This document shows positions 1 to 64,000 of a stretch of DNA of 64,000 bases, piece by piece. A program made the position numbers and the translations under genes. Every line of letters begins with the position of its first letter. The first letter of the stretch is position 1. This DNA is from Octopus bimaculoides (taxonomy: Eukaryota), in NCBI RefSeq assembly GCF_001194135.2, contig NC_068983.1, forward strand, positions 164,227,235 to 164,291,234, written 5' to 3'. A model generated the notes under the pieces. That model saw only the letters and a program-made list of their open reading frames with translations, was not told the DNA's origin and did no database searches.

Positions 1-1058
1 TTTTAGGAAATAAACTGTTATAAATGAAGGTTTTTATTACGAAAAGTGATGGCAAAAGTGTTTTGATGAATTAAAGTATTGTAGGTGACAGTTCTGTGAA
101 ATGAGTTTTATGGAATTGGTTTCCTGAAATTGAATGTTCTACGGGGATGATGTAAACATATTTCCTCTTCTTAAAATTAAAGTAATGATGATGATGATGA
201 TGATGATGACAATAAATATGGTAAAAAGTATGCCTAAATCAAATTTATCCTCTAACAAGTTTGTGTCAAAATTGAGAAAAGAGATTTGTTTGAAATGTAA
301 TTCCCACGGGGAGTAGTCAGGCGTTTAAAGAGTTTGATTTATTTCCTAATAAGTATATATATATAAATAAATAAATAAATAAATATATATTGAGAGAAAG
401 CAAGAGAGAAAGAGAGAGAGAGAGAGACATTAGNNNNNNNNNNNNNNNNNNNNNNNNNNNNNNNNNNNNNNNNNNNNNNNNNNNNNNNNNNNNNNNNNNN
501 NNNNNNNNNNNNNNNNNNNNNNNNNNNNNNNNNNNNNNNNNNNNNNNNNNNNNNNNNNNNNNNNNNNNNNNNNNNNNNNNNNNNNNNNNNNNNNNNNNNN
601 NNNNNNNNNNNNNNNNNNNNNNNNNNNNNNNNNNNNNNNNNNNNNNNNNNNNNNNNNNNNNNNNNNNNNNNNNNNNNNNNNNNNNNNNNNNNNNNNNNNN
701 NNNNNNNNNNNNNNNNNNNNNNNNNNNNNNNNNNNNNNNNNNNNNNNNNNNNNNNNNNNNNNNNNNNNNNNNNNNNNNNNNATATATATATATATATACA
801 TATATAGGATTTGTTATGTTGATGAGGATTTATTATGTTGATAAACTAAGGAAGAATCAGATGATGAACTTTGCTCACTGGAAGATGACTTTTACTCTCC
901 AGCATCTGCCTCCATCGATGGAAAGTCAGTCAAAATATTCCAACTGGAACATATAACTATAAGGTCTTGCATTGTGGTCAGTCTTATATGAAGAAGAGAT
1001 TGTATGTGAAACAGTGGAAGAATTAGAGCTAATAGATGGACATTGAAATTTATAATTA

Positions 1059-1220
1059 GGTGCAAGAGTGGCTGTGTGGTAAGCAGCTTGCTTACCAACC
1101 ACATGGTCATGGGTTCAGTCCCACTGCATGACACCTTGGGCAAGTGTCTTCTACTATAGACTCAGGCTGACCAAAACCTTGTGAGTGGATTTGGTAGACA
1201 GAAACTGGAAGAAGCCCATC

Positions 1221-1282
<62 letters not shown>

Positions 1283-1495
1283 GTGTGTGTGTGTATGTTT
1301 GTGTGTCTGTGTTTTTCCCCCCAACATTGCTTGACAACCAATGCTGGTGTGTCCCCGTAACTTAGCGGTTCAGCAAAAGAAACTGATAGAATAAGTACTA
1401 GGCTTATAAAGAATAAGTCCTGGGGTCAGTTTGCTTGACTAAAGGTAGTGCTCCAGCATGGCCGCAGTCAAATGAGTGAAACAAGTAAAAGAATA
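1059..1495 (+). mobile_element. tRNA-derived CORE-type SINE with internal (TA)n/(TG)n
   Basis: tRNA-like head, CORE-like ccttgggcaagtgtctt, and a 3' block shared by many copies in the window. Confidence 0.85.
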
Positions 1496-1749
1496 AAAAA
1501 AAATAAATTAAAGAAGTAACAGTTAAGAGTACAACCAACAAATGTTTGTTAGGAATGCTTAAGTTTATGACAAAACAATTGGTAATTAAACAAATAGCCA
1601 TTAATGAGCAAAACTGAAAGGAAGAATTGAAAAGGAAATGGTTTTGTTCATTTTTGTAATCTTCTCTGTGAGAGTCACAGATGCCTAAAAGATACCTGAC
1701 GAGCTGAAGCATCACCAGTCCAGAACTTCACTCTCAGAGAATATTGGTT

Positions 1750-1946
1750 TCAAAGTGTGACGCAAGGCCAGTAATTTCAAGGAAGGGCCAAATTAATTAC
1801 ATCGACACCCCAATGTCCCATTGGAATTTATTTTATCCACACTGAAAGGATGAAAGGCAAAGTCAACCCCAGCTGGATTTGAACTCTGAATGCAAAGACA
1901 GACCAAATGCCACCAAGCACTCTACTGATTCTGCCAGCTTGCTGCT
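1750..1946 (-). mobile_element. tRNA-derived SINE, second family (gcctttcatcctttcggggtcgat central domain, Meta-like)
   Basis: Homologous to 42825-43030 and 58470-58700. The Meta label is from memory only. Confidence 0.75.
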
Positions 1947-2029
1947 TTACTCTCAGAGACTATCAGAAGGAATTTCTTCTGTTCAGTGGTTGAATCTCTA
2001 TTGTTTTAAGAATTTTCTTCCTGAACACG

Positions 2030-2310
2030 AACCAAAAGTCTTGAAACTATGCTGGAAGGCACCAACTCATGCGAGCTTTGTGCCATTTTTAATGTCTTGG
2101 GAAAAGCACCTTATCCAGGATAAATTTTACAAGTTATCTAAAATATCAAACAACATTAGAAAAAGTAAAGTTGCGTTTGTTGGAGAAGTTAAGGGAGACA
2201 GGGCAGTGATGCCATACTTTAGGCTCCTTAGTATGATCGAAATCCCATGGGTCACTCTGTGAAGACATACATCAATCAGTTTAAGAGATGATATTGTCAC
2301 ATGACGTAGA
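2030..2310 (+). mobile_element. Degenerate RTEX/RTE-type LINE ORF C-terminal fragment
   Basis: Frameshifted EGTNSCELCAIFNV / SWEKHLIQDKFYKLSKISNNIRKSKVAFVG / KTYINQF resembles the recalled DGxYTRMLRAILNISWKQH...IRERRLRFAGH...TYIDQL motif. Confidence 0.55.
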
Positions 2311-2982
2311 AGAGAATCAGATTGATACTTTGATGATCATGACTAACACACTAATTGCTGCTGTAAAATTAATGAGTATTTTATTGTGCTGCAGTGTTGA
2401 GTTCTCTTGTGCAGATCCATATACACTTGCAGTGAAAAGACGGTTCCTTTTGGGGAATAAATAAAACAGAACTCTGTCGAACTGAAGTGAAGAGAAGAAC
2501 GGAAGTTCTTTTTAGATTTATGACTTAGTCATGTGCAGAAGAGCAGTACTCATGATCTTTGAAGCGTGGCCAAGATGTGTGGGCAGATGGTGGGGAATTC
2601 TGTGATGCATGGATTACTACACCAGTCAGCTGTGTGTAGGGATATCAGGTTATTTTTCTGGCTAGAGAGATGGTTGATTGATTGTTGGAGAGTGGAAGCC
2701 ATTAAAAATACCCAAAGACTGAGTGATACCAGGCAGCAAGTTAGGCCGACCAGTCACTGCTGATCTGACACTAGTATTACTACAATCTAAGGTTTCACGT
2801 AAAATGCAAGACTTCATTATTCTCAAGTAGTTTCTGTCATATTGGATAATTTATTTCAAGAGATATTTAATTGTTAAAGTTGACATTTATAACATTACAC
2901 TCCTTTGGTTTATTGATGTTGTTATTGAAAAATTGTCTCAGGTATTAAGCATTCCAAGCTGAAGTAGATTTGCTGACCTTAC

Positions 2983-3056
2983 CTCAAAATATCTTTCTTT
3001 ATTCCGAGTTGAGATTCAATATTTTCAAGAAGGAATTCAAGATGAAGTGCTTTGCT
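2983..3056 (-). CDS. Coding exon D; CH2 continuation
   Basis: Acceptor ctttgttttgtttttttgtttttcattgaacttag, donor GAG|gtaagg, 74 nt. Only frame 0 is open: SKALHLEFLLENIESQLGIKKDIL. Phase matches exon C. Confidence 0.82.
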
Positions 3057-4653
3057 CTAAGTTCAATGAAAAACAAAAAAACAAAACAAAGTAAAAACAC
3101 AATTTTCACATAAAGTCAGTCGATCTGTCAGTCTGCTGGTCAGTCAGTCAGTCTCATACACAGGTAGTCTTCATAACTGAATTATCTCTTTGCTTCAGTT
3201 AGCTCACTTATGATTCAGCCACTATTGTTGTTGTTGTTGATATCGTCATCATTTTCATACAAAATTTTCCTTTACATTTTGTTTTTTCACAAGATTTATC
3301 ACAATCAGCAATTTTTTTTTTCCTGTTTTCTGCCTCTCTACATTTTCCTGCAATTGTTATTGTTGCAAACAGAAAAATTATTGATATAAGTATAATATGA
3401 CTGATAAGAATAATATTGATTTACTTTAACCAACCACAACACCAAGGATTGTTTTGTAGGAAGTGAGTAGAATAATGTTTTAGTTTGTTATTCACCAGAG
3501 TAAAGCTGGCAACTCCTATTAACAACCATAGTGAGAAAATCCAAGACAATTTCTAGGTATGTAAGTTTGGTTGTTACGGTCAAAAGACATGTCTCTGGAA
3601 TGTCAGATTTTAAAAACTTTTCATGGCAATTAAATTTATTGACACATACAGCATCTCATGGATTTTCTTATTTTCTTATTCAATAGTTATAAGATGATGA
3701 GAGAGGACTCTCTTCTGAATTGGGTTTCAGAATTCCACAAAATAGATTTTCTAGATGTGGTAGATAGTGCTCACAGCTTGGCAAATTAATACCTGTAGAA
3801 TAACGAGCATTACGTTAAGATATGATGGAATTCATTAATAATTCATCTACAGATAAATAACTTGTTCATTTAATACATTTTCTTTTAATTGAATTAATCA
3901 AACATATTTGTGACATTTATTTAATTTAATGTTTGGAATGATAAAATATAAAATAATTTCAGTTAACATGTGAATTCATACCACTTGCATGTTAAACTAG
4001 TTGCGGAATAGCATTTATTTCGAAATGCTATTCTATAAGACATCTCCACTGTTTTACCAATAGTCAAGTATAAACCAGAAATTGTCCAATATTAGTAAAT
4101 TCTCATGTGCAAGGTGAGCACCGAGAATCATAGTGATGACATACATATTCGTACTTAAAACATTCTTGTAGTTTCAATTGTGAAAATGTTAACCGCTGTT
4201 GTATTTCCTCATTGGCAAATAAAGTTAGATTCATTAGTCCAGAGTAGCTTTGACTGAGGTGTCAATAAGGTTGAAACACCAGTGTCTCAAAGTCTCCTTT
4301 CCTTAATGAATTCTGTGTGTGTTATGAACAATCATTTGCTTGAAAGAAGAAGTTATTTTGTAATGACAAAAGTACAACAGTGATTAGCATCTTCATAATT
4401 AAATCTGCAGGAATGTATAAATGGTTCAATATTAGTCCAATCACTGCTGACCAGGGACTAAAAAAACTACAATTACAAAGATCTCGATCATAAGTCTTCT
4501 CAGTCATAATTCATCTGCAGTTAAACAATTACAGCAACAACAACAACTTTGATCATAAGTCAACTCAGTTCTATATTTAAGAGATGAGGAATTATGTACA
4601 TTATTTACATTATTTACATTTGATGGATATTTGTCCTCATCTTGTTTGTTGAT

Positions 4654-4699
4654 AACACAACGTTTCAGCTGATGTACCCTCCAGCTTTCATCAGGTGTC
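4654..4699 (-). ncRNA. Minimal type-I hammerhead ribozyme motif (family 1)
   Basis: Minus strand: GACAC CTGATGA A AGCTG gagggtacat CAGCT GAAA CGT T GTGTT. Stem I GACAC/GTGTT, 5-bp stem II, palindromic ACGT stem III. Confidence 0.8.
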
Positions 4700-4752
4700 T
4701 TGAGGAAATTTCAAACCTGGGTTCTCATTCCTAAGGTATTTTTTCGATGTTG

Positions 4753-4809
<57 letters not shown>

Positions 4810-4878
4810 TCACTGCTTGGAATTGAACTCAGAATCTTGGGGTCAGTAGCCCACGTTCTTAACTATTACACAGGCATA

Positions 4879-4932
4879 TGGCATAGTGGTTAAGAGTGCG
4901 GGCTACTAACCCCAAGATTCCGAGTTCGATTC
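4879..4932 (+). promoter_or_regulatory. tRNA-like Pol III internal promoter (A and B boxes) at the palindrome centre
   Basis: A box TGGCATAGTGG (4879-4889) and B box GAGTTCGATTC (4922-4932), with GGG-CTACTAA-CCC anticodon-arm-like stem-loop between them. A mirrored head lies on the minus strand just to the left. Confidence 0.7.
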
Positions 4933-4942
4933 CAAGCAGTGA

Positions 4943-5004
<62 letters not shown>

Positions 5005-5051
5005 TCGAAAAATACCTTAGGAATGAGAACCAAGGTTCGAAATTTCTCCAA

Positions 5052-5097
5052 GACACCTGATGAAGGCTGGAGGGTATATCAGCTGAAACATTGTGCT
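5052..5097 (+). ncRNA. Minimal type-I hammerhead motif, CpG-decayed (family 1)
   Basis: GACAC CTGATGA A GGCTG gagggtatat CAGCT GAAA CAT T GTGCT. Core intact; stems II, III and I carry transitions. Confidence 0.7.
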
Positions 5098-5323
5098 AAC
5101 AACAAACAAGATGAGGACAAATATCCATCAAATGTAAATAATGTATAAGTCAACTCAATTATGTATGACCCATAGCTCAAAAACAACACCACCGCCAACA
5201 ACAACAGTTCATTTCAGTTTATGACTTTTTAAATCATGAAATTCAACACTTCAGAAGATGAATCCGTATGTATTCCTGTTCTAATTCTAATGCATTCTTA
5301 TATTCGTTCTGTTCTCTTTTTAG

Positions 5324-6004
5324 CATTATTTATTTGAATAATATTCTGTCTTCAAATTCATTCCTTTTACTTACTCCCCTCCCCTGCCACACACATACAC
5401 CCACACCCATTGATAATATTAAAGCTTTAATTTCATAAGCAATGCTTTTTGTATAAAATGTTATAAAATGAAATTTTAGTTAATTTATTATAAACTACGA
5501 AACTGTGAGTTTCCAATCGCCATCTTTGGTGGCTGTTGTCAAATATTGAAATGAAAATGAAAATCATGATGAGAGACAACAACAAAATTTATTTCTAATG
5601 ATGATGTTTCATATAGATAACAAGACACTGGCTGCATCTTGTATGAACAGGCATTTCTATGAAGGTATAGACTTCAAAACAAAACGAAGCGTTAAAACTG
5701 CAAAGAAAATCATTCAGAAGTAGTGAGCTATGTATTTTGGTTATAACAATCAGGGAATGAACAGATGTTGCTTTGTAGATAACTGCTGGTTTGTGTAATG
5801 TGATGTTGATTGGAGCCAAATGGAGACAATTTAGGTGTGTAGCAATTAAGCTGCAAGCAATTGCTGGGTTAATAAGATTTTGCTAGAAGCATTGCTTATG
5901 AAATTAAAGCTTTAATATTATCAATGGGTGTGGGCGTCTGTGTGTGGTAGGGGAGGAGAGTGAGTAAAAGGAATGAATTTGAAGACAGGAATTGAATAGA
6001 AATG
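5324..6004. mobile_element. MITE or non-autonomous DNA transposon with ~130-bp imperfect TIRs
   Basis: ~5335-5450 is the reverse complement of ~5885-5995 (e.g. cattgataatattaaagctttaatttcataagcaatgc). Confidence 0.7.
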
Positions 6005-6229
6005 TCTTAATCAGGCATGAAAATATGAAGACTTTGGTTAAATTAAAAGAGGCATTTTGCATACCTTCCCTTTCTGTTAACAAAGAAAAGAAGAATTTTA
6101 ATTATAATATAACCGTTTAGCTAACTAATCATTTTGAAGAATTCCAGTACTTACCAAAATGTTGATCACATAAACACACCAGAATTTACACTTGATCATA
6201 TCATCATCACCACCACCACCACCACCACC

Positions 6230-6245
<16 letters not shown>

Positions 6246-6279
<34 letters not shown>

Positions 6280-6690
6280 AATCGTTTAACGTCCGCTTTC
6301 CATGCTGGCATGGGCTGGACGGTTTGACTGAGGATTGGTAAGCCAGAAGGCTGCACCAGGCTCCAATCTGATCTGACAAGGTTTCTACAGCTGGATGCCC
6401 TTCCAAATGCCAACCACTCCGAGAGTGTAGTGGGTGCTTTTTATATACCACCAGCATGAGGGCCAGTCATGCGGTTCTGGCAAAGACCACGCTTATGCTC
6501 AAAAGGTGTTTTTTACATGCCACCTGCACGAGAGCCAGTCTGGCAGCACTGGCAACGACCATGCTCAAACGGTTGTCTTTCATGTGCCACCGGCATATGT
6601 GACGGTAAGGCGATGCTAGCAATGATCATGCTCGAATGTTGCTTTTCACGTGTCACCGGCATGGGAGCCAATCCGTGGCCCTGGCAATGA
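6246..6690 (-). mobile_element. RTE-tail element (SINE-like or LINE 3' UTR) with (ATG)n tail
   Basis: Shares the 3' end gcatggaaagcggacgttaaacgatgatgat with the RTE remnants at 9815-10864 and 54120-54830. Confidence 0.85.
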
Positions 6691-6849
6691 TCACAAGGAA
6701 TTCACAGATTTGAAGAAGAGCATTGCTCAAAACATTAAACCACCTTGTTTTCCTTCCCTAAGCGTCTGCTAATACTTTACATGTACCACTTCCTCCTGCT
6801 GCTGTTTTTTGTGTTTGTCCTTCTTCTTTTTGGGGATTTACTATACATA

Positions 6850-7055
6850 TAAAAGGATCACCAAGATAGATCGCTAGCCACTAAATCTTTTTCTATTTTC
6901 TCTCCCTGTTCATTTCTGTGTTCCTTTCTGTCAAAGAGCGTAGGCTCGAAACATAAAAGACTTTCTCACTTCCCAAGTGTTAAACTAATACATGTGTTTG
7001 TTGTTTACACATGTGTCTTTGTCTTTTGTTTTTTGTAAGTTCTCAAATTCTCACT
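6850..7055 (+). mobile_element. Short repeat with a degenerate hammerhead motif (family 2)
   Basis: Homologous to 18245-18425 (opposite strand). At 6924-6959: CTTT CTGTCAA A GAGC gtag GCTC GAAA CAT A AAAG. Confidence 0.65.
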
Positions 7056-7074
7056 ATATATATATGTATGTATA

Positions 7075-7107
<33 letters not shown>

Positions 7108-7524
7108 GTNNNNNNNNNNNNNNNNNNNNNNNNNNNNNNNNNNNNNNNNNNNNNNNNNNNNNNNNNNNNNNNNNNNNNNNNNNNNNNNNNNNNNNNNNNN
7201 NNNNNNNNNNNNNNNNNNNNNNNNNNNNNNNNNNNNNNNNNNNNNNNNNNNNNNNNNNNNNNNNNNNNNNNNNNNNNNNNNNNNNNNNNNNNNNNNNNNN
7301 NNNNNNNNNNNNNNNNNNNNNNNNNNNNNNNNNNNNNNNNNNNNNNNNNNNNNNNNNNNNNNNNNNNNNNNNNNNNNNNNNNNNNNNNNNNNNNNNNNNN
7401 NNNNNNNNNNNNNNNNNNNNNNNNNNNNNNNNNNNNNNNNNNNNNNNNNNNNNNNNNNNNNNNNNNNNNNNNNNNNNNNNNNNNNNNNNNNNNNNNNNNN
7501 NNNNNNNNNNNNNNNNNNNNNNNT

Positions 7525-7822
7525 AGCCCTTTCATGGCGTCTGATGTGGCTTTTTAAACCAGACAATGTTTTGAAAAAACACCCACACAGATTGCACCTC
7601 TGATTTGCACTACCAATACCTGCAGGTAATTTCTGCTCATTGTAGATCCTAACATGTCTTTTAAGACCCTCATTGGATTTGCAAACCCTCTGGCACACAC
7701 CACATTCAAACGTGTGCACAGACATATAATCAGAATAGCTGGTTGAAGTTTGTTTTCCATGGGTTCGCAGGTGAGATTTGAGGCCAGCCAAAGACAGACA
7801 TGGTCTGTCACAGACTGTGCAC

Positions 7823-7864
<42 letters not shown>

Positions 7865-8040
7865 CTGTGCATATCTTTTGATGCAATGTATGCCAGAAAG
7901 ACTGCGAATCTAATGGAGGCCTCAAAAAGAAATTTTAGATCCACAAAGATCAGAACTTATCTACAACTCTTGGTGGTCCAGATCGGATATGCAATCTGTG
8001 TGGATGTCTGGAAGTGATCAAACTCAGCATGAAGAACAGA
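7525..8040 (-). mobile_element. Three C2H2 zinc fingers, probably the C-terminus of a decayed RTE-type LINE ORF
   Basis: CTVCDRPCLSLAGLKSHLRTH, CGVCQRVCKSNEGLKRHVRIY and CNLCGCFFKTLSGLKSHIRRH. No TGEKP linkers; upstream part interrupted by (CA)n; truncated by a gap. Confidence 0.55.
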
Positions 8041-8399
8041 CGGCCACCATATATGTATATATAGCAACAAGGTTGTCAATACTAGAGGGGGGAGGGGGAG
8101 GGGAGGAGGAGGAGAGGAGGCGGAGGAGGAGGAGACTATCCCCATCAAATCAACCAGTTTTCAAAATGATGAGAGCTTCATTAGTTATTTTCATCTATTC
8201 CACATTCAAATTTTCAAATTACTAAAAAAACACGTTTTTTTTTTCATAGTTACGCATTTTTATTCAAATATTTCCCTGTTCTTCTTTTCTCGTGTCTTCC
8301 CCCATACACCCACACACCTGTTATTTGCGTTTACAATCCATCTGTATAAACCCACAAATTCTGCATTTTTTATGGTATTTTGAAAAAAGCATCGGTGAG

Positions 8400-8644
8400 T
8401 GAAACCTACATACGTCTCTCAGCAAATACGTTATATATACATACATGCACACATACATAATACATACATACATGCATACATACACACACATACATACATG
8501 TACACATACATACATACATACACACATACATACAAACATCCATCCATACATACATGTATGCATGCATACATACACATACATACAGATATATGTTGCTATT
8601 TGTCTATCTGTATGTCTATCTATCTATCTATCCCTTTCTATATA

Positions 8645-8717
<73 letters not shown>

Positions 8718-8902
8718 GTATGTATGTATGTATATAGAAATATAGATATAAATATTGTAAGTATATATACCTTATGAATACACACACACGCATATATATA
8801 AGTATGTATATATATATATATACATATAAATACATATACATATAATATATACACACACATATATGTATGTATATACATATATGTATATATACACACACGT
8901 AT

Positions 8903-8933
<31 letters not shown>

Positions 8934-9235
8934 CATAAACATTTATACAGTTATATCTCTGATATTCATTCATTATCTCTTTAGAAATTCCTCAAGAAAC
9001 GATGACAAAGTAAATATTTTTTTTTCTCTCTGTATCATAGTCATCATCATTATCATTACCACCACCACCACCGCCACCACCACCACCATCATCATTCCAC
9101 TTGTTATTACTATTATTATTATTATTATTGTTACTAATGTTATTATTGGTGTTGTTATTATTATCATTATTATTAATTTTATTGTTGATGTTATTATTGT
9201 TGTTATTATTATTATTATAATTATTATTGTCTTTA
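8400..9235. repeat. Compound microsatellite tract (CATA/TA/TG/ATT)
   Basis: Direct inspection. Confidence 0.95.
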
Positions 9236-9612
9236 GTTTTTGGCTTCTTATTTTGTCCTTCATTTTTTTTTGTTTTGCTTTTATTTTTTTTTTTCTTCAT
9301 TGAAGAAAACAAAATATATCAGCTATCAGGATATGCATATAAAAAAAAAAATTTTTAAAAGCCCATCTGACTAAACATATTTTGAAGATTATAAAATACT
9401 CTAAGACTGGAATATAGCAACTTCACGTTTATCTCTGAATGTGTTGCTAATCATTCTTATTCACACTGTTTACAATTTTCAACATTTTCATTATTCAACT
9501 CACTTTATGCCAACTCAGTATAAAACATTGCTATGTTACCAAAAAAAAAAAAAAGAAAGAAAAACACCCTAAGAATGATTTTTTTTGCATTTTGTTTAGC
9601 TTTTAATATTTC

Positions 9613-9785
9613 AGGTGTGGTTGTGTGGTAAGAAGTTTGATTCCCAAACCCCTGGTCCTGGGTTCAGTTCAACTGTTTGTCACCTGGGTCCCCTGGGGCA
9701 AGTGTCTTCTACTTATAACCTTAGGCTGACCAAACCCTTGTGAGTGGATTTGGAAGATGGAAACTGAGAGAAGTCAATCGTATAT
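9613..9785 (+). mobile_element. 5' part of CORE-type SINE
   Basis: Same head as 1059-1220. Confidence 0.75.
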
Positions 9786-9814
9786 ATATATTTATTTATA
9801 TATATATAAGTTAG

Positions 9815-10864
9815 TTTTTGTTTGTGGCAGATGTTCAGGTGCAATAAAGACTGCAAACAAACAGGAAACAACTTCTATCTCATTCCAGGGTGAACAACTA
9901 GAGGTAGTCGATAGCTTCCGCTATCTGGGCGACCAAGTTAGTAGTGGGGGTGGGTGCGCTGAAAGTGTAGCTGCTAGAATAAGAATAGCCTTGGCAAAGT
10001 TTAGAGAGCTCTTACCCCTGCTGGCGACAAAGGGACTCTCACTCAGAGTAAAAGGCAGACTGTATGACGCATGCGTACGAACAACCATGCTACATGGCAG
10101 TGAAACATGGGCTGTAANNNNNNNNNNNNNNNNNNNNNNNNNNNNNNNNNNNNNNNNNNNNNNNNNNNNNNNNNNNNNNNNNNNNNNNNNNNNNNNNNNN
10201 NNNNNNNNNNNNNNNNNNNNNNNNNNNNNNNNNNNNNNNNNNNNNNNNNNNNNNNNNNNNNNNNNNNNNNNNNNNNNNNNNNNNNNNNNNNNNNNNNNNN
10301 NNNNNNNNNNNNNNNNNNNNNNNNNNNNNNNNNNNNNNNNNNNNNNNNNNNNNNNNNNNNNNNNNNNNNNNNNNNNNNNNNNNNNNNNNNNNNNNNNNNN
10401 NNNNNNNNNNNNNNNNNNNNNNNNNNNNNNNNNNNNNNNNNNNNNNNNNNNNNNNNNNNNNNNNNNNNNNNNNNNNNNNNNNNNNNNNNNNNNNNNNNNN
10501 NNNNNNNNNNNNNNNNNNNNNNNNNNNNNNNNNNNNNNNNNNNNNNNNNNNNNNNNNNNNNNNNNNNNNNNNNNNNNNNNNNNNNNNNNNNNNNNNNNNN
10601 NNNNNNNNNNNNNNNNNNNNNNNNNNNNNNNNNNNNNNNNNNNNNNNNNNNNNNNNNNNNNNNNNNNNNNNNNNNNNNNNNNNNNNNNNNNNNNNNNNNN
10701 NNNNNNNNNNNNNNNNNNNNNNNNNNNNNNNNNNNNNNNNNNNNNNNNNNNNNNNNNNNNNNNNNNNNNNNNNNNNNNNNNNNNNNNNNNNNNNNNNNNN
10801 NNNNNNNNNNNNNNNNNNNNNNNNNATGGAAAGCGGACGTTAAACGATGATGATGATGATGATG
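9815..10864 (+). mobile_element. RTE-clade LINE 3' fragment (RT C-terminus, gap, ATG tail)
   Basis: LEVVDSFRYLGDQVSSGGGCAESVAARIRIALAKFRELLPLL...LYDACVRTTMLHGSETW; ends gcggacgttaaacgatgatgat. Confidence 0.9.
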
Positions 10865-10896
<32 letters not shown>

Positions 10897-10968
10897 ATAT
10901 AAATCATAGAGTGTGTACTTTTGAGTCTGTATGTCTCCTGTCACTACTTGTCAACTGTTGTTGGTGTA

Positions 10969-11227
10969 GAGTAAAGATTATTTGCCAACATAACATGGCA
11001 GTCCTGGTTTAGGACGAATGTTGCTGTAATTTAGCCCCAGAAGACATCATCTTCAGCTGGCTATACAACATGATCTGAGTGGGGGTGCTAGATTCCCTTG
11101 TTCAAAAATGTAAGGACACAGATCATGCCGAATAGCCAGCTGGAGACGATGTCTCCTGGGGATAAATTACAGCAACATTCGTCCTAAACCAGGACTGCCA
11201 TGTTATGTTGACAAATAATCTTTACTC
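10969..11227. mobile_element. Fold-back MITE, ~120-bp near-perfect arms
   Basis: gagtaaagattatttgccaacataacatggcagtcctgg... mirrored by ...ccaggactgccatgttatgttgacaaataatctttactc. A second, single-arm copy lies at ~52172-52295. Confidence 0.85.
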
Positions 11228-11479
11228 CAAAGTACTGTTGCTGATATCTCACGGTGTGAGATTTAAAAATAGTAATTTTCTAATGTTTACAAGATGCTTT
11301 TCAATTGGAAATGTATCCTTGAATGCTTACAACACACTAGGGGAGTGCTAAATAAACCCCGGGAACTAGGTTTTGGGACGTTTACTCATCAATTAGGTCA
11401 AGGCAAGATTTAAACTCAGCTCATGAAGAACTGGAATGAATACTATAAGGTATTCAGTCTATGATGTCTTTCATCTTTT

Positions 11480-11820
11480 GGGGTGGGGTTGATTAAAATA
11501 AATACCAGTTATGCACTGGGGTCAATGTAATTGACTTAATCCCTTCCCAAAATTGCTGGACTTGGGATAAAAATTTGAAACCCTTATTAATTCTTAGTTT
11601 AAGGTGCCAAGCTGGCAGAATCATTAGTGTGAAGGATGAAATGCGTAGTGGTATTGCCTCTGCCACTATGTTCTGAGTTCAAATTCTACCAAGATGAACT
11701 TTTTCGTTTCATCCTTTCGGGGTCGATGAAATAAGTACCAGTTATGTGCTGGGGTCGATGTAATTGACTCATCCCCTTACCCCCAGGATTTTCAAGGCCT
11801 TGTGCTTAGAGTATAAATGG
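11480..11820 (+). mobile_element. Two tandem Meta-like SINE pieces
   Basis: ataagtaccagtt...ggggtcgatgtaattgact occurs twice; head caagctggcagaatcattag at ~11608. Confidence 0.7.
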
Positions 11821-12345
11821 TTATTAATCCTTAGTTTAACAAGTCGAATATTTGCAGACATTTTGTTGTATTTCTGAGCAAGACACATCATTCTACATGC
11901 CCAAAGACAACTAGATTTTACAAATATGAACAAAATCATCTAGAAGTGTTAATAATGACAGGTTGGTATCCTCCTTAAAGGAATACTTATCTCTTATTAC
12001 CCACTTTGCATCACAGAACCAGAGATAAGCACCGACTATCTGGGAGTCAGACACAAAATTGATATTATTTATGAAGATATATAGAATTATCTGAAACCAA
12101 AATTGATTAGAAAAAAGATTATTTAATGCAGAAAATTTCGTTTTTGTATTTTGTTTGCAAGATTCTTGATGTATCTGGCGTGTTGAAAGAGGTTTTTTCT
12201 TTGGTGTCTTGCAAGGGTCATTATGCCAATAACAGACACATGTGTTTTGTCATTGTTTAATGTCTCCCATGAGATACCAAACAAAATAATGCAGACAATT
12301 TATGCTTCAATGTTAATGAAATATGGTAATATTTTAATTACATAC

Positions 12346-12421
12346 TGGTTGATCAGAAGTTGGTATCTTGATTCCAGGAATGGCTTCTAGTAGCATGAAG
12401 AAGTAGTCTGTGGAACATAAG
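12346..12421 (-). CDS. Coding exon C; CH2 middle
   Basis: Acceptor ctattttttatcgtttcag, donor CCA|gtatgt, 76 nt. Reads (S)LCSTDYFFMLLEAIPGIKIPTSDQP. Starts in phase 2 and ends in phase 0, as its neighbours require. Confidence 0.82.
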
Positions 12422-12769
12422 CTGAAACGATAAAAAATAGGTGAGTTTAATTATTTGAAGTTGTTGGGGTTCATAACTCTACAATTTGGGGCTTGAACTT
12501 CGTGGATTGTATCAAAGGCAAGGCAGAGTAATAGGGACCACCCTTCTAAATTACACCCTTGGGAGAAGTTTAGGTCAACAAGTGTAAGCAAATGGAATAC
12601 TTGTTGACTTTGTATGATAGCATCCTATATGACAAGTGTAAACACTTAAGATGTCTATGAACTAATAAGAAAGTAACTACATGCTTGTTTGATCTTTTAA
12701 ATATGGCAGCTAAATCTCCCTCAAATATTAATTCCTGTTGTAGAAAAGGAATACTGTATTGAATTTAGA

Positions 12770-12900
12770 TTTTGAAACACAAGGCCAGCAATTTCAGGGA
12801 GGGTGAGTAAACTGATTACATCGACCCAAGTACATGACCGGTACTCATTTTATCAACTCTGAAAGGATGTCATGTTGACAATTCTGGCAGCTCACCGTAT
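12770..12900 (-). mobile_element. Internally deleted Meta-like SINE
   Basis: Homology to 1750-1946. Confidence 0.6.
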
Positions 12901-13429
12901 TAGAAAATGTTGTTTTACATTATCCTGAAAAGACGGGCTGGTCATGACAGGAGTGCCTTTACACTTTGCCAGTCTAAGAACTTGGGAAGAAATTCTCAGA
13001 GACATGCATTAAATGGAAATCAAAAGGTGAAAACCAAAAAGTGAGATCAGTGTGAACACAATCTATTTAATAAGGAAAGTTTGATTAAATAAAATCACAC
13101 CAGGGACTAGAAAAAGATTCATCGATTAATTGAGGTCAAAAAAAGCAAGGGAAATAACTCTGACATCTTAGTTGTCTAAATAAATACAGTGCCATACTTC
13201 CTATTATTGGTTTCGGGCAATAAACTGCACTTTCAAAGACATCAGGGTAGAAATCATAATGCAGAGAAGTTCAAAGATGGAATTATTAACTGTGGAGAGC
13301 CAGCAGTATTAGAGAGAGGAAGCTGGAGGGTTGGTGGGGTTATTGTGAGTGTTAAGACAGGGAAAAGAGCTAGTACAGGAAGAAAGATATGTATGTATGT
13401 GTGCATGATGTTGTATATGCTTGTCTTTC

Positions 13430-13670
13430 CTTGTCTTCGCCTTTTGTGACAGTTGTAAATCAGTGCTACTGTCGTACAAGCAGTGTTACTCATTTGTAAT
13501 ACCTCACAAAAATATGTTTGGCCATGGGAAATATTACTTTGCTTAGAAACAGATAAGAATTGGATGACAAGAAGGTTATGCAGCCATAGAAAATATCTCC
13601 CTAATTAGACTCTGTCTGATCCATGCAAACTTTGCAAAGGAGACGTTAAAATAATGAAGATGATGATATA
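13430..13670 (+). mobile_element. Third repeat family with an RTE-like 3' tail
   Basis: Homologous to 14130-14360 and 35945-36190; ends gacgttaaaa + (ATG)n. Confidence 0.65.
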
Positions 13671-13970
13671 TATATATATATATATATATATACAGGGTGC
13701 ATAAGGTATTTGAGGACATAACCTTTTTTGGTCATTGCTGCATTTTTTGCTAACTCTGTATAATCTTTGTTTCAGAAAATAATAATGGCAGACCTTCATG
13801 TGTGTGAAGATAGGAAAAGAATCGTTAACAAATGCAATGAGCTCCTTGTAATCTGTAAATATGAATTNNNNNNNNNNNNNNNNNNNNNNNNNNNNNNNNN
13901 NNNNNNNNNNNNNNNNNNNNNNNNNNNNNNNNNNNNNNNNNNNNNNNNNNNNNNNNNNNNNNNNNNNNNN

Positions 13971-14047
<77 letters not shown>

Positions 14048-14129
14048 ATGTCTGTGTGTGTGAGAGAGAGGGAGAGAGAGAAAGAAAGGAAAGAGAGAGA
14101 GGGGAGAGAAAGAGAGTGTTTTTGAGCCT

Positions 14130-14360
14130 CCTCCTTGTGTTGGAACCCTGTGATAGCTGTAAATGAGTGTCACTGCCATAGAAGCAGTGTCATTTATTTT
14201 CCAATATTCTGTGAAGATATGCCTGGCTATGGCTGGAAACAGGTGAGGGTTGACAGCAGGAAGAGCATCTGGCTGTAGAAACCCTGCCTCAGCAGATTCC
14301 ATCTGATGCGTGTGAGCATGGAAAGATGGGTGTAAAAATGATGAAGATGATGATGATGAT
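14130..14360 (+). mobile_element. Third repeat family with an RTE-like 3' tail
   Basis: Homologous to 13430-13670. Confidence 0.65.
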
Positions 14361-14854
14361 AATTGTGCGTAATTTTTCGTTATTCTTTTTCTATTGAGCT
14401 TGCTTAGCTTCTTGAATATTTATATAACAACAAAATATTCAGCTGCCTTCCAAATTTATGAACCAAATGTGAACATTTTTGAAACCGAAAAAGAGATAAG
14501 TACAAATAAAAATCATTTTAAAATTTAGAAGCCATAATGTTGAATATTTCTATTAAAAACGAAATCGAAGAATGAAATGTTGCAATTGAAACTGTGCAAG
14601 AAATAAAAAATCTTGTTAAAACTGATTAAAATCATTAACTGACATTTTGTGACATCTTAAAATAAAAATGAAAGCATTTGGGAAGCTGTTGCTTCTAGCA
14701 CAAACATCGGGCCCTCCAAAATGGCAGGATCTACACAAATACTCATTTCCTTGCTTTTTATTTCTAAAGATGGATCCTTGCACCTGAAATATAAAGGTTT
14801 CTTAAAAATTGCTGCATTGTTAGAAGCTACCTTTATTTCTCATTAGTCCTGTGG

Positions 14855-15330
14855 TGGTGGCACATAAAAAGCACCATTTGAGCATGGTCAATGCCAGTAC
14901 CAGCTGACTGGTCTCATGCCGGTGGTATGTAAAAAGCACCATTTAAGCGTGGTTGATGCCAGTGCCGGCTGACTGGCCCCCATGCCGCCTGACTGGCTAC
15001 CATGCTGGTGGTACATAAAAAGCACCATTTGAACGTGGTCATTGCCAGTGCCGCCTGACTGGCTCCCATGCCGGTGATACGTAAAAAATGCCATTTGAGC
15101 ATGCTCGATGCCAGTACCGGCTGACTGGTCCCATGTTGGTGGCACGTAAAAGCACCTACTACACTCTTGGAGTGGTTGATATTAGGAAGGGCATCCAGCT
15201 GTAGAAACCATGCCAAATCAGATTGGCATCTGGTGCAACCTCCTGGCTTTCCAGACCCAAGTCAAACCGTCCAACCCATGCCAGCATAGAAAACGGACGT
15301 TAAACGACGATGAAGATGATGATGATGATC
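14855..15330 (+). mobile_element. RTE-tail element with about four internal ~65-bp tandem units
   Basis: The aaaaagcaccattt anchor recurs at ~14871, 14936, 15022, 15088 and 15152, followed by the shared tail. Confidence 0.85.
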
Positions 15331-15954
15331 CATTATTATACTTCTATACTACAATGCTTCAAGCAAACTACAACACTCTTCTAGAAATAAAATGTTTTCT
15401 TTGTAGCTGCTAAACATTGAAATGAAAGTTCCAAACGAATAGGTTAACAGATGATATTGTTCCTCATCTTTAAACTGTGTTGATGGCCAAAACAGGACTC
15501 CAGTAAGGACTCCAGGACTGTTTTCGTATTGGCTGAATCTGGAAGAAGGGGTCGTGCCCAAACCCTTCACATGCCTTCTTGAACAAGTCAAATCAATGTG
15601 GTTTCATCCTCTTGTACATTTGTAACACAGCAGCAACAGGAAACAATGTTTTGTAGAGGAAGTGCTGAGAATAGGGATGAATAAGGGAACTTTGTGGGGA
15701 CAGAGTATGAGTGAGGAAAGGAGAAGTGGAAGTGGTTTGTGAACAGCTAGATTTAAGAAGTAGAGGCCAAAGTAGTAGTGGTAAACAAAAGGCAAAGAGA
15801 GGACACAGAATGACCTGTGGTCAGTGGCTTCAGTCAGTTGGAATGTGATGCCATAACAACTTGTTAAGTGACTTTTCTTTGTCTGTGATCTGGAATATTT
15901 TTGTATGTAGCAGCGACAGTGTCCCAGATCTGAGAGCAGTACTCATTTCATCAT

Positions 15955-16210
15955 TATCATCATCATCATAAATGCTTTGACAGGAGTTGCTGGCCCTGGA
16001 GACTGTGCCAGTCTTTACTGTCTGCTTTGGCATGGTTTCTACAGCTAGATGCCCTTTCTTAATGTCAAGGTCCCGTAGTCTGTTTTTGGTTTGGTTTCTA
16101 CAGCTGGATGCCCTTCCTCCTAACACCAACCACTTTATAGAGTGTAGTGAGAGCTTTTTATATGGCACCAGCACAGGTGCCTTTTACATGGCACCAGCAC
16201 CAATGCTTTT
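15955..16210 (-). mobile_element. Diverged RTE-tail element
   Basis: ctacagctggatgcccttcct...accaaccact motif occurs twice; (CAT)n tail. Confidence 0.6.
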
Positions 16211-17623
16211 CATGTGGAACCATCCACACATATTGACTGAAAAACCACCTCTGGCCGCTTCAGACAAATGATCCTGACAAATTCCTCTCTCAGGCAAGGT
16301 GCCACACAGCTTGTCTCTACCATCACCCCATTCTTCATTTTCTCTCTTTTCTTAGGGACATATATGAATCTTTGAAGAAATGTGATATTGAAACCAAAAC
16401 CATGTGATTAGGAAACAAACTTCCCACCCACACAACCATTCCTGCCCCTATAAGGAATGAAATACTTCCATGACTGACTGCTACTTTTAGGAACAACTGC
16501 TGCCTTCTTTGGCAAACTGATTCTCCAGGAATGTAACCAACATAAAAATAAAAGTCTTGAAGAAGGAACCAACTGGTTAACTAAAATTTATTTCGGAATT
16601 TTTTTATAGACATTTCACCTCTCGAAAGACGCACAACTGTTCATTTATGACAAAGTTTATTATTAAGATAGACTATATTTTCTTTCCATATTGTTATTGT
16701 TATTGTTGTTGGTGCTGTTGTTGTTGTTGTTAATGTTATTTTGCATTTTTAAGTGTTTTATCAATTGGATTTCTAGCACTTTCACTTTAATTTTAAGAAT
16801 ATTTGGAGAGGAATAAATAATGCCATAATTTCTTGAGAAAGCTTTTCAATGACATCATTAGCACTCTAATAATTGGAATATCTTATCAACAACCAAAAAA
16901 GAAAACAGAAAAAAGAGACTTGTTTAAGACGACTATAACCAATCCACATTAATCACACAGAGAAGATTCTTCTCCTTGCAGCAGAATATGTTTCAAGTTG
17001 GAAACTTCATTTCTAAAGCAGAACAGGATTCTTTGTTTTGTGTTCTTTTTTGTTATTTTATTTGATTTCCATTTACCCTGTCAAGAGAAATCAATACTAG
17101 ATTAAGTATTGTTTCTTTTCACAAGAATTAATTATTCTTGAGGTGAAACTGTAAATGGAGAAACTAGAATAAATAGAAAAAAAAAGGCCATGATGAAAAC
17201 TTCTAAATTCCCAATAGAATATATCTATAAACACATACATGTACAGACACACCACAAACACACACACACACAATTATATATATTCACGTGTGTGTATGTA
17301 TATACACAAATACATACATACATAGTTATATATATACACACATATATAATCTATTTTGCCATAAATGCACTTACATAAATGCATATGCAATTTCATATGA
17401 AAATGTAAGTGTATATACATATGTATACACGTGTACTTACAATTTACCAAAGGCAATACATGCATTCATACATACATACATACATACATACATACATACA
17501 TACAAACGTGCATATATATATATGTATATGTATGTGTGTATGTGTACGCATTTGTACACACATAGATGCACATATAATTTACCAAAGGCAGCATATATAT
17601 ATGCATGCTAGTATGTATGTTAG

Positions 17624-17678
<55 letters not shown>

Positions 17679-18133
17679 NNNNNNNNNNNNNNNNNNNNNN
17701 NNNNNNNNNNNNNNNNNNNNNNNNNNNNNNNNNNNNNNNNNNNNNNNNNNNNNNNNNNNNNNNNNNNNNNNNNNNNNNNNNNNNNNNNNNNNNNNNNNNN
17801 NNNNNNNNNNNNNNNNNNNNNNNNNNNNNNNNNNNNNNNNNNNNNNNNNNNNNNNNNNNNNNNNNNNNNNNNNNNNNNNNNNNNNNNNNNNNNNNNNNNN
17901 NNNNNNNNNNNNNNNNNNNNNNNNNNNNNNNNNNNNNNNNNNNNNNNNNNNNNNNNNNNNNNNNNNNNNNNNNNNNNNNNNNNNNNNNNNNNNNNNNNNN
18001 NNNNNNNNNNNNNNNNNNNNNNNNNNNNNNNNNNNNNNNNNNNNNNNNNNNNNNNNNNNNNNNNNNNNNNNNNNNNNNNNNNNNNNNNNNNNNNNNNNNN
18101 NNNNNNNNNNNNNNNNNNNNNNNNNNNNNNNNN

Positions 18134-18183
<50 letters not shown>

Positions 18184-18244
18184 TATGAATATATATGTGT
18201 GTGTATATTAATATGTACATATATATATAGTTTGAATTTACAAA

Positions 18245-18425
18245 AAAAAAACAAAAAACAAAAGACAAAGACGGGTGTGTAAACAAGAAGCAGGTGCATT
18301 AGTTTAACACTCGGGAAGTGAGAATGTCTTTTATGTTTCAAGCCTATGCTCATCATCAGAAAGGAACACAGAAATAAACAGGGAGAGAAAACAAAAAAGG
18401 TTTAGTGGTTAGTGATCTATGATGG
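18245..18425 (-). mobile_element. Short repeat with a hammerhead motif (family 2)
   Basis: Same family as 6850-7055; canonical CTGATGA core. Confidence 0.7.
18328..18363 (-). ncRNA. Minimal type-I hammerhead motif (family 2)
   Basis: Minus strand: CTTT CTGATGA T GAGC atag GCTT GAAA CAT A AAAG. Confidence 0.7.
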
Positions 18426-18470
18426 CGAATGCCGGACAGAGGTGGTCATATATATGTACATAAATAATAG

Positions 18471-18734
18471 CAGATGGATAATGTGTCAATTCACTACAAC
18501 TGTTTCCAACGAATTTTTAATTGGTTAATGGAGACATTACATGATTAGAAAAAGCCTATGACCAGCAAGGGTCGTAGAATCATAAAGGTGCACATGCCAT
18601 TGCCTTTAAATGATTCTAAATGTTGTGGTTTATGTATTCACCTGATGAAAACAGATTTTCCTAATGTTGTAATGAATGAATAAATAAAAGATTTGTTGGA
18701 AACGGCTGTAGTGAATTGACACATTATCCATCTG
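18471..18734. mobile_element. Penelope-like pLTR remnant with an inverted partial copy and a hammerhead (family 3)
   Basis: ~47-bp inverted repeat (18471-18517 vs 18688-18734). Plus-strand hammerhead at 18636-18716: ATTCAC CTGATGA ... GAAA CGGCTGT A GTGAAT. Confidence 0.7.
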
Positions 18735-19549
18735 GTGTTATTTGTTTATTTATTATTCACCTCCCTCAGAACCCACTCATCACATGATCCAAAGTATATT
18801 ATGGACCATACACTTAGTGCAGTGTATGTTTCCTGATTAGTGTCAGGGCTCATGGTATACTCAGCCAGGTGCAGTTAATCATATACATAACCTGAATATC
18901 TTTCTGCCTCTACTTCAGTACCAGCATATGTATCTCTCTATTTTTGCTGTGTACACAGTTTACTTTTTGACCTAATCTGGGTCCTTCATTTACTTGAATC
19001 CTGCACTAATATATACGTATACACACACACACACACATGGTGATTCCTTCATCTTGACAAATGACAGCCATCCCATCAACATACACAGCACACCCCATCA
19101 CACAACACAGCCACTCCATTGATGAACCCTCAGATGACTCTTAAGACCAGATGCTGACTGACAGGGTTTAAAACACAAGTGACAGATATTATTCAAGTTT
19201 CTTCTATATCTTTGCCCTTTGGAATCTGATTCCGAAGAAATGGTTTTGAGAACTAGCAAATGTCTTTTAAGTCCAGATTTTTTTGTCTTACAAGTTTTTT
19301 GACATATGACACAAGTCGTGAGAGGTGGCTGGGTATTTCGATTTTCATGTTACTTCATATGATTCAGATATCCTGCTTTTGACAACAGAACATGGTCACA
19401 TGTGCTGCACATTAGGACTGAACCTGAAACCACAGGATTGGAAAGCAAACTTCCTGTTACACAGCCATGCCCCTCCCTATTAACAATAATGTTACCATAT
19501 TCCTGATGAAATGCACTGACTTTGTTTCAAATAATTTTGAAAATAATGA

Positions 19550-19930
19550 GGCACTCCGTTGGTTATGACGACGAGGGTTTCAGTTGATCCGATCAACAGA
19601 ACAGCATGCTTGGGAAATTAATGTGTAAGTGGCTGAGCACTCCACAGATACGTGTACCTTTAACGTAGTTTTCGGGGAGATTCAGCATGACACAGAGTGT
19701 GACAAGACTGGCTCCTTTGAAATACAGGTACAACAGAAACAAGAAGAAAGATTGAGAGAAAGTTGTGGTGAAAGAGTACAGCAGGGTTCGCCACCATCCT
19801 CTGCCAGAGCCCTTTGGAGTTTTAAGTGTTTTCGCTCAATAAACATTCACAACGCCCAGTCTAGGAATCGAAACTGCAATCCTACAACTGCAAGTCTGCT
19901 GCCCTAACCACTGAGCCATTGTGCCTCCAC
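19550..19930 (-). mobile_element. tRNA-derived SINE, another family
   Basis: Minus-strand head gtggaggcacaatggctcagtggttagggcagcagac...gtttcgattcc. A related head fragment lies at ~52305-52390. Confidence 0.7.
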
Positions 19931-20644
19931 ATTTTGAAAATAAAAAAGATGTTATTAAGGTAATATTGTTCTTATTAGGCTGGAACATAAATTAACATAG
20001 AATTTTGATGGAAGGTTTTAATTCTGACCGCTTTAAAACAGGAAGTTTACATCTTAGAACTAAAAATGGTCTCTGAAGAGTTGGCATCAAAATATTTAAC
20101 TGATAATGTCTACAAGAAATAAACAGATAGCGAGAACAAAGCAACACAATACCAGTCATTTTTGTTTTTTCCAATTTGTGTTGATGCTTGCCGAGGCCTA
20201 AGATGTACCTGGTGATAGAGGTTCAATTTCTAGTATGTTTGCCAATATTTTTTTTTTTAGTTTCTTTTAGTAAATATCAATAATTTATTTTTTATCTGTA
20301 AAAATGTATTTCATTAAAAGACGAATGTGCGTGTCAGTCTGTATGTTTGTATTTGTTTGTAGTTTTATGTGTGTGTATGAATGTATTACAGTTTTATTGC
20401 TGTGAAATTTCTGATATTAATATTTAATATTGGTGGCACCGTTCTGTTAACTACGGAATAAGGCGATCACTGTTGTAGAATATGTTAGTGTGTGATTAAA
20501 CGTCTGCTGAAGATGTTACTATTATCATTCAATGAATAATGATTAATTTTAATAAGAATAATGATTATTTCTTTTCATATCATCAATAATTTAATAAGTC
20601 TGTCATGAGACAGGAAATCAGTGAATCTGAGAAGTAATCAATTA

Positions 20645-20683
20645 CAAAAGTCATCATCATCATCGTCATCGTCATCGTCATCG

Positions 20684-20718
<35 letters not shown>

Positions 20719-20960
20719 GTCGTCGTCGTCGTCATCGTCATTATCATCATCATCGTCATCGTCATCGTTGTCATCATCACCATCATCATCGTCGTCATCG
20801 TCATCATCATCATTATCATCGTCGTCGACGTCGTCGTCATCGTCATCATCATTATCATCGTCGTCGTTGTCGTCGTCATCGTCATCATCATCATCATCAT
20901 TATCGTCATCGTCGTTATCATCATCATCATCATCACCATCAACATCATCATCACCAAGAC

Positions 20961-20993
<33 letters not shown>

Positions 20994-21035
20994 TGTCATC
21001 GTCATCATTGTCATCATCATCATCATCATTATCAA
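20645..21035. repeat. (TCA/TCG)n trinucleotide tract forming the tail of a diverged RTE-tail element at 21035-21260
   Basis: Direct inspection. Confidence 0.85.
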
Positions 21036-21617
21036 TTAAAATCTGTTTTCCATGCTGCCATGGTCCTTGACAGTCTGGCAGAGGGGCTGGTGAGGCCAGG
21101 AGTCACATCAGGCTCCAGTTGTCTGGCTTGGCTTGGTTTATACAGAGTGGACAGAATGCTTTCTTCATGGCACCAACACAAAGGCATTTATATTCATGGC
21201 ACCAGCATGAGTGTTCTATATGCTGAACCAGTACGAGTGCTTTTTACTTGGCTCCAGCCCAGGTGTTTTCATCAATAATAAAAATAAGAATCAAACAAGA
21301 AAATTGCAGCCAAGCTCGGTCTGCATGATAGTGGTGTCAGACGTGGCATTCAGACAATCATAGAACTGGTTAGACATTTGCCTTGCATTTTTAATCTTCC
21401 ATTTTATTTTGACATACGCATTGCGTTTTTATATTTTTCTTCCATTTTACCAATCTACTCTGCACGTGCAAATTGCCTCTTCATATGTTTCTTTCTGTTT
21501 CCTACTCAAAACTGTTTATATGTCACAACCATCACAACCATCTCACAAACTGGCATTTGTGAAGAGTGCTTTGCACCCTGATGTGAAGAAAAGAAATTAA
21601 TCAACATTTATTGCATT

Positions 21618-21910
21618 TCTATATTTAAGAGATGAGGAATTAAGTATATTATTTACATTTGACATAGTGGTTAAGAGCACGGGCTACTAACCCCAACATT
21701 CTGAGTTCGATTCCAGACAGTGACCTTAATAATAATAAGAATAATAATCATAATAATGTAATAACGAATTGAACTCGGAATCTTGGGGTTAGAAGCCTGA
21801 GCTCTTAACCACTAAGCCATATGCCCATGGGCAATTATGGAGTGAATTTTTAGGGCTTATAAACCTAATACTTTCTTATCCTTCCAAGTTTGATTCCAGG
21901 CAGTGACCTA

Positions 21911-21957
<47 letters not shown>

Positions 21958-21980
21958 TGATAATGATGATGATAATAATA
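21618..21980. mobile_element. Rearranged family 1 copy without the hammerhead segment
   Basis: Tail (minus), head (+), (AAT)n, head (minus), then a partial head (+) and (AAT)n. No CTGATGA or GAAA core. Confidence 0.7.
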
Positions 21981-22019
21981 ACATCACAGTCTAAGGAAGA
22001 TTAACCGAGAAGATAGCTT

Positions 22020-22940
22020 TCGTGTGCGGCAGATGCACAGGGGCAATAAACACCACAGATGCTCAGAAAACAGATTCCATCACACTCCAGGGGGAGAAAC
22101 TAGAAGTAGTTGATAGCTTCTGCTACCTAGGTGACCAAGTTAGCAGTGGGGGATGGGATGCTCTGAGAGTGTTACCACTAGAATAAGAATAGCCTGGACA
22201 AAGTTTAGAAAGCTTCTACCCGTACAGGTGACAAAGGGCCTCTTGCTCAGAGTGAAAGGTAGATTGTACGATGCATGTGTGTAAACTGCTATGCTTCATG
22301 ACAGTGAAATGTTGGACATAAGAAGCATCGGATGTGGCGTGCAAGAGAGACATTTGCGCTGGTATGGTCAAGTATTACGGATGGATGAGGAGAACTGTGT
22401 GAATCCGGGGTAGAGGGAGACCCAGGAAGACATGGGATGAGGTGGTGAAGCTTGACCTTTGAACGTTGGGCCTCACAGAGGCAATGACGAAAGACNNNNN
22501 NNNNNCTTGACCTTTGAACGTTGGGCCTCACAGAGGCAATGACGAAAGACCGAGACCTCTGGAGATATGCTGTGACTGCGAAGACCCGGCAAATAAAGTG
22601 AAGACCTGCAATAAAGTGAGTTCACGGGTGTATCCTACACCAGTTTTGCATAACCAGCCCCAGCCCATTCAAAAGTACCTTGGATCGTAGGGTGACCTGC
22701 TGTGCTTGAGGAGACCTATTGAGTCAAGTACATCAACATGAAAATGAAAATCAAATGGAAATTGCAGTTGTGATACCCATGCCGATGGCATTTAAAAGAG
22801 CACCCACTACACACTCGGAGTGGTTGGCATTAGGAAGGGCATCCAGCTGCAGAAACACTGCCAGATAAGATTGGAGCCTGGTGCAGCCATCTGGTTCGCC
22901 AGTCCTCAGTCAAATCGTTCAACCCATGCTAGCATGTATA
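22020..22940 (+). mobile_element. Degenerate, internally deleted RTE LINE 3' end
   Basis: Homologous to 9815-10117 (LEVVDSFCYLGDQVS...) and to 54120-54830. Confidence 0.85.
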
Positions 22941-23146
22941 TATATATATATATATATAGCAATGAGAAAATGGAGGAGAATATGCGGTATTCATCGACTT
23001 GCAGACAATGTATTCTGTTGATTAATCTGTTTGTTTTATAAGTAAATTGACAAAAACCCCAATATACAGATACTTATGACATACCATGTCATATTAACAA
23101 TTAAGGTTAAAAATATAAAGGACATTTAGCAATTGGAGAAAGGACA

Positions 23147-23281
23147 GAAACTTATAGCTGTTTCGGCCTAGCGTTGACATGCCCAATTGTATCTCTATAG
23201 CTCCTGTACGCCAGAGTAATTAGTAGATGAAAATGATGTAATGGGGTACATGCATGATTCGCTAGGCCTCTTCAGAGATTT
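23147..23281 (-). ncRNA. Degenerate type-I hammerhead motif with long stem-II loop (family 4)
   Basis: Minus strand: AAATCT CTGAAGA GGCCTAGCG [~86 nt] CGCTAGGCC GAAA CAGCTAT A AGTTT. Perfect 9-bp stem II; single mismatches in stems I and III. Confidence 0.6.
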
Positions 23282-23763
23282 ACAAAATTCAATACAAATA
23301 TAAAATAAGAATAAAGTAAAAATAAAGAAATAAAAAATGAAAATATAAAAATATAAGGCACATAAAAAAGCCTACAAACAGTATATAAAACCATATAAAT
23401 AGTTATAAACACGCCAATATACATGCCTGTGCCTGTATACATAACCATACGTAGATATCTATGGATACAAAAGCATAGATAGATGAGTACACATGTGTAT
23501 CCAGATGCACATACACAGATGGCTGTACATGCACACCAAAATTGTCAACAGTCACTGTCACCACATGTGAGGGGGAGGGGCATACACATATATATCTATC
23601 CCCTGACATATACGTACATACATACATATATGTATACATAAATATTCCCATACATACATGATCCCTGGCATGAACGTTATTCGTTGCATTTGGAAAGCTG
23701 TTTATATGTTAAAATTTGTTGGGTGCGTGTGTGTCAGTTCTGGTGGATGGGTCTATGTAGAAG

Positions 23764-23833
<70 letters not shown>

Positions 23834-24660
23834 ATATAAACAAATTTATGCAACAGTAAAACGTATTGAATAACATCTTGACGTAAAAACAAACATTAAT
23901 GTCCATACATCATGTATATAGATATACATATATATTTAGATGTGTGTCTGTGTGCATGTGTGTGTATATATATATACACACACACAAGCGCTCTAATATA
24001 TACACACATACACTTATGTATACACACACTCATATATATATATATATATGTATAGCTACTATATGTAAAAATTGTGTTTGTGTATATGTGTGTATCTATC
24101 TATATGTGTGTGCATATATATATCATCATTTAGCGTCCACCTAAACAATGACGACGATGATGATACATATATATATACACACACACGCACACACATATAG
24201 ATATATACATATATACATTTATATGTAATGATAGATGTGTGTGTGTGTTTGTGTGTGTGTGTGTGCATAACTGACACCCACCACGATATCATTATTAACC
24301 TCTTTTTCTTGATCACTATATTTCATAATTTTTGTGATGCTCATTACTAACATCATCATCATCATCCTCATCATCAACACCACTACCCCTGCCACCGCCA
24401 CTCCACCACCGCCACCCCACCACCCACCATCACCACCACCACCACCATCATTATCATCATTTTTTTTCCCTCTCTTATTCAATAACCACATTTCCATTTT
24501 TCCCTACCTTTGCACTTTTATTAATATTCCCTCCACAGCCAACATCGCCAAGTGATTTGCTGGCCACGAACACAATGCCTATTGTTAAACCACTGAATCG
24601 ATTGCCAAACTTTAGAGCAAAATATGTCTTCATGTAAGGGGCTTTTCAACATAACAATAC

Positions 24661-24775
24661 CTTTTGACGAGATTGTATCTTGTATCCAAATTCACTTCTG
24701 GTAAAATTTGTTGGCACCATGATTGCAAAATTTTCCTGCCAGCACTTACACTGTTATGCTGTGCAAAATCACTTC
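24661..24775 (-). CDS. Coding exon B; CH1-CH2 linker and start of CH2
   Basis: Acceptor tttttcttatttctgaattatatttgcag, donor AG|gtattg, 115 nt. Reads (G)SDFAQHNSVSAGRKILQSWCQQILPEVNLDTRYNLVK(S). LxxWCQ is typical of the CH2 start. Phase matches exons A and C. Confidence 0.85.
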
Positions 24776-27070
24776 CTGCAAATATAATTCAGAAATAAGA
24801 AAAATATATTACAGCATTGAAATAGGTTTTGTGTTGGTGTGATGATGGGAAGCTGTTTAAATTTAGCATGAAAGAAAATAATAGTGAGGTTGAAGTATTG
24901 AGACACTGACTAAATAATCATGAATACAAGCTAGCTTTATCTCTTGTTGTCTTCTTGTATCATTGGGGATTATAAAAAAACGGATTATTATATCCCTGGG
25001 GATTATACATAAGTCTGCTTGTTTCAGATTTTCTTTTCTAGTGGTAGACATCGGATATATTGGTAATTCGTTGTGGGTTGGTTTGCTATAAAGAGGGGTG
25101 TCAAGTTCTGGTGGCTTGAAGAAAATGTAAATTATTTGCATGTGCAAACTCCATCTCAGTTATACGAACAGCAGAAAAATAAACGTGAGCAATAGATTAA
25201 ATACAGAGGTATTTGCATGTGTGTGTGTGTACATACATGTAAAACATGGAAAAACTTTCCAGAAGTTTAGCATTATAAGTCCATAAGCACACGTATCGAT
25301 ATGAAACTATAGGTATGGGCAAACATATATATATATATATATATATATGGAAGAAAACGTAAAGAATTGCACATGCACTGGTGCAAATGCTTGCATGTAG
25401 ACACATATACATGTGCACCTGCCCTGTTGGTTTTGTTGTATTTCCAATGAAGGTGTCTTGGAGCTGAGAAACTAATTCTATGTTGGTAAGAAATCCAGAA
25501 ATGAATCTAAATGATTATATAAATACTTAAACACTCATTCATACATATTCTCACTCCTGTACACACTCATTCATGTATACACATACATACATACACCCAT
25601 ATGTACACACATACATACATATATGCATGCATACAGGCATACATACATACATACATACGCAAAAGAGAAAGTTAATCCGAAGACTTCAGATCCAATCCCT
25701 GACTGAAACTGCAAAAAATCTGTAAAACTTTCTAGAAGTTTATCATTACATAAGAGCATGTCTAGATATGTAACGATATGCATGAGAATACATCCATAAA
25801 ACATACAAATCTGCACATACATACATGCATACATACATACATGCATACATACATACATACATGCATGCATACATAATTTTAAATGAAAGAGGCCATGCGT
25901 ACATACATGTAAAAAAAAATTTGTAAAACCTTCTGAAACTTAACCTGTAAGTCCACATGCACATGTATAGACATGGAACTAGATGTGAGTATTCATGCAT
26001 AAAACATACAGATCTGCACACATGCATTGCAGTGATGCCAAACACCTGCACATATACACACATGCATGCACATCTGCCCTGTTGATGTTTTTGAAATTCC
26101 ATTGAAGGAGTCTTAGATCTAAGTTAGAAAATAACCATTTCTCCATTGGCGAAATATCAAGAAATAAAACTAAACAACAGCATTCCTATATATTTATACA
26201 GATGATCGATGAGTGCAGTCACATGTTTGGCATAGCAGACTATTCTTTGAATACACAATGGATACCATCTTAAGTGTGTTAATGCAACAAGTATCAGCCT
26301 GGTTAAATAAATGGTTAGTCTTCCGATAATATTCAGCAGAGAAACTTTTTATTCAAAATCGTGTGGATATTCATCCTTAACATGGATTTACCAAGCAGGC
26401 ATCTGCTATGAACATCTTGATGAGAAGTGAATTGACAACCATGAACGCTTTTATTGAGAAAGGTATATAAAATTCTTTAGGTTGTAGCTACAACAGAAAG
26501 AATCGTTAGCTATAAAATACATTTTTCTTGCATTAATGAAGCCAGTAATGAGCTACTTAATTGCTATAAAATGGCAAAAGAAGATTCCTTTGTTAGGGTT
26601 TTGAAAAGAATGAAATGATGCTGGAGAAGGCTGCATCCAGAACTAAAATATTTTATGACAAAAGGAAAGTCGGTTATGATAATTTTTCTTGATAAATATT
26701 TTTAATGCAAAAGTTGTAAATACTGTACAAAAAAACCCCTCAAAGTTATTCTCCTAAATAAGACATGCCTTGAATAACAATCCTGGCCCTCACTGCTGTA
26801 CTATGCTGTCTCACTCAGTCTGGTTGACATTGGTGCTTTACCATTTTGTAAGCAAGCTTGATGTTCACAATAAGTTGTCTGTCAACCCTAATGGAAACAA
26901 CAACAACAACAGCAAAAGAGAGACAACAAGATGGAAGAGAAAAGTGTATAAACATTTAAAGTGAAATCTTTCAAGAGAAGATCCCTGCATTTTTATTCCC
27001 CACTCCCATCCACCCATCATTGCAAACCACTGCATCTGTCTTGTCGTCACTGTCATTATCATGTAATTCT

Positions 27071-27300
27071 TCTATTTGTTTCAGTCATTTGACTGCGGCC
27101 GTGCTGGAGCACCGCCTTTTTAGTTGAACAAATCGACCCTAGGACTTATTCATTGTCAGCCTAGTACTTATTCTATCGGTAACTTTTTGCTGAACTGCTA
27201 AGTTACGGGGGAACTAAACACACCAACATCTATTGTCAAGTGATGGTGGGGGGACAAACACAGACTCACAAACATATACATACATACATACATATATATA
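27071..27300 (-). mobile_element. 3' half of CORE-type SINE
   Basis: Reverse complement of the 1290-1490 block. Confidence 0.8.
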
Positions 27301-27309
27301 TATATATAC

Positions 27310-27468
27310 ATCATTTACATTATTTACATTATTTATATTTGACGGATATTTGTCCCCATCTTGTTTGTTGTTAACACAATGTTTCAGCTGATATACCCTC
27401 CAGCCTTCGTCAGGTGTCTTGGGGAAATTTCGAACCTAAGTTCTCATTCCTAAGGTATTTTTCGATGA

Positions 27469-27523
<55 letters not shown>

Positions 27524-27672
27524 TATTCAGGTCACTGCCTGGCATCAAACTCGGAATCTTGGAGTTAGTAACCAGTACGCCATATGCCCACGAACACATG
27601 GCGTAGTGGTTAAGAGCATGGGCTACTGACCCAAGATTCTGAGTTCAATTCCAAGCAGTGACTTTAAAAATT

Positions 27673-27703
<31 letters not shown>

Positions 27704-27770
27704 TGAAAGATACCTTAGGAATGAGAACCCAGGTTCAAAATTTCCGCAAGACACTTGATGAAGGCTGGAG

Positions 27771-27775
<5 letters not shown>
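27310..27775. mobile_element. Second palindromic copy of family 1; right arm truncated at (TA)n and a gap
   Basis: Head-to-head tRNA-like heads around 27580-27610. Left arm has a hammerhead with CTGACGA core (27373-27418, minus). Right arm core reads TTGATGA. Confidence 0.8.
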
Positions 27776-27808
<33 letters not shown>

Positions 27809-27827
27809 NNNNNNNNNNNNNNNNNNN

Positions 27828-28300
27828 TGTCTGTGTTTGTCCCCCCACACCATTGCTTGACAACCGATGTTGGTGTGTTTATGTCCCTGTAATAGTACTA
27901 GGTTTACAAAGAATAACTGCTGGGCTTGATTTGTTTGACTAAAGGCAGTGCTCCCACATGGCCACAGTCAAATGACTGAAACAAGTAAAAGAATAAAGGA
28001 ATATACACATCATCATCATCATCATTTAACATCCGCTTTCCATGCTGGCATGGGTTGGATGGTTTGACTGAGGACTGGCAAGCCAGAAGGCTGCACGAGG
28101 GCCAGTCAGGTGGTACTGGCATTGGCTATGCTCAAATGGTGCTTTTTATGTGCCAACTGCACAGGAGCCAGTCTGGTGGCACTGGCAACGACCACTCTCA
28201 AATGGTGCTTTTTTTACGTACCACCAGCACGGGAGCCCTTCCTAACATACCAACCCCTTTACAGAGTGTGTTGGGTGCTCTTAGTTGGCACTGCATCGGC
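27828..28300. mobile_element. CORE-SINE 3' part (+, to ~28000) abutting an RTE-tail element (minus, 28008-28300)
   Basis: Homology to other copies in the window. Confidence 0.75.
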
Positions 28301-30719
28301 ACTTTTACATGCATAAACACACACATACACACACACATATACATCCAAACATATACACACATCATTATTAAGAACAGCTGCCCTAAAAAATGATTTAGAG
28401 CATTATCTTTATGCCACATTACTTTTCTTTGATGCCGTGGTGGACTTGAGTCATGAAAGAAGAACTTATAACATAGTGCCATCTTCACTTGTTGTCCTAT
28501 CTTCTGCTAAGTGCAGTGCACAATGGTCACAGCATGCTTTCAAACACATGATAATTTACTCAGCAGCCAAGTCTACCTTGGTTACATCATGTGTGCATGT
28601 AGCTAATTTATGCTTCCATTTAATCTCGAACTGAAGTTATCTCATGGAGAGATTATTGTCTACAGTTCAGTTGCTTTGCAAAACTGAAATATTGATAATA
28701 AACATCTTAAATTGAATAACCATTAGCTAATTAATTAATTAAAATGTTTTTAAATATCACACATTAAATATTAAATAGAGTCAATTGGTTGACGCTTTTA
28801 ATTAACAAATGTAGATTTCAATGGCTGATTAACCGTACTGAGTAGTCAAATTAAACTGAAAGTTGTGGCGTGCAAACATTTAACCAAGAAATTTTAGTGA
28901 AATGTCACAGAGAGATAAACAGGAATTATGTCATCATTTTGGCTCATTGAGAACTTATTTACAGTTAGCTGCGGTCCTTTATATCACTAAGTAATGGTTG
29001 TTTTATCACAGAATGTCATTAACACTTTTGATGCCAATCCATTTGGGAACCCCTCCCTTCCCTGGTTTCATGACAAACTTCTTGGTTTAGAGTAATTAAA
29101 TGTAAGTCTTTCATTAAGATTTCATGTTAATTTATGCTCCAAGAATCAGCTTGATAAACATGAAGTTATTCTTTTATTCCTTTATCAGTTTCAGCTTGAG
29201 AGCTGTGGCCATGCTGGGGCACCACCCTTAGCTTTGCTACACTTTTATTACTTGTAAAACTCCTCTGATATGTGGAATATGATAGCTGAGGGAGTTTTAA
29301 GTTGCTGCCCTCATACACATTTCGTGCCACGAGGTAGGTTCATCCGAAACTCTTGACTGGAGGAGATCCAGTTCTGTTTTGAAGACAACTACACAAACCT
29401 CATGTGGGTCTCTCAGGTTTTTTGGGACAAAGGACTGAGATGCCTGGTGTCTCACTGTACTCAAGAAGACACATACTCTGCAGTAGAGGTGTTAAGACAG
29501 GCCCCTCTAGTAGTCCCACATGTATTCTCTGATCTATCCCCATTCAAAGAAAGAACCAAAGATACAAAGGCATGTATTCCAGTCTTCAATAAAATCAAAT
29601 ATTGTATTTCCATTTTTGGTAATTGTTGTAACTCAGGGGAGCCATGTTTAAAATTAAAACTGTGCTGAAATTTAAAATCTTAGCCATTGGGAAAAACTAC
29701 AAAAAGATTCTTTCAAAGTGGATGCACTGCAAAGGTACGCGAGTGAAAATAGCATTGGTTGTATTTAGAATCTCAAAATATCTTAGAAATACTATTTAAA
29801 TGTGTGGCATATATATATATCGCTTGTCTGAAATGTGTTAGATAGCTCAAGATCCTTATCAAAAATAACAGCAGTCATTACACACACACATGCATGTATA
29901 TGCACATATATATACACATGTACATTCGTACATACAGACACATGCATGAACACCCAGACATGCACATACATAAATTCATACATACTCATATATACATACA
30001 CTCACTGATATACACACATGCAAATACACAACCCCCCCCACACACACACACACACACAAATAGGATCATGGTGTTTGCCTTTCTACAGAATTCAAATTAA
30101 ATATTTATTAGAACTAAAAACAAAACAATAACAAAAAGACTGACTGACAAGAATTCCTGAATGGATAAACTTTCTTGGAGTCCCAGGGGAAGAGATCAAA
30201 TAGAAATATTTTCTCAGACTAGACATTTTTGGAATAGGAAATGCAAACTTAATCTGTATTCTTTCTAAAAGATTTTGTCCTCATCAGAACTTGCTCCAAG
30301 CTGAAAACTTTATTAACACTACCATCAACTTAAATCCTGGTTGATTCTTTGAATAAAAACAGATCTCTTGGATTTTGGATTTTGGAGTGGCTTCTTGTGT
30401 TGCCATTTTTAGGTTAGCATCACACTTTAAAACGACTCTAGGAGATCAAATCTGTATTTAAAGCAACCCCGTGAACTGGGGTACACATTGCGAAAGTGTT
30501 CTGTCGCTGAAAGTACAAGGAATTTCTGGCAAGTTAGCATTCTTGACATACCATGAGCTTATTCAACAAAACATTACATACATACATACATACATACATA
30601 TATACATACATACTTACGTGCACACACACACACACACACACACAAATACATACATACATAGATACAAAAATATGAACAAGAAAGGAAGGTGGTAGAGGCC
30701 TGGGATCAGTGCAGATGAC

Positions 30720-31405
30720 TGTTGAATGCCGTATGGTATCACTCAAGTAGTGCCTGCTAAACAACAGCAGCAAAAATGAATATATTAATGCAGTCCTGAA
30801 AAGTAAAGGGAGACACATTGTACGAGTTGGCAGTGAACTCCTCAAGAATCACTCTCTTCTTGATGATGCCCTATACAGCCCCAAAACAGCTGGGCTCTCT
30901 TACCTCAGAGAAGACCTGGATGGAAAGCACTCAGCATACAAAAAAAGAAAGACTATGCATGGGTATGTTAACCGGAAGCTTGAAGAAAACAGTAAAATTG
31001 ACACGAAGCTCAGCCTCTCTTGGACACAAGACCACTACATCACATCATGCTTTGAAGGCTATGCGTTTGCAATCCAAGAACAGGAGATTTCCACAAAGTA
31101 CCTGGTGAACAAGAGAGACAGTGGTGCTTTTGCAATCCCAAGGTGCAATTGCATGTGTAGACTATGTCATGTTTCTGTGGAAGACATCATACATGTGATT
31201 AGCAGCTGTCCTAAAATGTCATCATGGTACTAGCTCCCTATGTGGCACAATGTTGTCGCTAAAACAATTTACAATACCATCTGCAAAAAAGACTGTCCTG
31301 AAATGAACTTAGAAAATCTCTTTGTTATGGAATACATTCATAAACACCAACTCAAGGAATACTGGTGGAATATTCCCATCAAAACTTCTGTCGAATGTAA
31401 ACATA
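30720..31405 (+). mobile_element. R4/Dong-type LINE fragment (CCHC knuckle region)
   Basis: EGYAFAIQEQEISTKYL...CRLCHVSVEDIIHVISSCPKM...WHNVVAKTIY...EYWWNIPIKT, with stop codons. Interrupted by a SINE at ~31405. Confidence 0.85.
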
Positions 31406-31561
31406 TCAGGCACAGGTGTGGCTATGTGGTAAGAAGCTGGTTTCTCAGCCACATGGCTCTGGGTTCAGTCACATTGCATGGCACTTTAGGCAAGTGGCAT
31501 CGAAAGCCCTGTGAGAGGGTTTATTACATGGAAACTGAAAGAAGCCCATCATATATGTACA

Positions 31562-31598
<37 letters not shown>

Positions 31599-32295
31599 GT
31601 GCGTGTGTTTGTGTGTTTGTGTGTTTGTGTGTGTCCCCTACCCAACAGCTTGACAATTGGTGTTGGTGTGTTTCTGTTCCCATAACTTGGCAGCTCAGCA
31701 AAAGAGATCAATCGAAGAAGTAACAGGCTTAAGAAAAGAAAAATAAGTGCTGGGGTCGATTCAGTCAACTAAAATCTCTCAGGGCAGTGCTCCAGCATGG
31801 CCGCAGTCTTATGAGTGAAACAAGTAAAAAATAAAAGACGAAAGATAAAAAAAATAGAAGATATATTAATTAATTTGCTTGTTAGCATCGGTTTCTTGAG
31901 TACATCTATAATTATTTTCTTAGGAGTGGCTGCATTGCACCTTGGGCAAGTGTCTTCTACTATAGCCTCGGGCCGACCAAAGCCTCGTGAGTGGATTTGG
32001 TAGATGGAAACTGAAAGAAGCCCGTTGTGTATATATATGTGTGTGCATGTGTGTATGTGTGTGTGTGTGTGCGTGTGTGTGTGCGTGTGTGTGTGTGTGG
32101 GTGTGTGTGTGTGTGTGTGTGTGTGTGCCTGTGTTTGTTCCCCCCCACCCCACACTGATGCTGGTGTGTCTATGCCCGACAGAATAAGTAATAAGCTTAC
32201 AAAGAATAAGTCCTGGGGTCGATTTGTTTGGCTAAAAGGCAGTGCTCCAGCATGACCGCAGTCAAATGACTAAAATAAGCGAAAGAATAAAAGAA
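31405..32295 (+). mobile_element. Two tandem CORE-type SINEs (31405-31830 and ~31924-32295)
   Basis: Homology to 1059-1495. Confidence 0.85.
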
Positions 32296-32619
32296 TAGAT
32301 ACACACCCTGTGATATGTATGAATTAATGATTTGGAATATGTTGAAGACTTCTCCTAAATTCCAATTCTATTGATATTTTGTGCCATTTCTTTTTTTGTC
32401 AAAATTATGTTATCTTTTGTGAGAATGAGTTGAGGTGATAATGTGCCTTAGGGTCTGTTGAGAGGAGTTGAAAGGGCCTGTTGTTCCCAAGTGGAATTGG
32501 TAGCTTAAATTACCAAAGGAATAACTGATTAGGCTTATTAGAATCCCTTTTGTGTGGCAGGCGTGATGAGGAGGAGGAAGCTGCATTAAGTATTTATTTA
32601 ACAATAATCTTCTGTGAAA

Positions 32620-33325
32620 GAGAGAGAGAGAGGAGAAACAGGGAGGGATAGAGAGAGAGAGAGGAGAAACAGGGAGGGATAGAGAGAGAGAGAGGAGAAA
32701 CAGGGAGGGATAGAGAGAGAGAGAGGAGAAACAGGGAGGGATAGAGAGNNNNNNNNNNNNNNNNNNNNNNNNNNNNNNNNNNNNNNNNNNNNNNNNNNNN
32801 NNNNNNNNNNNNNNNNNNNNNNNNNNNNNNNNNNNNNNNNNNNNNNNNNNNNNNNNNNNNNNNNNNNNNNNNNNNNNNNNNNNNNNNNNNNNNNNNNNNN
32901 NNNNNNNNNNNNNNNNNNNNNNNNNNNNNNNNNNNNNNNNNNNNNNNNNNNNNNNNNNNNNNNNNNNNNNNNNNNNNNNNNNNNNNNNNNNNNNNNNNNN
33001 NNNNNNNNNNNNNNNNNNNNNNNNNNNNNNNNNNNNNNNNNNNNNNNNNNNNNNNNNNNNNNNNNNNNNNNNNNNNNNNNNNNNNNNNNNNNNNNNNNNN
33101 NNNNNNNNNNNNNNNNNNNNNNNNNNNNNNNNNNNNNNNNNNNNNNNNNNNNNNNNNNNNNNNNNNNNNNNNNNGAAACAGGGAGGGATAGAGAGAGAGA
33201 GAGGAGAAACAGGGAGGGATAGAGAGAGAGAGAGGAGAAACAGGGAGGGATAGAGAGAGAGAGAGGAGAAACAGGGAGGGATAGAGAGAGGGAGAGGAGA
33301 AACAGGGAGGGATAGAGAGAGAGAA
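32620..33325. repeat. 31-bp purine minisatellite spanning a gap
   Basis: Unit gggagggatagagagagagagaggagaaaca repeated on both sides of the N run. Confidence 0.9.
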
Positions 33326-33699
33326 ATGTTCTGAAGATTTTCTATTAAGTTTAGGAACCAATCAAGAACAAAAGTAGGACGAGAAGAACAGATTAATGAG
33401 TGCAGAACATCATAGATTTTCTATGACTATTTTTTTTTCTAATCTTCTTTTTCTTCATTGCACTGCAATATAAAGTTTGATTTAGAGGTCACATGTTAGA
33501 TACACACACACATATGCACGCACACACACACATATTGGTATTTTCAGTTGATAACTGATGAAGAATTAGGGTCCTTGTGTCTGTCCTACATGTACATTTG
33601 TAGTATTTAATGCATTTTTCATTTATGGTATAACAGAACACCACACATTCTGACCTTTGTTAATAGTAAGTTTATATATATATACATATATATATGTCA

Positions 33700-33890
33700 G
33701 TACTACTGACCTCGCCTGTGCTTGTGCCATGTAAAATGCACTAAGTCCCACTCTGCTGAGTGGTTGGTGGTAGGAAGGGCATCCAGCTGTAAAAACCCTT
33801 ACCAAAAACAGTTACAGAAGTCTGGTGCAGGCTTCTGCCTGGCCATCTCCTGTCAAACTGTCCCACCCATGTCAGCATGATGATGTATGT
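33700..33890 (+). mobile_element. Diverged RTE-tail element
   Basis: aggaagggcatccagctgtaaaaac...cccatgtcagcatg. Confidence 0.65.
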
Positions 33891-33898
33891 ATGTATGA

Positions 33899-33940
<42 letters not shown>

Positions 33941-34554
33941 AAAAGTAACAACGAAAGACTGAGACCTCAATGTTAGACAAATAATGGATTGCTTATATAT
34001 GTTATAACTTAGAACAAGCAGTAAAAGGTTGTCATTATGGTACTCAGAGTTTTGAATGCCGGAGCAAAGAGCTACAATGCATTCTCATTTGCAATGGCAA
34101 CAGACGCTATGAAAAAAAAACTGTTAAATATAAGGGAAGTAACCCTAATAGGTGGGAAAAGGAAAAAGATAAAAAATGCACGCAACCATATTCTCACAAT
34201 ACATAGACATAAACCTCCTGTGTTGACAACGTCTACATATGCACACATTCACACAAACATGAGTACGTACATGCACATACACACATAAACATATATGTAT
34301 GTACTTACTCATAAATACATACATATCCACACACACACACACACACATGTATATATATATATATATATATATATATCTACATATACGAACACAACCACAT
34401 CCTCATACACACAGGTGCTTAGGTGCATACACGTAACATAATACATATATATTTTTAGACATTTATACGTATAAATATCTGTATATATATATACGCAGAC
34501 ATACATTCACACTCCCACACTCCAGGAAGGAACATCTGCATCTAAATGCTGGAA

Positions 34555-35715
34555 TTCATTCTGATGTCTTTGAACAGTGCTCAATTCAGATGGTTTGTGG
34601 GAGGCTGGTGGAGATAGTGGTGAAACCCTGGCTGGAGAGGGTTGCTGTTTGAAGGCCATATGTGTGGCAGCAGGATTTGGCTTCTTGCCATACTTTCAGA
34701 AAGATTCAGAAGTGGTTGCTAGAGAATTTCTACAACTCCACCAGTGCCAATCCCCTCAATTGTAATCCATGGATTACAATGTGTGGGTTGTGGGTGAGAA
34801 AGATGCCTACTGCTCTGCCAATGTCAGGTCGCTCTTTAGCACTACTGGTTACATGTAACCCAGTAGAACCTGTCACATGGTTGGGTCGTCAGCGACTAAA
34901 CTGGCAGCTCCATCAAGCTTGCTTGGTGAGGAGAAGGATTGTTGGACACCCCGTGGAACGAAAAATAAGACCTGTCAAAGGGCAGAAGAACTACAGTGTA
35001 GTCAACAGCCAATTCAACAAGTACCTTATCATGGTGAAGTGCCTGTGTGCTCCATTGACCCAGGGAGCTATGCTGGAGGAAGAGAACTCTTCAGGCAGGT
35101 CTTACTGGGCCAGACAGGTCGAAGGGTAGGAAACAGACAAAATCTTAACCATTAGAGGAGTAAACTTCAATGACAATAAATCGAAGCATCAGCAGCAGGA
35201 CGTGGATTTAGCTATCGGCGGGACCTAACAGATCAGATTCATGGCTTTGAACGAACAGAATGTCATGCTGAAGATCTTGAATACAAAACAATGGATGAGA
35301 CCCTAATATTCCTAGTTAGATGGAAACTTCAGGACCACATAGAACAGTGCCCTGTGACTCCTATAGTATGCACAACCAAAACCCCTATAAATCCATGCAG
35401 CACCAGGGTTAGAGCCCCTGACTCAGACATTCCAGATGTTTAAGCAAGTCGCATAAAGACTGATGAAGGTACTTTTTTAAATCCAACTGGAAGAGAAGAA
35501 GCTGCTAGTGGGATGGGAGGAGTCAAATTTTGGGGTCTCCTGAGGGACGACCAAGATAAATAGATAGATAGTCTGCCTGCAACACTAAAGATGAGTTGGT
35601 GGCCAAGATCAATAAGGTGTTTGAAGATCTTCCCAGAGAGGAATGTATGCACCAGGTCCTGGAGCCACCTTGAGGCCATGATGGGAGCTGGGGGCAGCTG
35701 CTTTCAGTAAATTGT
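34555..35715 (+). mobile_element. Decayed Tc1/mariner-superfamily transposase, split by an insertion
   Basis: LNSDG...VVKPWLERVA*RPYVWQQDLASCHT...NCNP...EKDAYCSA|CNTKDELVAKINKVFEDLP. The frame is restored by removing 34820-35577. Confidence 0.8.
34820..35571 (+). mobile_element. Non-autonomous RTE-like retro-insertion with 6-bp TSD
   Basis: TCTGCC at 34814-34819 and 35572-35577; (TAGA)n 3' tail; RTE-5'UTR-like motifs (gacccagggagctatgc, gacaggtcgaaggg) recognised from memory. Confidence 0.65.
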
Positions 35716-35944
35716 TATCCCCCCCACCACCACCACCAGCCATAATCCAGTTGAAACGTTTTCATGATTTAAAATACTTTTATTTTTGGACGGAATATTG
35801 TGTTTCCTTTTCTTTTTATACAAACTGTTGAATTTAATCCAAACACACTGTACACATTTGTGTGTGCATGTATGTGTGTGTGTGTGTTTGTGCATATGTG
35901 TGTGCATGTGTGTATGTGCATGTGTATGTGTGTGTGTGTGTATG

Positions 35945-36228
35945 TCTTCTTGTCTTGGCATTGCCTAATAGTTGTAAACGAGTGTCACTGTTATACAAGC
36001 AGTGTCATTCATTTCCAATATTCTTCTGTGAAACATGTCAGCCACCTGGAAGTATGACCTTTCTTTGAAGCAGTTGTGGATTGGCCCCCAGAGACAATTT
36101 GCCTCTTTGAATTCTGTCCGACTCATGAAAGCATAGAAAAATGTGGATATTTAATTGATGATGATGATGACGGTGCTGTTGATGACGATGGTTTTTAATT
36201 GATGATGATGATGATAATGATGGTAATG

Positions 36229-36260
<32 letters not shown>

Positions 36261-36560
36261 AATGATGAAGATGATGGTGTTAATGAAGATGATGATGATG
36301 GTGTTGTCAATGATGATGGTGTTGTTGATGATAATGATGATGAAGATGATGAGGATGAGGATGATGGTGATGATAACGGTGATGATGTGATGGTGGTGAT
36401 AATGATGATGATGATGATGATGATGATGATGGTGGTGATAATGATGATGATGATGATGATGGTGGTGTTAATGATTATGATGGTGATGATAATGACGATG
36501 GGGATAATGGTGACGGTGATAATGATGATGATGATGATGTGGGTGTTGATAATGGTGATG
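35945..36560 (+). repeat. Third RTE-tail family copy followed by a long (GAT)n tract
   Basis: Homology to 14130-14360; direct inspection. Confidence 0.7.
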
Positions 36561-37884
36561 ATAGATACAGCAATTACTGCTGATGTCAGTCTTTTTTTTC
36601 TCTCCCTCGCCTCCCTCTCCTCACTCCCCTTCCAGGTTGCTCTCCGTTGATAACTCTCTATTTCTTTCTGTGCAAACTGCTTCTTCTTTTTTTTTTTCTT
36701 TCTTTCCTCATGCCAAATGAAAACGTTTATAAATGTACATGCGTGCTCTTTATATATTCACCTCTTTGATTATAATGTCTGGCATAGCTTGCTTTTATTT
36801 CCTTGTTGGTCTGGAATTACATGAACCAATCTATCAAAGACCTGTCATTATCATATACCAAGTTTGGTAAGAACTTAGAATATTTCCGTGTTGATGCACA
36901 AGTCACAACATATTGCTCTGTGATTATTGCTAGTTATTCCTCTTCTCCAAAACTCACATAGCCAAAAAGGAATTGGCCAAATTCTGTCTTTTCCTTGATT
37001 ATACAGACTGCTGTTTACATTTGTATCTTGTTTAATAACTTTATTTGGGTAGAATTTTCTGTGGCTGGTCATTGATTTTATGGAAATGAAATCAGATCTG
37101 ACTAGTTTCTGATTCCCAGCCAGAAATTATAAACCATTGTTGGTTTTTATATTGGTTGACATTGTTTTTTTTTTTTTTTTTTAATTTTTATTTTGCCAAA
37201 TATTTTTCATCGATTCGTTCTTTTTCTCTTCATTTGTTCTTTAATATTTTTGAGAGTTCCACTTTGGTTTTGCCCTTGATTTCATCTTTACCATGTCTGG
37301 TCCTGAAACTTGGGCAGTATCAGGCTTTGCAGATGTAGACTTATTTTGTTCCACTATGGTGATTGGTTGGTTATTTCTGGGGTTATTTTCTTGTTTGTTC
37401 TATTGTATGAAAGATGTAGCACATGGGTCGTGTTATTGAGTTTTGTCTTTTTGTATTTTGCTTGCAAGATTTTTGATGTGAAGTCATCAGCTGATACAAA
37501 TTTTGTTGTATCTTGGAAGGGTCATTACATCAACAATGAACACAAACATTGTTTCAATTTCACTTCGTTATTATTAGTCAATTGGTTAGTTATTTAAGCA
37601 ACTAACTAATTGACTACTTGTTTAATCCATCAGTTAACTAATTATTGACTGATGATAAAAGAAGTGAAATAGAACCAGTGCATGTGTTTATTATTGGTGT
37701 AATGATGCTCCCAAGATACAACAAAAATTATTTCATTGGAGTTTGATCATTTAAGAATGTGTGTTATTTCAGTAATCCTTCACCATATCATGGTTCACCC
37801 ATCACAGTTTATTATTTAAGTTTACATCGATTCTTCTGTGGTGTCATTTTGCATTTATAATAAAATAAATATACACAAATTATT

Positions 37885-37993
37885 AAAATAATTTTAAAAA
37901 AATATACAGTACATTACTGCTTCTACTTCATGAATTTTTACCTATTGCGGGAGGTTCTGGAATGTAACAGCCATGATAGTTGAGGGATTACTG
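37885..37993. mobile_element. Tigger/pogo-like terminal inverted repeat remnant
   Basis: Minus strand begins cagtaatccctcaactatcatggctgttacattccag, similar to recalled Tigger-type ends. Confidence 0.45.
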
Positions 37994-38194
37994 CATATTG
38001 AATGGCTTTTGTATGAAATATGTGTTATTCATATAAAGAGTGTCCAGTCATGCTACTGAACATATGACTTCTATAGGAAACAGGCTGTACCTAACACAAC
38101 TATTGTTTTAAATAAGTAATTTTGTAATCTCTGGTATGGTTTGTGTTTTCATTCATGATTTTTCTACAGCATACCTAGTGTTTCATTTATCATT

Positions 38195-38835
38195 GTTTGG
38201 AGCCTGGTGTAGCCATCTGGTTCACCAGTCCTCAGTCAAATCGTCCAACCCATGCTCGCATGGAAAGTGGACATTAAACGATGATGAGGAGGAGGAGGAT
38301 GTGTGTTAACATTTCTTCACCACTGGACACTAAACACAGCTTGCGAAGATCTGTTGGGGCAAATGAGATCGAAACTGAACCAAATTCAATGACTGGCACC
38401 CGTGCCAGTGGTGCGCTAACAGCACCATCCGAGTGGGATCACTGCCAGAGCAGCTGTCTTGCTTCCATTCCGGTGGCACATAAAATGCACTATTTGAGCG
38501 CGATCGTTTCCAGCTTTGCCTTACTGGCACTCATGCCAGTGGCATGTGAACAAAACATTGGACTGTCTCCTGTGCAGGTGGCACGTAAAGAAACACCATT
38601 TGAGCGTGGCCATTGTCAGTACCGCTGGACTGGCCCTCATGCCGGTGGCACGTAAAAAGCACCCACTGCACTCTCGGAGTGGTTAGCGTTAGGAAGGGCA
38701 TTCAGCTGTAGAAACTCTGCCAGATCAGATTGGAGTCTGGTGTAGCCATCTGGTTCGCCAGTCCCCAGTCAAATCGTCCAACCCATGCTAGCATGCAAAG
38801 CAGACGTTAAATGATGATGATGATGATGATGATGA
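38195..38835 (+). mobile_element. Two RTE-tail elements (38195-38300 and ~38370-38835)
   Basis: Shared tail and ~65-bp units. Confidence 0.85.
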
Positions 38836-38839
38836 TTCT

Positions 38840-39125
38840 GTTCATCTCGGTGTCAATATCTTTGTGCTTTGACAGTTTCTTTTATTTATTTCCATGCAAT
38901 GTTTTGGTTTGAAGGAATCAGAATGTCTATTAGCATGTGAATATTTTAAGTCTAGTTCTTGATTATTACTATATATGGGTGGGTTGCCTTTAGTCTTGTC
39001 AATTTGGACATCTGTACCCAGGTGATCCACATTTTCTCTTGTTGTTGTATTTCTGTAGCTTTTGTAGTTAAACATTGGTCCTTTGCAGCTGGAATCTCCC
39101 CACAGAATGTAAAGTCTTTTGGCAT
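38840..39125 (-). mobile_element. R4/Dong-type LINE fragment
   Basis: GEIPAAKDQCLTT and RENVDHLG...KPKH resemble EGFIxAAQDQxLxT...ETVDHLVSGC. Confidence 0.6.
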
Positions 39126-39154
39126 TTCTTTCAAATACTTAATTCTCCTCCTTC

Positions 39155-39370
39155 TCATCATCATCATCGCTTAACGTCCGCTTTCCATGCTAGCATGGGT
39201 TGGACGATTTGGTTGAGGACTGGCGAACCGGATGGCTACACCAGGCTCCAATCTGATCTGGCAGAGTTTCTACAGCTGGATACCCTTCCTAACGCCAACT
39301 ACTCCGTGAGTGTAGTGGGTGCTTTTATGTGCCACCGGCACGAGGGCCAGTCCAGCGGTACTGGCAACAA
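39155..39370 (-). mobile_element. RTE-tail element
   Basis: (CAT)n followed by the shared tail. Confidence 0.85.
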
Positions 39371-40014
39371 ATTTGTTTTGTTTATTTAATTCAATTTTGC
39401 GGATTTTGTTGCTTGCTGCAAATCTCTTTGCATTTGCAAAGGTGTTTACTGTAATATTTTCCTTTGAGGTATTTTTACCCTCCCATAGCTAATATGTTTC
39501 CATATAACATGAGTTCACTGGATGAATGGAAACTTCAATGAAGCCCAGTATTCTCCTTTAATTTAATTTTTATTCTGGAGGTTTACATAAAGAGACAAAC
39601 CTTTCTCTTTGGTGACGGCTATTTGAGAGGAAGCTCTCTCTGAAATTCCTTTTACTAGGCACCTTTCACAAAAGGATTGAAATAAGCTGATACAATGAAA
39701 TTAATCATTGTCGATTTTGCTATTCAATTTATTTCATAGAATTGTTCATTTCTCTTTTTTTAACAAAATGGTGTCGGTTATGATTGCCGATTATCTCTTT
39801 CTGTTTCTTTGTTGTTTTCATTGTTTTTGTCTGTGTTGTATGAAGATATAAAACCATAAACTATGTGTTTAATAATGGTTTCAAATTTTGGCACAAGGCC
39901 AGCAGTTTAGAGGGAGGCATTAAGTCAATTGCACTACTGACCCCATTATTCAACTGGTACTTATTTTATCAACCCTGAAACGATGAAAGGCAAAGTCGAT
40001 TACTATCATAATCT

Positions 40015-40046
<32 letters not shown>

Positions 40047-40284
40047 TGTTGTTGTTGTTGTAGTTATTATTAGTAGCAGCAGCAGCAGTATACATTGAGG
40101 TATTGAAGGTATCATGGCAGAAGAAGCGGTAGAGCAACCAATAAAATTCCTGACAATGTTTAGATTCACATTTTTATTTTTTCAAAGTTCAGACAAAAAT
40201 AAAAGTTAAGTATTTTTCTGGAACCATTCAATCAATTATTTTTCATTTCTATAGATTTATAGCCATAAACTATTATAAGAAATT

Positions 40285-40392
40285 GTTATCATCATCATCA
40301 TCATCATCACCATCATCATTATCAACATTATTATTATTGTTATTGTTGTTGTTGTTGTTATCATCATCATCATTATTACTATTATCATTATT

Positions 40393-40457
<65 letters not shown>

Positions 40458-40516
40458 TATTATTATTATTACTATTATTATTACTATTATTATTATTGTT
40501 GTTGTTATTATTATCA

Positions 40517-40604
<88 letters not shown>

Positions 40605-41140
40605 CATTATTTCTATTATTATCATCATTATTATTATTGTAAGAAAACTAAAGCTGTCAGTTTTGCAGTTTCAGTTTTATAGAAATCAATAATAATTAGT
40701 ATTCGGTAAGCAATTCAATTTATTTTAGCCACATTTCTTAGAAAATATATTTATTTCATTTTATTTTATTCTATTTCATTTTTTGTTTTGTTTTGTTTTG
40801 TCTTGTTCTGGCTGGGAAAAATTAACAAATATTATTTTTATTTTCATTTCAAATCTACCTTCATCATCATGATCATCACCATCATCATCATCATCATCAT
40901 CATCACCATCATCACCATCATCATCATCATCATCACCATAATCATCATCACCACCACCCCTACCACCATCATAATCATCATTATTATCATCATCGCCGCC
41001 ACCACCACCACCACCACCACCATCATCATAATCATCATCATCATCACCAACATCATCATTGTTGTTATCATCATTGTCATCATCATCATCGTCATCATCA
41101 TCATCATCAACACCATTATCCCCTTCATCATCATCATCCC
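40285..41140. repeat. Long (ATT)n and (CAT)n tracts
   Basis: Direct inspection. Confidence 0.95.
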
Positions 41141-41469
41141 CTAACATCTGGCTTCTAGGCTGGCATGATACAGCCAAGGGCTGGAGGGTTTGACAAGATT
41201 TGACAGCTCAGAGAACTGCATCATGCTCCAGTGTCTGCTGTGGAATGGTTTCTATGGCTGGCTCTCCTTCCTAACACCAACCATTTTACACAGTGTACAG
41301 GGCATATTTTTGGCAGCACCAGCACTAATGAAGACTGGGATCCCCTTGCAACCTGTAAGGCTAAGAGCCTAAAGGGGTCCCTACAACTGAGGGAGAATAA
41401 GGGGGGCAACGAGTGGTGATTCTTTGCAGAAGATTGAGGGATGATAACAGAGAAGGAATATTCTTTTCT

Positions 41470-41680
41470 ACTCTAGGCACAAGGCCCAAAATTTTGGGGG
41501 AGGAGGCCAGTCGATTTGATCAACCCCAGTACACAACTGGTACTTAATTTATTGACCCCCAAAAAGATGAAAGGCAAAGTCGACCTTGGTGGAATTTGAA
41601 CTCAGAATGTAAAGACAGAGGAAATACCGCTCAGCATTTTGCTTGGTGTGCTAATGATTCTGCCATCTTGCCACTTTAAA
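41470..41680 (-). mobile_element. Meta-like SINE
   Basis: aggcaaagtcgaccttggtggaatttgaactcagaa. Confidence 0.8.
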
Positions 41681-42199
41681 TGGGGAGGAATATTGCTGGG
41701 AAAATGGAGAAGGGGGGATTAATGATGGGGGTTATTTCAAAAAGGCATGGTTAGAGCTGAAAATTGAGTGGGTGGGTTGTGTAAGGGGTTGTGGTGTGGT
41801 GCAATTCAGTATTATAAGGGGTGAGCATCAATGAAAGGTGTGTGGGGCAAAGAGGACAGGAAGAGGGCAATAGATTAGGAGGGTGGGGGAATTTTGGGAA
41901 AATCATTGAAGGGGAGAGAAATGTGGTGGTGGTGGGGTATTGCAGGGATTAGCAAGTGGGTCAAAATGAAAAGGGGTGTGGATGAGGGCAGTTAGAGAAA
42001 AGGTGGTGAAGGGCGAGGGGTAGTATATGGGTGGGTACAGTAGCAGTAGGGAGGGAAAGGGATATTGGAAAGTACCCAGAGGTAGGAGGGAGAGGAAGAG
42101 TAGAGGGTGAATGCTGTAAAGCACTCTTCTGAAGACTTCTTATTGTTCTCCAAATTCTTCAGCTACCATAGCCTACAATGCCATCACTATGATACCATG

Positions 42200-42640
42200 T
42201 TATCTGTTCTATTCAGCTATTTAATATTTTCCTGATTATTCTGTCCATGCCAAGGAGGCAAACCTTTTGTAACAGTTCTACTGGGTACTCTATTCCAATT
42301 TCCTTTATATTCCTCTCGATGCCTTCTGATGATACTGTCACCAAGGACCCAACAATAATATCTTCACCTTCTTCATTTTCCATAGTCTGGCTATTTCATA
42401 CGTAAGAAGGTTGGATCTATCTTGCTGCCTTCTTTTTTGACTATTCGTGGGTCAAAGGGACATGCAACATCAATTATATAACATATGTGGTGCACCTTGT
42501 CGATCACTACTAGGTCCGGTCTGTTATGCTCTAACACCTGATCTGTTTGGATTAGGAAATCCAGAGGCTTTTGCTAGTCTCCGACTCTTCCACTCTTTGC
42601 GGTTTGTGCATTCCAACACATAGTTTGTATGCTATATGCA
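42200..42640 (-). mobile_element. R4/Dong-type LINE 3' end: restriction-like endonuclease domain
   Basis: DFLIQTDQVLEHNRPDLVVIDKVHHICYIIDVACPFD...YEIARLWKMKKV...VELLQKVCLLGMDRIIRKILNS*. Confidence 0.9.
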
Positions 42641-42824
42641 TATAAGTCTGTTGTGATTTTTATGTAATTAGATTGTAGAAAGGCTTTCTGATGTATTTTA
42701 TAGTTCTCAGATACAGCCATTTGATTACCTAAAATGGCCATAGAATTTGAACCTGTTTCATCTGACTTTCTGCATTGAAATTATGATAAAGTGTTAGAAT
42801 ATTAAATGGAAAGTCTTTTCTAAT

Positions 42825-43030
42825 CCAGTCACAACCCCAAAATTTGCGCGAGGGGGCCAGTCGATTAGATTGACACAAGTACGCAAATGGTATTTAATTC
42901 ATTGACGCCAAAAGGATGAAAGGCAAAGTCGACCTCGGCGGAATTTGAACTCAGAACATAAAGACAGACGAAATACCGTTAAGCATTTCGCCTGGCGTGC
43001 TAATGTTTCTGCCAGCCCCGCCACCTTATA
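42825..43030 (-). mobile_element. Young-looking Meta-like SINE
   Basis: CpGs largely retained; full head and central domain. Confidence 0.85.
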
Positions 43031-43399
43031 TTAAATAGAAAGTAAATACGAGTAATTCAATATTAATCAGGTGAATATATTGGTTCATTTGTTTGAATAT
43101 GTAGACTGTTCTTTTGTTTGAATATATGGAGTTGTGCTGGCTATTAATGGTGTATATTTGTATCTGACTGAATAAGTATAAATTAAAGTGTGTCTATCAT
43201 AAATAGGGGACAAAAACTAAAACTACTGTACAGATGCTGCATTTATTGTCCCTTACCATCCTTTTTGTCCCTTACGAAGACAAGTGTTTCAAAAGTTTCA
43301 TAAAATCCTCAGAGCTGGACGAATCGTAAGCAAATCAAAGCCTAGGTTCACTGCTTTCTTTTTTGAACTGTCCGTATATTTGATGAGAGATATCTGAGA

Positions 43400-43600
43400 G
43401 TTCTAGTTATCCAAATTCTTTGCAATAATGGTGTGAGGAATATAATTTTGGCCCTTAAAGTCTCTCAAGGTGTTTAAATCATAATTCCTAATTCTAACTT
43501 TGATATCCTTATCAGAAGCCATGTTGTTGACCCCAAAAGTAATGTTTGATCCCAAATCTACCGAGAATCTTCTAATATTGATTTCCACCACAGTTACTTG
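43400..43600 (-). mobile_element. Possible decayed RTE/RTEX RT fragment
   Basis: DLGSNI...SDKDIKVRI resembles YLGSxIxxxxKDIKVRI. Confidence 0.35.
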
Positions 43601-43614
43601 TCTTAGTTGTCTTT

Positions 43615-44220
43615 TATTCGTCTGCTTGTTTCACTCATTGGACTGTGGTCATGCTGGGGCACTGCCTTGGAAAACTTTTAGTCAAACAAATTGATTCCAG
43701 TGCACTTTTTTTAAAGCCTGGTATGCATTCTGTTGTTCTCTTTTGCTGAACCACTAAGTTACTGAGACATAAACAAACCGACCCCGGTTGTCAAGCAGTA
43801 GTGGGGGACAGACACTGACACAAAGACACACACACACACTCATGGATGGGCAAAATAGTTCAAGGCAGCAAGCTGGCAGAAAGTTTAGCATACTGGGCGA
43901 AATGCTCAGCGGTATTTCATCTGCCGTTATGTCCTGAGTTCAAATTCCACTGAAATTTGCATGCCGGTGGCATGTAAAAAGCACCATCCAAATGGGGTCG
44001 ATGCCAGTGTTGTCTGACTGGCTCCTGTACTGGTGGTATGTAAAAAGCACTCACTACATTCTCCAAGTGGTTGGCATTAGGAAGGGCAACCAGCTGTAGA
44101 AACCTTGCCAGATCAGATTGGAGCCTGGTGCAGCCTCCTGGCTTGCCAGTCCTCAGTTAAACCATCCAACCCATGCCAGCATGGAAAGCAGACGTTAAAC
44201 GATGACGATGATGATGATGG
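43615..44220. mobile_element. SINE cluster: CORE 3' half (minus), Meta-like head (+), RTE-tail element (+, 43955-44220)
   Basis: Homology to other copies in the window. Confidence 0.8.
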
Positions 44221-45512
44221 TAAAAGAGTTATTAGCAAATAAAGTTTGAAAATTTTGGGTATTTTAGCCAATTGTTAGCCACAGACACATTCATGCCTGT
44301 TTCCATAGTAACAAGCCAAGCATGAGAACTCTTTTGTCTGCGAGAAAGCACATGCTGACAAATATTTTCCACTCATTGAGGTGGTTGTGAGATGTACTAA
44401 AAATAGCAGCCAAATAGGCCTTGACTCATGCACCAAAAAATTCTTTCATTTTATTTTTGGACAATGGCATGAATTCCTATGTGTAGAATACATATTCACC
44501 AAAATTTCCTGAAAATACCAAAAAGTAAAATAGAGGTTATATGGCGTGTGTAGAGGAGAATTATTTATAGTTGACAACACGTGCTGTCATGCACAAAATG
44601 ACAGCTTCTATATCCTGTTTCCTGGTAAAAATGATCAAACTTTAAATATCTGTGACGTTTTAAAAACATTTTTCTGGAAAAATTGAAATAACTCCAGCAA
44701 TTCAGCTTGGAAAAGTATATTATTATACCAAATCTAAAAATTTTTGATTAACTGTAATTTTTGAAATGCTGGCAGCCAAACCAACTGGTTCCTAAATCTT
44801 CCCTAATTTGGATATAATTGTAATGTGAGGCAGGAATCGAACTCTTCACTATAAATTTACATTGATGTTGCTTTTTTTTTCACACCAGGCTAGCCCTGAT
44901 CAGGTAGGTCTATAGCCAAAGGCATCCCAACCATGGCCAGTCTGGTTATTTCATACATCAACAATTAATTTCATTATCAAACATGTCATTTTTTTTTATT
45001 CAAGAAGACAAGGTATAATTTGTGAAGATTTGGGTGTTATTTCTTGCAGGTCATGTGATTCTGCCAAGGCCCCATCCCCACCCACCTTACAAGATCATGG
45101 GGCAGCTGTATAGAGAGATTAATTATACTACCACCTGGTACCTATTAAGTGCTTGGTAAACTTTGCCATTGAACATAAAATGTCTTGATCATTGACACAA
45201 AAGTGACAGGATATGAACTTTCAGTCTTTTGGCTGGCTGTCATTTACCAAATTGACTTACTCAATGGCTCTCTCTCTCTCTCTCTCTCTTCTTCTTCTTC
45301 TTCTTCTTCTTCACAATAAACACTGAAACTAAAATCAATAGGCCATCAATTCATTGAATTCCAACATTTTGTGCTTGGTTTTTCATCACCGTCGCCACCA
45401 CAACCACCACCTCTGCCACAACTGCCTCCATCGCTTCCACCATTCGTCACTGAGAATTTATGTTACTTGAAGCAAAAGAATAAATTATTCTGTTATAGAA
45501 ATCGAAATATGG

Positions 45513-45566
<54 letters not shown>

Positions 45567-46312
45567 ATGTATGTATATGTATATGGATATATACACACAT
45601 ACTCATGCACAATATATATATATATGTGCACACATACACACACACACAGAGGCACACACATACACACACACACACACACACACAGAGGCTCATACATAGG
45701 CACATACACACATCTATTTATATATTTCTCTCCTGATCTCTCTATTAATTAATCTATGAAAAGATCTTTCTAACTGAGCAATGTTTTGTTGATTTATGTA
45801 CACACAAACACTCTTATACACACATACACACACACACAGTGTTATGTATGCATACATACATGCATGTGTGTTTGTATGCATGTGTGCCTGTGTGTGAGTG
45901 TGTGTGTGTGCATTGTCACATTAGACATTATATGCACCCTGTATATTTATATATATATATTTCTAAATATACAGACACACAGACGCACACACACACACAC
46001 ACACGTTATATACGTGTGTGTTTGGGGTTATAAATAAGAAAAGTGTGCTCAATACTTTTTGTAGAACTTATTTATTTGGAAACAGCTGGTGATTCATACA
46101 GCTGTCATCTTGAAGGGGACAGCAGTATGAAGAAGTGGTGTGGATTTAAAGTGAATGGAATTTGTGGCTGAGGGAGGGTGAGGAAATTTCGGTAGGAAAT
46201 GTTGAAAAAAAATCTTGAGCTGTGTCAGATGGAAAAGACAACAAATGACTGCACTAATTGGTGATGCTCTGTGCTACAGAAGTATGGCAATACAGACATT
46301 AAAACTGGTGCA

Positions 46313-46351
<39 letters not shown>

Positions 46352-46384
46352 TTGTGCATATAGTTGTAATCATGAAGACAAACT

Positions 46385-46588
46385 AAATAGTGATATTTTT
46401 GAAATCATTTAATATGCACATTTCAGGTTTGTTTCATATGATAGGAAATGCATCCATTACATAAACCTTCCTCAGTTAAAGCATTTCACAAGTAACTGAG
46501 GAAGGTTTGCATAATGGATGCATTTCCTTTCATATATTAATCAGACCTGAAATGTGCATATTAAATGATTTCAAAATTATCACTATTT
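46385..46588. mobile_element. ~200-bp fold-back element (MITE-like)
   Basis: ~95-bp arms (aaatagtgat...ccttcctcagtta and taactgaggaagg...atcactattt) with a 14-nt spacer. Confidence 0.8.
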
Positions 46589-46719
46589 GGCTTGACTTCA
46601 TTATTGCAACTAATATGACTCGATGCCAGTACAAACTGACCAGTCTAGGCTCCACTTATGCTGATAGACTTGAGCCCAAAATTCTGGCACCAGACACCAC
46701 TTATTAGCATATCGAATGT

Positions 46720-47320
46720 CAGGTCATTGGCACCCATGCTGGTGGCATGTAGAAGCATCTTTTGAGCATTGGGCTTCATGGAGGCAAGGACCAACACCAT
46801 TTGGTTTTATGTCCTGCTCGACAAGAAGACCCATCAAGCCAAGTAAAACCACAGTCATGGCAGATAGCAGTGTCATGCAAATGGCACCAATGCCGGTGGC
46901 ACGTAAAGGTACTTATTATACTCTCAGAGTGATTGGCATTAGGAAGGGCATCCTGCTGTGGAAAACAGACTGGAGTCTGGTGCAGCCTTCCAGTTTGCCA
47001 GCCCTGGTCAAACCGTCCAACCCTTGTCAGTATGGACAATGAATGCTAAATGATGATGATGATGATGATGATATAAGCATATGCGTCATCATTGAACACC
47101 ATTTTGAGCGTGGTCGTTGCCAGTACCGCCTGACTGGCCCTCATGCCAGCAGCATATAAATACACCCACTATACTCTCGGAGTGGTTGGCATTAGGAAGG
47201 GCATCCAGCTGTAGAAACTCAGCCTGATCAGATTGGAGCCTGGTGCAGCCTCCTGGTTCACCAGTCCTCAGCATGGAAGGCAGATGTTAAACGATGATGA
47301 TGACGATGACGATGATGTTC
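46720..47320 (+). mobile_element. Two RTE-tail elements (46720-47070 and 47095-47320)
   Basis: Shared tail. Confidence 0.8.
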
Positions 47321-47479
47321 CATGCTGGCATGGGTTGTTTTTGACAGGGTATTCACTCTTCCCCTACCTGAAGACACTTTCTTCAGATGGACTCACCACA
47401 CACACACATCTCCCCCATATACCCCATCTGAATTTCCTGCCAGCAAATTTGGTTTGGCATCAATCATTCTCACCATCTA

Positions 47480-47585
47480 TACACCTCCCACGGGCATATG
47501 GTGTAGTGGTTAAGGGAACAGGCTACTAACCCCAACATTCTGACTTCAATTCCAGGCAGTGACCTGAATAATAATAATAATGATG

Positions 47586-47649
<64 letters not shown>

Positions 47650-47835
47650 TAATAATAATAACAATAACATCAAAAAATACCTTAGGAATGAGAACCCAGG
47701 TTCGAAATATCCCCAAGACACCTGATGACGGCTGGAGGGTATATCAGCCGAAACGTTGTGTTAACAACAAACAAGATGAGGACAAGTATCCGTCAAATGT
47801 AAATAATGTAAATAATATAAATAATGTATACAACT
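47480..47835 (+). mobile_element. Single arm of the tRNA-headed hammerhead element (family 1)
   Basis: Same head, (AAT)n and body as 4870-5144. Confidence 0.85.
47717..47762 (+). ncRNA. Intact minimal type-I hammerhead ribozyme motif (family 1)
   Basis: GACAC CTGATGA C GGCTG gagggtatat CAGCC GAAA CGT T GTGTT. G10.1-C11.1 pair intact, ACGT stem III, GUU triplet. Confidence 0.85.
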
Positions 47836-48297
47836 CCTGTCACCATCAAAATGTCTAATGCTGCTGTATCAATAAAATACACTGAGTGCATTTTATTGCA
47901 GCACCAACATTAAAAACTGTAGGGGCCAAGAGATAGCCCTTAGTCTTGTTGAGGGCATGATATTCCCTTAGGGGTTTATCATGCTATTGTGAGTATATTT
48001 TTTAAACTAGTTGGCACAGGGGAGTGTGTTGCGCAGCTGGGAGAAGACCAAAAATGGAGGTTATTAGTGAGATCGTATTCTTTCAGACATTTAATGAGAA
48101 CAGCAGCAACCCCCCATCCCCATGCACGGATGGGTAGAGCAGGATGTAGAACAATAATGATGGTGATGATTATGATGTTGATAATGTGGACGGTAATGAT
48201 GATGATGGCAATAATGATGGTGGTGATAATGATATTGACGTTGATGACATCAGTGACAACGACAATGCTGATGACCATGACAATGATGATGACGGCA

Positions 48298-48329
<32 letters not shown>

Positions 48330-48444
48330 GTCTATGATGATGACGGCTACAACAGTGACTTTTACAATGATGGCAATCACAATGATGATGATGATGGTGA
48401 TGATGACAGCTACATTGATGATGATGGTGCTGATGATGATGAAT

Positions 48445-48477
<33 letters not shown>

Positions 48478-48542
48478 GTTTAACGTCTGCTTTCCATGCT
48501 AGCATGGGTTGGACGATTTGACTGAGGACTGGTGAAACCGGA

Positions 48543-48576
<34 letters not shown>

Positions 48577-49064
48577 GTAGTGAAGGTGATGATGATAATA
48601 ATGATGATGATGATGACGGTGACGATGATGGTTGTGATGATGATGAGAGGATTACAACAACAACAACAACTACGATGACAGCTTTGGTTGCTTAATATAT
48701 TAGGAGTTAATATGCAGCTGAAAGAAACATAGAAGCTTATTGAATCACGCTTATTTTTATTTTGCTTTTTGCCTTTTTTTTTTTTTTTTTCGGTTGAGGG
48801 TAAGAATTTTAGCTTCCTTTTCACCAAACTTCATTCAAAAAAACATTTATTTCTATTTCTATTTCTATTTTTTTTCTTCTTTTTTTACTGTTTGCAATGA
48901 TATTAAAATATATTTTAAATAGAAAGAGTAATGTTAGAAACATTTATTTTTTTTTTACATTTGATTTGTTCGTTATGAATTATCTTAGCATGATGTCTAC
49001 TCAATGAATAAAGTAAGAATTATTTCAAACAACGTCACCCATTTCCTGCTCTATTTTCACTCAC

Positions 49065-49142
49065 CGTCATCGTGAATGCAGTAATTAAGAATCAACCGCC
49101 ACAAGAGATCCAAGATAGATTTTATGTCTCCTTTCAAAATAT
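49065..49142 (-). CDS. Coding exon A of a calponin-homology (CH) actin-binding-domain gene; C-terminal helix of CH1
   Basis: Acceptor tttttgttgtttttctttgcag, donor G|gtgagt, 78 nt. Reads (D)ILKGDIKSILDLLWRLILNYCIHDD(G), matching the recalled CH1 end motif [21 protein letters not shown] of filamin/actinin/spectrin. Ends in phase 1. Confidence 0.9.
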
Positions 49143-49195
49143 CTGCAAAGAAAAACAACAAAAAAACATAACATGTAAGTAAACAATTTCACCAA

Positions 49196-49258
<63 letters not shown>

Positions 49259-49259
49259 C

Positions 49260-49430
49260 CTTTCTGCTGAAGGCACAAAGCCTGAAATTTGTGGGGAGGG
49301 GAATAGTCGATTACATTGACTCCAGGATTTCACTGGTCCTTAATTTATCGACCTCGGTGGAATTTGAACTCAGAATACCACAAAGCATTCCATCCAGTGT
49401 GCTAACGACTCTGCAAGCTCACTGCCTTAA
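49260..49430 (-). mobile_element. Meta-like SINE, internally deleted
   Basis: Homology to 41470-41680. Confidence 0.7.
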
Positions 49431-49441
49431 TAATAATAGTG

Positions 49442-49496
<55 letters not shown>

Positions 49497-49591
49497 TAAT
49501 AATAATCATCATCATCATCGTTTAGTGTCTGCTTTCCATGCTAGCATGGGTTGGATGATTTGACTGAGGACTGGTGAACCAGATGGCTACT

Positions 49592-49622
<31 letters not shown>

Positions 49623-49636
49623 TGATGATGATGATG

Positions 49637-49972
49637 AGAATCACGTTCTATTGGCAAGGAAGCTTGCGAATTCACAGGGTAATTTGACATTAATCCTGAA
49701 ACATTTCAAGAACCTGAAACCCCTGCCACAAAACAAGCAAAATGGACCAAGCAGACTGCAAAACAGGAATGGGCAGAAAGAAATTGAGGAGCAATGGATC
49801 CAGAAGTCTCTGCATGGACAATATATATTTCAAAGTCGAAATGTTGATGTAGACCAAGCAACAATCTATTGGTGGATGAGAAGTTCAGAACTGACAGCAG
49901 AGACTGAAGGTTTCATATTGGTGGCACAAGATCAAAGCCTGCTCACAGAAAAACTACCAGGCTAATGTTCTT
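49637..49972 (+). mobile_element. R4/Dong-type LINE fragment
   Basis: EEQWIQKSLHGQY...WMRSSELTAETEGFILVAQDQSLLT. Confidence 0.8.
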
Positions 49973-49979
49973 TGAGAAT

Positions 49980-50262
49980 GGTCAACACCAGTGCCGTCTG
50001 ACTGGCTCCCATGCCAGTGGTACGTAAAAAGCACCATTCAATCATGGCTGATGCCAGTGCTGCCTGACTGGCTCCCATGCGGGTGGCATGTAAAAAGCAC
50101 CCACTACACTCCCAGAGTGGTTAGCGTTAGGAAGGGTATCCAGCTGTAGAAATTCTGCCAAATCAGATTGGAGCCTGGTGTAGCCATCTGGTTCGCCAGA
50201 CCTCAGTCAAATCGTCCAACCCATGCTAGCATGGAAAGCAGCATTGAAAGATGATGATGATA

Positions 50263-50295
<33 letters not shown>
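49980..50295 (+). mobile_element. RTE-tail element
   Basis: Shared tail and tandem units. Confidence 0.85.
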
Positions 50296-50297
<2 letters not shown>

Positions 50298-51204
50298 TCA
50301 GCTAGACAGCAGAGACTTTATTTGTCTAGAGTGGAACACTGAAGTAATATCCTGTTGAAATGTCCATTCCTGTAATGATTCCACCACACAAAAAGAAATG
50401 ATAGAGGAAGAGATTCCTCCCTTACATTTTCTAATGAGAAAATCCTGAACATCCCCACGTGACTTGGACTAACTGATTACGATAAGAACCAAGTGACCTA
50501 ACAGGAGTGTAACTGATGGTGTTAGCTCAATGTGTGTTGGTTTAATAGTTGGCAGTTGAACATTGAAGACTATCGTACCAATATTTGAGTTGTACAGAGG
50601 GCATTCTGTGTTAACATATGTTTCTGTGATACGTTATTTTTAGACAACCACAACCAACTATTTATTTGTATAATAGCATTTTAAACCAGACGTGTATACC
50701 CACATCATAACAAATTTGACAGTTCCACATTTCGTTTTTTAAATGACTGTAAATAAGCTTAGTACACAATTTGTAATATCATGTGTTTCAGGATTAGCTG
50801 ACGAATGCAGTTGTGGTTCCATGCAGTTCCTGAAGGGAACAGTTGAAATGCAACAGAATTATAAATAAACTGATTAAGATTTTACAGTTTATTATTGTTT
50901 CAGTTATTATTAATTAATTATCTTTATCAATTATGAAGCACATTGGCTAAGAAATTAACGAATGTATTATGCTTGACTACATTGTTATAAACTTAATTCT
51001 TACTTCAGTGCTGTAATGTAAGGTAGATAACTCTAGTCACCCCAATTTACCTTAAAGAAATAGTTTCCCATTTAAAATTCTTTTTTTCTTTCTTATCTCA
51101 GTCATTTGACTGTGGTCATGCTGGAGCACCAGGAAGGACTTTCAGCAATAAAAAGAATTGTTAAAAAAATAAAGCAATATCCTAGAAAATGAATATATTT
51201 TATC

Positions 51205-51590
51205 TCTTTTTTTTTTTTTACTTGTTTCATTCATTGGAGTGTGGCCATGCTGGGGCTCTACCTTGAAGGGTATAGTTGAACAAATTTATTCTAGTCCTTA
51301 TTTTTGATCTGGCACTTATTCTGTCCATCTCATTTGCCAGACTGCTAGGTTATGTGAATATAGGAAAATTCAACACTGGTTGTCAAATACAAAGGCATGC
51401 ATGCACACACACACACACACACACGTGAGAGGCTTCCACACAGTTTCCACCTGCCAAATCCATTCAGAAGGTATTGTTCAGTTTAGGGTTATAGTAGAAG
51501 GCACTTGCTCAAAGTACTGTATGATAGGACTGAACTCAAAAACACAGAGTTACAAAGCAAGCTTCTTAACCACACAGCCATGCCAACCAC
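51205..51590 (-). mobile_element. Diverged full-length CORE-type SINE
   Basis: Reverse-complement homology to 1059-1495. Confidence 0.7.
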
Positions 51591-51799
51591 AAAAAAAGAA
51601 AAACATATTCTTACAGTTTTGTATTTAGCAACAGGAAGAGGGATCTAATTCCATAGGGATTCCAACTAGAACATTCTAAGATACAATAAGAAGGCTGCAG
51701 CTATGTTTCAAATACATTCAAATATATGTAAATATATGCAAATATATTCAAATAAGAAAAGTAGACAAATGAGGATGAATATACTTAATAATATAGTGA

Positions 51800-52130
51800 G
51801 CCATTACAAGAGTGTTGACTTTTCACTGTTACTATGGCAACCCACAATATTTCTTCTTTGAGTATACAGTTGGAAGCTGAGTCTACAGAGAGGAGTTCCA
51901 ACTAGATGAAATGAATCGTGAGTCTCCAATATTCATTTGGCTTAAAAAGGTCAGCAGAAGGGCATCCAAGAGTCATAGCCCGGATGCAGCCTGGTGCTTT
52001 TAGAGTGTAAGAAAAATTAAGGGCTAAAACACTTGCTTGAAGTGGGATTCCTTCTCTGAAGACCTTCTGCTTTTCAGCGCTCTTGCAAGTTTCTTACCAT
52101 TATGCAAATGAGAAAAGTAGTCAAAGACCA
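51800..52130 (-). mobile_element. Possible decayed CR1/L2/Jockey-group LINE fragment
   Basis: KCFSP...LTL*K and LLD...IGDS...SSS resemble post-RT motifs; heavily frameshifted. Confidence 0.35.
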
Positions 52131-52574
52131 TTTTTAAATCTCTCAATGAGAGATATTCAACAACAATATGTTGTAGTAAAGCTTGTTTGCCAACATAACA
52201 TGGCAGTCCTGGTTTAGGACAAATGTTGCTGTAATTTAACCCCAGGAGACATCGTCTCCAGCTGGCTATACAACATGATCTGTGTCCTTATATTTTCGAA
52301 AAAACCCAACACGCAGCCTGATCTGGGATTCAAATTCACTGCCTCATAATTGTAAGCCCAACCCTCTAACCATTGATCCATGCATCTTCAAATCGTTATA
52401 GACCTAATAATTAAGAGGATTTGTTTTTAGTATTTTGTAGATGGTACCATGGTGCTATGGGTGACGCATCACTAGGAGCCAAATAACTTATCGGTTACAG
52501 ACAATATAATTTTATGTTTTGGGGTGGTTGGGGGACCCACTTTTCCAGCACACTATTTAAAACCATGCAGACTT

Positions 52575-52920
52575 AATCATCATCATCATCATCATCATTT
52601 AACATCTGCTTTCCATGCTGGCATGGGTTGGACGATTTGATTGAGGACTGGTGAACCAGATAGCTGCACCAAGCTCCAGTCTGATCCGGTAGAGTTTCTA
52701 CAACTGGATGCCCTTCCTAATGCCAACCACTCCGAGAGTGTAGCAGGTGCTTTTATGTGCCACAGGAGCCAGTCCGGCGGCACTTGCAAAGACCATGCTC
52801 AAATGTTGTCTTTCATGTGCCATTGACACATGTGCCAGTAAGGCAATGCTGGCAACGATCACACTTGAATGGTGCTTTTTATGTGCCACTGATATGAGAG
52901 CCAATCCGTTGCCCTGGCAA
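52575..52920 (-). mobile_element. RTE-tail element
   Basis: Shared tail. Confidence 0.85.
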
Positions 52921-54119
52921 CTTAATGATGGCCTTAATTACAGGTGTTAAATATTACCAGATTGGTATGAAGGTTCACATTTGTTTAGAAGGAAAGGTAT
53001 ATTGATTGCACCTATACAATGTCTCATATTTGTAAAAGGATACAAGAGATATAAAATTAATTAATTTCATTACAAGTTTTAATAAGCTTTATGTCAGAAA
53101 GATTCTGGACTTCCAAATGAGAGATTGATAGCTTTTATTTCATTTCCAGGATTATATTCCACAGATAGTTGAGAAATGGATAGGAATGAATTGCTTTAGG
53201 AATAGTTGCAGCATTCCTGCATAGTTGCTGAGTCAGTTGGTTGTGGCTGAAGTTGACTTGCGAATGAAGAACACAACCAAAAATGACTGGGATGAACAAA
53301 GCATCTCATTGATGAGGTTGTGAATGGCAATGAAATGACTTTGACAAACCTGAGTGATCAACAGATTGACCAATTGACTGAACGGTTAATCAATTAATTA
53401 ATTAGTCAAATATTCAGCCAGTAGACAAATAAGTAATAAAGAGGTGAAATAGAACTTGTGTGTGTGTTTTACTAGCATAATGACCCTCCTGAGTTACACC
53501 AAAAAACAGAATAGTTTACATGTTTGAGGAATTACCTGTCATTCAGCTTTCAGGTGCGAAGCAAGGATAATGTTCACTGAAGCAATTTAAGTCAAACAAA
53601 ATTTGGTATCTTACTCCGAAGAACAACACTTTGGAAACAGAATCACTACCATAAAATCAAACAGCCATTTTGTCTCTCAGTCATAATAACTGATTGAGTA
53701 AACCAACAACCAGATATTATTTCAAACAAGACCTACATATCTCAGTGTGTTATCTCTAATGTGTCCTTCTCTGAAAGTGGCAGGATGTATTACAGCAAGT
53801 AGATTTGGCTGCTCTTTCTTGCAGATTAAATGTCACCCTAATATCTCTTGTTGGCTCATTTGGTCCTTATTAATGACTTGTAGGGACACCATATTTCGTT
53901 ATGCCACCATAATATGTTACAAAGTATATCAAACGTTTTTATAAGTCAATACTGTGTTCTACTGTGTTAGCAGTGTTATTACACCACTTGTTAAGGTTAT
54001 CTCTATAGATTTTCTACGGAGAACACAGTTGAACGTGGTATTAACTTATAAAAACATTTAATATACTTTGTAGGATATGGTTGCATAACGAAATACCGTA
54101 TCCATACGGGTCATTAATA

Positions 54120-54830
54120 TTTACTGCGTTGGTATGGCCATGTACAGCAGATGGATGAGAGCTGTGTGAAGAAGTATCACACCCTAACAGCGGAGGGAAC
54201 CTGTGGAAGAGGTAGACCCAGGAAGACATCGGATGAGGTGGTGAAGCATGACCTTCGAATGCTGGGCCTCACAGAGACAATGACAAAAGACAGACACCTC
54301 TGGAGGTATGCTGTGACTGAGAGGACCCAGCAAATAAAGTGAGTCCACAGCTGTAACCTACACCAGTGTCACATAACCAGCCCACTCAAAAGTACCTTGG
54401 ATTGTCCTTGAGGAGACCTATTGAGTCAAGTACATTAACATCAGCAACATCAAAATCAAATCAAATGGAAATTGTAGTTGTGACCCCTGTGCAGGTAACA
54501 CGTAAAAAACACCATCTGAATGTGGCCGATGCCAGTGCTGCTTTGGCTGGCTTCCATGCCGGTGGCATGTAAAAAGCACCGTCTGATCATATGTCAATGC
54601 CAGCTCCTCTGGCCCTTGTGCTGGTGGTACATAAAAAGCACCCACTACACTCTCGGAGTGGTTGGCGTTAGGAAGGGTATCTAGCTGTAGAAACACTGCC
54701 AGATCAAATTGGAGCCTGGTGTAGCCATCTGGTTCGCTAGTCCTCAATCAAACCATCCAACCCATGCCAGCATGGAAAGCGGACGTTGAATAATGATGAT
54801 GATGATGATGACTACTACAATGATGACAAT
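54120..54830 (+). mobile_element. RTE LINE 3' end (ORF end, 3' UTR with tandem units, ATG tail)
   Basis: WYGHV...DESCVKKYHTLTAEGTCGRGRPRKTSDEVVKHDL...WRYAV*, followed by the shared tail. Confidence 0.9.
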
Positions 54831-55151
54831 GACGATGAATCTAATGATCTCTCTCTCTCTCTCTCTCTTCTTTCAAAACTTTTTACACACTATTTCACTT
54901 CGCTTTTCCCCTTTTATTTCACTATTTCTTCCTGTCATATTCCACTTTATTTACTTACTTTTGCCTTTATTTATTTATCTCTTGAGGATTTCGTTGAGAA
55001 TTTTCAATATCTTTTCACTTTTTACTTTATTTTTTGTTGTTCATATTTCTCTCTTTTTTTTTTTTTTACAAAGTTTATCTATTCAACAACTTATATATTT
55101 GTTTGCTTACCTACTTTTAATTTTGTTTGTCTATCTATCTATCTGTCTGCC

Positions 55152-55195
<44 letters not shown>

Positions 55196-56046
55196 CATCT
55201 CTCTATCTATCTATCTAACTGCTTACCAATTACACTCTCTCTCCCTCTCTTTCTCTCTCTCTGTATATATATGTTTATATATATATATATATATATNNNN
55301 NNNNNNNNNNNNNNNNNNNNNNNNNNNNNNNNNNNNNNNNNNNNNNNNNNNNNNNNNNNNNNNNNNNNNNNNNNNNNNNNNNNNNNNNNNNNNNNNNNNN
55401 NNNNNNNNNNNNNNNNNNNNNNNNNNNNNNNNNNNNNNNNNNNNNNNNNNNNNNNNNNNNNNNNNNNNNNNNNNNNNNNNNNNNNNNNNNNNNNNNNNNN
55501 NNNNNNNNNNNNNNNNNNNNNNNNNNNNNNNNNNNNNNNNNNNNNNNNNNNNNNNNNNNNNNNNNNNNNNNNNNNNNNNNNNNNNNNNNNNNNNNNNNNN
55601 NNNNNNNNNNNNNNNNNNNNNNNNNNNNNNNNNNNNNNNNNNNNNNNNNNNNNNNNNNNNNNNNNNNNNNNNNNNNNNNNNNNNNNNNNNNNNNNNNNNN
55701 NNNNNNNNNNNNNNNNNNNNNNNNNNNNNNNNNNNNNNNNNNNNNNNNNNNNNNNNNNNNNNNNNNNNNNNNNNNNNNNNNNNNNNNNNNNNNNNNNNNN
55801 NNNNNNNNNNNNNNNNNNNNNNNNNNNNNNNNNNNNNNNNNNNNNNNNNNNNNNNNNNNNNNNNNNNNNNNNNNNNNNNNNNNNNNNNNNNNNNNNNNNN
55901 NNNNNNNNNNNNNNNNNNNNNNNNNNNNNNNNNNNNNNNNNNNNNNNNNNNNNNNNNNNNNNNNNNNNNNNNNNNNNNNNNNNNNNNNNNNNNNNNNNNN
56001 NNNNNNNNNNNNNNTATATATATATATATATAAATACATGGACACA

Positions 56047-56087
<41 letters not shown>

Positions 56088-56093
56088 TATGTA

Positions 56094-56133
<40 letters not shown>

Positions 56134-56900
56134 GAGAGAGATTGATAGGTATATTAGACAGATAGAGAAATGTAGATATCGATATGAGTGTAAATGTTTA
56201 TTTGTGCAATCACATTCACACATGCATATATACATACATACCTCCATGCATACAGACACACGCATGCATACATAAATTTGTACATACATAAACACATACT
56301 TCCATTAACATACACACATACATGCGTGTGTGTGTGTGCTTGTAATCACACTTAAATTGCATATATTTCTATGCACCTAAGTGTGAGGAATGTAAAATAT
56401 GATTTTGTAAATGTTATTCCATAATCCAAAATATTTCCCTACATTTATCCCCTCCCCCCTCCCCCTTCCATACAACACAATTTTTCGGAAAGCTCAAGTT
56501 TAGAGAAAGAGATGGAGATTTCTTTATTCTTGTTTTCGTTTTTTTTTCTGTTCTTTTTTTTCTTTTGTGTTTTTCAATAAATCTTTTTTTCTTAAATAAA
56601 ATATCCCAGTCACCTATAAATAAATTCACAAATACACACACACACATATATACCCAAACACACATTCACACATTCATTCACACAATCACACATACACACG
56701 CATTCACAAATCCTAGCCATAAATGTGTCGCAATAGGTATTTATTGATATTTGAATGCGTATATAACTGTACACGTGTGTGATATACATATATCTGTGTA
56801 CATACATACACACCTGCACAGATATATGTATATGCATGTGTGTGTTTGTTTTTGTGAGTATTTGTGTGTATGTATATATATATATACATGCATATACATG

Positions 56901-56938
<38 letters not shown>

Positions 56939-57209
56939 TACACACTCATATATGTGTGTGTATGTATGTATATACTCACAAATATATCCATATATACATA
57001 TGTATACATGCATATATCTGATGTTATAGTCTTCCATGTTATTATTATTATTATTATTATCATTATTATTATTATTGTTTAGTATTTATTTTTTCTTTTA
57101 AATATTATATGTTCCATGAGATAAGTATCATAACTCTACATGTATTCTTCCTTCCTCTCTCACTCAAATGGCCACCTCCACCGGCATCCAGGTCTTGAAT
57201 TAATTATGG

Positions 57210-57861
57210 GGATCTTTTTTTAAAACGGGGGCCACATTTTTCATTAATGTTTTACGTGGTGTTTTTGGTACCGAAAGACTTTCAAACTTCGTATACTTAT
57301 CTATTTTGTGTTATAGAATAGAAAAATATTTTTGTATTCAAATTTATTTCATGTAAAAAATTGTCTTATTTCGATAATTTCAACCAATCACTGACAAGTA
57401 TTCAGTTGTTTATATTTACTCCTTTGGCTGATTAAGCCATAGCTTCGTTTTATTTGCTTTTTTCTTTTTAAATTTGCTGTTNNNNNNNNNNTTATTTGCT
57501 TTTTTCATTTTAAATTTGCTTTTTTCATTTTCTTTTTTTTCTTCGTTTTATTTGCTTTTTTCTTTTTAAATTTGCTGTTTTACCCTAACCCTAACCCTAA
57601 CCCTAACCCTATCACCGATAGAATTGTTTCAGAATCGTTTGTTTATGTAGTCGGCACTTAATGTATATCGGCTGAATGGACGTCAGTGATTGGTTGAAAT
57701 TACAGAAATACGACAACTTTAACATGGAATAACTTAGGGATTTCTTTTTTTTTTAAGAAGACTAAGAGAAAAAGATGTTTTATATGACACATTCTACCAG
57801 TGTTCCAAGTTTCAAAGTGTTTCGTTAATGAAAAATGTGGCCCCCGTTTTAAAAAAGATCC
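57210..57861. mobile_element. Non-autonomous DNA transposon with ~37-bp TIRs, 8-bp TSD and an internal telomeric repeat
   Basis: TIR ggatctttttttaaaacgggggccacatttttcattaa and its reverse complement. TSD AATTATGG at 57202-57209 and 57862-57869. (CCCTAA)4 at 57583-57606. Confidence 0.9.
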
Positions 57862-58469
57862 AATTATGGTGTATGTGAGATCCTTCTAGAACTTTCTTTA
57901 CTAAATCATATGATCTAAGAGTCAACAACGGCAGCAAGAAGATGGTGAATCTGCGAAATAATAAGGAGGAATATGAACAGTTCATTCAATTCGATGCCAA
58001 TACTGTAATTGATAAAGGCAAAACAACAAGCATGAAGTCACTCTTTCTAGAAAAGTGCACAGTAAAAGCAACAGCCAGACTGATGTGCACTGATGATGAA
58101 GAATGCACAAACAACAGTGTTTTAGATGCTGTCAACATTATAGCATAATCTTAGGAGCATATGTTAATTGCTGAGTGTTCCCAGTTCTTTGACATGAAAC
58201 AAATCTCCTGACGAAAATGTGCGGGGAGGCACATTTCTGAGTCTTATTAACATCCATGAAAGGAAATGTAATTTTGGCAAGTTCAAAGTTGATCCCCAAA
58301 CGAAGCTGTCTAAATTAGTCTTTATATCAGGTTCGTCTTCAGTCGACAGAAACTTAAGATGGCCAGACTATTAATGTATAATGAAGCATGCAATACATAA
58401 CATTAGAATTTGTTAATTTGATTTCTTTAGATCTATCAGAAAGATGGCTTTTGATTGGTAATATGGTTG

Positions 58470-58700
58470 AAAAAGTCAGCGAGCTGGCCGAATCATTAGC
58501 ACGCAGGATGAAATGCTTAGCGGTATTTCGTCTGTCTTTACGTTCTGAGTTCAAATTCCACTGAGGTCAACTTTGCCTTTCATCATTTCGGGGTCGATTA
58601 AATAAGTACCAGTTACGCACTGGAGTCGATGTAATCGACTTAATCCCTTTGTCTGTCCTTGTTTGTCTCCTCTATGTTTAGCCCCACGTGGGCAATAAAT
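58470..58700 (+). mobile_element. Meta-like SINE
   Basis: gagctggccgaatcattagc...gcctttcatcatttcggggtcgat. Confidence 0.85.
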
Positions 58701-59539
58701 ATGGTTGAAAAATAAAACAAAACTAAAAATGAAAACAAAAGAAGTTAGTTGAACACAGGTTGCCCAGGTGTAAAGGGAGATAATCACCTCTAGAAGAATT
58801 TTGAATTTTCAAATGTGAGAATAACAAAGAGGATGTCCGGAATATACATATTTCATATTTCTTTTTTTTTCTACTCATTACAAAAATCTTGACTATTTCA
58901 TTAGTCGTTGGTAACAATGTATAACACCATTTCATCCTTATTTAAAATCATCAGCATAACATGACTCTAGGCAAACATATTACACTAAATTTCATGTGAT
59001 AGGATTCTATGGAAAACAGAAAAACCATTCCTAAATCAGCCTAGACATGAAACATATATTTTCCACAAACTATGCTGTAATTGGGGAAGAAGTATAGCGA
59101 GTTACACTCTCCTGCATTTCGTGTAAAATTCTATAATTTCAGGAAAACAGACAATTTCAAGAGGCATTGTCTGTGTTGTTAGGCTAATTATGCTGATTGT
59201 GAAACTACAATTCATGAAGAAGCGTTGGAAAGACTTTTATGGTTCTCTGTGATAAATACTAATGCCAACTTCGAAAATGCTCCTCTGATATCCTGCCTAA
59301 TAAACAGGCAAATCAGTCTCTGGTGCTAAACGGTTAATGTTGCTGCCAGTGTCCATTGTGAAGATTTTTCAATTTCTGAATCATTTTAGTCATTATTTGT
59401 ATGAACCATTCCTTGCTTTCACTCGAACAATATTACAAGTTGTTGAAGAAGTGGAAACAAGAAGTGATTTTAATAATGTTTCTAAAAAGCATATATTTCC
59501 TGGAAATAAGATTTTATATAAATTTTGTCTGTTGGGTTG

Positions 59540-60070
59540 CGTCATCATCATCATTATCATCATCATCATCATCATCATCGTCGTCATCGTCATCGCTTAA
59601 CATCTGTTTTCCATGTTGGCATGGGTTGGACGATTTGACTGAAAATTGGCGACCCAGAAGGCTGCACCAGGCTCCAATCCGATCTGGCAGAGTTTCTACA
59701 GCTGGATGCCCTTCCTAACACCAACCACTCTGAGAGTGTAGTGGATGCTTTTATGTGCCACCGGCATGAGGGTCAGTCAGGTGATACTGGCAACGACCAC
59801 GCTCAAAAGGTGCTTTTTACGTGCCACCTGCATGGGAGCCAGTCCGGCAGCACTGACGATGACCACACTCAAATGATGTTTTTCACATGCTACTGGTACA
59901 TGTGCCAGCAAGGCGATGCTGGCAACGATCACACTCGAACAGTGCTTTGTATGTGCCACTGGCATAGGAGCCAATCAGCAGCCCTGGCAACGATCATGCT
60001 GGGATGGTGCCTTTTATGTATCACCAGCAAGGGAGCCAATCAGCAGCCCTGGTGCATTAAACGTTCCACT
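59540..60070 (-). mobile_element. RTE-tail element with several tandem units
   Basis: Shared tail; repeated ggcaacgatca and ggagccaatc units. Confidence 0.85.
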
Positions 60071-61179
60071 GGCATGAGTGCAATTTCTTCAAATTCTTTT
60101 CTTATTTTTGTGGTCAGATTTCTGACCAATTAACGGCTATAAAAAATTACTTTATTATTTTAAAAGTAATGCAAAGTTTAACCAACTGTGTATGTCTATT
60201 TTGCCAGTGCGCTTCCATTTAAAAACTGAGGTGGCTATTAACAAATTTTGGCGTTTAGAGTCTGTGGGGTTAATGACACCCTGTTTGAGTAAAAGTATTA
60301 AACATGTTTCTCAAATGATTTTGGTTGCTAAAAGAGACAGTATTGTGAGCATCTGGGATGGTTAGGTCACATTAACAATCAGATACATACACATAGTTAT
60401 GCCATGTCTTATATGGAAACCATATTTTCAGGCAGGACAGGTGCTTTTGGCTTTTCAAAAATTCACTTACAAAGTAGATATTGGCAAATACTGTTACATT
60501 CTTAAATGAAGTGACATAAACATAACCAATGGACTTTACAAAGTGAATTGTCTATGAATGAAACTGAAGAATTCTAGTGCAATATTCCAAATGTATGGAG
60601 ACAATTCTATCAAACATACCTGGTCTCTTGGAATATCAGGTTGATATTATTCCATGCTCCATTATTAACTAAACTCAATAGAAGAGAAAATATGGTTTTG
60701 TAGCAAATATATCTGAGACCAAGCAAAAGTGAATTCACAGAGTGGATTAAATAGAATTTCTGACTGTCAGCTTATCTAAGGATGGCATAAAACTTTTGAA
60801 ATTGCTGCCAAATAATATTTGGTCTCTTGTGGTTCCAAAATGTGCTAAAGGTTTTAGAATATTTCCTTGACTTAGTTGGATACAACAGAAGATTTATATC
60901 AATTTACAAAGATAAAGGTGAGCCATTAATTTTAGCCAGAAAGATGAATATCTTTTGGAATCACAAGCGAGAAACTGCTTCCATTCGATTGAAAAATGAG
61001 TTAACAAAATCACCAGGGTCGAAAACTTTCCCTCAGATGATGATGGTGATATTAAAGTCGATGCATCAAAATATGTTGTTCTTCATCCATCACAAAAGGA
61101 TCATTATGTTTGTCTCTCAGTCAGACAACATGTCTGATCTAATATGGAAGGGAAAGCAATCACCACCTTCCTGAGTTCA

Positions 61180-61670
61180 AATACTGCTCAAGTCAGCTTT
61201 GCTTTCCATCATTTCAGAGTCAATAGAACAAGTACTGGTTTCACTTTGGGGGCCAATGTAATTGAGTTGTCCTCCCCTCCCCCCACCGCCAGCCAAGAAA
61301 AAATTCCAGGCATTGTGCACTCAGTAGAAAGAACTATTATCATTAAGTGGCACTTGTGCCAGTGGCACATGAAAAAACATTTGCGCGAGGTCATTGCCAG
61401 TGCCGCTGGACTGGCCCCTGTGCAGGTGACACGTAAAAAACACTATTTTGAGCATAACCGTTGCCAGTACCGCCTGACTGGCCCTCGTGCTGGTAATGTC
61501 AACCACTACACTCTCGAAGTGGTTGGCATTAGGAAGGGTATCCAGCTGTAGAAACTCTGCCTGATAAGATTGGAGCCTGGTGTAGCCATCTGGTACGCCA
61601 GTCCTCAGTCAAACCATCCAACCCATGCCAGCATGGAAAGCAGACATTCAACGATGATGATGATGATGTG
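61180..61670 (+). mobile_element. Meta-like SINE fragment followed by an RTE-tail element (61345-61670)
   Basis: Homology to other copies in the window. Confidence 0.75.
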
Positions 61671-61782
61671 GTGAGCAGGCAGAGTCGTTAGCACATTGCT
61701 ACCGAATAAGTGTCACATATTTTTACAGATAAATTCCTCTATTTACATAATATCAAGGTCTCTTTCTTTCTTTTGTTGTCCT

Positions 61783-61821
<39 letters not shown>

Positions 61822-62059
61822 TGTATGTATATATATGTATGTATGTATATATGTATGTATATGCACACACTCGTATCTATCTGTCTATATGAATATACAC
61901 AAAGCCATATACATATACACACAGGTACCAAACCTGATATAAACTGTAGGTCCAATGCAGGGGCTGGTCCCAGGTGTGGCATTTGTGTAGAAGAAAACAA
62001 AACAAGTGTGTTACAAAATTCATAACAGCATTGAACCCCCACTTGTGTTCTTTTATATA

Positions 62060-62549
62060 AACTCACTCACTCACCGACTCACTCATTCACATACTCACAC
62101 ACTCAACCACTCATTCACTCACTCACTCACTCACTCACTCACTCACTCACTCACTCACTCACCCACTCACTCACTCACTCATATATATATATCATAGCTG
62201 TGTGTTCATGAAGAAAATTGTGATTCTACCAAGCAAATGCGAAAAGTAATTCACGATTTCCTAATTTTATTAGTGTAGAAAAAAAAACATTCATTTTTTT
62301 TTTATTATTATTTAAGAAAATGTATGTCTTGTTTTTCATTTTTTTTATCTAAAAAAAATCTATGACTGTGTTTCCATACAATTAAGTAATTGTCCACAGA
62401 AAACTTTATGTAGAGTAAATAATGGTGAATAATGGTCAATAATGATGGTGGAGGCCATCATCTTGAGGATATTGGTAATGGTGATGATAATAGTAATGTA
62501 GACGGTGACAATGATGATGATGATGATGATGATGAGGATAATGATGATG

Positions 62550-62581
<32 letters not shown>

Positions 62582-62790
62582 GATGATGATGATGGTAATG
62601 GTGATGATTATATTAGTGGAGATGGTGATGATGGTGAAGAAAATGATGATGATGGTGATGATGATGATAATGATGATGATGATGGTGATGATAATGATGA
62701 TGATGATGGTGGTGGTGGTGATGATAATGATGATGATGATGATGATGATGATGGTGATGGTGATGATGATGGTGGTGGTGGTGGTGATAT
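62060..62790. repeat. (CACT)n tract (62060-62180) and (GAT)n tract (62490-62790)
   Basis: Direct inspection. Confidence 0.95.
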
Positions 62791-62858
62791 TATCGTTGTC
62801 TTCATCCTCCTCCTCCTGATAGTCTGGCTTGGTCATAGCCCAGAGGCAGGAAGCATTA

Positions 62859-62901
<43 letters not shown>

Positions 62902-63299
62902 TGACCAATATTTCTTTGTTTGTTTTTGCATTCATAAAATATCTAGGAATACATTAACCAATGCGTATTCAGTGTTAAAAGTTATTAAGAAGTGATTCTG
63001 AGATGAGATTTAGTTGCTATTTCTAAAAGCTTGAGTAATGTCCTCGAGGCTCCATTGTAACAGAATTAATACAAGAATAAATAGATTTGTTCTGTGCTGG
63101 TTAACAGCAAATTGATGGTAGTTGCAGCTGGTAACTTTAATGGGTAACAAGAAAGAAAAACCCAAACTAGATATATACTGGTTTGTACAAACAAACAAGC
63201 CTGGCTCTGCTTCTCTACTTGACATGCTAGGAATAGCAGCCAAGGATACTTCAGTTCACAAACTACAGATTATGTTTGTGTCCCTTAAAAAAAATTGGG

Positions 63300-63630
63300 G
63301 ATTATGGCAAAGCAGAGATGTCTGCTAGAAAAGGGTGAAACTCCTGTGGAATTTTGATGCCAAGACAAGCAGAACCATTGACAGACATAGAGTAGACATC
63401 ATTGTATGTAAGATAGAGGAAAGAGAATCTCTCATAACAGGCATTACCGTTTCTGCAGATCTGACAAAAGTATTGCTGACAGGAAAGAGGAAGATACTGA
63501 AATATGCTGAATTAAAATCTAAAATATCAAGAAAGTGGAAATGCCCGGCAGCAAAACTGCCATTTATCATCAAATTCGATCTTCAAAAGACTGTTGTATT
63601 GCCTGAAAAGGCTAGACAGCAAAAGTGATT
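63300..63630 (+). mobile_element. R4/Dong-type LINE endonuclease fragment, strongly diverged
   Basis: KLLWNFDAKTSRTIDRHRVDIIV...KILKYAELKSKISRKWK...LPFII matches ILWDFxIQTD...HNRPDIVV...KYxDLxxEIxRMW. Confidence 0.7.
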
Positions 63631-64000
63631 GGTGAATATTTCAATATGCTTCACATGAAAAATTTCATATTCTTGGAAAGGTTCTTTCTCTCCAAGACAT
63701 TTGTTAAAGCAATTATGAATTTATTCATTCTTAACACATCCTGGCAAATTCAAACATGAATATCTGATAGATACTGCTTTTATGTTATCAATGAACATTC
63801 TCCCCACCCCCTACAGATGGTGTGTATTCATAACACATGCAATTCACCAGTCAAAGGGGACTTTGAGACACCATGCTGTTTTAACCTTATTGTATGTATC
63901 CTCAGTCAAAGTTATCCTCCCAGGTAAATGAATCTCACACAAAAGGACAAGGTCTTGTTCACAGAACTCAGCAAACAAATTATTTGTTGATCTCTGCCAA

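Follow-up and report, generated by a model that had tools for sequence, protein, structure and literature searches.

What kind of enzyme inserts a short octopus repeat that combines a tRNA-like promoter head with a hammerhead motif, and does so as a palindrome? The question is raised by a locus in a 64,000-nucleotide stretch of the Octopus bimaculoides genome (the window). By definition, short interspersed elements (SINEs) parasitise LINEs, and we know of no SINE class with a Penelope-like element (PLE) partner in repeat classifications. PLE integration, with its inverted copies, one-sided tail and dimeric hammerheads, lacks an accepted model (PMC8557442). About one-tenth of the Octopus vulgaris genome consists of SINEs, most of which have not been classified (PMC13282606), and the identity of their driver therefore bears on genome expansion. 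From the evidence presented below, the repeat family is probably an octopus non-autonomous retroposon that joins a SINE-type Pol III head to a PLE-type 3' module and is inserted in one event with a PLE as partner.

A palindrome inserted as one unit

The focal element (window 4568–5144) is a head-to-head inverted dimer of a short repeat, with arms at 4606–4868 and 4884–5145 that are inverted and 92–93% complementary. It is flanked by a perfect 13-bp direct repeat, ATAAGTCAACTCA, and as the two identical copies (4555–4567 and 5145–5157) adjoin both ends of the element, the insert is delimited to 577 bp. The single arms have no duplication of their own; the target-site duplication (TSD) brackets the whole pair. 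An earlier, sequence-only reading of this DNA had proposed that the palindromic unit was inserted whole, and the inverted arms inside one perfect TSD bear this out: the focal dimer is one insertion event with a single-event TSD. Each arm has at its 5' end a head with the A and B boxes of a Pol III promoter, and continues through an (AAT)n microsatellite into a 3' module of ~145 nt, which contains a minimal type-I hammerhead, a hairpin and then (AAATAATGT)n. The microsatellite is present in both arms, as had been described, at 4757–4805 on the minus strand (ATT on the plus strand) and at 4947–5001 on the plus strand.

According to the alignment of copies, the focal arms differ at ~7–11% of positions, with private substitutions and one 3-nt deletion; two of the private substitutions are C-G to T-G/C-A changes, as CpG decay gives. 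This divergence, with no private substitutions in common, is what could be expected of two independent insertions, a second copy having by chance landed, inverted, next to the 5' terminus of an older one. Such a history is highly improbable given the one perfect 13-bp duplication around a pair of arms that have none individually, the meeting of the arm 5' ends within a few nucleotides, and the recurrence of the arrangement at three of the four family loci as compared to 0 of 27 copies of two other families.

Family copies in the window and their junctions

Besides the focal dimer, three further loci were found. The second palindromic locus (copy B) comprises a 5'-complete, tail-less left arm on the minus strand (27310–27591), which ends in a TA/ATAC microsatellite and carries a hammerhead on that strand (CUGACGA at 27407–27413, GAAACATT at 27378–27385), and a right arm on the plus strand (27596–27775) that is 5'-truncated by ~7 nt and gives way, within the hammerhead, to (TA)n and an assembly gap. 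The copy c47 (47489–47826, plus strand) is single-armed, full-length and tail-less, and is flanked by an 11-bp duplication, TATACACCTCC at 47478–47488 and TATACAACTCC at 47827–47837. Its hammerhead (47717–47762, plus strand) is the best-preserved in the family, with both the G10.1–C11.1 pair and ACGU. Finally, a complex locus (21617–21987) contains two head-to-head junctions. At the first, a 47-nt inverted 3' fragment with tail (21617–21664, minus strand) is joined to a head with (AAT)n (21665–21764, plus strand); at the second, an inverted head (21766–21830, minus strand) abuts a copy (21831–21987, plus strand) the head of which is decayed. Beyond the window, translation of the 3' module yields a peptide with 81–87% identity to O. 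bimaculoides records, and a more diverged family copy (67%) is present in the independent sequencing run L001.

In total, four head-to-head junctions occur at three of the four family loci, four being all the loci seen. Two other short repeat families in the window have none, neither in the 19 copies of the LINE-related family Y nor in the 8 copies of the second family. Head-to-tail (pseudo-LTR) pairs of the family are absent from the window. As the inner junction sequence is unlike at each palindromic locus, each dimer arose at insertion. PLE insertions are biased toward microsatellites; copy B lies within a (TA)n tract, and the focal copy and c47 are in unique sequence.

A palindromic unit between direct repeats could also be a foldback or MITE-type DNA transposon, the arms of which would be long terminal inverted repeats. 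We consider this most improbable here, because the single-armed c47 lies within an 11-bp duplication of its own (47478–47837), the duplications are unequal in length (13 versus 11 bp), the ends are asymmetric with regard to the one-sided tail and the variable 9-mer count, the inner junctions vary by locus, and the polarity of the Pol III boxes and the microsatellite is that of a retroposon.

In principle, the palindromes could stem from faulty assembly, or from inverted duplication at the DNA level by replication fold-back. The window was assembled from short reads and contains gaps (3211 N), assemblies of this kind are known to be misled by PLE-type repeats (PMC8557442), and copy B sits between inverted copies of another repeat, X. 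Conversely, a fold-back chimera predicts identical arms, whereas the focal arms are 7–11% diverged with private substitutions and a 3-nt deletion; an artefact would not produce the TSD or the one-sided tail; and the X copies around copy B are at least as close to further X copies as to one another, the symmetry extending no further than their ends. Taken together, this explanation is very improbable. A larger DNA palindrome centred on copy B was also considered and rejected, since the X copies beside it are ordinary members of their family.

Promoter elements of the heads

The right head (4869–4949, plus strand) is 5'-complete and begins with CACAGGCATATGG, its 5' end agreeing with those of copies c47, c21b and c27L. 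Both its A box (TGGCATAGTGG, 4879–4889, plus strand) and its B box (GAGTTCGATTCC, 4922–4933, plus strand) are intact. The left head (4803–4868, minus strand) is 5'-truncated by ~12 nt; the A box is lost, and a B-box-like element, GAGTTCAATTCC, remains at 4819–4830 on the minus strand. Thus, of the back-to-back heads with A and B boxes in the sequence-only reading, the intact right head stands and the left one has no recognisable A box. A pattern of A box and B box at tRNA-like spacing has three matches in the window, all of them in this family, as compared to 0.03 expected from shuffles.

The description of the heads as tRNA-like is likewise upheld in part, namely for the boxes and their spacing. 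ARAGORN reported no tRNA in the window or in the family consensus, and the Rfam tRNA model had no match in the window, even at E ≤ 10. The Rfam MIR4414/MIR2600 matches in the window merely reflect the hairpin made by the two focal heads. The family head may resemble tRNA-Ser. No TTTT occurs on the sense strand of either focal arm, which agrees with the earlier observation, and the first such run is located 60–100 nt past the 3' end. Family copies have no ORF of their own. These features, together with the A and B boxes, make it plausible that the family is a Pol III-transcribed non-autonomous element. Other traits are equally SINE-like: the arms are short (~270–340 nt), non-coding and dispersed, with four loci in 64 kb and TSDs of 13 and 11 bp.

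The hammerhead motif

The left arm contains an intact minimal type-I hammerhead (4654–4699, minus strand) with helix I GACAC/GUGUU, an unpaired A and helix II. It comprises CUGAUGA at 4688–4694 and, at 4659–4666, the GAAA-CG-U-U segment GAAACGTT with self-complementary ACGT (both on the minus strand); cleavage is predicted after 4659. The hammerhead of the right arm (5052–5097, plus strand) is decayed. CUGAUGA is found at 5057–5063, helix I is weakened by a mismatch (GUGCU), and in GAAACATT (5085–5092, plus strand) ACGU has become ACAU, a C-G to C-A change of the CpG-decay type. Consequently, the claim that both arms bear a hammerhead with a self-complementary ACGT stem holds in both for the core and in the left arm only for the ACGT, as the right arm reads ACAT.

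All core positions are present in the family motif (C3 U4 G5 A6 N7 G8 A9, G12 A13 A14, A15.1, U16.1 and H17). The core CUGANGA/GAAA/U-H with helices I and II is complete in the focal left arm and in c47, and is decayed in the focal right arm, in c27 and in L001. In addition, the family hammerhead has an extra nucleotide between A9 and 10.1, a palindromic C15.2–G16.2 and a 5-bp helix I, and the best-kept copies have a G10.1–C11.1 pair; these are the traits given for the minimal hammerheads of PLEs (PMC4209133). A minimal-hammerhead descriptor, which was based on the literature but composed after the focal sequence had been seen, gave two matches in the window (the focal left arm and 47722–47757) and none in 300 dinucleotide shuffles. 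Helices I and II of the left hammerhead also appear in the minimum-free-energy fold. A covariance model (R1), built solely from the hammerheads of four bona fide PLEs and run over the window with filters off, ranks the family sites first, third, fourth and joint fifth (12.1 bits, tied). The highest score in the window is that of c47 (17.7 bits), followed within the family by the focal left arm (16.1 bits, rank 3), with 12.1 bits for the focal right arm; the E-values of 0.007–0.5 are marginal and rough. The Rfam hammerhead models had no match in the window, either at the gathering threshold or at E ≤ 10, but as the same search misses the hammerheads of the four PLE controls this negative is uninformative. 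Exact-pattern scans for the hammerhead in metagenome, viral and prokaryotic collections returned 0 matches. Covariation of the helix II closing pair (G-U, A-U, G-C) was considered and down-weighted, with G-C probably ancestral and A-U in one copy only; the G-U pair is explicable by CpG decay (CAGCCG to CAGCTG).

The distance from the hammerhead to the 3' end is 52 nt in the right, tail-less arm, 61 nt in the left arm measured to the same boundary, and 69 nt in c47. The sequence-only reading had the element processed by its own ribozyme, a claim we find unsupported: predicted cleavage falls 52–91 nt upstream of the 3' end, so that it would sever the promoter-bearing head from the priming 3' end and leave read-through flank untrimmed. 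Moreover, the two arms of a palindromic copy encode their hammerheads on opposite strands, which precludes pairing of the two in a single transcript, and with a helix III of ACGU alone cleavage would be expected only in a dimer of two RNAs. A role as maturation device for the SINE RNA is hence unlikely. Most likely, the hammerhead is retained as part of a module recognised by the enzyme, or as a vestige of a PLE end.

The 3' module and the insertion anatomy of PLEs

The left 3' module, as delimited by the alignment of copies, spans 4598–4752 on the minus strand and includes the 5' body ATACCTTAGGAATGAGAAC (4721–4739), the hairpin GATGAGGACAAATATCCATC (4622–4641) and two perfect AAATAATGT units (4598–4615), all on that strand. 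The right module (5001–5144, plus strand) is tail-less and closes with a hairpin at 5110–5129 and one AAATAATGT unit (5136–5144). Among family copies the number of units 3' of the hairpin varies from one to three. A 30-nt tail, in sense orientation ACATAATTCCTCATCTCTTAAATATAGAAC, occupies 4568–4597 on the minus strand and is restricted to the inverted, 5'-truncated left arm; the extra tail of ~30 nt noted earlier on this arm alone was thus confirmed. Its sequence recurs at 21617–21650 and in the O. bimaculoides protein model P0001 (...VHNSSSLKYR), indicating that the tail is encoded by the element.

For comparative purposes, four bona fide PLE loci (L002–L005) were picked by cluster size and contig extent only. 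All four show a TSD of 10–12 bp, an upstream copy that is inverted and more 5'-truncated, a tail of 28–36 nt that is confined to the inverted copy, and a hammerhead of the same design 46–56 nt from the tail-less 3' end. The corresponding values for the focal element are a 13-bp TSD, a 30-nt tail on the inverted arm truncated by ~12 nt, and 52 nt from hammerhead to end. A tail on an inverted copy is seen also in the 47-nt fragment at 21617–21664. Published accounts of PLE insertion anatomy agree (Craig et al. 2021, PMC8557442; Arkhipova et al. 2013, PMC3846280). As the focal anatomy matches both the four loci and these descriptions, PLE-type integration of the family is well supported. The proposal that it is copied by a Penelope-type reverse transcriptase and endonuclease accordingly gains strong support from the TSD, the truncated inverted copy, the one-sided tail, the minimal hammerhead and its 3' distance. 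Its companion statement, that PLEs often insert with an inverted copy lacking the 3' tail, is reversed or ambiguous, as the inverted copy carries the tail in 4/4 controls.

A LINE or a PLE as partner

Hairpins followed by tandem repeats are classic for the 3' ends of SINEs that share their tails with CR1/L2-type LINEs. A hairpin with short tandem repeats is typical of "stringent" LINE/SINE tails (PMC4758252), and none of the four PLE controls has a terminus of hairpin and 9-nt repeat. The family could thus be an ordinary LINE-dependent tRNA-SINE with a CR1/L2/Rex-type partner recognising the hairpin GATGAGGACAAATATCCATC and the one to three AAATAATGT units behind it, the dimers resulting from twin priming and the hammerhead-like motif being incidental. 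LINE reverse transcriptase fragments do occur in the window, and a PLE partner was not found. None of these fragments shares the 3' module, however; a BLAST search with the arms matches family copies only. Furthermore, a complete hammerhead core with PLE-specific extras, detected by a model built from PLEs alone, would not be expected by chance, a one-sided tail of ~30 nt on a truncated inverted arm has been reported as unobserved in LINE target-primed reverse transcription (PMC8557442), and the LINE-related family Y has no head-to-head pairs in its 19 copies. On balance a LINE-dependent origin is unlikely, albeit the best of the alternatives.

The preferred reading calls for an autonomous PLE. 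No octopus element with reverse transcriptase and GIY-YIG domains that shares the 3' module was found by window scans or, among the matches listed, by protein searches. PLE coding remnants were not detected in the window, either by motif regular expressions or by an HMM of 60 PLE proteins against the six-frame translation. A search with a PLE consensus as query matched 5602 PLE proteins, with none labelled as octopus among the 120 listed, and one with a LINE fragment of the window returned only UniRef entries and short contigs, with no octopus PLE. That the 3' module is itself a remnant of the C-terminus of a PLE ORF was considered and rejected, as no similarity is seen at the protein level and the real frames score below shuffles. 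Octopus genomes contain PLEs that have recently been active (PMC13282606, PMC8967140), and hence a partner can exist.

Proposed mechanism and its implications

We propose that Pol III would initiate at the head and, because there is no internal T4, read on through (AAU)n and the 3' module. A PLE reverse transcriptase/GIY-YIG nickase may then recognise the ~145-nt module in trans and cut the target in a staggered fashion, with nicks ~11–13 bp apart. Reverse transcription would be primed on both sides of the break, or proceed with a template switch, as with PLE insertions. The predicted product is a full-length, tail-less copy joined head-to-head to an inverted, more 5'-truncated copy that retains the 30-nt terminal tail.

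Whether octopus, in whose genomes SINEs dominate the repeat content, thereby harbours a SINE class driven by a PLE reverse transcriptase/GIY-YIG nickase instead of a LINE, as the first SINE–PLE partnership recognised from insertion anatomy, is a broader proposition that we advance tentatively and that may well fail. The literature consulted holds no description of a tRNA-headed, hammerhead-bearing or PLE-dependent SINE in cephalopods. If true, a 3' module of ~145 nt would be sufficient in cis for the PLE insertion signature, and a Pol III element of ~300 nt would yield thousands of small natural insertion events for analysis. As an abundant and naturally marked substrate, it would also help to establish how priming occurs on two sides, where the tail originates and what the dimeric hammerhead does in PLE integration. 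Should the family be present in Repbase or Dfam under another label, its value would be that of a well-documented example.

Relation to known elements

Endonuclease-positive PLEs (Penelope/Poseidon, Neptune) resemble the family in the minimal type-I hammerhead ~50 nt from the 3' end, in the extra nucleotide after A9, the G10.1–C11.1 pair and the palindromic 15.2–16.2, and in the head-to-head, truncated inverted copy with the tail there only and a TSD of 10–13 bp. Unlike them, the family has no reverse transcriptase/GIY-YIG ORF and no head-to-tail pseudo-LTR tandems, but a Pol III head with (AAT)n at the 5' end and a variable 9-nt repeat. Metazoan non-LTR retrozymes are likewise non-autonomous hammerhead repeats of animals, and a proposed origin has them arise from PLE pseudo-LTRs and rely on PLE enzymes (Cervera & de la Pena 2020, PMC7229834; preprint of Li et al. 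2026, 10.64898/2026.07.22.740005). They form head-to-tail tandems of 170–400 nt and circular RNAs with no tRNA-type head described, whereas the family has a Pol III head and no tandems.

LINE-dependent tRNA-SINEs (eel UnaSINE/UnaL2; mollusc SINEs, PMC4758252) share with the family the A/B-box head, the body, the 3' hairpin with tandem repeats, variable-length TSDs and high copy number, but are without a hammerhead, a one-sided tail or frequent head-to-head dimers. The octopus SINEs OK, OR1 and OR2, reportedly characterised by Ohshima & Okada in 1994, belong to the same class and were compared with the family by description.

The schistosome SMalpha hammerhead is said to have been studied by Ferbeyre et al. 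in 1998. According to later summaries, SMalpha and Sj-alpha, two SINE-like retroposons, are, like the family, short and non-coding with a Pol III promoter followed by a type-I hammerhead (PMC6765202, PMC8490949), and cleavage parts the promoter from the downstream portion, as predicted here. In the same accounts, SMalpha has a canonical hammerhead, is often arranged in tandem arrays and self-cleaves in vitro, in contrast to the minimal PLE-type motif and the dispersed copies, often inverted dimers, of the family; they report no PLE-type insertion anatomy for SMalpha, which was compared with the family by description.

A precedent for mobilisation in trans is provided by the non-autonomous Chlamys PLE MRC1 of Chlamydomonas. 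Elements of this type differ from the family in having pseudo-LTRs and head-to-tail arrays, no canonical hammerhead and no Pol III head; MRC1 is nonetheless short and non-coding, has only its 3' end in common with an autonomous PLE, and is mobilised in trans (PMC8557442).

Anatomy of the focal element

The focal element is a head-to-head inverted dimer with its left arm (4606-4868) in minus and its right arm (4884-5145) in plus sense, the complementarity of the two amounting to 92-93%. A perfect 13-bp direct repeat, ATAAGTCAACTCA, is present at 4555-4567 and again at 5145-5157, and thus the insert comprises 577 bp (4568-5144). Both the inverted arms and a 13-bp target-site duplication (TSD) around the whole 577 bp had been proposed in the sequence-only reading, and both are borne out here. 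In sense direction, each arm consists of a Pol III-box head, (AAT)n, a body of ~145 nt, the hairpin GATGAGGACAAATATCCATC and, at its 3′ end, one to three copies of the 9-mer AAATAATGT. A 30-nt extension (ACATAATTCCTCATCTCTTAAATATAGAAC, minus strand of 4568-4597) occurs on the left arm only, in agreement with the extra tail of ~30 nt noted earlier. The reported lack of four-T runs was likewise confirmed, as TTTT is absent from the sense strand of both arms and the nearest run is located 60-100 nt beyond the 3′ end.

The self-complementary ACGT attributed to each hammerhead is found in the left arm, where GAAACGTT is exclusively present; the right arm reads GAAACATT instead, a C-G to C-A change of the type expected of CpG decay, and its helix I is also weakened. 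Similarly, A and B boxes had been assigned to both heads, and only the right head carries the pair (A box TGGCATAGTGG, 4879-4889; B box, 4922-4933), the left head being 5′-truncated by ~12 nt with loss of the A box. The arms differ at 7-11% of positions via private substitutions, which rules out an assembly fold-back as the origin of the palindrome. The focal feature is real, and the earlier observation stands but for these two points on the hammerhead and the boxes. The left flank together with its TSD copy belongs to a diverged local direct repeat with a period of 65 nt (4470-4504 versus 4535-4569, 74% over 35 nt); the TSD call is unaffected. The composition of the window (35% G+C, CpG observed/expected 0.38, 3211 N) is indicative of a eukaryotic draft assembly.

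The hammerhead motif

Rfam reported no hammerhead in the window, even at E ≤ 10. As four genuine Penelope-like element (PLE) loci have hammerheads that Rfam overlooks as well, this negative result is uninformative. The best-kept copies, c47 (a single-arm copy) and the focal left arm, retain all core positions (CUGAUGA, GAAA, A15.1, U16.1 and H17 = U), a helix I of 5 bp (GACAC/GUGUU), a helix II of 5-6 bp with one unpaired nucleotide ahead, and a helix III made up of the self-complementary ACGU alone. G10.1-C11.1 is retained in c47 only, the focal left arm having A-U. The same traits are emergent features of PLE minimal hammerheads (Cervera & de la Peña, PMC4209133). A descriptor encoding them gave two matches in the window, both in the octopus SINE family, and none in 300 dinucleotide shuffles, and the minimum-free-energy fold contains helices I and II. 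Public metagenome, viral and prokaryotic DNA collections scanned for the hammerhead pattern gave no match.

As a non-circular test, a covariance model was built from the hammerheads of the four real PLE loci only and run across the whole window with filters off. Sites of the octopus family took the 1st, 3rd and 4th ranks and, tied at 12.1 bits, shared the 5th; their scores were 17.7, 16.1, 14.8 and 12.1 bits, with rough E-values of 0.007-0.5. The remaining copies vary at positions prone to CpG decay (CAGCCG to CAGCTG, ACGT to ACAT). The second-best window match (16.6 bits) is a degenerate hammerhead-like motif at 5016-5053, just upstream of the real hammerhead (..GGAAUGA-GAACC..GGUUC-GAAAUUUC..), which recurs at the same position in the other copies; either a ribozyme duplication left this remnant, perhaps, or the match is due to chance.

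The sequence-only reading had the element processed by its own ribozyme, a claim at odds with the geometry. The predicted cleavage site of the focal ribozyme is located upstream of the 3′ end, so that cutting would sever the head, with its promoter, from the end used in priming, and cleavage there could not remove read-through flank. Moreover, the two hammerheads of one dimer lie on opposite strands, and a helix III of ACGU only means that cleavage would require two RNA molecules. Ribozyme processing is therefore unsupported, and the hammerhead is most likely a piece of the recognition module or a vestige of a PLE end.

Comparison with PLE insertions

Published insertions of endonuclease-positive PLEs show a TSD, hammerheads within the terminal repeats, a tail of 30-40 bp confined to one end, and an inverted, 5′-truncated copy placed head-to-head against the main one (PMC8557442, PMC3846280). 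Four PLE control loci from a protein search, picked solely by cluster size and contig span, were compared in TSD length, in the tail found on the inverted, more truncated copy only, and in the distance from cleavage site to tail-less 3′ end. The respective values are 12 bp, 34 nt and 54 nt for L003; 11 bp, ~28 nt and ~53 nt for L002; 11 bp, ~36 nt and 46 nt for L004; and 10 bp, 32 nt and 56 nt for L005. The focal element has a TSD of 13 bp, a 30-nt tail on the arm that lacks ~12 nt at its 5′ end, and distances of 52 nt (right arm) and 61 nt (left arm). For c47 the distance is 69 nt; these octopus values differ because the number of 9-mers varies. A common hammerhead design recurs in all four controls, in which CUGANGA and an additional A are followed by a G...C helix II, GAAA, palindromic CG or GC and finally U and C; in L005 the core is UUGACAA, the U3-A8 covariant described by Cervera & de la Peña 2014. 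L002, likewise with a variant known from the literature, has GAAACGT in the left and GAAATGT in the right arm, which parallels ACGT versus ACAT in the octopus arms.

Of the four loci that the octopus family occupies in the window, three contain head-to-head junctions, four in all. Besides the focal element, the four loci comprise a second palindromic dimer (27310-27775), the single full-length copy c47 (47489-47826, 11-bp duplication) and a complex locus with two junctions (21617-21987). One of the latter joins a 47-nt inverted 3′ fragment bearing the focal-type tail, and this recurrence identifies the tail as element-encoded rather than target DNA. As the junction sequence varies by locus, each dimer was made at insertion and no palindromic master was copied. 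Family Y, an abundant repeat ending in (GAT)n, served as negative control for head-to-head pairing. No such junction was found among its 19 window copies (e.g. 38480-38812 (+), 39171-39367 (-), 54486-54791 (+) and 59597-59952 (-)) or among the eight of family X. The head-to-head arrangement is specific to the octopus SINE family.

Family X, a repeat of ~245 nt starting with ATTCTTCTATTTGTTTCAGTCATTTGACTGCGGCC..., has a (CA)n/(TA)n microsatellite at its end. Two of its copies (27066-27308 (+) and 27829-27994 (-)) stand tail-to-tail, with the second palindromic dimer within the (TA)n between them; that they form the arms of a larger palindrome around this dimer was rejected. Further copies are at 1300-1494, 31618-31829, 32176-32278, 43616-43822, 51083-51130 and 51213-51302. 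A palindromic element of ~265 bp at 10966-11230 (112-nt arms, 92% complementarity, 35-nt centre) is unrelated to the SINE and looks MITE-like.

The probable mobilising partner

The octopus family is most likely a variant SINE that depends on a PLE for its mobility, a reading in which our confidence is reasonably good. According to published work, octopuses carry PLEs with recent activity (PMC13282606, PMC8967140). Neither the window nor the protein searches provided an octopus RT + GIY-YIG element with the 3′ module. The window has no PLE remnants, no octopus PLE is among the protein matches listed, and at the protein level the 3′ module does not resemble the C-termini of PLEs. The chief point for a LINE partner is the 3′ hairpin with its variable 9-nt repeat, which is absent from the four PLE controls. 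However, the 3′ module occurs in none of the LINE fragments of the window, and neither these nor a C2H2 zinc-finger ORF fragment (7525-7956 (-)) have any sequence in common with it. The LINE reverse-transcriptase C-terminal fragments are located at 9757-10116, 21995-22183 and 54118-54339, and assembly gaps break several of the LINE and C2H2 fragments. At 54118-54800, the 3′ region of family Y follows such a fragment (LRWYGHVQQMDE...RGRPRKT...), and Y thus looks like an ordinary tail-sharing SINE/LINE pair.

Three precedents come closest: the schistosome SMalpha/Sj-alpha SINE-like elements, with a Pol III promoter and a canonical hammerhead; animal non-LTR retrozymes, which are tandem, circular and proposed PLE derivatives; and the non-autonomous Chlamys PLEs. 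By their published descriptions, none has a tRNA-type head together with both the insertion signature of PLEs and their minimal hammerhead. Full-text literature searches found no cephalopod description.

From the observed insertion anatomy we infer a route in which Pol III would initiate at the head and transcribe through the element, and a trans-acting PLE RT/GIY-YIG enzyme would recognise the 3′ module by binding. Staggered nicks would create the 11-13-bp duplication, and two-sided synthesis at the break, or a template switch, would yield a full-length tail-less copy plus an inverted, truncated, tail-bearing one. The tail (4568-4597) contains TCCTCATCT, complementary to AGATGAGGA ~45 nt upstream. 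Extended to TCCTCATCT(C)TT, it complements AAGATGAGGA within the 3′ hairpin region (4630-4645) and shows a looser complementarity to TTAGGAATGAGAA, where the module starts (4721-4739). In control L002 (3495-3530), the outer tail end CGATATAGA is complementary to the arm-terminal TCATATCG. Such complementarity in both octopus and L002 hints at a possible snap-back step and may bear on the origin of the tail.

Copies beyond the window

In the family consensus, the 3′ module has one frame that stays open for 60 codons, and the peptide read from the open frame shows 81-87% identity to Octopus bimaculoides records. At locus L001 of an independent sequencing run (SRR11869385), a diverged 3′-module copy (36-215, 67% identity) has mutations in its core (CUAAUGA, ACAU) and an extension resembling the tail, …TTCGTCCACAATTTGTATTCTTTAAGTAGTAG; family and tail are thus not confined to the present assembly. 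Among the O. bimaculoides protein models, P0001 is an 'uncharacterized protein' of 51 aa that includes the tail, and in P0003, a 94-aa dystrobrevin beta isoform X1, an exonised copy forms the N-terminus, with head and body fragments spliced together.
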